A stretch of 64,000 nt of DNA from Sminthopsis crassicaudata (lineage: Eukaryota): the NCBI RefSeq assembly GCF_048593235.1, contig NC_133619.1, positions 636,842,558-636,906,557 of the forward strand, read 5' to 3'. Each line of letters opens with the position of its first letter. Positions within the stretch are counted from its first letter, which is position 1. Below are positions 1-64,000 of this stretch, in pieces. The position numbers and the translations under genes are program-made. Below the pieces are notes generated by a model. That model made no database searches and was not told the origin of the DNA. It was given only the letters and a program-made list of their open reading frames with translations.

Positions 1-639
1 GATCCAGTTGCCAGTAGGTCCAGGAGTGACCCTTATGCTGGAATTTACAACTAGCTTTGAGGTCTAAGGAAACAACCTTTCAGGACCCAGGACAGCAATA
101 TTTGAGCAAAGAGATTAGTTGGCCAACCCACAATCAAGAGTAGCAATGCTACCCTAGATCTGAACTTGGTGGAATCAATGTTATGTAAGAAACTGCATTA
201 AGATTGAGCCCACTCACCCCAGACACTAAGGTGGTAGAGGTGCCAGTATACCCCTGAAATATTGAGAAAAACATTTTGTATTTCTGTTCTTGGTAATGAT
301 TAAATGGAAGTATGGTACCAGTATCTGATGGCTAACAGGAGGGAACCACATCAAGTTCATAGGACTAGAGAAGAGACATCCCAACCTCTTAAGGAAACCC
401 CTAGAAATTGGAAAAGATATACCCATTATCTCTGGTTGACCAAAGGAAACTCAGTTTTTAGGGAGTGATCAAGGAAGGAATTAGATGCCTATTTTTGGAG
501 AATTAACTCCAAACTGGACCAGAAATCTCAACATTTGCATCAAGTCTAAATTTGGTACTTTGTAGTTCCCATCCACTGTTCCTTGTTTTCCTTTCTATGG
601 CAAACAGAATAAATTTGCTCCTTTTACAAAATACTTTCA

Positions 640-2210
640 AATACCTGAAGGCAACAACTCTCATGTTTTCCTATGTAAATCTGCCCAATTCCTTCAGTCA
701 CAGACTGACCCTTTTGAACACAATACTCCAGGATTAGAACTGGCAAAAGCAGGGAACAATTTTCTATAGCTTATTCCTAGAATGTCTCCCCTTAAAGCGG
801 ACTAAGACTGCCTTTGCTTTTGTGGCTACCACAGCACTTACACTGGCTTTGTAGCCCACTTAAAACCCGCAGATCTTTTTCTGAACAACTATCTTTCTGT
901 GCTTACCCATCATCCACTTGTGAAATAGATATATAAGTGCAAGACTTTTAATTATATCTCTATTTTCAACATCTTCAATTTGGACCAATGCTTATGAAGA
1001 TTCTTTTGGAATTTGATTTTTGTCTTCTGTTCCAGCTATCCCTCCCAGCTTTACATTATCTGTGAATTTGGCAAACTTGCCATCTGTAGCTTGATAAGTT
1101 ATTGATCAAGAAGCTAAAATAGCATAGACCTCTCGTCTACTTATATTCATTAAATTCTATTTCCTAATTTTGATGATTTTTTTTAACTTCCAGACGTCAT
1201 CTGGACTCTGATCTTTAGGGGTTACTTGACAGCTTGTTCAAATGGTTGCATTTCTCTGACCTTGGTGTTCACTTTTTCCATTTCAGATTCACTTGGGAAA
1301 GTACTATGAGACATTTTAATTTGGGCTAAAAGTGTTCCCATTCTGCCATACCATCCGACATATGGTAGATGGGCTGGTGAATAACCTAGCCTCGAGTTCA
1401 ATCTTTATAAAGAGAAGATTTGTAAACTTTCAAATTCAAGGTTTTCTGTCTGCCAATAAAAAAGCAAAATCATACTTTAGAAATAACCTTTTGAAGTTAG
1501 GGAAAAAAATCAAAATAGAACCAAGCAGAGATTCTTTTGGTTCCCTACTGGAAACCTCTTGCCACGCTGGCTATAAAAAATACTTGGAACCTAGCTATCC
1601 AAACAATTCTATCTGAATGTCTTATCAAATCCATAGTCCTCCATCTTTTCAAGAAATGTTAAATGAACGCTCCAGCATCCTTCTCATCATTACTTTCATC
1701 ACAACCCTTTCCAAAAAGGAAATGAGACTGTCCGAGTGGGATTTGAACTTGGGTCCTCCTGACTCCATGGCTGGAGCACGGTCTAGCTGTCCCAATGTGA
1801 AATGTTTTTGATGAAGCTAAGCTGGTTCTTTGCAAGGTTGTTTATTTTTAGACGCTTGCCATTCACATGTTTAATTGAGAATTTTTCCAGGAATCTAAGT
1901 GAAGTGGACTGGCCTCCAGACTGCAGATTGTTTTCTTCCCTTTTGTGTTTGTTGGGACATTTTTCTTCCTCCGGTTTGGGTGCGTCTCTCCCATTTTCTG
2001 TGATCTCTCTGCAATAGCTGTGGCCAGGTCTTTCACATCCCAGGGATTTATGTCATTCATCAGTGCCAGGAGCCAGTACTATCTTTTACTGTCTCCTTAT
2101 CTTGGGTATCGATTCCTTGTCCCTTTTTGTTGTGTCGAGCAGCTCTATTTTCTCTTTGTCATCAGTTATCGTCACCCCTTCTCTCCCAAGCAAAGGTCCT
2201 ATCCTTTTTG
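640..2210 (-). mobile_element. Decayed CR1/L3-type LINE fragments (about 640-1125 and 1505-2210), interrupted
   Basis: Segments such as gaacacaatactccagga, ctatccctcccagcttt, ccaaaaaggaaatgagact and gatgaagctaagctgg resemble the antisense CR1/L3 ORF2 consensus as recalled; no intact ORF. Confidence 0.6.
1731..1790 (-). mobile_element. tRNA-derived SINE 5' fragment inserted in the CR1 copy
   Basis: Reverse complement reads ...ggagtcaggaggacccaagttcaaatccc, a B-box-like SINE head. Confidence 0.55.
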
Positions 2211-2810
2211 ATTCCGACGTAATGGGACTCAGTTGAAGGAGATGGACTAAGCGGCCTTAGGTGGCAGGGGCTACCTGGGCACCTAGCAGGTGTCCCACAT
2301 GACAACTGAGGTGCTGCCCTACAGTGAGAACTGTCCATACTTGGCTCCCTTTCTCCTTTCTGCACTCCGAGAAGCAGGTTCTCACTTCATTAACTAAAGT
2401 AACCAGATGGCAAAACGCTCAATCCCACAGCTAAGTGTTTTCATCAGCACATTATCTAGTGCGCACGTACAGGCTTTGCCAAAGCTAGCGTATCTTCATG
2501 CCTTATCACAGGACACCGATAGACTACTCCGGATAGACGTGCGGTTTGGAACATGCAAAGCTGGCCATGATTCAGTTTTTATTTAGAGATCAGAAAAGAG
2601 AAAAATGGGACATTATTCTAAAATACCAAGTGTAGCAGGGGGTTGGTCAAGGAGGTCCTTGATCAGTTGAGGTTCCCCCTGTTCATTTGTTGAAGTTATA
2701 GGTTTTCATGTATAACATGTATTGGATTGCTTGCCATCTAGGGGAGTGGGGAAGGAAAAGGAGAAAATCTGCAACACAAGGGTCAATGTTGTCAATTATC
2801 CATGCCTATG

Positions 2811-3446
2811 TTTTTTTTTTTTTTCCAGGTATAGATTTTTTATTTTATTTTATAATTATAACATTTTTTGACAGTACATATGCATGGGTAATTTTTTACA
2901 ACATTATCCCTTGCACTTACTTCTATTCAGATTTTTTCCCTTCCTCCCCCAACCCCCTCCCCCAGATGGCAAGCAGTCTTATATATGTTAAATATATTAC
3001 AGTATATTCTAGATACAATATATGTGTGTAGAACCGAATTTTTTGTTGCACAGGAAGAATTGGATTCAGAAGGTAAAAATAACAGTTTACATTCATTTCC
3101 CAGTGTTCCTTTTCTGGATGTAGCTGGTTCTGTCCATCATTAATCAATTGGAATTGGATTAGCTCTTCTCTATGTTGAAGAAATCCACTTCCATCAGCAT
3201 ACATCCTCGTACAGTATCATTGTTGAAGTGTATAAAGATCTTCTGGTTCTGCTCGTTTCACTCAGCATCAGTTGATGTAAGTCTCTCCAAGCCTCTCTGT
3301 ATTTCTCCTGTTGGTCATTTCTTATAGAACAATAATATTCCATAACATTCATATACCATAGTTTACCCAACCATTCTCCAATTGATGGACATCCATTCAT
3401 TTTCCAGCTTCTAGCCACTATGAAAAGGGCTGCCACAAACATTTTG
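2811..3446 (-). mobile_element. 5'-truncated LINE-1 (ORF2 C-terminus, 3' UTR, polyA) with 14-bp target-site duplication
   Basis: ORF 3194-3442 (MFVAALFIVARSWKMNGCPSIGEWLGKLWYMNVMEYYCSIRN) is the L1 ORF2 C-terminal motif; poly-T at 2811-2824; CATGCCTATGTTTT at 2801-2814 and 3447-3460. Confidence 0.9.
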
Positions 3447-4004
3447 CATGCCTATGTTTTGAAAATAAAAAGCTTTATAAAAAAAGAAATTATAGTTTTT
3501 GAGTGTACCCATTTGCAAAACACTTATATGGATATGGAAGATAGGCTGGTAAATGACTTAGCCTTGAGTTTAATCTTTATATATTTGTAAACTTTCAAAT
3601 TCGAGATTTTTCTGCCAATAAAAAAAAGCAAAATCACACGTTAGAAATAGACTTTTAAAGTTAGGAAAAAATAAATCCCAGGACCAAGCACAGATTCCTA
3701 TGGTTCCCCACTAGAAACCTTTCGCCACGCTGGCGCTAAACAATACCTGAAACCTAGCTATCCAGACAACCCTGATTCTATCTGAATGTCTCATTATCGA
3801 ATCCACAGTCCTCCATCTTCTTCTCAAGAACAGTATGAGATACTAGTAAACAATTGTTCTGTCCTCTTTTTCCCTCTCTTCATCTCGCCTCCAACAACTA
3901 GATTATTTTGGTTTGACTTTTGTACCTGCCATCTTCATTCTACCATTTCCCAACACAACATGACCACACACCCTTTTTCATACAAGAAAATAAAATGTTG
4001 GTTT

Positions 4005-4140
4005 GCTGGGTGGTGCAGTGGATAGAACACCAGCCCTGAAGTCAGGAGGATCCGAGTTCAAATCTGGCCTCAGACACTTAACACTTTCTAGCTGTGTGAC
4101 ACTGGACAAATCACTTAACCCCCAATTGACTCAGCAAAAG
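4005..4140 (+). mobile_element. Marsupial tRNA-derived SINE (WSINE1/MAR-like)
   Basis: gtggtgcagtggatagaac (A-box), gagttcaaatc (B-box), CORE-like ctagctgtgtgac...aaatcacttaacc and an A-rich tail. Confidence 0.8.
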
Positions 4141-5199
4141 ATTTTTTTGAATAAAATAGTTACTTGGTGGACAAGGTCAGTGAGCTACTCTGCTTGCAAT
4201 TTAGCTTCCCTCATCCTTACTCAAACTGTGCTGGTATCTAAAAGCAGTTTTTTTTTTCATTTACAACTCTTGTTTGCAAAATGCTTTTCCCTCCACCCCA
4301 AGAAAATAAACTATATTTTCAATGGCCTTCATCTTCAAAATATCCCAATAAAATATTATAGGAGAGGATAGGAGAGGACAGACATGGCACTCTACACATT
4401 TTAGATTGCTAAAGGTTATTCGTAGGATTTTGAGGATAGAAAATCATTTTTGCTCAAATTTTAAGTACATGAGTTAGTATTTGCATTCTACCAATTTAAA
4501 AACACAATGTATATTTTAAGAGTTACTTGGTTGAGCAGAACTTTTTCCCCCCTTCTCTTTTCTACTAAATCTGGTGGTAGAGTCTTCAAGGGCAAAATAA
4601 GAAAGACTTAAGGATCTGGGGAAATGTATACTTCGCCAAGCATTTTTTTGACCTTCCAATGGCTTCCTGGTCCAAACTTCTGGAAGAAGGCAGATGCTGT
4701 CAGGAGGTTTTACGTTCTGCCTCTCCAATATCCCTCCTTCACAAATTCCCTGTTTAAGCCATCTCTCCAAACTTGGCACTTTTGTCTCCAGAAGTATTTC
4801 ACTAAGGTGTGATGACAAGGTGTCCTAGATGAAGACTTCTCTGATCTTCACCCTCCACTTGTCAATTTTCTTCCTTTTCCCCAAATGACCTTGCATTGTA
4901 TTTGGCTCCCGGGTTGTATTTGCCTCTCTTCCCCTGCCCCTGATAGAGGGTAAGCTTTTGAAGGGCAGGGGACACCCTTCTTCTAATAAAGTAATTTTCA
5001 CCGGAGAGGTTCTTGATCAGTGTTGAGTTCAACTGAGCTCATCTGGATCTCAAGATTCTACAATATAGCGCAGGGTTTCACAATCACATAATGAACGACA
5101 GGAGCCCGAGGGCTTCAGGTAATAGTTCTCTAAAGTCCCACTGATAACCCTTGGCCCCCGTTCTACAGAATCATAGACCTATGAACCCATTATCAACAT

Positions 5200-5345
5200 C
5201 TGTTGCCATTCAATCATGTGTTCAATTGAGGTTTCTTGGCAGAGTGCGATTTGCCATTTCATCTTCCCATTCATTTTGCAAATGAGGAAACTGAGGCAGG
5301 CAGGGTGACGTGACTTGACTTGTCCGGAGCCATACAGTGACTAAG
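5200..5345 (-). mobile_element. MIR/MAR1-family CORE-SINE fragment
   Basis: tttgccattt...cattttgcaaatgaggaaactgaggca...gtgacttg is the antisense CORE-SINE signature. Confidence 0.7.
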
Positions 5346-5770
5346 CTCTTGCTATTATGGGTCCCCCATGACTACCTTGGTGCTGAGATTGAAACAGCCT
5401 TTTCCCAATGAACCCAGCCAGAGGCCAGAGATCCACAGGGTCTGTCTTTGGCTCTGCTCCTCCCCCCTCCTTTGACCATGGTATTCGAGGTCCAGGATTT
5501 TCATTCCTGATCTTTACTTATCTTTAACAAGGCAATTCAACTCAAGCTAGGAACAGACTGTCATGAATAGTGCCCGAATCAAGAGTTGTTCCTCCCAAGT
5601 TCAAGCTACTCTTTCCTAAAGAGTTAGATATGGGAAGAGAAGGGGCTCGTGGGTAGCTCCAGGACTGCTGTCTGGTCCTACCATCATGTAATAAATAGCT
5701 CAATCCAACATAGAAATCTGGGAACATCCCCTGCCCCCCCATCCCAAACTTGAACTCTGCCCCAAGTCTG

Positions 5771-5783
5771 GTTAATGAGTTAC
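5771..5783 (+). promoter_or_regulatory. Candidate HNF1 site in the PRODH2 proximal promoter
   Basis: GTTAATGAGTTAC, two mismatches to GTTAATNATTAAC, about 130 bp upstream of the ATG; fits known liver/kidney expression of PRODH2. Confidence 0.4.
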
Positions 5784-5914
5784 CCATCCTCTTACCGCCC
5801 ACCAAGGAGCCACTGACCCTAACTGTGTTCTCCCCTGTTAACTGGTCATATGCCGTCCAAGAGGTGGTTCCATTGATTGCCTTCTGTTGAGACGGAGTCT
5901 GGGATTCAGGCCGA

Positions 5915-8900
5915 ATGCTTCGAACCAGCCGACCACTGCTGTCCCGGGGGGTTTCCCAGCTGCAGGGATCAGGAGCCCAGAAGCCCATTTTGCGGTTTGA
6001 TGGAGAAGCTTTCCGCCTCAAAAGGACAGGGGAATTAGTGCGCGCTTTGCTGGTGCTTCGGCTCTGCGCGTGGCCCCCATTGGTCACTCATGGTCTGACG
6101 GTGAGTGTCCTTTGCTCCGGACCCCCCACAGGAGAGTTCTCTAAGGTCCGCCCAATTCCGGTTCTAACACGGTTCTTCAGTCATTTTCTGGTTGTAATTC
6201 TCGTTCTTCCTTCCTATCTCCTAGCTTCTATCTTGGTCCCGGAGGCTCCTGGGCTCCCGGCTATCTGGGGCCCTACTTCGGGCTTCGGTGTATGGGCAGT
6301 TTGTGGCTGGGGAGAGCACGGCCGAGGTGCGAGACTCCGTGCAGAGGCTCCAGGGACTTGGGCTGCGGCCACTGCTGGCTGTGCCCATTGAGGAGGAGCC
6401 GGGGACCGACCGGGGAGGGTGAGAACATGGATCTGGGTGTGGTGGGGGTGGGACAGTGAAAGTTGGGGAGGGAGAGAAATGTTGGGGCTGAGGAGTGGGG
6501 GAGACCAGCAGAATCCCGACACCTCGGCGTCTCTTTCCGTGAGCAGAGAAGCCTGGTACGAGGGAAACCTGACTGCCATGCTGCACTGTGTGGACCTGTC
6601 CTGCGGGCCCCCAGGTTCCCTGCCGGCTCAGCCAGTGCTCATGCAGCTCAAAGTGACCGCGCTGACCAGTGCCGCCCTCTGTGTAAGAGTGTTAAGATGG
6701 GGAGGGGGGGCCTGGACCTAAAGCCGACTCCCTGAACCGTGTACCCCCCTGCTCATTTCAGAAGGAACTGACGCTCAGGCTCAGGGAGCCGGGGACCGCC
6801 AAGGAGCTGAGTCCGGAAAGGCTCGCTGCCGCCATGGAGAGCGGGGAGGTGAGCGTCTCCAAGCCCCGTTAGCCCCGAGCACTTGGGGACGTCTCCCCGA
6901 AGCCCCTGAACCTGAGCTCTGCTCTCCCTCAGGACCTCGGGATTTCCAGTCTCAGTCCTGAGCAGAACCAGCACCTCGGAGCCTCCCTGAGCCGCTTCCA
7001 CCGCATCGCTCAGGTAGCCTCGGGCCTCAGCCCCTGCCAAGGTCCCGGCTCCGGCCCGGCCTCCTCCTGCCCGCCGCCGGCCTCTGACCGCCCCGCACCT
7101 CTCCCCCTCTCCACAGTACGCCCGGAGCCGGGGGGTGCGGCTGCTGGTGGACGCCGAGTACACGTCTCTGAACCCGGCCCTGTCTCTCTTCGTCTCCTCC
7201 CTGGCCCAGCGCTGGAACTGCCGGCAAGAGGCCGACGGGGACGCGGCTCCCTGGGTGTGGAACACCTACCAGGCCTATCTCCAGGTAGTGAAGGGGCAGC
7301 CCAGGGGAAGCTGGGGTTGCTGGGAGCGGGACGGGCCCTCACGCCTTCTCCGCCGCCAGGACACTCACGAGCGGCTGACGCAGGCGGCCGAGGAAGCGGA
7401 GCAGAAGGGCCTGGGCTTTGGGGTGAAGCTGGTCCGCGGCGCCTATCTGGAGACCGAGCGGGCACTCGCCCGGCAGCGGGGGGCAGCGGATCCCACCCAG
7501 CCCGACTACGAGGCCACCAGTCGAAGGTAGACGAGGGGGCGGCTCCCCGGAGGGGAAGGGGCCCGGGGCCCCCGCGCCTCCCTCTCCCCCTCACCCCTTC
7601 TCCCAGTTACAGCCGGTGCCTGGAGCTGATGCTGGGACACGTTTGCCGGCGGGGCTCGCGGTGTCAGCTCATGGTCGCTTCCCACAATGAAGAGTCTGTG
7701 CATCAGGCAGTCAAGAGGTAAAGTGGGGGCCAAGGGGGCCCCGGAGTGTCCCTACGGAGGCCGGACGGTCACAGAGAACAGGAGCAAAGAAATGGGGTGG
7801 GGGAGGGGCTGCGGAGGTGACCATTTCAGTCCCCTTATTTCAAAGGGAAGAGAACTGGTCCAGGAGGCTTCAAGGGTCCCCAAGCTTTCTAGGAGGAAGT
7901 GGCAGATCTGAGGAGGAGGCTGATCTCCCCAAAGAGAGATGTAGGATTTGAGGAAAATGGGGGCCGTGTTCTGGCCTGTGGGCGCTCTAACGAGCCTTCC
8001 TCAGCTGACTTTGCATATTCCATGTAAGGGAAGGAAAGCGGGACTGACCCGGCTCAGAGGCCGCCTTAGACATTCCTGGAGCTGGGAAGCCACAATTAAG
8101 TCACTGAAGCTCCCCCAGCCTCAGTTTGCTCATCTGTAAAATGGGTACAGTCTGCCGGACTCACCCCAAAAGGTTGTCGTAAGGCTCAAATGAGATCAAG
8201 TGCTATATAAATTTGGCTCTTTTGTTAATAGTTTTGCGACTTGACTTGTCTGTAACAAAGTCTCAGTCGATCCAGTCAATGTGCAAGGCGCCGCGCCGGG
8301 CGCTGGAGAGTCAAAGACAAGAATGAACCAGTCTCTGCCAGCGAGGGGCACATGTTCTCAGGGGGCGTAAAACACGGTCACAGATAAACACAAAGCAAGA
8401 GAGGGAAGAGAGGACGAAGGAGGGAGGGCAACGAGAAAAGCTTGGAACAAACCAGGGAGCCGAGGCAGGCCTTGGGGGCTGGCTGGGGCGGGGGGGCTAG
8501 TCGGAGAGGCGCGATAGGAGAGAAAGCTTGGCGCTGTCTGGGGCCGCATGACGGCGGGGTGGGGGGGAGGGAGGGCAGCCCCTGACCCTTCGCCCGCAGG
8601 AGCGCTCTCTCTCTCCCAGAGGATGTGCCCGGGGGGCACAAGGCAGGCCCACACGTCCCCAGTGCCCAGCAGAGCCCCCACAGCATTGATTGGAAAGCAT
8701 TAACCTTGCTCCCCCAATGCCACAGGATGTCAGATCTGGGCATTCCTCCGGACGGGGCCGTGTGCTTTGGACAGTTGCTGGGCATGTGTGACCATGTCTC
8801 CCTTGCCCTGGGTATGTGTTCCCAGCACCCACCAGCCTGTTCTCCAACCCAGAGATGGGCAAGATTCCCATGGGGAGGAGGGGGGACGGCCTTCCCCTGA

Positions 8901-9186
8901 AGCCCCCTAGCTGACCCTTAGTCCCCCATGGTGGTTGAAGTGGGAGGGCCAGGGCAGGGGTGGGAGGACAAGGAAGGAGGCAGTCCTGCCCCTGCCCTAT
9001 GTCTCCTCTCTCCCAGGGCAGGCTGGCTACGCCATCTACAAGTCCATCCCCTACGGAGCTCTGGACGAGGTGATTCCCTACCTGCTTCGCCGGGCCCAGG
9101 AGAACCGAAGCGTGCTTCAGGGGGCCAGGAGAGAACAGGGGCTGCTGAGCCAGGAGCTCCTCCGACGTCTGTCTCGCAGCCCTTAA
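5915..9186 (+). CDS. PRODH2: Hydroxyproline dehydrogenase (proline dehydrogenase 2), 10 coding exons, ~461 aa
   Basis: Exons 5915-6100, 6225-6418, 6547-6682, 6762-6848, 6933-7013, 7117-7284, 7360-7526, 7607-7717, 8726-8811, 9017-9186 (1386 nt, all GT/AG, phase-consistent). Motifs RLLVDAEYT, FGVKLVRGAY, LMVASHNEES, FGQLLGMCD, YKSIPYG, YLLRRAQEN. ATTAAA at 9245-9250. Confidence 0.97.
8096..8215 (+). mobile_element. MIR fragment in PRODH2 intron 8
   Basis: aagtcac...gcctcagtttgctcatctgtaaaatggg...ggttgtcgtaaggctcaaatgagat is the MIR core. Confidence 0.75.
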
Positions 9187-9599
9187 GGCATTGCCCCGTG
9201 TTCCCGCCTCATCTCTGGCCTCCCTTCTCACCCCAACATCCGACATTAAAGGTCCCTAAGAAACCCCCTCTGCCTCTGTCTACGGCTGGGCCAGGAAATG
9301 CGCTTTGCTCGTCGCCGCCTCTGGACCTCAGTCACTTCCTCTACAACATGGGGGGGGGGGTTTGGAGGGGCTCAGTCTGAGCCACTTGGAGATGAGGGGC
9401 CTAGAACCAGAGTAAGGGCTGAAGGGAGGATGCTCTGAGAGCATCCAACAGAGGGGGGCTGCCCCCACAGAGGCTGAGAAGATACCTCGGTTTCTGAGAC
9501 CTGTGAGGTGCCTCAGGACAGGGCTTTAAGGCCCAAGGTCTTTTGAGGCTTCGTTGGCACAATGGGCAGAGGTCTGAGGGGTGCCCATTGGCCTACTTT

Positions 9600-12525
9600 G
9601 GGGTCTCTGGCTGAGGAAAGCCTGGACGGTGTCTGCACCCCCCAGAGGGAGGTCTGGAGAACGGTAAGGGGACAGCAGGGTCGAGAATGAGGGGTACAAT
9701 TCCATGTCCGAGACCCTTTCTCAGGGGTTTCTGACTAGGGAGGGAGCTATGCCATCTTTGAGGCCAGCTGATGGAGGCTGAGGGAAGCTCCTCCGGGAAG
9801 TCAACCAGGTTAAGAATCACTCCGTGGAGTCACCACAGGGAGCCCCGAAAGGGATCCCTCTGTTGGTTCTCTCCGGTCTTTGGGAAGAAGCTTCCAGGGC
9901 AAAAGTTGAGGGATGGGTACCTTTACTGAAGTCCCTAACAAGGGAGCAGCTCAGTGCTATATCTGGATCTGTGGGTTCTCTGACTGGAGGGGAGGCACGC
10001 TCTCTGGGGGAGATTTAGGAGGCACCTCAGATGGAGAACTGAAGAGGCTAAGGGGGAGGCCCTCAATTTATGAGGCTCAGGGAGAAGCCAAGAGGCTCCC
10101 TGTGGAGTGTTTGGGGAGGATGTCCGAGGGGGTACAATCCCTTGAACTTTGGGCTCTTTGAAGCTAAGGGGAGAATCACTCAAGAGTGAGGAGCTCCAGT
10201 CTGTGGAGTTTTGGAGGTCATTTGGTTTACAAGCTGAGGGGAATCTTGAGTTTGTGGGGGTCTCTGGGAGGGTAGAAAGGGTCTCTCAATCTATGGAATC
10301 TGTGGGGTGAGGGGAATCCCTGTTTGTAGTCTCCAGGGGATTGGGGATCCACAATCTAGATGTGGGAGGATCCTTTTTGAGAGATTCATTCCACAGGGGG
10401 ATGGGGAGGTGGGGACTGTGTATTGGGGTAAGGGGCTGGGAGTCCGAAATAGAAGTCCTTAAATTACGGTCTCTGGAAAGGGGCTCTTGGTCTGTAAGAT
10501 CTGAAGGGACTAAGTTTCTGTATGAGGTCCGGGAAGCTACCCTTGATTTCTAGGATGGGTAAGGGGGGCTTCCTGTCTGTTAAGGGGGTCCTTTGGTCTC
10601 TGGAGTGAGATAGGAGTGTCCCTTGACTTATGGAATCTGAGGATCTATGGGGTTTGAGGAAGGAATCCATCTATGGAGCAAATCTCTGGCTCGGAGCTGA
10701 GTGGGAGGGGGTCCCTCCATCAATGAAGAAGCCCTTTCTGGGAGGTCCTAGTGTGGGATGAAAGATGGCTCCCAGGTTGAGGAGAGATCCGAAGTCTAGA
10801 GAGCTTGGGGAGTTCAGGCTGTGGGATGTGAGGGTACCTGTCTCAGGGACGAAGTGAGCAGGTCCTATAGTATGTAAGGTGAGGTTAAGGGGGTGTCTCA
10901 GCCTGTAGGGGACCTCTGGTCTCCAGGTTGTGCAAGGTCTCTGTGTGTGGATCTTTCAGTCTTTGGGGGATAGGGTGAGGAGGGTCCTGAGCCTATGGGT
11001 TGGGGTGAAGCTAAGTCCCTTAGTCTGTGGAGTAAAGTGAGGGGGATCCCTTAGCATCTAGGAAGGCGTTAAAGGGGGTCCTTCTTCTGAGAGGGCTGCC
11101 CCTCAATTTCTAGGATAGAGGGGGGTCCTTTGGTCTGTGGGATAAGGAGGGTCTCTCAGTCTGTGAGAAAGGATTCTGTGGGTCTCGGAGGTATGGGACC
11201 TTCATTCTGTAGAATCCCTGAGGAATCCTTGGTTTTAAGGTGAGATAAGAGATCTTTCTGATCTATGGGGTCTGTGGAGGGCTCCCTCAACCCGGGTGGT
11301 TGGAGGAAGGTTTGGGGGATGTCCCTGAAGTCTGTGGGGTGAGGAGACTTCCTCCTCAGTCTGTGGTTGGGGGAGGGAGCTAGTTCTGGGGCTCTAGGTC
11401 GGGGTGAGCAGAGAATCCCTTATTTATAAGGTCAAGGTCTGGGGGGGGAGGGAGGTGTTCCTCAGTCTCAGATGGGAGTTCTTTGTCTGGGGAATTATGA
11501 AGCCCCTGACTCTATGGAGCAAGGTGGAAGGGACCCTCAGTCTCTAGGGGAACGAGGACCCTTGCTCTCTAGGAATGATCCTTCAGTCTCCAGAGGAGAA
11601 AAATGAGGTGGATCTCTGTCTATAAGCGGGGGGAGGGGGATCCCTCAGTCTCCAAGAAACAAAGGCCCTCAATCTCTACAGGGATGAGGAGACTCAAGTC
11701 TCTGAGGGGTAAGGGAAATTCTAGAAGGGGGAAGAGGGAGGGTCCTGTCAGTCTTTGGGGAATGGGAGTTTCTGACGAAGGTCTTTTGAGAGGGCGAAGG
11801 AGGTCTTCCAGTCTCTAAGCACTAGGACGTCTCATTGCTAAGGAGGGTGAGGGTGGTGAAGGTTTCTGTCTCCAAGAGGGCGTGGAAGACCCTCCAGTGT
11901 CTGAGGGGGCCAGGGGGGTCCATCTGTCTCTGGAGGGTGCGGGCGGGGGGGATCCACTTTCTAAGCTGGGCCAAGGAGTCTCTAAGGGGGCATGAGGGGG
12001 GATCCTTCAGTCTCAAGGGGTCCATTCTGTTTCTACAGCAGGACGAGGGGGGTCTCAGTCTCTAAAAAAGGTAGAAGGGCTCCCTTTAATCTCTGGGGGT
12101 GAGGGAGGTTCATCTAAATCTCTAGGGGACATGGGAGGGGTCTCTTCAGTCTGTGGGGGGTGAGGGGGGTCCATCTAAGTCTCTGAGGGGTGAGTAAGGG
12201 GGTCTCTGTCTCTGGGGATGAAGGGAATCACCAGAGGGGGTGAGAGAGGTCTCAGTCTCTAAGGTGGGGTGAGGGGGCCTAGGGGGCGTGGGGGTCTCTG
12301 GGGGGAGATGAAGGTGATCTCTAAGGGGGGAGTAAGGGAGGGCTCTCAGTCTCTTGGGGGGGGGTGAGGGAGTCTCTAAGAGGAGGTGAGGGGGTCTCTA
12401 AGGAGGGAGAAGGTGGTCTCTAGGGGGGTCGGGGATCTCTAAGGGGAAGATGAAGGGTTTCCAGGGGGGATTTAAGGGGGGGTTTCTCAGGTCTTTAAGG
12501 AGGGGGTGAGGGGGTCTCTCAGGTC
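9600..12525. repeat. Degenerate G-rich, strand-biased minisatellite-like tract
   Basis: Recurrent ~25-30 nt motifs of the type gagggggtccctcagtctctagggg and gtctgtgggg, most regular at 12060-12525. Confidence 0.55.
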
Positions 12526-12584
12526 TCTAGGAAGCTACAGGCCGAGGAGCAGGTTCTGTCTCTGTCCACCGCGGCTCCGGCGCC

Positions 12585-12780
12585 TCTGACGTCACTAACG
12601 GTCCTCAACGACCCCGGGTCCCCTCGACACCCCCACCACGTTTCCTCGGCTTCTAGGCTCACGAGCCGCTCCCACTGGGCAGGCGCAGTGAGCGTGTGGG
12701 GGAGGGGAGGGCGAGCCAGGCCACGCCGGCATCGTGCGCATGCGCCCCTTCTTCTCCCGCCCGCCGCCCTTGACAACGAG
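12585..12780 (+). promoter_or_regulatory. CpG-island promoter of the TEX14-like gene with CRE, MYB-like and NRF1 motifs
   Basis: TGACGTCA 12587-12594, TAACGGTC 12596-12603, TGCGCATGCGC 12735-12745; CpG-rich from about 12540 to 13700. Confidence 0.6.
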
Positions 12781-13330
12781 CCCGGTCCCCAAACCTAGGT
12801 CGGGGCGGTGCCCAAACGGCCGCCTTCGAGGCTGCTTCCCCCCACATCTCCCCCTACGTCTGTCCCTCGTCCTCCGTCCTCCCCCCGCTGCCCCCCCACT
12901 TGTTGTGATCCCTCTACTTGAGTGCCCCCCCTCCCCTCCTCTCCCTCCCAGAGCCCTCTTGGGAAACCCCCAGACCCTCCCCTCTGACCCGCGCCCCCGG
13001 ATCCCCTGAGACCCCCCCTTCCACATCTCCCCCGGGACTCGCCCTGCTCCTCTTCGGTCCCGCCCGAATCCCCCCCAGCGCTTTCCTTAATTTCCCCGCG
13101 CTTTCCTTAATTTCCCCGCGCCCCCCCACGACCTGCAGACCCTCCCCCCGTCCCGAGGCCGCCCCCCTCCCTCTTTCCCTCCCCCATCTGCTCTTCCCAG
13201 ACCCCGCCGTTCCCTTCCGGTGACGCCGGAGCCTCCTGAGCGCGCGCTCCCCATGGGCCTTCTGCCCGCCCCCAGCCAGACTCTCCCCGGCGTCCCTGGG
13301 CCGGCCCTGGGCTGACCGCCGGGCACGCTC

Positions 13331-16300
13331 ATGCCCACGCTGCCCCCGCACTGCCCCGTGGAGCTGGGCTCCGTCAGTGAGCGGGACAGCCCCCTGGCAC
13401 AGCTGCACCAGCTGGCCGTGGTGGGCGGGCCCTGCTGGCGGCTGGCCAGGGTCCTGAAAAAAGGTGACCCGCCCGGGTGAGGGCTGGGCCGGGGGGAGGG
13501 GCGGGGGGCGCCGCGCCCGTCCTGAGGCTCCGTGCCCCTCTTGCGCCCTCGCAGGGGTCCAGGTGGATGGGGAAAACTCGCTGGGGCAGACGGGCCTCTT
13601 CCTGTCGGCGCTGCTGGGCCGCGCGGGCGCCGTCCGGCTCTTCCTCCGCTTTGGAGCGGACCCCAACCAGTGAGTGGGCGGGGCCCGGCACCCTGGGCGG
13701 GGCTTCCCCCCCCTCCAGCGCCTTTATCTCCCCTCGGTCTCTCCTCCAGCCGCTGCTTGGATGGAAGCACCCCGGTGCACGCGGGGGCTTTCTCCGGCCA
13801 CTGCCAGGTCTTCCTGTGGCTCCTGGAGGCCGGGGGGGACCTGAGGCTGCACGACCAGCAGGGCTGGACCGCCGGGGACTGGGCCCAGCAGGCTGGGGCG
13901 GAGAGCTGGCAAGTGAGCAGGGGGCAGCGGCGCAGGGGGCCCAAGGAGGCGGGGCACAGAGGGCCCACGGAGGCGGGGCACAGGGGGCCCAAGGAGGCGG
14001 GGCCCAAGGGGCCCAAGGAGGCGGGGCACAGAGGGCCCAAGGAGGCGGTGCACAGGGGGCCCAAGGAGGCGGTACACAGGGGGCCCAAGGAGGCGGGGCA
14101 CAAAGGGCCCAAGGAGGCGGGGCACAAGGGGCCCAAGGAGGCGGAGCCCAAGGGGCCCAAGGAGGCGGGGCACAGAGGGCCCAAGGAGGCGGGGCACAGG
14201 GGGCCCAAGGAGGCGGAGCCCAAGGGGCCCAAGGAGGCGGGGCCCAAGGGGCCCAAGGAGGCGGGGCACAGAGGGCCCAAGGAGGCGGGGCACAGGGGGC
14301 CCAAGGAGGCGGGGCCCAAGGGGCCCAAGGAGGCGGGGCACAGGGGGCCCAAGGAGGCGGGGCACAGGGGGCCCAAGGAGGCGGGGCACAGGGGGCCCAA
14401 GGAGGCAGGGCACAGGGGGCCCAAGGAGGCGGGGCACAAGGGGCCCAAGGAGGCGGGGCGCAGGGGAGGCCTTTACCCTGACAACAGTGGTCAGCGAGCT
14501 GGCCCACTCCGACGGGAGACTCAGTGGGGCTCCACTGGTCTGGGGCAGGGTGGGCAATGTCAGGACCCTGGGTCCGGCTGCCCGGCAGCCACAGACGCCC
14601 CCTTCCCCCCCAGCCACAAGTGAGGGACAGCCCCCATGCTTGAGGCGCAGAGGTTGGGCCTTGGTGTGGCCAGAGGATGCTGGGGCCAGTCTAGGGGGCC
14701 TCGGCTGGGGGTGCCCATCCCCAGGAGGATGGCGGGGGCTTCAGAAGAGGGGCCAGGACTGGCACACCCTGATGCTAACACCAGACCCTGGGGGCTCCAG
14801 GGCTGCCTAGCGGGTAGGGGGTCTTGCCCCGGAAAGCCCCCCTCGCGGCCCCCGTGAGGCCCGGGTCGCCAGCGCCTGTCTGCCGGCTCCATCTGTCCCC
14901 CCTCGTTCCAGGTGTTGGAGCTCCTCCGGGAATGCCGAGCCCGCATGTCCCTGCTGGCCCAGGGGGGTGAGACGGCGCTGGCCTCGTCCCTGGGGGAGCT
15001 GTGGGGGCTCCGGGCAGGATCCCTGGGAAACCTGCACCTGGCCCTGTCCTCCCAGCTCCTGCCTCAGGCCGAAGGGTAATGGCTGATTGCTCACTCCTTC
15101 CCTCCCTTGCCTGGACCCTTCTCCCACTAGCCTAGGGGAGGGAGCCCGGCTGGGACTGACTTCCCCCCCACCCCCAGGTCACTGTGGCCCAACCGGATCC
15201 AGAGGTCGCCCCAGGTGCCCGGGCTGGGATTCGGCCAGGTAGGCGGGAGGTGCTGGTGGGGGAGGGGGAGGGGGTGCCCCGGGGGGACCTGCTAAGCAGC
15301 GTTTCTCCCCCCAAAGCTGAGCAGCCTGCGGCCTCTCGGCCTGACGTCGGGGGTCCCCCTGGTTGATCCTGAGGAGTTGCTGCCGGCGCAGGGGGAGCCT
15401 GACCGGACCTATGAGTGCGGCGCCCACACCATTATGGTCAAGTGAGAGCAGAGAAAGGCCTCGGGACATCTGCCCAGCCCCCCCCAGTGATCCCCACCGG
15501 AGCCCCCTCCCTCCTGCCCATGCCCCCCCAGGACCCCGGCCTCCCCATCCTGGGCCTCCCCTCACTCCTCGATTTCATCTTCTGTCCTAAAGCCTCTTGT
15601 GGAGGGGACACCCGGTGACTGTTCGGAAACTGAAGCCAGCCCCCGCCAGGGCCCTCCCAGACCTGCTGCTGTCTGACCTGAAGCACTGCAGGTACTGCCT
15701 GCTTGGGGCCGGCCTGGAATGCCGCCCCCTCCTCCAGGGGCCTGCTGGGCACCCTCTCGGGGCTGGGGCCCACCAGGAGCTTCCCTGCAATCCTGTCTCC
15801 ACAGCCTCCTCCATCACCCCAACTTGCTGCTGCTCATGGCCCTGAGCCCCTCCCCTGACCTGGCCGGGCTGTGCCTCCTGTTTGAGCCCATCCAGGAGGG
15901 CTCCCTGCACCGAGTGCTGCACTCCCCCGGGGTGAGCTGGCTGGGCCGGGGTGCGGGGTGCCCCTTCCCCCATGGGCCTGGTGCTAGCATCAGGGGATGT
16001 CAGTCCCGGGCCCCTCTTCTGAAGCCCCCGCCAGAGCTGGCAGAACCGTCCCAAGGGAGCCGAGGACGGGGGCCAGAAAGGGACGGGGCAGAGGGCAGCC
16101 CGGGGATGGAGGAGGGGAGGATGGAGGAGCTGGGGCCTGGGCCAGCAGGGACATTCTGGCTCGGAGACCTAAAGGATAAGGTGAGGGATGCAAGAGTGAT
16201 CTCAGCGACCCCTGGGGCACAGTGGAGTAGTGAGACCACCTTCCTCCTCACCCTGGGTCAGAGCCGGGGGCGTCTCAGGCCCTCATCCCTGCTCCTCTGG

Positions 16301-18804
16301 GGGCAGGATGGGGATGTTGAGGCACCCGGAAGGGGAGAGGCCGTGGCGGATTCACTGACTGTGCCCACTGCCTCCTCTCCCCACTAGGATGTGGCAGGCC
16401 CCAAAATCCCCCCGGGATTCACCCCAGGACAGCTGCTGTTACAGGTGCTGGAGGCCCTGCTCTTCCTCCAAGGCCAGGCCCGGGCCCACGGGGGCCTGAG
16501 CTCCCACGCCGTCCAGCTGGTTCGACCAGGGCTGGCCAAAGTCAGCAACCTGGAGCACGGGCGATCCCTGCCCCGGCCCCAGTGAGTGAGCCCAGTGGCC
16601 CGGCTGTGCTCCGCCCTACCCCCCCCCTCAGCCCTGCCCCCCCGGCCCTGCTCCCTGCCTCCCCTTTACTCTCCTCCTTGCTCTGTAGGCCAGAGAGAGC
16701 AGTTCCTTGGGGGGGCCCAAGGCCAGGGCCGCCCCCATCCTCTGAGTTGTACCCCTGGCTGCCGCTGGAGCTGATTCGGGGAGACTCACCCACCCCGACT
16801 TCAGACTTGTACAGTTTCTGCATCTTGACCCAAGAGGTCTTTACTGGTTGGTGCTCCCCCCCACTGTCCTCCTTCCCAGACACCTTCACTGTCTGCATGA
16901 CGGGGCCACGCCCCTAATCACAGCTTGATTTCCCTCCCCAACCCCACTCTTGTCTCCTGTCCCCCCCCCCATGTTGCAGGGAGCCTTCCCTGGGCTGGGC
17001 AAGAAGGCCTGCAGGTGAAGGCAAAGCTGGAGTCCGGGGAGGGCCCGGCTCTTGCTCCCCAGGTGCCTCCAGCCTACCAAGCCCTGGTCAAGGCAGGCCT
17101 GAGGGTGCGGCCCCGAGACCGGAAGGGCAGCCTGCAGGACGCCCGCTACAAGTTGAGGGTGGCCTTGGCTCAGGTACAGGGTGGGGGGGGCACGAAGCTG
17201 GGCCAGGGCGGGGAGGGGGGCGGCCCGGCGCCCGCAGGCCGTGACAGGGTTGTCTGGTCCCCAGGAGTCTGCGCTTAGAGAAGCCTCTGTGGGCAACTTG
17301 GGCAGCATCTCCTCAGAGCTAAAGACCCCGCCACAACCTCAAGCGGGCCGGGAAGGCGACCACCCCACGGCCCATTCGCCTTGCCCTCCCCACGCGGAGC
17401 AGCTGCCGGAGCTGGATCCCAAGGTCACTAGCACACCTAGGCCTCCGTCCCCCAAGATGGCTCCGAACCCCAACCCGTCCGAGGTAATGGAGGTGCTGGT
17501 GGGAGGGAGACGGGGGATCGGGCCAAGGCCATAGAGAGAGGAGGCTCTGTCTCTCCGATGCTCCCTAGACCTTGAAGTCCCCCGAGAGCGGAGGGGCCTG
17601 GGGGAGCACTTGGAGCCCCCCGGCCTTGGACTCAGGAAGCAGCCTGACCCTGGGCAGCAGCCTCAGCCTGAGCTCCCAACCTGAAACGGCCTCGGCAGAG
17701 AAGAGGAAGCCGGCCAGTCCCGAGGTAGGGAGGCCCCGGCCTCTGGCCACCCGCCCTGCAGCCTTCCGCTCGCTCCCGGCGGGCTGACGCAGCCCCTTCC
17801 CCCCTCTCTGCAGAGGCCGGCTCTGCTGACCAGTCTGAGGGAGTCGGCCTCCCTGCTGGGCCAGGCCCAGGGCTCCCTGGAGAGACTGGAGAGGAGGTTC
17901 TCAGCCAGGATCCGGGCCCTACAGGATCTGCTGGGAGATGGCCCCGAGGCCTCCCAGTCCACCTGCCCCCAGAGTGAGTTGGCCCGAGGGGCCCCTTCCT
18001 CCCCGCCTCTTGCCTGTCAGTCATTGAGCTCCTCCCTCCCCCCCTACCTCCCTCCTTTTACCTCTCCCACCTTCCCCAGGTGCCCGAAGTTTTCAGGAAT
18101 GCATTGATCTGGCGGCCCAGGCCCGGCGACTGGACAGACAGGAAGGGAGGACCCAGGTAGGGATTGGGGGAAGGGCGGGATTGGGGCCCTGGGCGCTAGG
18201 GGGATCCTCTCCTGATCTCTGAAGTGCCTGAGCAGGCCGGCTTGCCTTGGTCCCCTGACATCTTGGGGCCTCGAGAAGCCCTGCTACTGCAAGGTCCCAT
18301 TAGGGACGGATTAAGTGCTTTAAGCTGCGGAGGGGGCTGGGTGTATTTTGGGGCGCTCTAGTCCAGCAGCCATTAAGCAGGACGTGGTGGGGGCACACTG
18401 GCCACACAAGATGACCAAGAAAAAGTGGCTCCTCTTGGGCCGCTGCCCTAATGAGGCGCACTGTGGGTGTTCAACTAGTATGAAGCACCTACTGTGTGCC
18501 AGGTTGTGCCCCCTTTCCTTCCCAGGTCCTGGTCCCGGAGCTATCCAAAGAGAGCCCCTTCACCAGCCTGCAAAAGTAAGATCCGCTTTCCCGACCCGCT
18601 CCAATAACTTACTTTGGGGTCCCCCTCATGACCCTGACCTCGTTTCTTGATCTTCCCCAGGCTAGACCTGCTAGAGGAGATCATCACAGAGCTACAGGGT
18701 GAGGTGGGGATGGCGGATGGGCTCTTCCCCTTTCTGAGGCGTTGATCTGGCTCTGCTGTGACCTCTGACTCTGTCCCTCAGGAACCCCCAAACCAAGGAG
18801 CTGA
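13331..18804 (+). CDS. TEX14-like protein: N-terminal ankyrin repeats, pseudokinase domain, helical C-terminus; 18 coding exons, ~751 aa
   Basis: Exons 13331-13463, 13555-13669, 13750-13912, 14912-15075, 15178-15238, 15317-15441, 15593-15691, 15805-15931, 16388-16581, 16689-16846, 16980-17173, 17265-17483, 17569-17724, 17814-17973, 18080-18156, 18526-18575, 18661-18698, 18782-18804 (2256 nt, no stops, all GT/AG). [69 protein letters not shown] and SDLYSF parallel TEX14 as recalled. AATAAA at 18861-18866. Confidence 0.88.
13928..14460. repeat. 24-bp VNTR (~22 copies, GGGCACAGGGGGCCCAAGGAGGCG) in the TEX14-like intron after the third coding exon
   Basis: Near-perfect tandem units; translate as GHRGPKEA repeats in ORF 13532-14623. 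Confidence 0.95.
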
Positions 18805-19377
18805 GAGTGGATCTCCGGGCTGAGTCCAGCTGGTGTCGGCCCCCTGACCCCAAACCCAATAATAAAGCTTCCCCCAGCCCACCACCTTTCTCTGCCTCTC
18901 ACTACAGCGCGGATAATAATAGCACGAGACAAAACTTGGTTTTCACTTTTATTTGGGGCCGGGGGCTCGGCGGGACACTCTCTCAGACACGCGCACACGC
19001 ACCCCCCCAAAGCCCTCGAGGGCACATTCGCAACTGCACATACAGGGGGAGGGGGCAGGGCATGCTGGGGGATGCTGGGGCTGGGGGAGATGAAGCGTCT
19101 TCATCTTGCCCCAATTAGTGCAAGAAACCCCAGACAATGTGTGGGGGGAGGGCAGAGAAACTACGTACGACATGAGATCACATCGGAACCAGTTTACAAA
19201 GTTAGAAAGTTGAGTAATTTGGGAAAAAATTACAAAATGGATTTGAATTGGGGATGGGGGCCCCAGGGCCAGTGATGGCAGGAGGGTCCGTGGTCATCAG
19301 CAGGCACACCCAGCTAGGGCCCCAAAGCTTCCCATTCACCAACATTTTACAAAAAGGAGGCGAGGGGATCTCCGGCC

Positions 19378-22300
19378 TCAGCAGTAGCTGTGAGTCTGGC
19401 CCTTAGCATGGAGGGTCCAGCTTGGGGGCGGGAGGTAGGAGGGTGGGGGGCCAGCCCCCTCTCCGTGTCCGTCGCCGACATTTCCGTACGGGACCCCGTG
19501 AGGAGCCTGGGTGGGGGTCCTGTAGAGGAGGAGGGGATCTGGAGGGCCCCAGGGTCGAGGAGGCCGGGGCCCCCAAGGGGAGCGCTGCTTGTGAGGGAGG
19601 CGAGGGGCCGGGGGGCCGGGGTCTGAGCGACTTCGGGGGTGGGCGGGAGGGGAGGAAGAACAAGAGGAGGAGGTGGGGGAGGGCCCCCCACCCAGGGGCA
19701 AGTTGACGTAGACTGGTTCCAGGTGGGCTGGACGTCGCCGGGATTCTTGAGGGTGGTAGCAAAGGCGGCCGTGTTGGGAAAAAGGCTGCAAGGCCGGGGG
19801 GTAAGGGTGAGGAGGAGGAGGAGGGTAGCAGAAGAGGAAATCGGGAGGACCCTGGGGCGGGGAAGCAGTGAGTCCCTCGGGGGCCTGGTGGAAGGAGGCC
19901 CAAGGCCGAGGCAGGCCTGGATAGGGAGGCCCCTCGGTCCCGCTGATCTCGTAGTACAGATTTTCCCCCTTGTCGGGGGGCAGCGTGGGACCACGGGGAG
20001 TCCTCCGGTTGGGGGGCTGGGGGCTGGGCCTGTAGGGAGGAGCAGCTAGGGAGTGAAGAGGGGGCTTGGGGGGGCCAGGGAAGGGCAAGGGGCGCTCCTT
20101 GGGGCTGGGAGAGGGCACGGCAGTGGAGAAGAAGGAGGCGGGCACCTGCAGAGGAGGAGGAAGAATCATTGAGGGCCAGCTGACACCTCCAGGGGGAGCG
20201 TGTGTGGGCACAGCTTTCGGGGGGCCTTTCGTGCTATCACTCACCTGTGCAGGACCTCGTCGTTCCCTCCGTGGGAGGCCAGAGACGTGTGGGCGCAAAA
20301 GGCCTCCGTCGCTCTGCTGCCGCTGCAAGGAGGCCGGGGGGGGGCCCAGGGCTTGGGGACTGGAGCTCCCCATGGAGTAGAGGGGCCCAGGGCCCCCCGT
20401 TCCTGGGCCTTCCCCACCCGCTTCCAGGGACAGTGAACGTCGGAAAGGGGAGCGAGGGATGGGGGGGACTGTGCCCCCCAGCTCCTGCTGGCGCTGGCGC
20501 TGTGCCACCCTCTGAGCCCGCTCAGCCAAAGCGAGGGCCATCAGGCGGGCTGGATTCTTGGGGGGTGGAGGAGGGGCCCCTCCAGGCCGGAGGAGGGACA
20601 AGGGTATAGGTGGCCCGGGACCTGCACAGAGAGAGGAGACGGGCCTGGTCAGCAGTGCAGATGCAGACACAGCTGGGGGCGGGGGCCTGGGTTAGGGATT
20701 TACTCACTCAGTGACCCCTGCAGGTCTCTCTGGCAGGTTAGGGACAGTTTGCTCCGGATCTCCCTCTGGCAGCTGTCACTCAGTTCGGTCTCACCACTGC
20801 GCAGCAGGAGAGGGATGAGCTGGGGAGCCGGGGTGGCAGGCGGAGGGGAAGGGGTGGCAGGGGAACCGCCCCCCAGCAACTCCAGCACAGCGGGGGGCAC
20901 AGAAACGGCCACTGGCTCGGAGATGTCCAGGGCGGTGGGCGCAGCAGGGCTGGCTGGGCCCCGGGGAGAGCGAGGAGGGGGGGTGGCTTTATGGAGAAAC
21001 GAGCCCGCAGGGGCCGGGGGCGCAGGACTGGCGGGAGGGGCGGGGTCCCCAGGGGTGGGGCTGCTGCAGCGGAAGGTGAGGGGATCGAAGTCGAGGCCCC
21101 TCAGCCCCTCCAGGCACCTTGGGGGGCTAAAGTCCAGGTCATCCCCATCGTCCAGCCAGGCCGAAACCCGGTGGGGGGGGGAGCCCACCAGCTCCCCGCT
21201 GCCCACGGATGACGTGCTGGTGGAGGACGACGACGATGACGAGCTGGAAGAGAGGCTCTCGCAGGAGCCGGCTGGGCCCGGAGCCACAGGGAAGGCGTCG
21301 CTGCTGGAGCGTGGCCGGCGCAGCCGGTGGAGCCTCTGCAGGCCTGCGGGCAAAGGCGAGGGAAGGGGGGGGGGGGGCTGCTGGGCCCTGGCGGACCACG
21401 GCTCCTCCCTCCTCCCACACTCCCACTCTGCCCACGTGGAGACTCCCCACCCCGGAACCCCAAGGGGCTCCTTGTGCAATGAGGCCTGTCTCTGGGCGCC
21501 CCTCCCCCCCGATCCCCCCAATCCTCCCGGAGCGCACCCCGTCTCCCCGCACCCCCGTGCCGGTAGACTTAAAATCAGTGCTCAGCGCTCTGCAGTCAGC
21601 TCAGGGGTCTGGGGTCTGGGCTCTCACTATCCCACTGGACGCCATTCCTGGCTCCCTGTGGCCCCTTCCATCTGGCTCCCAGCTCTCCCCACCTCCAGCT
21701 CTCCCTTTGAGGGATGACCTGGGCACCTCCTCCCTGCTCTGCTGGGCCCAGAGCGGGCGGCTGCCACTGCCCTCCCCCTCCCCAGGATGTGCAGGCCCGG
21801 CCCCTGGGGTCCTCACCGGCTCCGCTGGTCTGGGACGACAGCGACTCCTCGCTCTTGGCCGCCCGCAGCGGGGCTGCTTCCACTGGACCACCTAGAATTC
21901 AGCAAGAGCCAGGAGGAGGCAAGATTGGGAAGCCCCCCTTCTCTCCCCCCCCCCATCTTGGGCTCAGGCGTCTCACTCACCTGGGGGTGGCTGGGACCCT
22001 TGGCCAGCTCCACGCCAAGGCAGGGGCTTCTTCCGGACCGAGGAGGGGCCTCTTCCCAGGGCAAAGAAGGTCTTCCAGCTGCTGCCCCCCGGTTTTCTGC
22101 GCTTCTCCCCGAAGATCCCCTTCCTCCTACACAGGAGAGGGGGGTGAGATGGGCCGGCCTCGGGTGGGGGCCCCCGCCCCCGCTCTCCCATCCCGGGGTC
22201 ACTCACTGGTCTTCAGGTGAAGGAGCAGCCTTGGCCCCCTGTGCGGACAGCCGACCCTGGGACCGAGCCTGAGCCTCCTCTAGGGAGAGGAGGCGGGTGG

Positions 22301-25300
22301 AGGCTCCGCCGCCCACCAGGGACTTGGGCCTGGAGAGGAGACAGCGACCTGGGGGAGGACGGTGGGAAAGTCCATCAGCCGAGCCAGCCATCCCATGGGC
22401 CCTGCAGGCAAAGCCAAGCGCAGCCCTCCCCCCTCGGGAGCCCTGGCAGGCCAAGCCCCCGGCCAGGGATCAGCAAGGCAGGGACCCTGGGGCGGGGGGT
22501 GGGGGGGTGGGAGCGGGGGCCGGGGGACATCGGGGAGGGGCATCAGCGACAGGCGAGGAGGAGGCAGAGGCGGCAGCAGCTGCAGGAGGAAAGCCGCTTC
22601 AGTTACCTCGGGAGGGCCCGGCCGACGATCCGCGTCCCGCAGGGGTCCGGGGTTTGTGGGGCGGGGGTGGGAAGGAGAGAAGGGGATGTGGCAAGGGTTT
22701 CTTGGGAAAAGGTGATCTCTAAAATGGGGGGAGAGGGTCTTCAAAGCCAAGGGAGCTGGGAACGCCAGTCGTGTACCATCGGTCCCATCGGCCACCCCCC
22801 GCCCCGACCCAGATTCCCCTGGTCCCGAGGGGGCCCCTGAGGGAGCTAAGGGAGGTGCTGGAGATGCAGCGTCCGGGACCAGTGGGGGATCCTGAGTCGA
22901 GGAGCTGAAATGAGAAGGAGGCTGGGGAAGGGGGCAGGGTTCTTGGGGTCCCGGGGGCCGAGCTGGAGGCTGCCCAGGTCAGGGCAGTGATCCCGGGGCC
23001 CGCCCGCCCCCGCCGGGCCTCCCTCTCCACAAGCGCACGTGAGGCCGGAGTACCTGCAGGGTCCAGGCCCGCCGAGGCGAACGTGTCGCTGAACAGAACG
23101 TCCACGTGGCTCAGCAGAAACTCCACGACGACAGACTGGACTCGGACCTCGCGGAAGGCCGCAGCGCCGCCCAGCCCCACCGACTCCAGCTCCATCGACC
23201 TGCGGGCACCAGGATGTGGGGCTCAGGGCGTCCCCCAGAGGGCGGGGCCCACGTGGGGAGACCCCTCCCAAGGCCGCGCACTCACCGGAGCAGGTTGGGG
23301 GCCCACACGATGGCCAGGTTGCGGGCATGCATGCTGGTGTTGGCACTGTGCTGGGCCATGCGCGAGAGGTGGCGCAGCAGGTACTCCAGAGTCCTGGGGC
23401 GGGGAGAGGGTGCACTCACGGACCCCTCCCCCACGGTGAGCCCCCCGCCCCCCGCCCGGCCCCAGCCCCGGCCTGCCCTCGCCGTACCGGTAATGAGGCG
23501 GGGGCAGCTGCTGGATGACATCGTGAACCCGGACCAGCCGCTCCTCCTCCCCGGGCACAGACATGGCCTCCTGGGGGAACAGGGCGCGAGTGAGTGCGGG
23601 CGGATGGGGCCTTGGGCTGCAGGCGCCCGGTGCGGCCCCCTCCCCACTTACACTGAACTTTCCGTAGAGCTGGTAGGTGAGCAGGGGGTTGGGCAACTCT
23701 CGGAAGTAGAGTTTGCAAAGGGAAGAGACGCTGTGGATGTCCTGCAGGAAGGCCGGTCCGCGCAGCTCGGGGATGCGCTCGCTGTCAAACTCGTGCCTGA
23801 GGGCCGTGGAGGGGGGGACAAGCTGGGAGCTTCTCCCCAGGCCCCGCGGCCCCCCCATCCCAGGCTCGCCCCCCCGCCCCCACTGGGCCCTCGGCCTCCC
23901 GACCTTAGTTTCTGGATGTTGGAAGAAACGCCGGAGAGGCGGTAGATCCCGTCCACGACCCCGTGGGCCTCGATGAACTCTGAGCAGCAGCGCAGGACTT
24001 GGGGAACTATAAGGGGGAGGGCATAAGGGAGCACCATCAGGTGCGGGGGATGGGGAACAGACTAGGGGCAGGAGAGGACAGAGCCAGGTAGAGAGGGATG
24101 CCCCATGGGGGGTACGATGAGTCTTCATTTGTAAGTTAGTGACAGCTTTAGCTGAGATCTGCATTCGAATCCTACCTCTGGCCTTGCTAGTGACCATGAG
24201 GCAAATCACTGAGCCTCAGTTTTCCCATCTGTAAAGTGGGGGTCACACTTCATGAGATTGCCGAGAACAGCCAACGCGATACTGTCCGGTGCTTTGGGTG
24301 ACAGAACCAACAGGGCGAGACCCCCGCAGTGCGGAGGCCGGGAGCTCACCGTCTTGGCCGGAGTTGCTGAGATGCTCTCCCAGGTCACAGCCGAAGACGC
24401 GCTGCCGGAGGATGCCCCGCTGCCTTAGCCGCTGCCGGGATGGGCGGGAGCGAATGAAGGAACGCAGGAGGCCCGCGAGCTTTCCTCGGGGCCGGGGCAC
24501 TGCTCAGCGGGGGTGGCGGCGGGAGAGAAAGAGGGGATTCAGTGTCAGGGAGAACGCGGCCACCGAGGGCGGGGGGTCTGGGGCGGGGCCCGGGGGTGGC
24601 AGCCCCACTTGTTACCTGCTGTTAGAGAGGGCGGGCCCTCCCTTAGGGGAGCCGGGATGCCGGATGTGGGGCCGTCGGGATCTGTGGGGGAAACCAGCAG
24701 CGATGGCTCCAGGTCCCACCCCCTCCCCCACCCTCTCCCTGGTACTGCCCGCTCATAGTTACCAGCTTTGACCCCCAGGCCCGGTCGTTCAGTGAACAGT
24801 TCCACACACTCACTGGGGAAGAAACCAACCTAAGGGAAAGGGCCAAAAGCCAAAGGTCAGACGGTCGGGCGCCCCTCTGCGTCCGTGCCCTCTTAAGATT
24901 TCCCCTACCCCCTTTTCTACCTGGAATCCATGTTTTCCGCGCCACCAGCTTCGGTCCTCAGTGGGCGGCATGTCAATCACAGAGACGATGTCACCAACCT
25001 GAGAATGGGGAGCAGTGGGAGTCAGGGGGGGCAATGTTCTAAGCAAGCCCTGTAGCCCCTTCCCCTGAAACATCACCTCAAAGGACAGTTCATCCGGGGC
25101 CTGGGCCGTGTACCGTTTGACCACGTGGGCCGCGGCCACAGCGGGGACGTTCAGGGAGGCCTCCTCGCTGAGCAGCAGCCGGCGGCCGTGGTTATCCAGC
25201 TGGGAAGGAGCAGGGGTAGAGGTGGCGGTCGTCACGGAGCCCCTCCCCTCCTCCCGCTCCACGGGCCCTTCCGCCCCCCCCCCGACATCCCAAGCTGCGT

Positions 25301-28300
25301 CTGACCCACAGCCCGCTCCACTTCCTTCCCTGCTCCCACTCCCTCCCTCCCTCCCTTTCTCTCTCCCCTCTTTCTTCTCTTCCCTTTCCCTTCTCATCCA
25401 TCCCTCCTTTCCCTTGCTCTTGTTCTTCTGAACGCCCCCCACATATCCCCCCACCCCCCTACCTCCATCCAGGTGAGCACAGGGCCACAGTTGAGGTTGC
25501 TGTCCACCAGCCCGGAGAGGGTCTCGAGGTACTGGAGGAGCAGGGGCACCAGGAGCTGCGTTGGGAAGAAGCGGCTGGGATGAGGTGGAGCCGAGGAGCC
25601 TCCCTTCCCCCCACTGCTCAGGGGCGGGGGCCCTACCTGGCTCCGGGAGCCCTCTGGAGCCGGGGGCAGCTCGGGAAGGCGAGAGAAGCGCCGGTCAAAG
25701 ATGCAGCGGTGCAGGTGGCTATCCAGGGAGCGGAAGTCGTCATAGCTTCGCAGCACAGGCCAGGACCGGCCCTGGGGGAGACGGGGGCAAGCAGGGACCC
25801 GGTGACCCTGGGGACCTTCGGCTGGAGAAGGTTCAAGGGCCAGAGGCTGGGATGAATCGGGAGCAAAGCTAGGTTACTGATCAGTCGGGGTAGGGTCGAA
25901 GGCCAAAGGGTGAGTCAAGGGTCTCACCTGACAGGTCACCTGGACCCCAAACACCAGCTCATTATCACTAGGGAGATTGGAGCCTTCGCGATCTGGAGAC
26001 AGCAGCAGCTGAAAGGGGAAATCAAGGCCCCAGGGCCCAGGACTTGTGGGCCTTCCAGCCCCGCTCCCCACCTGGACAGACACCTCACAAAAGGGGACAG
26101 AGCAGGTGGGGAAGGGGTTGCTGGTGGAGGAGGGGGAGGGGCAGGGCTCACTTGGGGACCTCATGCTGCCATAGCCAGAGGGGGGCCCCCGAGTACCTGA
26201 ATGTGGCCAAAATCGACATTCTCATAGTGGAAGTGGGCACAGTCCGCCAGCCGGGGAAAAGGGCCCCGAGGGGCAGAGACCCTGGGGGTGCAAGTCACAA
26301 GTCACTGAGGGCAGAGCTCGGCCCTGAAGCTGCACGTGGAGCGGGGTCTCCTCCAGAAGCGCCCTCACTCCCACAATCCCCAGCAGCGCCCATCCCTTCC
26401 TACCTCTTGCCGGGTTTCCCTTTCACGTTGGAGCCCCCTGAAGGGGGTAGGGGCTGCACCGGCCCCTCCCCCGGCCCCTCCAGGTTATCTGTGCTTCTGG
26501 CCTGTGGGAAGAGAAGGAGGCCTGAGGAAGGCCTGGCCCCTCCCCAGGTCTCCCGGCCCCAGGGCTACCACCAGGCGGCCACAGCGCCAAGGGAAGTCCT
26601 CGGGCTGCCCTCCGAGCCGGCCCTCTGCGATGGGACGCCGGGACTGCGCGGCAGGGGCCCGGGAGGGGTGCTGTCATCCTATTTACAGATGAAGAAACTG
26701 AGGCAGGAGTGAGACTCGAACTCCGGGCCCGGCGCCGCCCAATGCCCCACCGGCTGCTCCAAGACCTCCCGTAGATGGGACAGGAAGGGGGCAGAAGGGG
26801 GAACACGGAGAATCGGGAACGGAGATGCTGCCCCAAGAGCCAAAAGGGGGGAATGTGTGGGCAGAGCAGGAAGAAATGGGGGGTCACAAGGAAAGGGGGG
26901 CAGCAAAGAGCCCAATCAGGAAGAGACAGAGGGTCGGGCTGGGCCACAGCTGGAGGCGAGGAGGGCAGCGGAGACCCAGGGCTGGTCAGGGCCGGGGCGG
27001 GAGGGAGCGCGCTGGCTGCGGAGGGCGGAGCAGGCGGCTGAGGCAGAGCTGAAGGGCAAGACAGGACCGAAGGTCGGGCCGAGGGACGACGGAGACCCTG
27101 GGTGGGGGGACGGAGACCCGGGAGGATGGAGACCCTGGAAGGGGAGGATGAAGACCCTGGAAGGGGAGGATGGAGACCCGGGAGGGGAGGATGGAGACCT
27201 GGGTCGGGGGACGGAGACCCTGGAGGATGGAGACCTGGGAGGGGAGGATGGAGACCCTGAAAGGGGAAGATGGAGACTCAGGAGGGGAGGATGGAGACCC
27301 TGGAAGGGGAGGATGGAGACTCGGGAGGATGGAGACTCAGGAGGATGGAGACCCTGGAAGAGGAGGATGGAGACTCTGGAAGAGGAGGATGGAGACCCTG
27401 GAAGAGGAGGACGGAGACCCGGGAGGGGAGGATGGAGACCTGGGAGGGGAGGATGGAGACCTGGGAGGGGAGGATGGAGACCCTGGAAGGGGAGGATGGA
27501 GACCCGGGAGGGGAGGATGGAGACCCGGGAGGGGAGGATGGAGACCTGGGTCGGGGGACGGAGACCCTGGAGGATGGAGACCTGGGAGGGGAGGATGGAG
27601 ACCTGGGAGGGGAGGATGGAGACCCTGAAAGGGGAAGATGGAGACTCAGGAGGGGAGGATGGAGACCCGGGAAGGGGAGGATGGAGACTCGGGAGGATGG
27701 AGACTCAGGAGGATGGAGACCCTGGAAGAGGAGGATGGAGACTCTGGAAGAGGAGGATGGAGACCCTGGAAGAGGAGGACGGAGACCCGGGAGGGGAGGA
27801 TGGAGACCTGGGAGGGGAGGATGGAGACCTGGGAGGGGAGGATGGAGACCCTGGAAGGGGAGGATGGAGACCCGGGAGGGGAGGATGGAGACCCGGGAGG
27901 GGAGGATGGAGACCCTGGGAGGGGAGGATGGAGACCCTGGAAGGGGAGGATGGAGACCCGGGAGGGGAGGATGGAGACCCTGTAAGAGGAGGATGGAGAC
28001 CCGGGAGGGGAGGATGGAGACCCTGGAAGGGGAGGATGGAGACCCGGGAGGGGAGGATGGAGACCCGGGAGGGGAGGATGGAGACCCGGGAAGGGAGGAT
28101 GGAGAGTTGGGCCGGGAGGACAGAGACTCCAGAAAGGGAGGATGGAGACCCTAGGAGGTGGGGATAGAGACTATTAAGAGAAGATAGAAACCTTTGGAAG
28201 AAAAGATGGATCGCCCAGGAGGAAAGGTTGGAGACCCTGGTAGTAGAAGATGGAGACTCCAGAAAGGGAGGCTGGAGACTGGGAGGGGGGAGGAAGATGA

Positions 28301-28760
28301 AGACAATTGGAGGAGAAGAGAAGAGACTGCGGGGGGAGAGGAAGGATGCAGACCCTATTAGGGGAGGATGGAGACTTGGGAGGATGGAGGTGCCGGGTGG
28401 GAAAGATGGGGACCCCAGAAGGGGAAGATGGAGACTAGTAGAGAAGAGGAGGGAGCCTCCAGGAGGGAGGACAGGGATTATTAGAGGAGAGGTTGGAGAC
28501 CCTGGGAGGGGAGGAGGGAGACCCCAGAAGAGGAGGATGGGGACGCTAGGAGGGGAGGAGGGAGACCCTGGAGGGGAAGACGCCCCCACAGACTGGGAGG
28601 GGCGGACGGAGCCCGTGAGGAGGGCAGATACGCACTAAAGGGAGGAGGCGGCCCTGGACTTGGGGATGCAGACATGGAGGGAGGAGGACGGAGGCCGCTG
28701 AGTCCCGCCCCGCCCCCACACCCGGCAGCCGGACACCGCCCCCGTCCCGCTCACCACCAT
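19378..28760 (-). CDS. ARHGAP33: Rho GTPase-activating protein 33 (PX, SH3, RhoGAP, Pro-rich tail), 21 coding exons, ~1270 aa
   Basis: Exons 28760-28755, 26501-26404, 26281-26197, 26008-25928, 25771-25637, 25555-25463, 25199-25077, 24998-24921, 24829-24763, 24681-24616, 24502-24350, 24006-23904, 23796-23652, 23570-23488, 23393-23286, 23199-23054, 22348-22207, 22126-21981, 21891-21817, 21343-20708, 20621-19378 (3813 nt). Motifs RSYDDF, WWRGKHGFQVGFFP, GIYRLSG, NLAIVWAPNLLR, ENLYYEI, GQTHSYC*. Minus-strand AATAAA at 18948-18953. Confidence 0.97.
24140..24260 (+). mobile_element. MIR fragment in an ARHGAP33 intron
   Basis: ttcgaatcctacctct...gcaaatcactgagcctcagttttcccatctgtaaagtggg. Confidence 0.7.
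27120..28600. repeat. GA-rich 21-22-bp VNTR (GGGGAGGATGGAGACCCTGGAA type) in ARHGAP33 intron 1, degenerate beyond ~28150
   Basis: Dozens of ggatggagac units; the long RMETREG/EDGDPGG ORFs here are its translation. Confidence 0.95.
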
Positions 28761-29200
28761 GGCCCGTCGTGTCGCCACCACCGCTGCCGTCCCCCTGTCA
28801 CCCCGGGCGGGCGAAGGGCCCGAGGGAACAGGCCGCGCTCCCACTCCTCCTCAGGCCGGGGCCTCCTCCTCCGCTGCCTCCGCAGCCTCCGCCGCCGCCA
28901 TGGCGACACAATGGGGAGAGGGGTGCGCGGGCCGAGGCCACGCCCCTAACGGCCACAACGACCGGGCGCGCGCGCGCGGGGGGCGGGGACTGGGAAGGCG
29001 CCAACCAGCCAGAGGAGAGCTCAATTCCGGGCTCCGCCTCGCAGAACCTTCATTGGCCTCCGTTTCAATGGGCCCCGCCCCCGGGAGCTGTCCGCCTGGG
29101 CTGTCAAACAAAGCGGCCCTTGTGGAGGGGGGCGGGAGGCCGAAGCCCGAGGATCCTCGGGAGAGGCAGCGGGGCGCCAAGTGCGGGGAGCGCCTGCCCC
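28700..29200 (-). promoter_or_regulatory. ARHGAP33 CpG-island promoter and 5' leader
   Basis: High CpG density, GC boxes and ccaat/attgg motifs immediately upstream of the ATG-GTG first coding exon. Confidence 0.7.
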
Positions 29201-29593
29201 GGAGTCCGGGCCCCGAACTTGACTGAGTCATGGACGGTGCCCTGAACCCGCTGGGCCTCAGTTTCTCCATCTGTGAAATGAGCCGGCTGTTTTCCGAGGC
29301 CCCTTCCTGCTCTAGAACAAGGGTCGCTGACTGTCGGACCCACACGTACTCACAACCTGGGGCCTGCCTTCCCTTTCGACTTCGTGGCCCCCAGGGCCTC
29401 AGCCCCTTCTCGTGCATTGTTTGCAAGCTATAATGCCCCCTCCCCGCTTTTCCTCCCCCCCATATTCACTGCCAAGACCTAGAGGGGAGGTGCCACAGGA
29501 GGGTCCCAAAGGCGCCTGCGGCCCTGCCCAGCCCCTGGCTTTGTCCCTCACTGAAGAAAGCAAGTCAGACACGATTCAGAGAGCATTTATTCC

Positions 29594-34339
<4,746 letters not shown>

Positions 34340-35840
34340 TCTGCCGCCGCTGCTCTCACCTCCACTTTTCTCTCTCTTCTCCCGCCTCGTAGCTGAAGCG
34401 GTACGTTGCTAAGCAACAACTTCAGACCCGCCCCCTTTCGCCGGAAGAATCAAGGCGGGAAAAAGAGCGGCCCCCGTCACCACTCCACGAGATGCCGCGC
34501 CCAGATGCGCATGCGCAGATAGTGCGGTCGTCCATTCGTGGGTTTTATTCTGCGGGGGGCGGGGCTTAGGAGGAAGGCTGGCGCCATGCTATTGGCCACT
34601 CCTCTTTCTAGGCCCGTAAATAGATAATGATTGACAAGGACTCTGCTGCGTCCCGCGCACACTTGCTGTGTGCTGTCCTAGACGTCCTCGGGAGGATTCT
34701 GCTCTTTTTGGGGGTTACGGCCCTTACCACCAGAGGCCGTCCCTCTCCCATGCGTGCTCCAGACGCCGCCGTTTCCGGCCTCCTCCCCGCCCCGGCCCCC
34801 ACCCTCACCCCGTGGAAGTCGGTAGCCCCCACTCCAGCGGTGGGGAAGCCGATGCCCGGGAGCTCGGGCTGGGGGCGCTCCGCCCCCCGCGGCGACCAGG
34901 CATTCCTGGCTGCTGGGCCAGCGGGCCCACAGGTGGCGGGGATCAGCAGCCTGTGCTATTTCTGGCCCTGCCCACATGCCTCTGGCTCCCGGCCCAGGGG
35001 GACAGCGCGTCCCGGCCACCTTCCCCCGGGACCATGACTCACCGCACCTGGGGAGGGGGCGGTCACGGGACCCCTGCCCGGCCCAGCCTGGCTCGGGCCT
35101 TCTGGGGGTACAGCTTGGAGGACCCCGAGAGGTTCCAAGCTTTGAGTCTCTGAGGGTGAGCCCGGGCACTGCCATCCACCGGAGCTATGCCACCTCCACC
35201 CCCACTCCTTGGATGGGCCTGGGCACGGTCCTGAGGGGGGGAAGGGCTGGACCTCTCCAAAGTCCAATTGTCTCTGGAAGATCCTCTGGGGCCTCTTCCC
35301 TGCTCCTCCCCTCCAAAGGCCAGTAAGTGGATAAGGACGGAGGCCCCCCCCACTGCACATGCCAGTCTTGCCCCAGCCCCCACCCGGGGAGGCCCCAAAT
35401 GGAAACAGGACTTGCCAGGCTGGATGCGTCACTGCCCAGATCTAGGCGGCTTAAAGGGGCAGCAGCCTGATGCCAGGGGCTTCTTAGGGCCCCTTCAGGG
35501 AGGTGCGCCCTTACCCTGGGACCTGCTCACTCCCTTGGGGCCAGAGCTGTCAGTCCTGTGCAGCCTCTGCCCCTCCTTGTTTTGGCTGGTCCTCCCACAG
35601 CTCCCACCCGAGGCACATTTGCGTCCAGAGCCCTCTGCCTGCATCAAAAAGGCTTCCTGGTCTTTGGGGGGAGGCCCTGGGGGTCTCAGCCAGCCTTCTG
35701 CAGAATGTGCTGGCTTCCATGTCTCCCCCTGCTGTGGGCATCGGGTCAGGGGCTCTCCCTCCTCTCCAGGCTGGCAGGGAACTCTCCAGAATCCTGCTCC
35801 GGGGGAGGGAAGGGGAGGGGCTGGGAAGGTGGGGGCCTGG

Positions 35841-35846
35841 TATAAA
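35841..35846 (+). promoter_or_regulatory. HSPB6 TATA box
   Basis: TATAAA 55 bp upstream of the HSPB6 ATG in a GC-rich context. Confidence 0.75.
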
Positions 35847-35895
35847 GGGGCCAGGCTGGGTGCCTGCTGGGCACTTGCTGCTGCCCAGCCTGACC

Positions 35896-36895
35896 ATGGA
35901 GATCCCTGTGCCCATCCAGCCATCCTGGCTGCGCCGCCCAGCCCCCCTGGCGTTCCCCAGCCTGACCACCCCCACCAGGCTCTTCGATCAGCGCTTTGGG
36001 GAGGGTCTGCTGGAGGCTGAGCTGGCTGCCCTCTGCCCACAGGCTCTAGCACCCTACTACCTTCGGGCACCTAGCGTGGCCCTTAGGGCTGATCCTGGTC
36101 CTGGAGAGGTATGAATCTTCCCAATGCCACCTCGGGCCAAGCGGGGCATGGCTCCCACTTCCCAGCCCCTCCTCTCCTGAATCCCAGAGGGTCTTTTTGT
36201 TGAATGCCTACTCAGTGGGGGACAGGAACTTTTTTCAAGGCCAGGGAAAACCTCCATTGCCAAAGGGCCCCCAGGCAGCTGGAGAGAATCTCTGCTCAAC
36301 TTCCTTTTCCTCCTGAGCGCTCCCCAAGCCCGAGCCCTCCCCAGGAGACCCCTTTGGCGTTAACCCTTCTCCCTGTGCCCAGAGACCCATGCAGCCATCC
36401 CTCGGGTACTCCCTCCGAGCTCGCTCTCCCCTAACCTACAGGTGACCCTGGCCAAGGGGGAGTTCTCTGTGTTACTGGATGTGAAGCACTTCTCCCCAGA
36501 GGAGATCAATGTTAAGGTGGTAGGGGAGCACGTGGAAGTCCATGCCCGCCATGAGGAACGCCCGGTATGTGGGGAAGGGGGGCAGAGGCCCAGCAGGGCC
36601 AGGTTGGAGGGAGGCAGAGGAGAAGGGGGGGGAGGGAAGCGAGGAAGGGTGCAGGGGCATGAGTCACCCCGGCCTGAAGGGGGGTGCTATCATATTGCAG
36701 GATGAGCACGGCTTCATCTCCCGGGAGTTTCACCGCCGCTATCGGCTACCAGAGGGGGTGGACCCCGCCTCGGTGACCTCGGCCCTGTCCCCCGAGGGGA
36801 TCCTGTCCATCCAGGCCCCAGCCACTACTCCAGGGACCCAGGCAGCTGAGCGCACTGTGCCCATTGCCCAGGGAGCAGTGTCTGGGGCAAAGTAG
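35896..36895 (+). CDS. HSPB6: Small heat shock protein beta-6 (Hsp20), 3 exons, 176 aa
   Basis: Exons 35896-36108, 36442-36564, 36701-36895. [70 protein letters not shown] at 37064-37069. Confidence 0.97.
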
Positions 36896-37170
36896 AAGGG
36901 GCACTTTTCCCTCCAGCTGTGACCCTGCTGCCAGCTAACTCTCTCTGGGTGCTGCCCCCATCCTCAATGCTTATTCCTGCCCCTCAGGCCCTTCCCCCCC
37001 ACCCTAGCTCTGGCCTTCCCGATGACCAGCCCCAGCTCCGGAGAGCCCCTGCCTCCAGGACCCAATAAAAGCCCTGGACCTCTCCCCCCGTGATGTCCGG
37101 TCTGTGGGCCTCGTGAGGGGAAGAGAGCAGACGGGGTGCTGGGCTGGGGGACGCTTTTATTGGGGGAAGG

Positions 37171-40101
37171 TCACTGGCGCTCATACATCTCACGCAGGAT
37201 CTTCATGCTCTCGGAGTACCGCAGCTGGTTCCGATGGGAAGCCTCCTTCCACCTGGGGGACACAGGCTGTCAGGGCCGGGCCGGCCTGCGGGCCGTGGGG
37301 AGTGGGAGCAGCTTTGGGGCAGGGGGCCGCATACCTCTGCCTGATGCGTTTCCAGCGCTCCATGTTGCGGTAGATGAGGGAGGACATGGTTGGGGCTGTC
37401 TCGGGGGGCTGCACAGAAAGAGGGGGAGGCAGAGTCAGCTTGGGGAGCTGCCATACAAGCATCCTCTTCCCCCCATAGGGCCAAGGCCTGGTCCAGCTCT
37501 TCCCCAGAGCTCCCAGAGGGGCTCCAGCATCTGCTTACCGGGTCCTCAGAGGCCTCCTGGCCCTCTGGCCGAAGTGGGGAGGGGATCCTAGGACTGGGGG
37601 CTTCCCCAGGAGGGCAGGGGGCGGTGGGGGGTGGCAGCTTGTACACGTCTCGGCTCTTCCCGTTGGTGACCTCAGTCCCCTTGGGAAAGAACCGGCCCCA
37701 AAAGCCAGTGTCAGGTCTAGCAAGGGGAGGGCAAGGCCCCTTCCTTTCTCCCCGCCCCCAGCCCCAGCGTCCTCACCTCCTCATCCTCTGGCCGGGGAGC
37801 TGGGGGGGGGCTGGGTGAGCGCTCTGGCTCCCGCACCGAGGGGCAGTTGCGCATCCAAGCCCGGCAGATGGGGTAAAGTGGCGTGTTCTCACTGAACTGG
37901 GCCAGGTCCACGCTGCGGTCAAATAGCTTGATGGTGTAAGTGTCTGGGGGGGTGAGGGGTGAAGGTCACTATGATGCCAGGGAGGGCGGGCTGGCCGGCT
38001 GATCTCCAAGTCCGGCTCTGCGCACCCCCCCCCCCCCCCCCCCCCGTCCCAGGCCCATTTTATAGACGAGGTCGGCCTTGGACTGGAGCTCAAGCTTCCT
38101 GCCGGGCCCGGGGCTGCTTGTACCCGACAACGCCCTTCTCACCAACCAGCACTCACTGGGTCTCTGCTGTCCCCCCTCGGCGAGCCCATCCTCCATCTCC
38201 TTCCTCTTCTTCCTCCTGTGATGGGGGAACCGGGCCGAGGGCCTGTAGGGGAAAGGGATGGAGAACTGACTGGACAGAGGCTTGAGGTGGAGCCAGCCCA
38301 GGGGGCCCACGGGGCCTGGAATGCCACGGTCTATTGCAAGACAGCAGAGGGGGCTGGCCCAGACAGAAGTGGGAGGAAGGGAGGCTGGGATAAGGGGGAA
38401 GAGTGAAGAGGGGGGCCCCAGAGATAGAGCCCGGGCGGAAACCGCCCCCTCCCAAGCTTACCGTTTGCCAGCGGAGGTGAGAGAGCAGTCCCTAAGGGAG
38501 GAGAGGCGCAGCGTCATTCCAGCCCCAGAGCACCCCACGCACCCCCCCCCCAAACCTGGCCAGCAACCTACTTGCTGTGAGCATCGGAGGGCGTTTTCCC
38601 GGCCTCCTCCTCCAGCTGGTCCCTTTGGGGGAGACAATGACCGAAGCTCAGAACCGAGGGCCGAGGCTCAGGCGGCCTCCACAATCAGCCCACTGTGCGG
38701 CTGGACAGCTCCGGCCCTCGGAGACCGGAAGCCTGCCTTCTGCCTGGGCCGGACCCTGGGGATCAGGCCCGTCCTCCTGGCTCTCCCCGATACTTGCCCT
38801 GCCCTAATCAGCGAGCTCCTCCTCCCATCCCCCAGGAGGCTCTGAGATGGACAAGGACCTTCTGAACTCAGCCCCGGCTCCCAAAGCGGCCCCGATCTAA
38901 CAGTTTTGAGGGCCCCCCTCACCGGTCCACGTCACTCTTCTCCAGCAAGCACTGCAAGACGGCGTCCAGGTGGTTCCTGGCTTTGGACATCTCCAGCTCT
39001 GAGGGGGCAGAGGGCAGTCACTGCCGGGAGGCCCGTGGGAGTGTGGCAGGGCAGAAGGAAGGGGGCGAGCGGGGCCCCCACCTCCCACGGACGCTCCCCG
39101 AGGTTCCAGCCAAGGGCCTCCCGCGCAGGAATCCTCGGCCTCGCTCCCATCTTGTCCTTCCTCCCCAACGCCGGCCGGACAGAGGCCCCACCTCCCCCCT
39201 TCCCCTGGTCCTCCATGAAGCCTGACAGCCTTCCCTCCTGTCCAGAGTCCCCTTTGTCCCCCCCCCACCTGCTCCCATTCGGCCCGGAGCTCCCTCCCCA
39301 GAGCCTCCCCTTGGGGTCTGTGCCTGGGAGGGAAAGGACCCGGCCTGTCTCCAGCCCCTGGGCCCTCCCAGGCTTGGCTCCAAGCCTGCCTCCTCCAGGC
39401 AGCCCTCCCTCTCAGAAGGCCCCAGCGCCATCCCAGGTCCTGCCCTCCCACCCCCATTTCTCTCCCCTCCAGGAGGCCCTTCGCCCTTCTCCTCCCAGCA
39501 GGTCCTAGTAGGCTTAGCGTTTCTTCCAGCCAGTATCTCTCCCCTTCTCTCCAGAGGACAGCTCTCTGAATCCACTGCTCCCTAGTGCTCCCCCTCCTCC
39601 TCCAAGCAGCTACCTGCACCTGCCATTGCTCCTATCTTCTGGGGCAATGCTCCCCAATGCTCCCCTCCTCCCCTAAGCAGCCATCTGCACCTGGGGGCTG
39701 TCTTCCTCAATGCTCCCCCACCTCCTCCAAGCAGCTACCTGCACATACTATCACTCCCATCTTCTGGGGCAGTGCTCCCCAATGCTCCCCCCTCCTCCTC
39801 CAAGCAGCCATCTGCACCTGCCATTGCTCCCATCTCCTGGGGACAGTCTTCCTCAACGCTCCCTCCTCCTCCTCCAAGTGAGCCTCCTGCATCTGCCATT
39901 GCTCTCATCTGCTGGGGGCAGTCTTCCTCAATGCTCCTTCCTCTTTCAGGCCGCCCTCCCAGATTGCTGCCGCATTTTACTCCTCCTAGTCCCGGCAGCC
40001 CTCCCGGATCGCTTCCTCCTCCCCGGGGTCCCCGGGAGCCTCCTTTGACCACTTGATCCTCCCTTACCTGACTTTTCCACTTTCACCTTCACGGGGAACA
40101 T
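37171..40101 (-). CDS. LIN37: LIN37, MuvB/DREAM core subunit, 9 exons, 246 aa
   Basis: Exons 40101-40068, 38998-38923, 38622-38572, 38491-38462, 38242-38157, 37943-37777, 37679-37539, 37408-37335, 37252-37171 (741 nt). [55 protein letters not shown]. Minus-strand AATAAA at 37156-37161. Confidence 0.97.
39583..39960. repeat. Degenerate ~65-75-bp tandem repeat (~5 copies) in LIN37 intron 1
   Basis: Recurrent ctcctcctccaagcagc(t/c)a(c/t)ctgcac...ctggggc...aatgctcc blocks. Confidence 0.75.
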
Positions 40102-40760
40102 CTTTCCGGCCGGGCTCGGTTTCCGATTGGGGCAGCGGGGTACCCAGCAGTGCCCCGGGGCGGGGACGGGGGCAGGGGTCAGGGGTCAGTCCGGGAAGTC
40201 CGGGGTCAGAGCTGGGGCCAGCCACGAGGTAGATCAGAGTTCAGGTTTGGGAGGAGAGCCTCTCTCTCAAGACAAGTAGTCTCACCTTCCCGGCCCAGGA
40301 CGTGAGGATGGGCCGCGGACAGACAGCTCTTCACCTCCGTCTTAGGCCACCGCAGCGGCTTAGGTCCCACGGTCTCACCCTTGCCCGCCCGCCCGTTGCT
40401 TCCATTGGGCGGCGGGGCCGCTCGTCTCCCCAATAGACCAATCAGAAGCCTTAACGGCCACCTCCCGCTTGAAGCCCCACCCCCAACCATTCTTCCGGAA
40501 ACCAACCAACGTCCCCCGGCCCAGCCGCGCGGCGCCTCATGGGAGGTGTAGTTCGTGCCCCGATCTTCCCTTCACGAGTTCCCCAGAGCCTAGCCGCGCG
40601 AGGCACTATGGGAGGCGCAGGCTGAGGCTGCCGCCGTGGCTCCTGGGACTTGTAGTACCAACGGCTTAAAGGGGCTCCTGGAAGAAAAGGGAAGGAAAAA
40701 CGCGATCTCGCGGCAGTTCTGCGTTGCTAGGCAAAGGATGCCGCTTCTGAGCAACGGGGC
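40100..40760 (-). promoter_or_regulatory. LIN37 CpG-island promoter
   Basis: CpG-rich; CCAAT boxes near 40430-40443; SBS-like ctgggacttgtagt near 40643-40656; X-box-like gttgctaggcaaag near 40723-40736. Confidence 0.6.
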
Positions 40761-42089
40761 AGAGGCGCAGAACTGATCCCTAGTCTAGGTTCATTTTACT
40801 GAGGTGGCAAGTGAGATTCGTGGGGTGGGGCCATTCTGCTGCCAGGGGTCACCCCTTCGAGATCCCAGCAGCCGAGAACCGAAGGGAATCGTGCAGCCGA
40901 GTCCCCCTCGCCCTGCAGCTCACTGTGCACTTCTTTCTGGGCCCCCTCCGCCCCTCCACGGTCCGCCCGCGTGGAGCAGCCGTAGCCAGGGTCCAGCACT
41001 CCCGGTCTAAACCCCGCCAACAGCCCAAGTTTCCCTTTCCTCATTTATCAAATGAGGGGGTGGCCGAGGGCTTGCACCCTCCGCCCCTCCCCCCATTCCT
41101 AGAAGTCAACCTCGCTTCGTTCTGCTTCTCAGAAGCCCCCCCTGCTTCCCCTTCCAGGCTCGCCTCAGATGCCACTTCCTCCACGAAGGCTGCCCTGACT
41201 ATCGCCCATCCTCCCCCACCCCCGGCGAACGTTAATTCGGGGTGGACCCGAGGGCAGAGATGGCTGGCCAGCAAGTGGCCGTGCCTCTTTCGTAATCGCC
41301 CATTTTATATATTCTCCGGGCAGCTAAGTGTGGAGTGGATAGAGCTGGGAGGGAGGGGAAACCTGAATCCAGAAGTCCAGAGTTGTGACCCACTCTCAAA
41401 CACTTCCTGTGGGCATGACTCTGGGCAAGTCCGAGGCCCCTCGTCTGCCTCCATTTCCTCATCTGTAAAATGAGCCGGAGGAAGGAATGGAAAACCCCAA
41501 ATGGGGTCACAAAGAATCAGGTTACAGAACCAGAAAGGCGTTCTGCCCATTTGCATATTCTCTAGCCGCGGGCTGCCCGGATTACTTATCCAGTTCCAGA
41601 GACCCGTCACTAACCGGGAAAGTCAGACCGGTCCGAGGTCAGGCCTTTCCCTACAACACTGTCCTGTGTCACTGAGGGGCCGGCCCGCAGAGGTCCCGCG
41701 CACAGACCCACGGCCAAGGCGCTTCACAGAGAAGCCGGCTGGCCACCTGTGGTTTGGAGCCTTACTCAGAATCTTCCCGGATTCCATGATTCCAGGGTGT
41801 GATCTCAAGGGGATTTCAGTTTCTTTGTGAACCCACCAGAAAAAAGGGGATCAGAGTTCTCACCAAATAGGTCTTTTTTTTTTTTAATTTTTATTTGGGC
41901 GTCTCAACGGAGGCTAGAGGGAGAAGTGGGGAGTTAGTCGGGGAGAGATGCTCTGGGCAGCCGTTCCGGCCCAATAACGGGCCGGGGATGTGAAGGAGGG
42001 CAGATTTTTCTGCATCTTTGGAAGTCGTTCTGGGCGGGCGCTGGAGACAAGGCGGGTGACGAGGGCACCAGGCCATGGGCTCGGGCTTC

Positions 42090-42754
42090 TCAGGGTATCC
42101 CCAAAGGGATGGTGAAGGAGAGGTAGTCGCCCAGGGCCCCCCAGCGCGCGCGATTGATCTGGAAGATGGTGATCCAGGAGGTCAGCGCCACAAGCCAAAA
42201 GACGAGCCCCAAGGCTGAGCGCCAGACGTCTGGAGAGGGAGAGAGAGAGAGGGGAGAAAAAGGGGGGGAGGGGTCAGGTCTTGGCTGGCCCAAAATTGAC
42301 TCACGACTTGCCCCCAGACTAGCGGGGCCAGAGGGTCTCTGCCCTCGCCCGGGGCCCCTCCAGGGACTTACAGCCTTTGATCTGCCCCTGCTCCTCGTAG
42401 GCCGGCGCCAGGAAAGCCTCTCGGAAGAACCACAGAACGTTGACCAGCCAGAGAAAAGGCAGGAGTGCAAACCCCCCTGGGAAGGAAGGAAGGAAGGAAG
42501 GTGGGGGGCGTTAGTTGGACCCCGGGGGGGATGGGCGGCTCCCGGGGGGGGCACTAGAAGGGTCACTCCCTCCCGGGCGCATTAGAGGGTCACTAAGCAG
42601 GTCAATCCCTCGGGGACGGGCTGGGCTACTTTTGGCAGGGGGCGATGGAGAAGGGGCCGGGCCGCCGCGCGCCCCTAGCCCGTGCCCCCTCACCTAGGTA
42701 GTATTTCCGGCAGAGGTTCAGCTTCTCCTCATTGGACACCCGTTCCAGGTTCAT
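42090..42754 (-). CDS. PSENEN: Gamma-secretase subunit PEN-2, 3 coding exons, 101 aa
   Basis: Exons 42754-42694, 42476-42372, 42229-42090. [33 protein letters not shown]...[13 protein letters not shown]. Minus-strand AATAAA at 41890-41895. Confidence 0.98.
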
Positions 42755-42959
42755 CCTGGTCCAGGAGGAGAGGAGGAGGGGCTGCAGGGAAAAGGAGACG
42801 AGTCGGGATCTCCAAACGCCCCCGCTATCGGACGGCAGTCCAGGCGGCACAAGTCACTCCGGCAGCGGGTAAACGGGCTCCGGATCGGCGAGAGGAGGGG
42901 CAGGAATAACCCCGATCCAGAGGGGAGAAGGGGGGGAGGGATGGGGGCGCAGTCCCCTA

Positions 42960-43282
42960 CCTTACTGGAGCTTTTCCTTCCTCCTTTTTCAGTACGCTTG
43001 CGCCTGTGCCGTCGGGGCTTCTGGGGCTTGTAGTCCATCCTCCGCACGCATGCGCCCTTCCCTCACCGTAACCCCCAGACTCTCTCGGGGAGCTCTCCTC
43101 TCTTCCTCATTCTCAGGCAATTGGCTGGGAAGGACAGTCCGGGGCATCCTTTCTGCGCGGGCACCTCCCCCCACCCGCTGGACTTCAACTCCCAGGGATC
43201 CTCACCTCAAAGCTAGCCCGGAAACGTGCCCTTATCACCGGAAGTGACGCACGAAGCAGACAGGTGGAGGGAGTCCGTGAAA
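42960..43282. promoter_or_regulatory. Bidirectional PSENEN/U2AF1L4 promoter
   Basis: Head-to-head genes; NRF1-like cgcatgcgc near 43047-43055; ETS ccggaagt at 43238-43245; probable non-coding PSENEN first-exon donor (gtaag on minus) near 42965. Confidence 0.7.
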
Positions 43283-45669
43283 ATGGCTGAATATTTAGCT
43301 TCGATTTTCGGGACAGAAAAAGACAAGTGCGAATCGATAGTGGTGATAGGAGGGGCGGTCGTGCTAGGGATCCAGCCCACGGAGTCCCCAGGGGAGGGGC
43401 GGCAGCGGTCTCCTTTTGAGAAGATCCTGGGGGGAGAGATGACAGGTCCATTAGGTGAGGGAGGAATGGCAGGTCCCGCTAGGCAAGGGTCCCACTTGGT
43501 GGGGGAGGGGTGGCGGGTACCACTTGGTGGGGGGAGGAGTGACAGGCCCCACTTGGCAGGTCCTGGAGGGCAGGGATGGCGGGTCCCACTTGATGGGGGA
43601 AGGGTGGCGGGTACCACTTGGTGGGGGGAGGAGTGACAGGCCCCACTTGGCAGGTCCTGGAGGGCAGGGATGGCGGGTCCCACTTGATGGGGGAGGGGTG
43701 ACAGGCCCCACTTGGCAGGTCCTAGAGGGCAGGGATGGCGGGTCCCACTTGGTGGGGGAGGGGTGACAGGCCCCACTTGGCAGGTCCTGGAGGGCAGGGA
43801 TGGCGGGTCCCACTTGGTGGGGGAGGGGTGGCGGGTCCCACTTGGTGGGGGGAGGAGTGACAGGCCCCACTTGGCAGGTCCTGGAGGGCAGGGATGGCGG
43901 GTCCCACTTGGTGGGGGAGGGGTGGCGGGTACCACTTGGTGGGGGGAGGAGTGACAGGCCCCACTTGGCAGGTCCTGGAGGGCAGGGATGGCGGGTCCCA
44001 CTTGATGGGGGAGGGGTGGCGGGTACCACTTGGCAGGTCCTGGAGGGCAGGGATGGCGGGTCCCTTGGTGGGGGGAGGAGTGACAGGCCCCACTTGGCAG
44101 GTCCTGGAGGGCAGGGATGGCGGGTCCCACTTGATGGGGGAGGGGTGGCGAATCCCACTTGATGGGGGAGGAGTGACAGGCCCCACATGGCAGGTCCTGG
44201 AGGGCAGGTCCTGGGCAGAGGGGAGACTGGGTCCCTTGATAGGGGAGGGGCAGCGAGGGTCCCACCACTGCATTTACCCCAAACTCTCTCACTTCTTTCA
44301 GGGTTAACTGCTCTTTTTACTTTAAGATTGGGGCTTGCAGGCACGGGGACCGGTGCTCACGACTCCACAATAAGCCCACATTCAGTCAGGTGAGGCGGGT
44401 CCCACCCCCAGGGGGCTGCAGGCCCGGCCCCTCCCATCCTCCCTCTTGTCCTGGACGCCCCCTGCCCCTGCTTTGGGTCCCTGGCTGACCCCTCTTTCCC
44501 ACCTCATCTCCCTCACCGCAGACCATCGTGCTTCTCAACCTGTACCGGAACCCTCAGAACACGGCCCAGAGGGCGGATGGATCCCACTGTGATGGTCGGG
44601 GCAGGGGACTGGATGCCCCTGGAGTTGGCAGGGCTAGGAGTGATGGGAGATAGTCCTGCCGCTGGGAGGGGGGAGCCTTTGTGCTGTGGGGGTGGTGACA
44701 CAAGGGACTTGAATGTCAGAACTAGGGAAAGGCCGAGTGTGGGGGTCTGCTTTAGCCCCAAGACCCTTTTTTTCACCCCTGAATGCCCCAGGCCGCGTCA
44801 CCGCCCTAGAGGGGCAGGAGCACTATGACGGATTCTTTGAGGTGAGGGGAGCTGGCTGGGGGGAGATGTTGGGGACCGTCCCACTCCCTGAGCCTGACGG
44901 CCCCTTCCTCCCTCCCTGCCGCAGGAAGTGTTCACGGAGCTGCAAGAAAAGTACGGGGAGATCGAGGAGATGAACGTCTGCGATAACCTGGGGGACCACT
45001 TGGTCGGCAACGTCTATGTCAAGGTGTTTGAGGCCGCCGGCCCTTGCACGTCCCCAGACCGGACCCCTTTCTGGGCCCCTGGGCCGTCCGCCCCTACTCG
45101 CTGGGCCCCCAGGAAACTCCCTCCTCTAACTCCTGGGCTGGCATCTTCCTTGTGCCCCCAGTTCCGGCGGGAAGAAGATGCGGAGCGCGCCGTGACCGAG
45201 CTCAACAATCGCTGGTTCAACGGGCAGGCCGTGCAGGCCGAGCTGTCCCCCGTCACGGACTTCCGGGAGTCTTGCTGTCGGCAATACGAGATGGGGTGTG
45301 GTGGGGAGGGGCACTGGGGCGGAGGGTGGTGGGTGTAGGGGTGGGGCTGGGCTGCGGTTCCACCTGCCATCTGATGCCACAGTGAATGCACCCGGGGCGG
45401 CTTCTGCAACTTCATGCACCTGCGGCCCATCTCCCGGGACCTTTGCCGGCACCTCTATGGCCGTGGCCCCAGAAGAAGGTATCCGGTGGGGAGTGAGCCC
45501 GGCCAATGGGGACATGGGAACGGGAAGGGGGTCCCGGCCCCTTTGCTTGGTCTGTGAGCCCCTGACGCCTTTCCCCAGGGGATCCTCGCCCACAAGACCC
45601 AGAGGGGGTCACCGGCCCCGAGAGAGGAACCGACGACGGTCTCCGGACCACCGCCACGGACGCTTCTGA
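43283..45669 (+). CDS. U2AF1L4: U2AF small-subunit paralogue U2AF26, 8 exons, 222 aa
   Basis: Exons 43283-43326, 44302-44389, 44522-44588, 44792-44841, 44925-45023, 45162-45295, 45383-45478, 45579-45669 (669 nt). Two CCCH zinc fingers, UHM domain, short RS-like tail ending [15 protein letters not shown] at 45752-45757. Confidence 0.97.
43465..44215. repeat. Composite G-rich VNTR in U2AF1L4 intron 1
   Basis: Interleaved sub-units gggtcccacttg(g/a)tgggggagggg(t)ggc, gggtaccacttggtggggggaggagtgacag and gccccacttggcaggtcctggagggcagggatggc. Confidence 0.92.
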
Positions 45670-46569
45670 GACCGCAGGCTGGCCCTGGTCGGTCTTCCCC
45701 ACCTGACTTCTGGGGACCCACACGGGAGGAGCAGGAACCCCCCCTTCCCCCAATAAATTATCTGGTCTGTCCTTTGGAGTCTGCACTTGGAGTGGCGGGG
45801 GCTGCGGCCTTTAGGGTGGATGGGCAGCAGGTGTGTGCCCGGCTAGCTGAGGTTCTAGGTGCACCCCTATTTTTACAGAGGCAGAAACTGAGGCCCTGAG
45901 AAGTCTTCCAGAGGCCAGCTAGGCCACCCCACCCCCACCCCCATGCAGATGACTGGCTCTGCCCGGAAAGGGAAGTTAAGGGAGGGGCTGGGGCTCTGAT
46001 CTTGGCAGCAGGACCAGCTTCAGGTGCCGGGGTTGGGGGTAGGGAGGCTTCGGGACCTCCTTGAGCCCCTTAGGACCATCTGGGCCTTGGGAAGGGGAGA
46101 CCATGGGCCCATCCAGCTGGGTCTGTGAAGGGGAAGGGTTTCCGGAGGACGGGCTGAGGACAGTTTTAGGGACAGGGTCTCGGAGGCAGGAAGTTGAAGA
46201 GCCAAAGCCTGAGTCCTAGGGAGGGGAACAGTATGGGGGCGCAAGGGCTGAGGTCTTGGGGGAGACCGGGTCGGAAATTCCAAAGCCTGAATGGGGGGAG
46301 CAGGAAGTAAAACCAAGAGAACACGTGGGGTCTGGGTGGAAAGGGGGTTCCTGGCCCGGAAAGGAGCCATTCGAGGGGCACTGAGGAGGGGGGACTGTGG
46401 GAGGGGGTTCCCGGTGGGGGATGGGTTGCTCAGAGCCCAGTCGTTCCTCTGGCCTGAACAAGCACCATGTGGGTGGCGGGCGGAAATGGCTGAGGTTTTC
46501 TCACGAAGTGCTCCGTTCCCTCATTCCAGCTGCGACTGGGCAGGGGCCGAAGCCAACACCCAGCCACCC

Positions 46570-48001
46570 ATGGGGCTCCACCTCCTGCTGTGGGGGGCCA
46601 GCCTGCTGTCCTGGGCCTTGGGCTCGGTCCCCATCTCCTGGCGCTGCGGCTTCCTAGAGTACTGGGACCGGGACTACAGATGCTGCCGGCGCTGCGTGGA
46701 GCGCTTCGGACCGCCCAGATGTCCGGGTGAGGGACGGGGGCGAGCCGGGGCAGCGGGGGCGCCCTGGCTGGCCGGGCAGCGAGCCTCTCCTCTCCCTCCT
46801 CCCCTCAGATTACGAGTTCACCCGCCACTGTGGGGTCACTGATGACGGAAATCAGCTGGATTTCCCCTTTGCTCGGTGCCCACCTGGGCTGTGCAACAGG
46901 AACTGGGCTGAGCAGTGCGGGCAATGCCCGGACCGACGTCTGCCCCCGGCCCATTCCCCAGCGGACCGGGATGGACGCCTCCAAGCCCGCTGTTCTCCAG
47001 TAAGTTCCAGGTTGGGGGAGGAGGGGGCTACCTACTGGGATGAAGGCCACAGGCCTCTCAAAACTCTGTGACCCTTTTCTGCCTCCCAAGAAACCCATAC
47101 CCTCCAGGCGTCAATGCCATCTGGAAAATACAACGGCGCCCACGGCACCCACAGCGCCCACGGCACCCACAGCGCCCACGGCATCCACAGCGCCCATGGC
47201 ATCCACAGCGCCCACGGCATCCATGACAGCCTTGTCTCCGAGCCCCCAAGGTCCAGGACTGAGCTCTGGGGAAGGTCCCAGTGGGCCGCCTCCATCCCTG
47301 GTGCCTCCTTGTAAGTGCCACAGCGCCCTCCCCTGCCTCCACAGCGAGGCTTGCACCCCACCAGAGCTTTTTTCAATCTTTGCAGGGAACTCTGTCTGGT
47401 ACATGGTGGGTGCTGCCGCCCTTCTGGCGGGAGGCCTGCTGCTTTGGGCAGCCTCACAGGTGGTGCATGGGAGGGCCGACTCCAAGGCGGCAGCAGAAGC
47501 TGGGGAAACCTGGAAGTTCTTGCCCCTAAGTGAGGGATCTGGTGAGTGGGGGGAAGGGAAGGGGTGGACACAGGGGCTCAGGAGTCCCCCGTTACCACAT
47601 TCCCTTTTCTTTCAGTGCCCCCCACTTTGGCCCGCCAGCCCCTCTCGCGACTTTTGGACGAGCTCGAGGTGCTGGAAGAGCTGGTGATCCTGCTGGACCC
47701 TGAACCCGGGCCCTGTGGGGCTTCTGCCTGGGGAACCACTCGCCACTTGGCTGCCCGCTACGGGCTCCCAGCCTCCTGGGCCACCTTCGCCTACTCCCTG
47801 CGGCCTGCCCACTCCCCGCTCCGAGCCCTGCTAGAGACAGTGACAGCCCGAGATCCCACGGCCCAGCTGGGACAGTTGGCCCACCACCTAAGCCAGCTGG
47901 GGCGTGGTGATGCACTGGGGGTGCTGCATAAGCTCGTTCAGCCGCCCCCTCCCCCCAGCCCGGCCTGGAAGCCCCCTGCTGTGGGGACGGATCCTTTGTA
48001 A
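46570..48001 (+). CDS. IGFLR1: IGF-like family receptor 1 (Cys-rich TNFR-like ectodomain, TM helix, death-like domain), 394 aa or 369 aa
   Basis: Exons 46570-46726, 46809-46999, 47091-47541 (possibly split by a 75-nt intron at 47311-47385), 47616-48001. CGFLEYWDRDYRCCRRC, QPLSRLLDELEVLEEL, GTTRHLAARYGLP. AATAAA at 48007-48012. Confidence 0.93.
47133..47222 (+). repeat. 9-bp coding tandem repeat (Thr-Ala-Pro/Ser x10) in the IGFLR1 stalk
   Basis: ac(g/a)gc(g/a)(c/t)cc units, translating TAPTAPTAPTAPTAPTASTAPMASTAPTAS. Confidence 0.92.
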
Positions 48002-48555
48002 CAAGAAATAAACCAGGCTGTCCTTGTACTTGGCTCTGCGTCCTAAGTGGGGGAGGGGGGTGCGCCACAGTTTGCTGAATACAGCGGCCAAGGGCAGGTC
48101 TTGCACTCTGGCACCTCCTGTGTTTCAAAGAAGGAGTGTGGCTTCTGGCTTTACAGATGGGAAACAGCCAGGGCTCAGGAGGGCTCTGTATGCCGTCCTA
48201 ATGATGGGGACAAAACGGCCTGGCCCCAGGATCCCCTCCCATCAGCCCCCCCCCAGAGTCAGAGGCTGTGGATCCAAACATTGACGGACTTTATTGTGGG
48301 GGGAGTCCCCCCTGGGACCCCACCTTTTAAATAAAAAAGTGCATAGAAAAGAAGGGATTTAGAAACCTTTGTACAATATATCTACATCCTGGACCCTGCA
48401 GGCAGGTGCTAACTGGAAGAGGGCAGGCAGGGCTCCCTGGGGACGCGTGCTGAGGCTGGGGGGGGAGAGGGAGAGACAAGATGGCCAAGGACACGGGTGG
48501 GGTCCCCTCAGGGCCAGGCCAGGGGTGACAGCTTGGGCTGGGGGAGGGGGGCGGG

Positions 48556-51500
48556 TCAGTTGAGGAAGCGGCGACAACGCTTGGCCCCACAGTTGCAGGG
48601 CAGCTTGTTGCTGGCGTCCTCAATGGGGAACTTGTAGTCGTAGGTGAGCTCCTCCCCCCGGAGGATGCGCCGGAGGGCAAAGATCACGATGTGCTTCTGG
48701 CCCTCCACGTGGATCACTCGGGAGAAGCAGTTGGGCTCGCAAGAGTGGTTGATGAAGCGTGCCGCGTTGCCATGCATGGTGGCGTCCACCACGTCAAAGT
48801 CGTCCATGCGGAACATGTAGCACCCGATTCCCTGCCGAGAGGGGTCGGCCCGGGGTGAGCTCGGCCCACGAGAGCCCCCAGCCCGGCCGGCCCACCGGGC
48901 CCCTCACCCACCTTGCCGTCGTAGAACTTCTCGCGCTTGTCGGTGAGCACCGAGCGGATCACGATGCCCGAGTACTCGATGACCATCTCACCGGCGTCGA
49001 TGTTGCGCTTACAGAACAGGCCCCGGCCGTGGATGGCCGACCTGCGAGACAGGGCACCGCTTAATTGTGGGGCATGCCCCCGGCCCGGTCACCCATAGAA
49101 GCTACCAGTCCCCCCCCTCACCTGTAGACCCCCACGGCCTCTTTGGACGTCTTCTTGAGGTGTCGGAAGCGCATGGCCATGGGCAGCTCCAAACTGGTGG
49201 CACGCCTAGGGCAGGAAAAGAGGCAGCTGCCTGCTCCAGGCCCATCCCTGTTTTTTCTTTTTCTTTCTGTTGGGTGCCCCCCACCCCCACCCAGACCACC
49301 TTCCCCCACCCCATACCTGGTGGACCTGAGCTGCACCTCGTCCTCCTCCTCGTCACAGGCGGCCCCCTCGGGCAGCACGCGATGCTGGGACGCCAGGAAG
49401 TTGAACATGTCGAAGGTGCATTTCCTGAGGATACAGGATCCATGCTGAGCAGGGGCTGCTCCCCAGCCCTGGGGTCAGGGGTCACCTCCCCAGAGGGCCT
49501 AGAGGCCTCCCCACTCACCGGAGGTAGACTTCAGCACGGGCGGCTCCGTGGGGGTTCAGGGGGGGCTCTTCCTGCCCCTCCCCCTGCTGGTGGTATCGGA
49601 ACTTGTAGTGATGGCAGCGCTGGGCGCCAGGCAGCTGCTCCGCCAGGAAGATCACGGCGTCGTGGTGAATGCCCAAGAGCCGTGCGCCGCTCATCCCTGG
49701 GCCACAGAGGGAGGGCGAGGAAGGGTGTCATGGGGGCTCCCTTGGCTCTATCCCCCCCACCCCTCTCTGCCTCCCAGACCCCAGCTCACCACTGAAGGAG
49801 AGGTGCCTGAGCCGGGCGTGCCCTCGGGCCTCCTGGACTTTCTCAATCAAGGTGCGCCAGGCGCCTGCCGGGAAGGGTCAATTAGCACCCAGGCCCGGCC
49901 CCGCCCAGACCCCCAGGTCCCCAGCACCCTTTGCTCACCCTCCAGGCTCTCTGCTTCCACACTGAAGCCATCTTCGCTGCTGATCTCAAAGCGAAGGTGG
50001 GGGCCCGCCCGCCGGGGCCCCTGGTTCTCCTTGTCTTCGGGAGATGGAGGATCGTCCTCTGAACTCGACGCCTCACCTGCCAGTGCAAGGGAGGCGCTGG
50101 TGACGGCATCCTGCATGGACCGCAGCTCCCCCTCCAAAAGCCTTGCCGCTCCTAGCCTGCTCCCTTCCAGCAGACCCCGGGGCTGGCCGGCGCCCTACCT
50201 GAGTAGTGGTGCCACTGGGGCTCAAGCAGCAGGTCGGGGGGCCCTTCGGAGACCTTGGGGAAGCTGCAGTCCGGCAGCGGGAGCAACGGGGGCCGGTCAG
50301 GGAGGATCCTGGGGAGAGGAAGAGGCTGGTCAGGGCCCACAGGGATAGAGGCCGGGATGCATGGGGTTGAAGGCAGGCGGCACTCACGTGGGACTCTCCC
50401 CCCTGCTTGGCTCCCCGGGGGCGTCCAGGTCGAGGATCCCCCGTACGGTGGGTGTTTTCATGCGTACTCGGCTCAGTCTGGTAGGAAAGAAGGAGCGCAT
50501 TTGAAGAAAAGAACCCGCCCTCAGCCTGTGGCTCCCTCCCCCACCCAAGTTCCTTCTTGCCTCCGTCCACTCACCCACTGCCCAAGGTCCCCACTGGTTG
50601 GGGGGCATTCTCGAGGGAATCCCCCTCCCCATCCAGCCGGGGGGCCTTGTTTGGGGGGGGTGCCGAGGGACTGCGGCCAGCAAAGGTTGACACCCTCTTG
50701 ACTCGAATGGCCGGGCGGGGGGGGCTGGGGGGCCCGCTGCTCAGCACCAGGGTCAGCGATGGGGGGGGTGGGGGTGGGGGGCGCACCACCCCCACCACAG
50801 GCAGCACACTCAGCAAGGGCCCAGGGGCGAGACCCCAGGCCGGGCTGGCAGTCGGAGGAGTTGGCGGGGGCCGTTTGGGCAGAGGTGGGGCCGGATCGCT
50901 CTCCCCTGCCATTTTCACAAACACCTGGCCCAGTTTGTTAACGAGAATGATCTTGGAGGCAGCAGTTTTGGGGGGCTCGGGGGCGGGGCTGAGGCTGAGG
51001 ACTCGGACTCCGGGAGCCCCGGGAAGCCAGGCAAACGTCCGTGGGGGGTCGACTGGGGCGGGAAGCGGGGCCGGGGGGGCCTGGCTGCCGTTGGCCAGGG
51101 AGGGTGGCGGCAGGGGGGGTTCTTCGCCGGGGCCGGCCCCACCCTCACCAGCTCCACCTAGGTTCTTGAGTACAAACTCCACAATCTCTGAAGGGAGGTC
51201 CTCAGGGGGCCTTGCTCCATCCCCTCCGCCCCCCCCACCCCCTACCCCCCCCACTCCTGGCCCCGAAGCGGGGGCTTCTTGGCCCCGCGGCTGCTGGACG
51301 GCCTCAGCTTCACTGTCTGTGCCGTCATCCACTCCGTCCAGCTGTTCGATTCGGGGGGTTCCAAGTAGGGAACCAGGGGGTGGGGCGGGGCCAGGCACCA
51401 CAGTGGGGGGGAAGTGAATGTAGTGGGTAGGGGGGCCGGCCTCCTCCTCTGAGCTATCCCCCGGCCCCCCCCGGCTACTTCCCCCAGCCCCCTCTGCCAC

Positions 51501-54500
51501 AATCTCCTCCTCCTGGAAGGGCTCGGACCCCAGCAGGCTGGCCGCAAAGTCCAAGTCGGCCGCGCTCAGCCCCGGCACCACCTCCATGTCCTCAAAGTCA
51601 GGGCCCAAGTCCTCAGGAGGAGGGGGGGGGGAGGCGGCTAGGCTGGGGGGAGCCAGCTCCCCTGAGGTAGGCATGAGGGCCTCGAGGGCTGAGGTAGGAG
51701 GGGGCACCCTGAGCTGAGGAGCGGGCCGGGGGGGCGGGGAGGCCCGTCTGGGCGGCAGCCGGGACGCCAGGGGGCTGGGACGGCGGGAACGTCTTGGGGG
51801 AGCCGGGAAGTCAGGATCCCCGACCGTTGGGATGTGGTGGGACAGAGATGATGGACTTCCTGGAAGGGAAGAGACCATGGGACCGCTGACCCTCCTGTCC
51901 CCATGCTCCCGGGGGCTGGGCGACTCTCCCATCCCCATGCTCCCGGGGGCCGCCCACCCTATCAGCCGTGGCATTCATACTCACCGGGGGAGGGCAGCGG
52001 CCAGCAGGAGACGCCTCCCAGGGGCCTTCGGGAAGGGGAGTAGTTGGGCACTTTGATTCTGGCCCCTGAGACAGACCGCGGGGCTGGGGAGGGGGCGACG
52101 CTTGGCTCTGGAGGAGGGGGTAAGGGGCCCGTGCTCTGGGCAGGGGAGTAGCGCTCAGGACCCTGGCAAAGGGTATCAGGCCCTGGTTGGGAGGGCTCGG
52201 CTCCCAGCAGCTCTGAAATCACATGACACACAACATCAGGGGAAGGGAAAGGTGTCCTCATGGTAGCCATTAACCTGTGGCACTCCCTTCCCCACAGCAT
52301 CTCTTTTCTTCTCCCCCTTCAGAACCCAAGGGGTTCAGAACATAGCTCTGGCGCTCAGACACCTCTGGGCCCCCCCAAGCCCAAGGCTCCCCAACAGCAC
52401 TCAGCGGTTCCTTGGAGGCCTCAGCCCGGCCCCCACTGCCAGGGCCTCCACTCGGACTGGCCAATTACAGCCTGTCTTTCTCCCGCCCTCCCCATTTCCA
52501 GCTCTGAGGCTTCCAATGCCGGCCTCTGCCCCCTACAGACCCCTCTGTCTCTGACCCCTCTCACTCGACCACAACCACCTTCCCTAAGGCACGAGACATA
52601 CCGGCCGTCTCTGCCTCTTCTGGCTCCATAAAGTTCCAGGCTTCCCACTGAACCACATTGGCCCAGCCCGCCCCTGGCAGACATTACAGCCTCTTCCCCT
52701 TTACCAGTCTCTGTCCTAGCCCCGAAGTCCAAGACCCAGCTCAAGGCCCACCCCTCTTTCGTCAAGCCTTCTGCAAGGACCTATAACCCCGGCCCCCCGA
52801 CACCATAGACTGTCAGGAGGCAAACAGCCCGGCGTCCCACCCCCAATGGCTACCACGGAGCTGGACCCGGAGCCGAGCGGGGGACGGGTGGCTGCAGAAG
52901 ACGGGAGGCGGCCCGTCCTTAACGGCAGAGGGCAGGGCATACCCGTGGTGGGGATGGGGCTGTGCACGATGGTCCGGTTCTCCTCCGCTGCCCCAATGTG
53001 GTCAGGCTCTTCCCGAGAGCCCCGGGGTCGATACTCGAGGATCCGGCACCGATACCAGCAGCGCCGCCGGGCGTCCACCGTGCTCCAGTACAGACGTGAG
53101 CACCTGAAAGGTGAGGAAGAGAAGTGACCGAGAGGGCTTAGGACCGGCTCCCGATGCCCCTCCCTCCCATACCCCCAGCGGTTCGGGCCTCTCACTGGTA
53201 GCCAATGGGAAAGAGTCTCCCCTCGCAGTCCGACAGGTCAGAGAGCGTCCCCAGAGAATCGATGCGGATAGAGCCTGTGGGAAGAGCGCAGTGGGGTGAC
53301 CGTCGGGAAGGAGCTGAGGTGCGCAGTGTCACGAGGGGACAGGGAAAGCACGGGTAGGAAAGGGAGGGTGTGGGGGTCTCACCAATGAGCACATTGATGG
53401 CATCTGGCTCCAAACCCGTCAAAAACTTTCGCTTGAAACTGATGCCCTCGAAATCAACATAAACGCGGCGCAGAACGTCAAAGCCATCGGGAGTCACAAT
53501 CTCCTAGGGGGGAGAAAGGCGTCAGCAAGCTTCGCGTTCCCCCCCTGAAGCACCCTGGGTAGCTGGCCAAGGGTCTGGGGGGGAGGGAGGGGGTGGCAAT
53601 GGGGCTGGGGGCAATTAGAGAGCACAGGGTCGCAGAATGCAATGGAAGGGTGAGACTCGGAGAGGACCGGGTCAGCTCAGGGGAGAGGGAAGGGAGAAAG
53701 CCCCGGGAGGGATACAGCCAGCGTGCCCCACCCCTGAAGGCCACAGCCCCACCTTGCCATCCAGGAGGTCCGTGTGTTTTTGGCAAAAAACCTTCTTGTC
53801 ATCCTGGAAGATGCAGCAGCTGGCGCGGGCACACATGAAGTGGAAATTGCTAAGGCAGGAGGACAAGCAGCAGCCCACGGTGGCCCCAGGCTTCAGGCAC
53901 AGCTCACACCTCTGGGGAGACAGTGGGGATCATGGACACCTCGGGACATTCTCCTCCCAGGCCCCTTGGCCACAAACCCCTCCCCAGTCAGTCAGAACCC
54001 CGGCTTCAAGGCGATCTCTGAGGGCGGTGGGCAAAGCCAAACAAGCGTTTTCCTTTTAAACCTGATGGTGACCCCAAGGAATAGGAACCTTGGGTGGGAT
54101 TTCCAGTTTTGTTTCTGGACTAGGTGAAAGGCTGGCGCTACCATGGCGGCCGCCAGGGTGCCCAAGCCTGCCGCGGCCCCGGCCCTCACCATCTGCCGGC
54201 CGCGGGCCACGGCGGCGTGAACGTTCTTGAGGGAGCCATCGTTCTCCTCAAACACTTCTGCTGACCAGATGGCACAGTTGACATGCGTCCACTCGTTCTG
54301 TCCGATGTACAGGAGCCTTCCAGCCTCCTGGTTGGGGGGCAGTGGAAAGAAAGAAGAGAGGAGAAGACCCAGAGGAGGAGGGTCCTGAGTGAGGATCCCA
54401 GGGTGGGCTGGGGGCTGAGCAATGCCCACCCACAGAGCCACCTCTTACCTTGGAGTCGGCGTCCCCATACTTGAGGCAGAGCGCACACTGACGAGGGTCC

Positions 54501-57500
54501 TCCAGGTGGGACTCCAAAGCGGGCTCCTTTGTCGGCGTGGCTGCTGAGTGAAGAAAAATTGTCAGGGCCGCAGCTCCAGCCTCCTGGCCAAGCCCCTCAC
54601 CCACCTCTGGACCCCAGGGGGTCTCTCCCAGCCTCTACCTGGGATGGCACCCCCCACAGGGGGATGGCCGGGCACCGGTGCCTCAGACTCTTGTTGTCTC
54701 CACTGAGCATAGATGTGATCCGCTGAGGGTGGCAGGACGGCGTTGGGCAGGACGCCACTGCACAAAGGAGGGGAAACAGACAGTCAGCGCCTGGGGAAAC
54801 GCTCCTATGGGGCGGCCCTTGCCTCCCCCCTGGGCCTCAAAGCCCTGCTTACTTGGGCAGCCGGGTATTCCGTCTCCAGTACTTGGGATCATGGGCATCG
54901 AACCAACTGAAGGCAGACTCCAAGAGCTAAGGAAAGACAAAGGTGGGGGGCGGGGGCGTCAGTAAGGCGACCCGAGCAGGCGGATGGAGTGCTGGAGCTC
55001 CTCCCTACTCCCCCCCTTGACCCCCCTCACCTTCAGAAGGAGCCCTTTGGCCTGCCCCACAGCCCGACGCTCAGGGGCATCTCCTTCCTCCATGTGTCTC
55101 ATCAGGATCCCGACCACGTCTTCCATGAAGCTGTGCTGTAAGGAGGAGGAGGGAGTTGTTAGGGAAGGTCCCTCCTTTAGTCCTTCATCATCCCGAATCC
55201 CCCAGACCCCTTTGGCCCACTCTGGGCAGGCCCACAAACCCCATACCACAGAGCTGTAGTGCCCGTCTTCAAAGAGCTGGCTCACGGCCCGGAGGTCACA
55301 GGGTCCTCGGTGCAACTGCTCCCCGTCCTGTCCACACTGCAGCGGTACAAGAAGTGAGCACTTCCCCACAGGGGTCCTCTTACCCCACCCCAAGAGAAGC
55401 CCCCCCCCCATACCTGGGTGCACTGCAGCAGAGGTCCAGTCACCTTGGAGCTCAGTAGCCCTTGCAGAACCTGGTGCAGCCCGCCCCGAAGAGCCCCCTC
55501 CAAGGCTTCTCGCCATCGGGGAGGGGCCGTCCCGGCACACGGGCCACACGTATATAGCACCGAGTCTGGCAGCCCAGACAGAATCTCGTAGCCCTCGTCT
55601 GAAAGCGGTAAGGAAGGACAAAAGGGTCAGGGAAAAGCCCAGAGCCCATGGCTCCTGGTAGCCCTGAGAGAACCTCAGGAGGCTGGGGGAAGCCTGTGCC
55701 CAGGGAGCTCACCCTGAAGGGAAGGGGACTGGGGACCATCAGAAAGAGCAGGGCTGGTGTCCCACCTACCTGAGAGGCCCTCGCACTTGGCGTGCACCCA
55801 GTGGTCACACTGTGCACACTGCATCATCTTGCTCTCGTAGTCATTATCCTCATAGCAGCGGGTACAAATTGGACAAAAGTTTCCTGTGGGAAGAGATGGA
55901 GGTTTGGAAGGAACCCTCTCTTCCCACAAGGTCCGGGCACCTCCTCTTCCGGTGGGTCCCCCACCCCCAGAGGCCCTCTACCTTTCTCATAAAGCTGGGT
56001 ACAGCCCGGGCAAAGACTACAATCCCCCGACCACTCGGTGTCCCAGTTCTTCCCTGGAGCCGCTCCACAACTTTTACAGCGGACACAGGCCGAGCAGATC
56101 TGAGGAGAGGAGGAAGTCGGTTTTAGGCCGGCCCAACAGCATGGTCCGAAACAAGCGGCCAAAACACGGGAGTGACGGGGCCCAGACATCTCACCCAGTG
56201 ACGCCTTTTACGTGTAGCCCGGGTCGGGTAGCTGGGCCCCAAACAGGCAGGGTGGTAGGCGTGGCGGCAGCGCTCACACTCCAAGAGGTGCTGTCGTTGT
56301 TTAAGACGAGAAGAAAGGTCATGTTCCTGGGATCTGGCCACCAACCCCCCCAACCCCCATTCCCCGGTGCCTGTCATCGCACCTTGGTGCTCCGGCCCTT
56401 ACGCCCACAGACATGGCAGAACTTGCACCGACGGCAGCACCAGGTGTCGTGGTGCTGGGGCAGCGGCCGTTCCGCCTCCTCCAGGCAGAAAGGGTGGAAA
56501 GGATCGCAGCAGACCTGGCAGAACACCAGCTGGGGAGAGAAAAGACCGTGTGGCCATTGTCCTGGGAGACTGGGGTGGCAGAGGGGGTGCCGGGGGAATG
56601 AGGAAAGGGAAGTAGGAGAGCAAGGTTATGCTTGGGAGGGGCGGTGGCCTCGGAGGGGCCGGGGTGGTCTCAGACCTCATGTAAGCCTTTGCTGGCACAT
56701 AGCAGACACACGAGGGGGGGACCCCCAGGCACAGAAGTAAGCACGCTCAGACCACCCATCAGCCACACGTTTTCCAGGTCACAGTCCTCCTGGAAGGAGG
56801 AAGGGGTGATTGCAATCAGAGGCGGCGAGACGTTTCCTTTCCCCCCCATCCCCCCCAACTCCTTCTGGCGCTCTCCCTATAAAACCCTGGGAGCCTTTCA
56901 CCTCAGCATCTTGTTTCAGAACCCTCTCCCCCCTGCCCCCATCCACTTGTGCTTCTCATTCCAAAGTCCAAGGCCTGAACTTCCTGCCCCTCCACCTCCC
57001 CCAAACCCCACGCTCAGCATAAGGCCCGTCCGGCGCCTGCATCTCGGACCCTCACCCAAACACTCTACCTTGAAATCCACGCGGACTCGGTGGATGCCAT
57101 CGGGAGATTTTTGCTTTCCAGTCCAGCCATTGGGGAAGGAGGCGAAGGGTCCGGGACCAGAAGTGTCCTGGGGAGGGGGGTGGGAGGGAGATGGGCCTGG
57201 AGGCAAGGCAAGGACAGCCAGGGTGGGGGGAGGGGATCCTGGCTGCACCCTCTTTTTTCCATCCTAGCTCCCTAACCCTCCTCCCCAAACTAGAGTAGTG
57301 TGGGTACTCCTGAGCTCCCTCTGTATTTTCTTCAGAGCCCAGCTCAATGGTTCCCTTCCATCCCCCTCTAAACCATTCCTTTGGGTCCATAAGCATACAC
57401 TGGGAGGGGCTGCTGTGGCCCACTCCCGTCCTCCTCCCCCACAATAAGAACTGGGCCTGGGCCCCGTTCCCAGGGGACAGAGATAGGGCTGACCTTTTCC

Positions 57501-60500
57501 AGACGCCGCCGAGCCTTAAGCTGCACCACAGGCTGCAAGGTGGCCTTTCTGGGCCGGCTCTGCTCCTCCGGCTCCAACAGGGGCAGCTCTAGGGGAGGGA
57601 GGGTTAGGGTGAGACCTCCAGCCTGTTCCTCGCCCTCACACCTCACGTCCTTTCCAGGTATTTAGGAAAACCTGGTCATCTCACAGTTTGTGCTCTTTGC
57701 TCCCACTGAGTTAGAGAATGGGCCCACTCGACAGAACTACAGAACAAGCCCCTTCCCTGTGTTAAGAGCCCAGAAAAAAGTCCGTCCATTCAGTCAGGGA
57801 ATTATGAGAAACAGGGAAAGCCGGGGAGGATGACGGCCCTCACCGTTTTCTCGAGGGGCACGGCGGCGAGAAGCTGGAGGGACACCCGGGTCAGAGTCGT
57901 CTGAGTCTTCGAAAATGTCATAGGAAGGCCGCTGTTTGACGCAGCGCCGGGCTGATTTGCGCTGCAGAAGGGGATCCTGCTCCTCAGGGCCGGACGGGGC
58001 CACTGCCTCCTCCCGGGGCCCTCCGCCCGCTGACCCCCTTCGAGGCCCGGGAGGCCCAGGAGACGCCTCCAGGGATTCGTCGGAATCCCAGGGTAACAGG
58101 GTCTTCACCATTGTGCGGCCTGTGAGAGCGGGGCAATGGTGTGGGGTATAAGAAGCACGAGCATGGGGGTTGATGGCATGGAGAGAAACAATCAAAGAAG
58201 GAGGGATGAAGTAGAAGGGAAGTGGGAGAGGAAAGGAATGTGGAAATGAGAAAAAGATGGGGTTCAGAGAACAAAATAGGAAGGACGGAGAAGAATGGAG
58301 CTGGGGCAGGGGAGGCCTCCCCCCCACTCCAGCTCCCGCAGTCACAGCTCTGCCTAAAAGTATTTTGGGTCTGGGGGCCTTTTTGGGGGGGGGGGGGTCA
58401 GGTGAGGCCAGAGCCTTTCTTCTGGGGTCACATTACCTTTCTTGGCCAGGCGCTCCATCTTTCGGGCCTCAATCTTATCACACTTCCGGTACCTGGGAAG
58501 GGGAGCGGCCCATCACTGGGGGAGGGGACTAGAGATCAAGTGGGGAAGGGGAGGGCCAACTTCCGGGGGGCTCACACTGCCTTCTGAAGTGGCCGGCAGG
58601 ACCAGGCCTGCGTTAGGTGCTAAGATCCCTCAGGTAACACTTGGGCACAAAGGGCAGGAGCAGGGACCGCGGGTGATTCACAAAATGCTGGGGGCAGAGG
58701 GGGTCATTCACAAGCATCAGGGGGGTGGGACCCCAGGCAGAAAGGAGCAGCCTTACAGTAACTCACACACAGCACTGCTTTTTGGTGTTGGGACCTCCAA
58801 ACTTGGGTTTGTCCAGACAATTGACACAGGACCCACAGTCTTGCAGTCGCAGGCAGCCTCGGCAGCGGCCGCACCGTGCCATCCTCATCTTCTTGCCTTG
58901 GTGGGAGGGCAGGGAACGCCTCGGGGTGTGTGACAGGGTTCCCCCAGTCCCTGTGGACCCCGAGTTCCCCCCCAGGCCGGCTGGTTCCACCTTTCCCCTT
59001 CGGGAGCGTGACGGGATGCCCTCCGTCTCAGATGCTGAGGATGTATCTGCGGAGGTAGGAACGAGCGGCATCAGGCCTGGGAAATCTCTTCCTTGGCCTC
59101 AGGTTTTCTTCTCTGCTGAGGGGCACCCCGACCCCCAGCACCCTCTCACCGTCAGCCGCAAGGTCGTGCCGCTCCCGAAGGGGCAGGGCACTGAGCCGAG
59201 GGACGTCCTCGGGCACCATGGCCCGGGCTTGGCCCAGCGCTACGGCGGCGTGCCGACACACGTGTTTGATTCGAGGACCCTGCACCGGAGACTCGGGACC
59301 CTGCGGGACAAGCAGAAGACATGGATGGGCTCTCTCATCAGCTGGCTCTCCACCCCTTGGCCAAGTAACGGTTTTCTCCACCTTCCTTCCCCGAAGTCAG
59401 TCCCAGGTCGGCGCATACCGGGGGTCTCTCCTTCTTGGCTTCCAGGAACTCGTCCTCAGACTTGACCGCTCCTCTCTCAGGGCTCTGCTTGAGGGTCCTC
59501 ATGGCCTCTTCCACTTTCATTCCGGGGCTTGGCTGATGGGGAGGGGGTGAGATGGGGTCAGGGTGGGGAAACCATGGGCCTGAAGGTTGGGCGTAGGAAA
59601 GACCTGAAACCCTGAGCCTGAGAGGGGAGCCCGGGTGGGAGAGCAGGAGACAAGGAGCTCGAAGGGGAACAGGAAAGGAGGTCATCTCACCAGAACCAGG
59701 TGGGCCCCCTTCTGCTGGTGCTGCTGCTGATCGATCTTAAATAGCTGGACTTTCGCCTTCTTGAGAAGACTAAACATCTTCTCTTCTACTCCAGAGAGAG
59801 GAAGCGAAATCGTGCCCCGGGTACAGAGACTTGGCTCCTCAGGAGGAGGGGGCAGGGGCGCCTGCAGCTGCCCATTGCTAGGAGCCGGTGAACCTTGGGG
59901 GCCCTCGGCCTTGGTGGGGGTGGCTGCCGAAGGGCTGAAGCAGGGCAAGCTGAGGTGATTGGTTCGACTCCCCGTCCGTGCTTCGGGCTCTAAAATCGGT
60001 TCATCGGCTGGGGGAGGCTCTGGCTCAGGGGGGTCGGGGGCCCCAGGCAAGGGTGTGGCTAGCACAGATTCATAGATCTTCAGGTGGGCTTCACTGGGAG
60101 TGAACTGGGGAGCTCGAAGCAGAAGGGGCCTCCGGGATGGGGTCATGGGTGCCGGGGGAGGGGCTGGTGGAGGAGCTGGAGGCGGAGGAGGGGCTAGCTC
60201 CAAACTCAGTGAAGTCCATCGGAATGTGGGCTCCCTCAGGATAGAACGTCTCTTTTCAGGAAGAGGGGCTGGTGGGGGTGTTGGTGATTGAGGAGGTGGA
60301 GAAGGGGTAGGAGTAGGGGTAGGAGTAGGAGTGGGAATAGGGGTAGGGGTAGGAGTAGAAATAGGGGTAGGAGTAGGAGTAGGGGTAGCGGTAGGGGTAG
60401 GGGTAGGGGTAGGAACAGGGGTAGGAGGTGGAGGTGGAGCCGGAACCGGAGGTGGAGCCGGAACCGGAGCCGGAGCCAGAGAAGGAATGGGAGCAGGAGT

Positions 60501-63437
60501 GGGATCAGGAGCTGTAGTTGGTTCTTGGGGGGCTAGTGGGGAGACTTCCACAGGGGGCCGAGAAGGGGGGGAGGCCTCAGTCCTTGGGGGTCGGGGGGCC
60601 TCTTCATCCATGAACCGTCGAGGGGTCTTGATGAGACGGGAAGATCGGGCGCTCACAACAGGCATGATAAACTGTCTAATGTTTTTCAGGAAAGTGGTCC
60701 CCTTAGGGGGGGCTGTGGGACTGTCTTCAGGAGGCCCTGCAGGAGAGACAGGGGTAGGGGGGGAGCCACCCTCCGGCCCTGCTCGGGCCGCCTCCCGTTC
60801 GGCTCGCTGGGTAGGGGTCAGGGGAGGCCGGCCTCTTTTTCGAGATCTAGTAGCTGCTGTGGCCAGAGGAGGGGGCGTATCTCCCTCCTCCTCAGGAGCT
60901 GGAGGGGGTGGAGGAGGTGGAGGTGGGGGAGGTGGAGGGGAAGGTGGAGGAGGGGGAGTAGGCAGAGGAGGTGGTGGTGAAGGTGCCTTCTCTTCCTCTT
61001 CCTCAGTCACCCTCTTCTCTTCTTCTTCTTCTTCTTCTTCTTCTTCTTTGTCTTTTTCTTCTTTTTCCTCTGGCTCAGACTTTGGATGTTGCTCCCCTCC
61101 TCGGTCAGACCCAACTCTACCTGGAGGGACTCCCCGGCGGCCCCCCCTTCGACGGCCTCGACCCCGTCCTGGCTCGGGTCCCAAGGTCAACTGCCCCATC
61201 TTCATCTTTTTGGCCTTCGAGACGAACTTGAGTAGGAGAGGGAGCCTCCCCCGGCCACGGCCCCTACCTCCTCGGCCCCCTCGGCCCGAGTCCCCTCTTT
61301 TGTGGCTCCCGGGGCCGGTGGCCTCTCGGTGTTTCCAGGCCCCAGCACGTCGACTTCCCGGGACTATGGGGAGCGTGGCCTTGGGAGTCGCCACGGCCTT
61401 GGGAGCCGCCGCTGCCACCGCTGGCAGCTTCTTCTTCTTACAAGAGCCCGGTGGCCGGCCTCGAGGCCGCCGAGGGGTGGGAGATTCGGAGACTCGGCCC
61501 CGGGGACTTGGCGGGGCCTGGGCCCGCTGAAGCAGCTCAGCCAGTACCTGCACCATCCGCTCTTTGCCAGTCTCGCCCCGTCTCCGGGACGGGGCCTTCT
61601 GGGGGGGAAGGGCCACTTCGGCTGGGCGGGGAGGTGGAGGGGGGGTGGTCCTGTGTTTGCGGCCCCGGCCTCTGGGGGTTCCACCTGTGGGGAGAGTGGT
61701 CGTTTGTGGAGATGGATAACGGTGAACCCAAAGCACGAGGAGGCAGGAGCTGGAGCTGGTGCGTGATTGGGACCCGTTATGGAGATGCTTTTCTAGAGGG
61801 TTGGAAAGTCTCTGCCCCTCACTCACCTTGCTGGGACCGAAGCGCAGAGCGCAGGGAACTGGGGGCCACATCTTCATCTGAGTGGAAACCCAGAAACTCC
61901 TCCTGATGGAGGGGACCAGGAGTGAAGGGAGTAGTCAGTGCCAATGAACCCTCCTCCGCTTGACCCCCGCATTAGGTTGTACCCCACTTCCACCTGCACT
62001 AACCCCAAAGCGGGAGAAATTTGGGAAAGCAAAGCAAGAGCCAAGGAAGGCTCCAATTCTTCCCTGTGCTCCCTCTCCTCAATTCATGGCCCTGAGCCCC
62101 TCCAGAAAGGAATGGCTTCTGCTAGGACTCAGCAGAATAAGCCTAAACTCAGGGGCTCGAGGTGGCCTTTGCCTACAAGTGGCTCCAGTCCAGAAAAGCT
62201 CTTCAAGCAGAGCGGGGCACTCAGCCCCCCAAAGACAGACACAGGGTCAGGATGCGGCTGGGCTGCAGCCCACAACACCAGGACAATGCTCCGCGGCCCC
62301 TCGGGCTAAACATTGCAATCAACCTCAAGCTTCCTGAGCCCCTCAGGCTAAGATGCAGCCACAGTCCCAAACTGCAACTCGGAACAAAGTCCCACAGACT
62401 GGGGGAGGGGGAAGGGGTGGGATCTACAGCCAGCCAAGCCTTGGAGACCTCGCACTTCCTGGTTGTCACTTTACATCTCCCCAACCAAATTCCCTGGGAG
62501 GAGTCTCGCTTATGCCTTCCTCCCCACCCCAAATTAGAAGGCAGGGAAACTGAGGTATGGGCAAGGCCGGGAGGGAGTTTGGCCAAGGTCACAGGGCAAG
62601 CTAAAGGCGTTCAAGAGAGGAGGATCCTGGGGTCTTCCCAACCCAGGGTTCCACCCACCAGAGCCACGCCGTTTCTAGTAGCTCCCGGAGGCTGGGCATC
62701 CCAAGACATCCCGCTCTGTTCTCTGTGTGTCCCCTCCCCCCCCCACAAACCCCCCGAGCTTCTCAGACTCTGGCGGGACTCATGGGGCGCTCCCCCTTAG
62801 CTCCAGCCCCCCAAAAGAGCTGGCCAGTCACCACCACCCCAACCCCCAGCCTAGCGGCCGAGCCCTCGGCTCGGTCCCCCAACTCCGGTCCCTTTCCTTC
62901 AGCCCCCACTCCGTCCCCGGCAGGGCAGGGCCTCCCCCACGCCAGCCCCCTCCCCAGCTCTCCGGCCCCGGGGGGAGGGGAGGTCCCTCCCCCCCTCCCC
63001 CGGGGCGCTGCCGGCCCCTCTCGCCCCAGCCGGCTCACCTCCTCCTCCTCGTTCTCCTCGTCACTGCTGCTCTCCTCCTCCTCCTCCTGTCCCTGGCCCG
63101 GGTCGGACTCCTCTTGCAGGCCGGCCCGGCCACGGCCCCGGCCCCGACTCCGGCTCCGGCCCCGGCGAGTGTGCAGTCCCTTCCACAAACGGCGGAACCG
63201 GCGCAGGCCCCGGCGGAGGCCGAGCAGGCGGCGCAGGGCCGTGTCCTCGCCGGGTTCCGCTCCTCCAGCCCCGGCCGCGCCGCCGCCGCCTCGCCGCAGG
63301 GCCACCCGGGCCCGCTCCCCGCCGCCGCCCCGCCCGCAGCGGCCCCCGCCCCCGCCGGGGCCCCGTGGCCGGCCCGGGAAGCGGCCCCGCGCCGAGCCAG
63401 GCCCCGGGCAACCGCCGCCGCCCGCCGCCGCCGCCAT
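48556..63437 (-). CDS. KMT2B: Histone H3K4 methyltransferase KMT2B (MLL2/TRX2), complete multi-exon gene
   Basis: ATG 63437 ([24 protein letters not shown], menin-binding motif); exon 1 63437-63039; large exon 61684-59691 with AT-hooks; CXXC near 58770-58890; PHD fingers about 55780-56860; extended PHD about 53800-54500; taspase site QLDGVDD near 51330-51350; Win motif HGAARAE near 49520-49545; SET/post-SET to RRFLN* at 48556. Minus-strand AATAAA at 48290-48295. Not all exons traced. Confidence 0.97.
60305..60480 (-). repeat. Coding hexanucleotide repeat giving (Pro-Thr)n and APVP tracts in KMT2B exon 3
   Basis: (gtaggg/gtagga)n on + strand; translation [41 protein letters not shown]. Confidence 0.9.
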
Positions 63438-63950
63438 CTTGGCACCGTGAGAGGGGCCGGGGAGGCGGGGGGAGGGGCGGCCCGGGCGCAGGACCGGGGG
63501 GAGGGGAGGGGGCGGGGCAGCCCGCGGCGCACGACAATAATAAGCGCCACAGCGCCCCGACCCGGCCGGCGGGAAGCGGCGCGCCCAGCCCAGCCCTACC
63601 AACACCTCCACCAGCACCTCCACCTCCACCTCTGGCAGCAGCAGCAGTAGCAACAGCACCACCACTACTTCCACTACCACTACCGCTTCCACCACCACCA
63701 GCACCACCACTACCACCGCGGGGCACCACGGGAGCTAGAGCTTGACGCGCCGCCCGGCCCCTTCTACTCCCCGCCGGGAAGACGGAGGCCTGGGGTCTCA
63801 GGGAGGAGCAAAAGAAGTGCGGCGCGGGGGCCGCTGGGAAATGTAGTCCCTCCACTTCCCCGCTTCCGTTAGCTAAGGGAAAGGAGCCGGGGGCGGAGAG
63901 TGGCCGACTACGTGCTCCCGAGCAGGTCACTAGAGGGCACGAGGTAGGCC
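63438..63950 (-). promoter_or_regulatory. KMT2B CpG-island promoter
   Basis: YY1-type AAGATGGCGGC over the ATG; ZNF143/SBS motif ACTACATTTCCCAG (minus strand) at 63834-63847; ETS-like cacttcc/cttccg; cryptic CAC/CAG/CTA triplet tract at 63590-63716. Confidence 0.7.
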
Positions 63951-64000
63951 GATGGGGGGCTCGGAGGCCGCCGGTAAATGTGGTCCTTCTTCCCCACCAA

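Follow-up and report, generated by a model that had tools for sequence, protein, structure and literature searches.

TEX14, a germ-cell intercellular-bridge protein and the textbook case of cytokinesis turned into a stable bridge, is usually discussed as if it were single. We asked whether the ankyrin and kinase-like gene in the 64,000-nucleotide stretch of Sminthopsis crassicaudata DNA analysed here (the window) is a genuine second member of this family, how old it is, and whether it would act as TEX14 does.

Gene model and transcription

Rebuilding the exon list independently gave the same model as the initial annotation, namely 18 exons at 13331-18804 on the + strand, each intron being GT..AG. 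The CDS of 2256 nt runs in a single phase to encode 751 aa, and its sole TGA is the terminal one (18802-18804). As had been claimed, the whole gene never appears in the ORF list of the window, and it has both a CpG island of its own over its start (~12400-14000; GC 0.65-0.76, CpG o/e 0.56-0.78) and an AATAAA at 18861, 57 nt past the stop. Its described location holds as well: Pro_dh exons lie upstream (+) and a RhoGAP exon downstream (-), placing the gene between PRODH2 (+) and ARHGAP33 (-). It meets ARHGAP33 tail to tail: the minus-strand polyadenylation signal of that gene is found at 18948, and the two 3' ends converge within 100 bp. The features are as follows.

12400..13330, +: CpG-island promoter region and 5'UTR; GC 0.65-0.76, CpG o/e 0.63-0.78; RNA depth step at ~13156; in-frame TGA at 13313-13315
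13331..13463, +: exon 1 (ATG; N-terminus); RNA joint 13463/13555
13555..13669, +: exon 2 (ankyrin repeat); RNA joint; exon alone a weak sub-threshold Ank match, whole orthologue passing the Ank_2 cut-off
13750..13912, +: exon 3 (ankyrin repeats); RNA joint; exon alone a weak sub-threshold Ank_2/Ank match, whole orthologue passing the Ank_2 cut-off
13929..14466, no strand: 24-bp minisatellite, 22.4 copies, in intron 3; removed by splicing in RNA, joint 13912/14912
14912..15075, +: exon 4 (conserved linker); RNA joints; linker dN/dS 0-0.05
15178..15238, +: exon 5 (linker, GFGQL motif in common with TEX14); RNA joints, TEX14 alignment
15317..15441, +: exon 6 (linker and start of kinase-like N-lobe); RNA joints, TEX14 alignment
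15593..15691, +: exon 7 (beta3 strand VTVR and start of alphaC); RNA joints, TEX14 alignment
15805..15931, +: exon 8 (N-lobe and hinge); RNA joints
16388..16581, +: exon 9 (alphaE; degenerate catalytic loop HGG..SSHAVQL; degenerate DFG = NLE); RNA joints, alignments
16689..16846, +: exon 10 (Pro/Gly-rich activation-segment insert; PLE; alphaF); RNA joints; exon alone a weak sub-threshold PK_Tyr_Ser-Thr match, whole orthologue passing the cut-off
16980..17173, +: exon 11 (C-lobe end); RNA joints, structure model
17265..17483, +: exon 12 (disordered Pro/Ser-rich region); RNA joints
17569..17724, +: exon 13 (disordered; contains a conserved 11-residue stretch); RNA joints
17814..17973, +: exon 14 (conserved long helix, clade-specific); RNA joints
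18080..18156, +: exon 15 (helical); RNA joints
18526..18575, +: exon 16; RNA joints
18661..18698, +: exon 17 (11-residue terminal motif); RNA joints
18782..18804, +: exon 18, coding part and stop TGA; RNA joint
18861..18866, +: polyadenylation signal AATAAA; sequence

Spliced RNA over the predicted junctions, proposed earlier as a check of the model, was found throughout: RNA contigs of several independent runs show all 17 introns as GT..AG skips. Introns 3-17 are spliced in runs X5, X6 and X7, and introns 1-2 in X6 and X10, with intron 1 also in X7. These exons might nevertheless be alternative 3' exons of PRODH2 belonging to a read-through product, with no independent gene. RefSeq models in pig, bear, desman and squirrel monkey do fuse Pro_dh with ankyrin and kinase parts, and RNA upstream of the ATG (an X6 contig extending up to 12555, and a weak signal across 12300-13146 in X10) allows for some PRODH2 read-through. 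However, no joint from a PRODH2 exon to exon 1 or 2 is among the RNA joints listed, an in-frame TGA lies 18 nt 5' of the ATG at 13331 with the CpG island over the start, and the contig depth in X10 steps from 32 to 206, about six-fold, at ~13156. Moreover, TEX14-like transcripts are spliced in X5 without any PRODH2 signal and in X7 with almost none, and marsupial annotations hold two separate genes, so that we consider the read-through explanation very improbable. In X6 and X10, spliced transcripts of the gene occur alongside a very deep PRODH2 signal. PRODH2 is expressed in kidney or liver, and its co-occurrence with TEX14-like in these two runs suggests that TEX14-like, too, may be expressed in kidney or liver and not in testis.

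Conservation and annotation across vertebrates

Antechinus and Dromiciops keep the 18 exons, the splice sites and the open frame of TEX14-like, and the retention of the same structure in two other marsupial genomes places the model far beyond chance. Positions 3499-29353 of the window are colinear with the Antechinus locus, where the called genes are Pro_dh, Ank+PK and SH3+RhoGAP, and the order Pro_dh / TEX14-like / RhoGAP(-) is common to the window, Antechinus, Dromiciops and Vombatus. The order holds in Mus caroli too, where Pro_dh precedes TEX14-like and the gene that follows it, of 1305 aa and on the minus strand, carries no Pfam hit. The PRODH2/ARHGAP33 neighbourhood is absent around TEX14-like in the turtle Chelonia. 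Protein identity to the window gene is 96% in Antechinus flavipes, 87% in Dromiciops, 77% in Vombatus and 55-62% in placentals. The dN/dS across marsupials, another check that had been put forward, is 0.075 against Antechinus (25.5 non-synonymous and 109.5 synonymous differences) and 0.12 overall against Dromiciops, every region lying at 0.04-0.19 in the Dromiciops comparisons and the linker region having values of 0-0.05. These two low ratios indicate strong purifying selection on TEX14-like, which in marsupials is an intact and expressed gene. A locus in decay or without coding function (a unitary pseudogene that is still transcribed, or an antisense lncRNA) would be in keeping with the mouse-genus symbol Arhgap33os, which is of the type given to non-coding antisense genes, and with the lack of a catarrhine protein among the matches. 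Yet it is highly unlikely in view of the open frame over 18 exons in three marsupial families, the excess of synonymous over non-synonymous differences, the correct splicing of all introns and domain-level conservation back to sharks.

The initial annotation had allowed that predicted TEX14-like models might exist in some annotations, and many do. The RefSeq name "inactive serine/threonine-protein kinase TEX14-like" is carried by more than 70 species among the matches listed, a UniRef entry (Mus spicilegus) names the orthologue Arhgap33os, and a Bos taurus entry is called "gene model 1082-like", from which we read Gm1082 as the old name of TEX14-like. Named orthologues among these matches come from marsupials, placentals, turtles, squamates, amphibians, lungfish and sharks. 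The novelty implied earlier was thus too high: the gene is already known as an annotation and is not new, though it is biologically unstudied, no functional paper on TEX14-like or Arhgap33os having been found in the literature searched. No catarrhine TEX14-like protein is among the protein matches listed, which fits, but does not prove, that the human lineage has lost the gene. Such an apparent absence from catarrhine annotations would explain the silence of the literature, and it would make the gene a candidate human gene loss.

Separation from TEX14

A maximum-likelihood tree of 53 proteins over 693 columns, built with no outgroup and without marsupial true TEX14, splits TEX14-like (32 rows) from TEX14 (21 rows) with a support of 100/100. 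Cartilaginous fishes and tetrapods stand on each side of this branch, both clades spanning sharks to mammals. One protein per clade is found in each of six species (Eulemur rufifrons, Equus asinus, Panthera leo, Dasypus novemcinctus, Pelodiscus sinensis and Erythrolamprus reginae). The window protein is sister to that of Antechinus (100/99) and nested within marsupials (100/99), mammals (100/100) and amniote TEX14-like (100/99), and the branch leading to mammalian TEX14-like is strongly accelerated (0.68). We infer that TEX14-like is an ancient TEX14 paralogue, duplicated before the split of cartilaginous and bony vertebrates, its age resting on the presence of sharks and tetrapods on both sides. 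Since several species carry both genes, it is neither a retrocopy nor a moved TEX14, and a retrocopy is ruled out by the 17 spliced introns as well. The earlier claim of an old duplicate forming a second gene of the family is therefore borne out; the phylogeny that had been suggested places the window gene outside the TEX14 orthologues.

The likeness to TEX14 (human Q8IWB6, mouse Q7M6U3) had been described as running over the N-terminus, ankyrin repeats and kinase lobe, and the N-terminal halves are indeed colinear, with 34-38% identity over ~515-560 aligned residues. Both proteins have a PxCPVxLG N-terminal box, three ankyrin repeats, a GFG linker and a dead kinase domain whose motifs have degenerated to HRx / SxxAV / NLE. 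In contrast, TEX14-like is half as long (751 vs 1400-1500 aa), lies at another locus, has Arg for the beta3 Lys and lacks the GPPxxxY motif, and its C-terminus, with conserved helices of its own and an LDL[LM]xEIIxEL end, is unrelated to that of TEX14, the C-terminal 150 aa of the window protein giving no significant match to any TEX14. These differences also bear on whether the gene could be TEX14 itself, relocated in this lineage. TEX14 is the best reviewed match, and several RefSeq models of TEX14-like are named "TEX14 isoform X"; but besides the length, the beta3 Arg where TEX14 keeps Lys, the missing motif and the dissimilar C-terminus, the window gene is set apart from all TEX14 proteins by the 100/100 branch, and six species hold a protein in each clade, leaving a translocated orthologue with next to no probability.

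Protein architecture and putative function

The 751-aa protein consists of N-terminal ankyrin repeats, a very conserved linker with a complete bilobal kinase fold that is devoid of catalytic residues, and a disordered/helical C-terminal half. Pfam scores on the 96%-identical orthologue are 35.1 bits for Ank_2 (cut-off 27.3) and 45.1 bits for PK_Tyr_Ser-Thr (cut-off 23.1). The AF2 model of residues 1-520 has a mean pLDDT of 77.6, with helix pairs at residues 21-109 exceeding 84, and the kinase part of this model gives TM scores of 0.7-0.83 by target against EGFR, Src, Csk, Syk and TAK1. In Swiss-Prot, Foldseek ranks TEX14 (human, mouse, cow) at the top with an E-value of 6e-17, followed by ILK at 2e-6. 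The C-terminal part is a disordered Ser/Pro region followed by the conserved helices, and the window protein has the clade-specific features, i.e., the C-terminal helix, the terminal LDL[LM]xEIIxEL and the beta3 Arg. According to alignments to MLK4, EGFR and TEX14, the catalytic motifs are changed from beta3 Lys to Arg, HRD to HGG, catalytic-loop Asn to Ala and DFG to NLE, and the glycine-rich loop is degenerate (ECGAHT).

It is hardly credible that such a protein is an active atypical kinase using displaced catalytic residues. The fold is complete, the Arg found in place of the beta3 Lys has a Lys right after it (VTVRKLK), and the alphaC Glu position keeps an acidic residue; however, the HRD Asp has been lost along with the catalytic-loop Asn and the DFG Asp, the last two of these losses are common to TEX14 and as old as sharks, and the glycine-rich loop has degenerated too. 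TEX14-like would accordingly be unable to phosphorylate, and judging from its sequence it may serve as a scaffold for binding, the putative docking surfaces being the ankyrin repeats, the dead kinase and the C-terminal helices. ILK, the next-best Swiss-Prot match, is built alike: its N-terminal ankyrin repeats precede a kinase fold that is catalytically dead and works as an adaptor. The comparison serves as a working analogy and no more. ILK belongs to another family (16-17% identity) and has no long C-terminal extension, and its partners PINCH and parvin are not implied for TEX14-like.

GPPxxxY is the motif by which TEX14 binds the EABR of CEP55 (PMC6015221). It occurs in 11 of the 14 amniote TEX14 proteins, near residues 788-896, whereas the strict pattern, which a non-canonical CEP55 motif would escape, is absent from the window protein and from all other TEX14-like proteins of amniotes (25/25) and anamniotes (6/6). 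Because the motif is missing, a TEX14-type block of abscission is unlikely, and TEX14-like most likely does not stabilise intercellular bridges in the way of TEX14, but would have a role of its own that extends beyond germ cells. The germ-cell or midbody role suggested by the initial annotation hence finds no support, neither in this motif nor in the spliced transcripts that accompany deep PRODH2 signal. Taken together, the stretch very probably contains the functional dasyurid orthologue of vertebrate TEX14-like, an ancient TEX14 paralogue predicted to be a dead-kinase scaffold with a non-TEX14 role. TEX14 has a sister gene whose age matches that of jawed vertebrates and which is under strong purifying selection in marsupials, and since the sister shares the ankyrin and dead-kinase module but not the CEP55-capturing motif, the module may have a second use. 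Rather doubtful, in our estimate, is the further proposal of a gnathostome-wide pseudokinase scaffold that works outside the germ line (for example, in kidney/liver epithelia where PRODH2 is active), through its C-terminal helices and not CEP55, and that has been overlooked through a loss in catarrhines including humans. If it were true, a mouse Arhgap33os knockout would reveal new biology of this kinase family.

The window gene is the same as the TEX14-like of RefSeq and UniProt, having the same 18-exon structure, the same PRODH2 and ARHGAP33 neighbours and the same clade. Its copy differs from the others in nothing substantial, the differences being that intron 3 has the 24-bp minisatellite and that the disordered exon 12 has small indels.

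Gene structure, transcription and selective constraint

We rebuilt the TEX14-like gene from the raw sequence and obtained 18 exons with AG/GT at the exon borders, joining into a CDS of 2256 nt (751 codons) that remains in one phase and whose sole stop is the TGA at its end; another in-frame TGA precedes the ATG by 18 nt. This reproduces the in-phase 751-aa ORF that the initial annotation had described together with a CpG promoter and an AATAAA. It had also remarked that the ORF list does not contain the gene as a whole, and this is so; long spurious ORFs on both strands, which arise from a minisatellite in intron 3, clutter that list. This intron is 999 bp long in the window versus 282 bp in Antechinus.

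Features of the TEX14-like gene and its borders
About 12400-14000, CpG island over the gene start (GC 0.65-0.76, CpG o/e up to 0.78)
13331-18804, plus strand, TEX14-like gene, 18 exons
13929-14466, 24-bp minisatellite in intron 3 (22.4 copies, 91% matches)
18861, plus strand, AATAAA of TEX14-like, 57 nt 3' of the stop
18948, minus strand, polyadenylation signal of ARHGAP33 (TTTATT)

The two polyadenylation signals converge within less than 100 bp (18861-18953), and this arrangement is probably the reason for the "opposite strand" in the mouse name, Arhgap33os.

As evidence for transcription we used contigs of public RNA runs, carrying two coded organism labels, that were aligned to the window. 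Contigs of runs X5, X6 and X7 skip introns 3-17 as GT..AG introns at exactly the modelled positions, while introns 1 and 2 are skipped in X6 and X10 contigs, and intron 1 also in those of X7. Spliced RNA, whose absence the initial annotation would have held against the gene, thus covers all modelled introns. Contigs of X1 retain the introns, so this run contains unspliced RNA or DNA. In X10, contig depth climbs at about 13156 from 32 to 206, which fits a start site inside the CpG island. Further upstream the RNA signal is weak, with one X6 contig extending to 12555, and some read-through from PRODH2 into TEX14-like is possible. Separately, there is a 20-bp tandem duplication at 13074-13121, in the promoter or 5'UTR; it appears to be polymorphic, as an X10 contig lacks 20 bp at 13078.

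Spliced TEX14-like transcripts occur in X6 and X10, where coverage of the last PRODH2 exon is very deep, and also in X5 and X7, where the PRODH2 signal is none and almost none, respectively. Since PRODH2 is typically expressed in kidney and liver, TEX14-like expression is probably not limited to germ cells, judging from this co-occurrence. Contigs of several runs continue into identical foreign letters at intronic positions 15459 and 18503 (X5, X6 and X7) and 16631 (X5 and X6); possible sources are an alternative exon, a polymorphic insertion or an artefact of the assembly graph.

We then located the 18 exons in the Antechinus and Dromiciops loci and computed dN/dS by the Nei-Gojobori method. 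The frame and all splice sites are kept in both species; a "GA" after exon 18 in Dromiciops was rejected as a lost splice site, since that exon ends at the stop codon and not at a donor. Against Antechinus the dN/dS ratio is 0.075, from 25.5 non-synonymous and 109.5 synonymous differences, and against Dromiciops it is 0.12; each region falls within 0.04-0.19 in the Dromiciops comparisons. The linker that joins the ankyrin repeats to the kinase lobe is under most constraint. Neither the frameshifts nor the ratio near 1 that had been named as signs against a functional gene were therefore found in these two marsupials.

Annotation status and genomic neighborhood

Database searches were entered with exon 9 alone and continued with the orthologues it returned; the spliced 751-aa protein was not used as a query. 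Exon 9 retrieved full-length relatives, named in later searches "inactive serine/threonine-protein kinase TEX14-like". They occur in the marsupials Antechinus, Sarcophilus, Dromiciops, Vombatus, Phascolarctos, Notamacropus, Macrotis and Monodelphis, and also in dozens of placentals (the cattle entry is called "gene model 1082-like"), turtles, squamates, caecilians, a newt, a lungfish and sharks. With 96% identity to the Antechinus flavipes model, and 97.7% over 394 aa to a Sarcophilus isoform, the window protein shows the window to be of dasyurid origin. TEX14-like is a known gene, annotated in RefSeq and UniProt in many species and bearing a symbol in the mouse genus. Its biology is unstudied in the literature searched, since we found there no paper on "TEX14-like" or "TEX14L", and Arhgap33os came up in an expression table and otherwise under titles on expression or epigenomes. 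Matches to "Gm1082" were rejected because they shared just this prefix and concerned different genes, for instance Gm10824. The human kinome may include, beside TEX14 (SgK307), a second member under the name SgK424, for which the literature search gave nothing usable. The relatives listed for the squirrel-monkey protein include strepsirrhine and platyrrhine but no catarrhine ones, which is an absence of annotation and not proof of loss; catarrhine TEX14 is well represented in the profile search matches.

The gene is preceded by Pro_dh exons on the plus strand and followed by a RhoGAP exon on the minus strand. The window is colinear at 3499-29353 with the Antechinus locus, whose genes encode Pro_dh, Ank plus PK, and SH3 plus RhoGAP (minus strand), and the order Pro_dh, TEX14-like, RhoGAP (minus strand) is repeated in Antechinus, Dromiciops and Vombatus. 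Mus caroli has the same order, but its downstream gene (1305 aa) has no Pfam match. In the turtle Chelonia mydas, the neighbors are not PRODH2 and ARHGAP33 but V-set Ig, EF-hand and ADP-ribosylglycohydrolase genes; at the snake locus (Erythrolamprus reginae) no neighbor was seen within 10 kb. These two reptile orthologues span 25-37 kb versus 5.5 kb in the window. The position between PRODH2 and ARHGAP33 in mammals may be derived.

RNA contig cover is unbroken over 9081-12514, at an X6 depth about 10 times that of TEX14-like. The last PRODH2 exon appears to extend into a 3'UTR about 3.4 kb long, ending 0.6-0.8 kb before the TEX14-like gene; neither AATAAA nor ATTAAA was found in 12300-12700. 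Several placental RefSeq models (P0065, P0067, P0072 and P0150) fuse Pro_dh to an ankyrin or ankyrin-plus-pseudokinase part, which points to PRODH2 read-through transcripts or annotation chimeras.

Relationship to TEX14

Searching with a profile that had the lungfish protein at its head, we reached true TEX14 proteins, which are 1400-1600 aa long. We built an IQ-TREE phylogeny of 53 proteins (693 columns, LG+C20+F+G4, no outgroup), including TEX14 from amniotes, coelacanth, sturgeon and five sharks or rays, and TEX14-like from amniotes, three amphibians, lungfish and two sharks. The two groups are split by a branch with 100/100 support, and both are represented, by one protein each, in six species (Eulemur rufifrons, Equus asinus, Panthera leo, Dasypus novemcinctus, Pelodiscus sinensis and Erythrolamprus reginae). 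Within the marsupials the window gene has Antechinus as its sister and lies across this branch from TEX14; the grouping inside TEX14 that the initial annotation had named as a sign against its reading was thus not found. The order inside both groups broadly follows the species tree, except on the TEX14-like side, where lungfish falls outside the sharks at a weak node (83/48). Because sharks and tetrapods occur on both sides of this unrooted tree, the duplication is best dated to before cartilaginous and bony vertebrates diverged. The stem branch leading to mammalian TEX14-like, at 0.68 changes per column, is very long; it coincides with a change of HRx to HGG or HAG and with the insertion of a Pro/Gly-rich stretch into the activation segment, suggesting that evolution sped up as mammals arose.

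Protein architecture, pseudokinase state and putative function

Single exons gave only weak Pfam matches, and a whole orthologue matched Ank_2 and PK_Tyr_Ser-Thr above the cut-offs. The full-length AF2 model (33 sequences) was poor, with a pLDDT of 51.6; that of residues 1-520 (74 sequences) was confident, at 77.6, and shows ankyrin helices followed by a low-confidence linker (151-223) and a complete kinase fold. The latter superposes on EGFR, Src, Csk, Syk, TAK1 and CTR1 with a TM of 0.7-0.83 depending on the target. In Swiss-Prot, Foldseek placed human, mouse and cow TEX14 on top (E 6e-17), followed by ILK (2e-6).

Kinase motif states, read from alignments of the kinase domain to MLK4 and EGFR and to TEX14
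Glycine loop: degenerate in TEX14-like
beta3 Lys: Arg in all TEX14-like proteins; Lys kept in TEX14
alphaC Glu: Asp in mammalian TEX14-like
HRD: HGG in the window; HRA, HRS or HRT in other vertebrates; HRS in TEX14
Catalytic-loop Asn: Ala
DFG: NLE

The degenerate motifs common to TEX14 and TEX14-like show, as far as sequence can predict activity, a kinase already inactive before the duplication.

In TEX14, a GPPxxxY motif mimics TSG101 and ALIX on CEP55 and thereby blocks abscission (PMC6015221). Of 14 amniote TEX14 proteins, 11 carry this motif; neither the window protein nor any of the 31 other TEX14-like proteins compared has it, where the strict pattern could miss a variant CEP55 site. TEX14-like is thus an expressed and constrained, catalytically dead ankyrin-kinase protein that lacks the CEP55 motif. 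It probably acts as a scaffold that binds partners, like ILK or the N-terminal half of TEX14 itself.

In the C-terminal half, disorder gives way to helices. A terminal LDL[LM]xEIIxEL motif and a long helix are conserved from lungfish to marsupials, the helix already from sharks, and no counterpart of either was found in TEX14; these private helices probably serve partner binding. Within the disordered region, exon 13 (17569-17724) encodes an 11-residue motif common to marsupials and placentals, which resembles a phosphodegron-type DSG motif.
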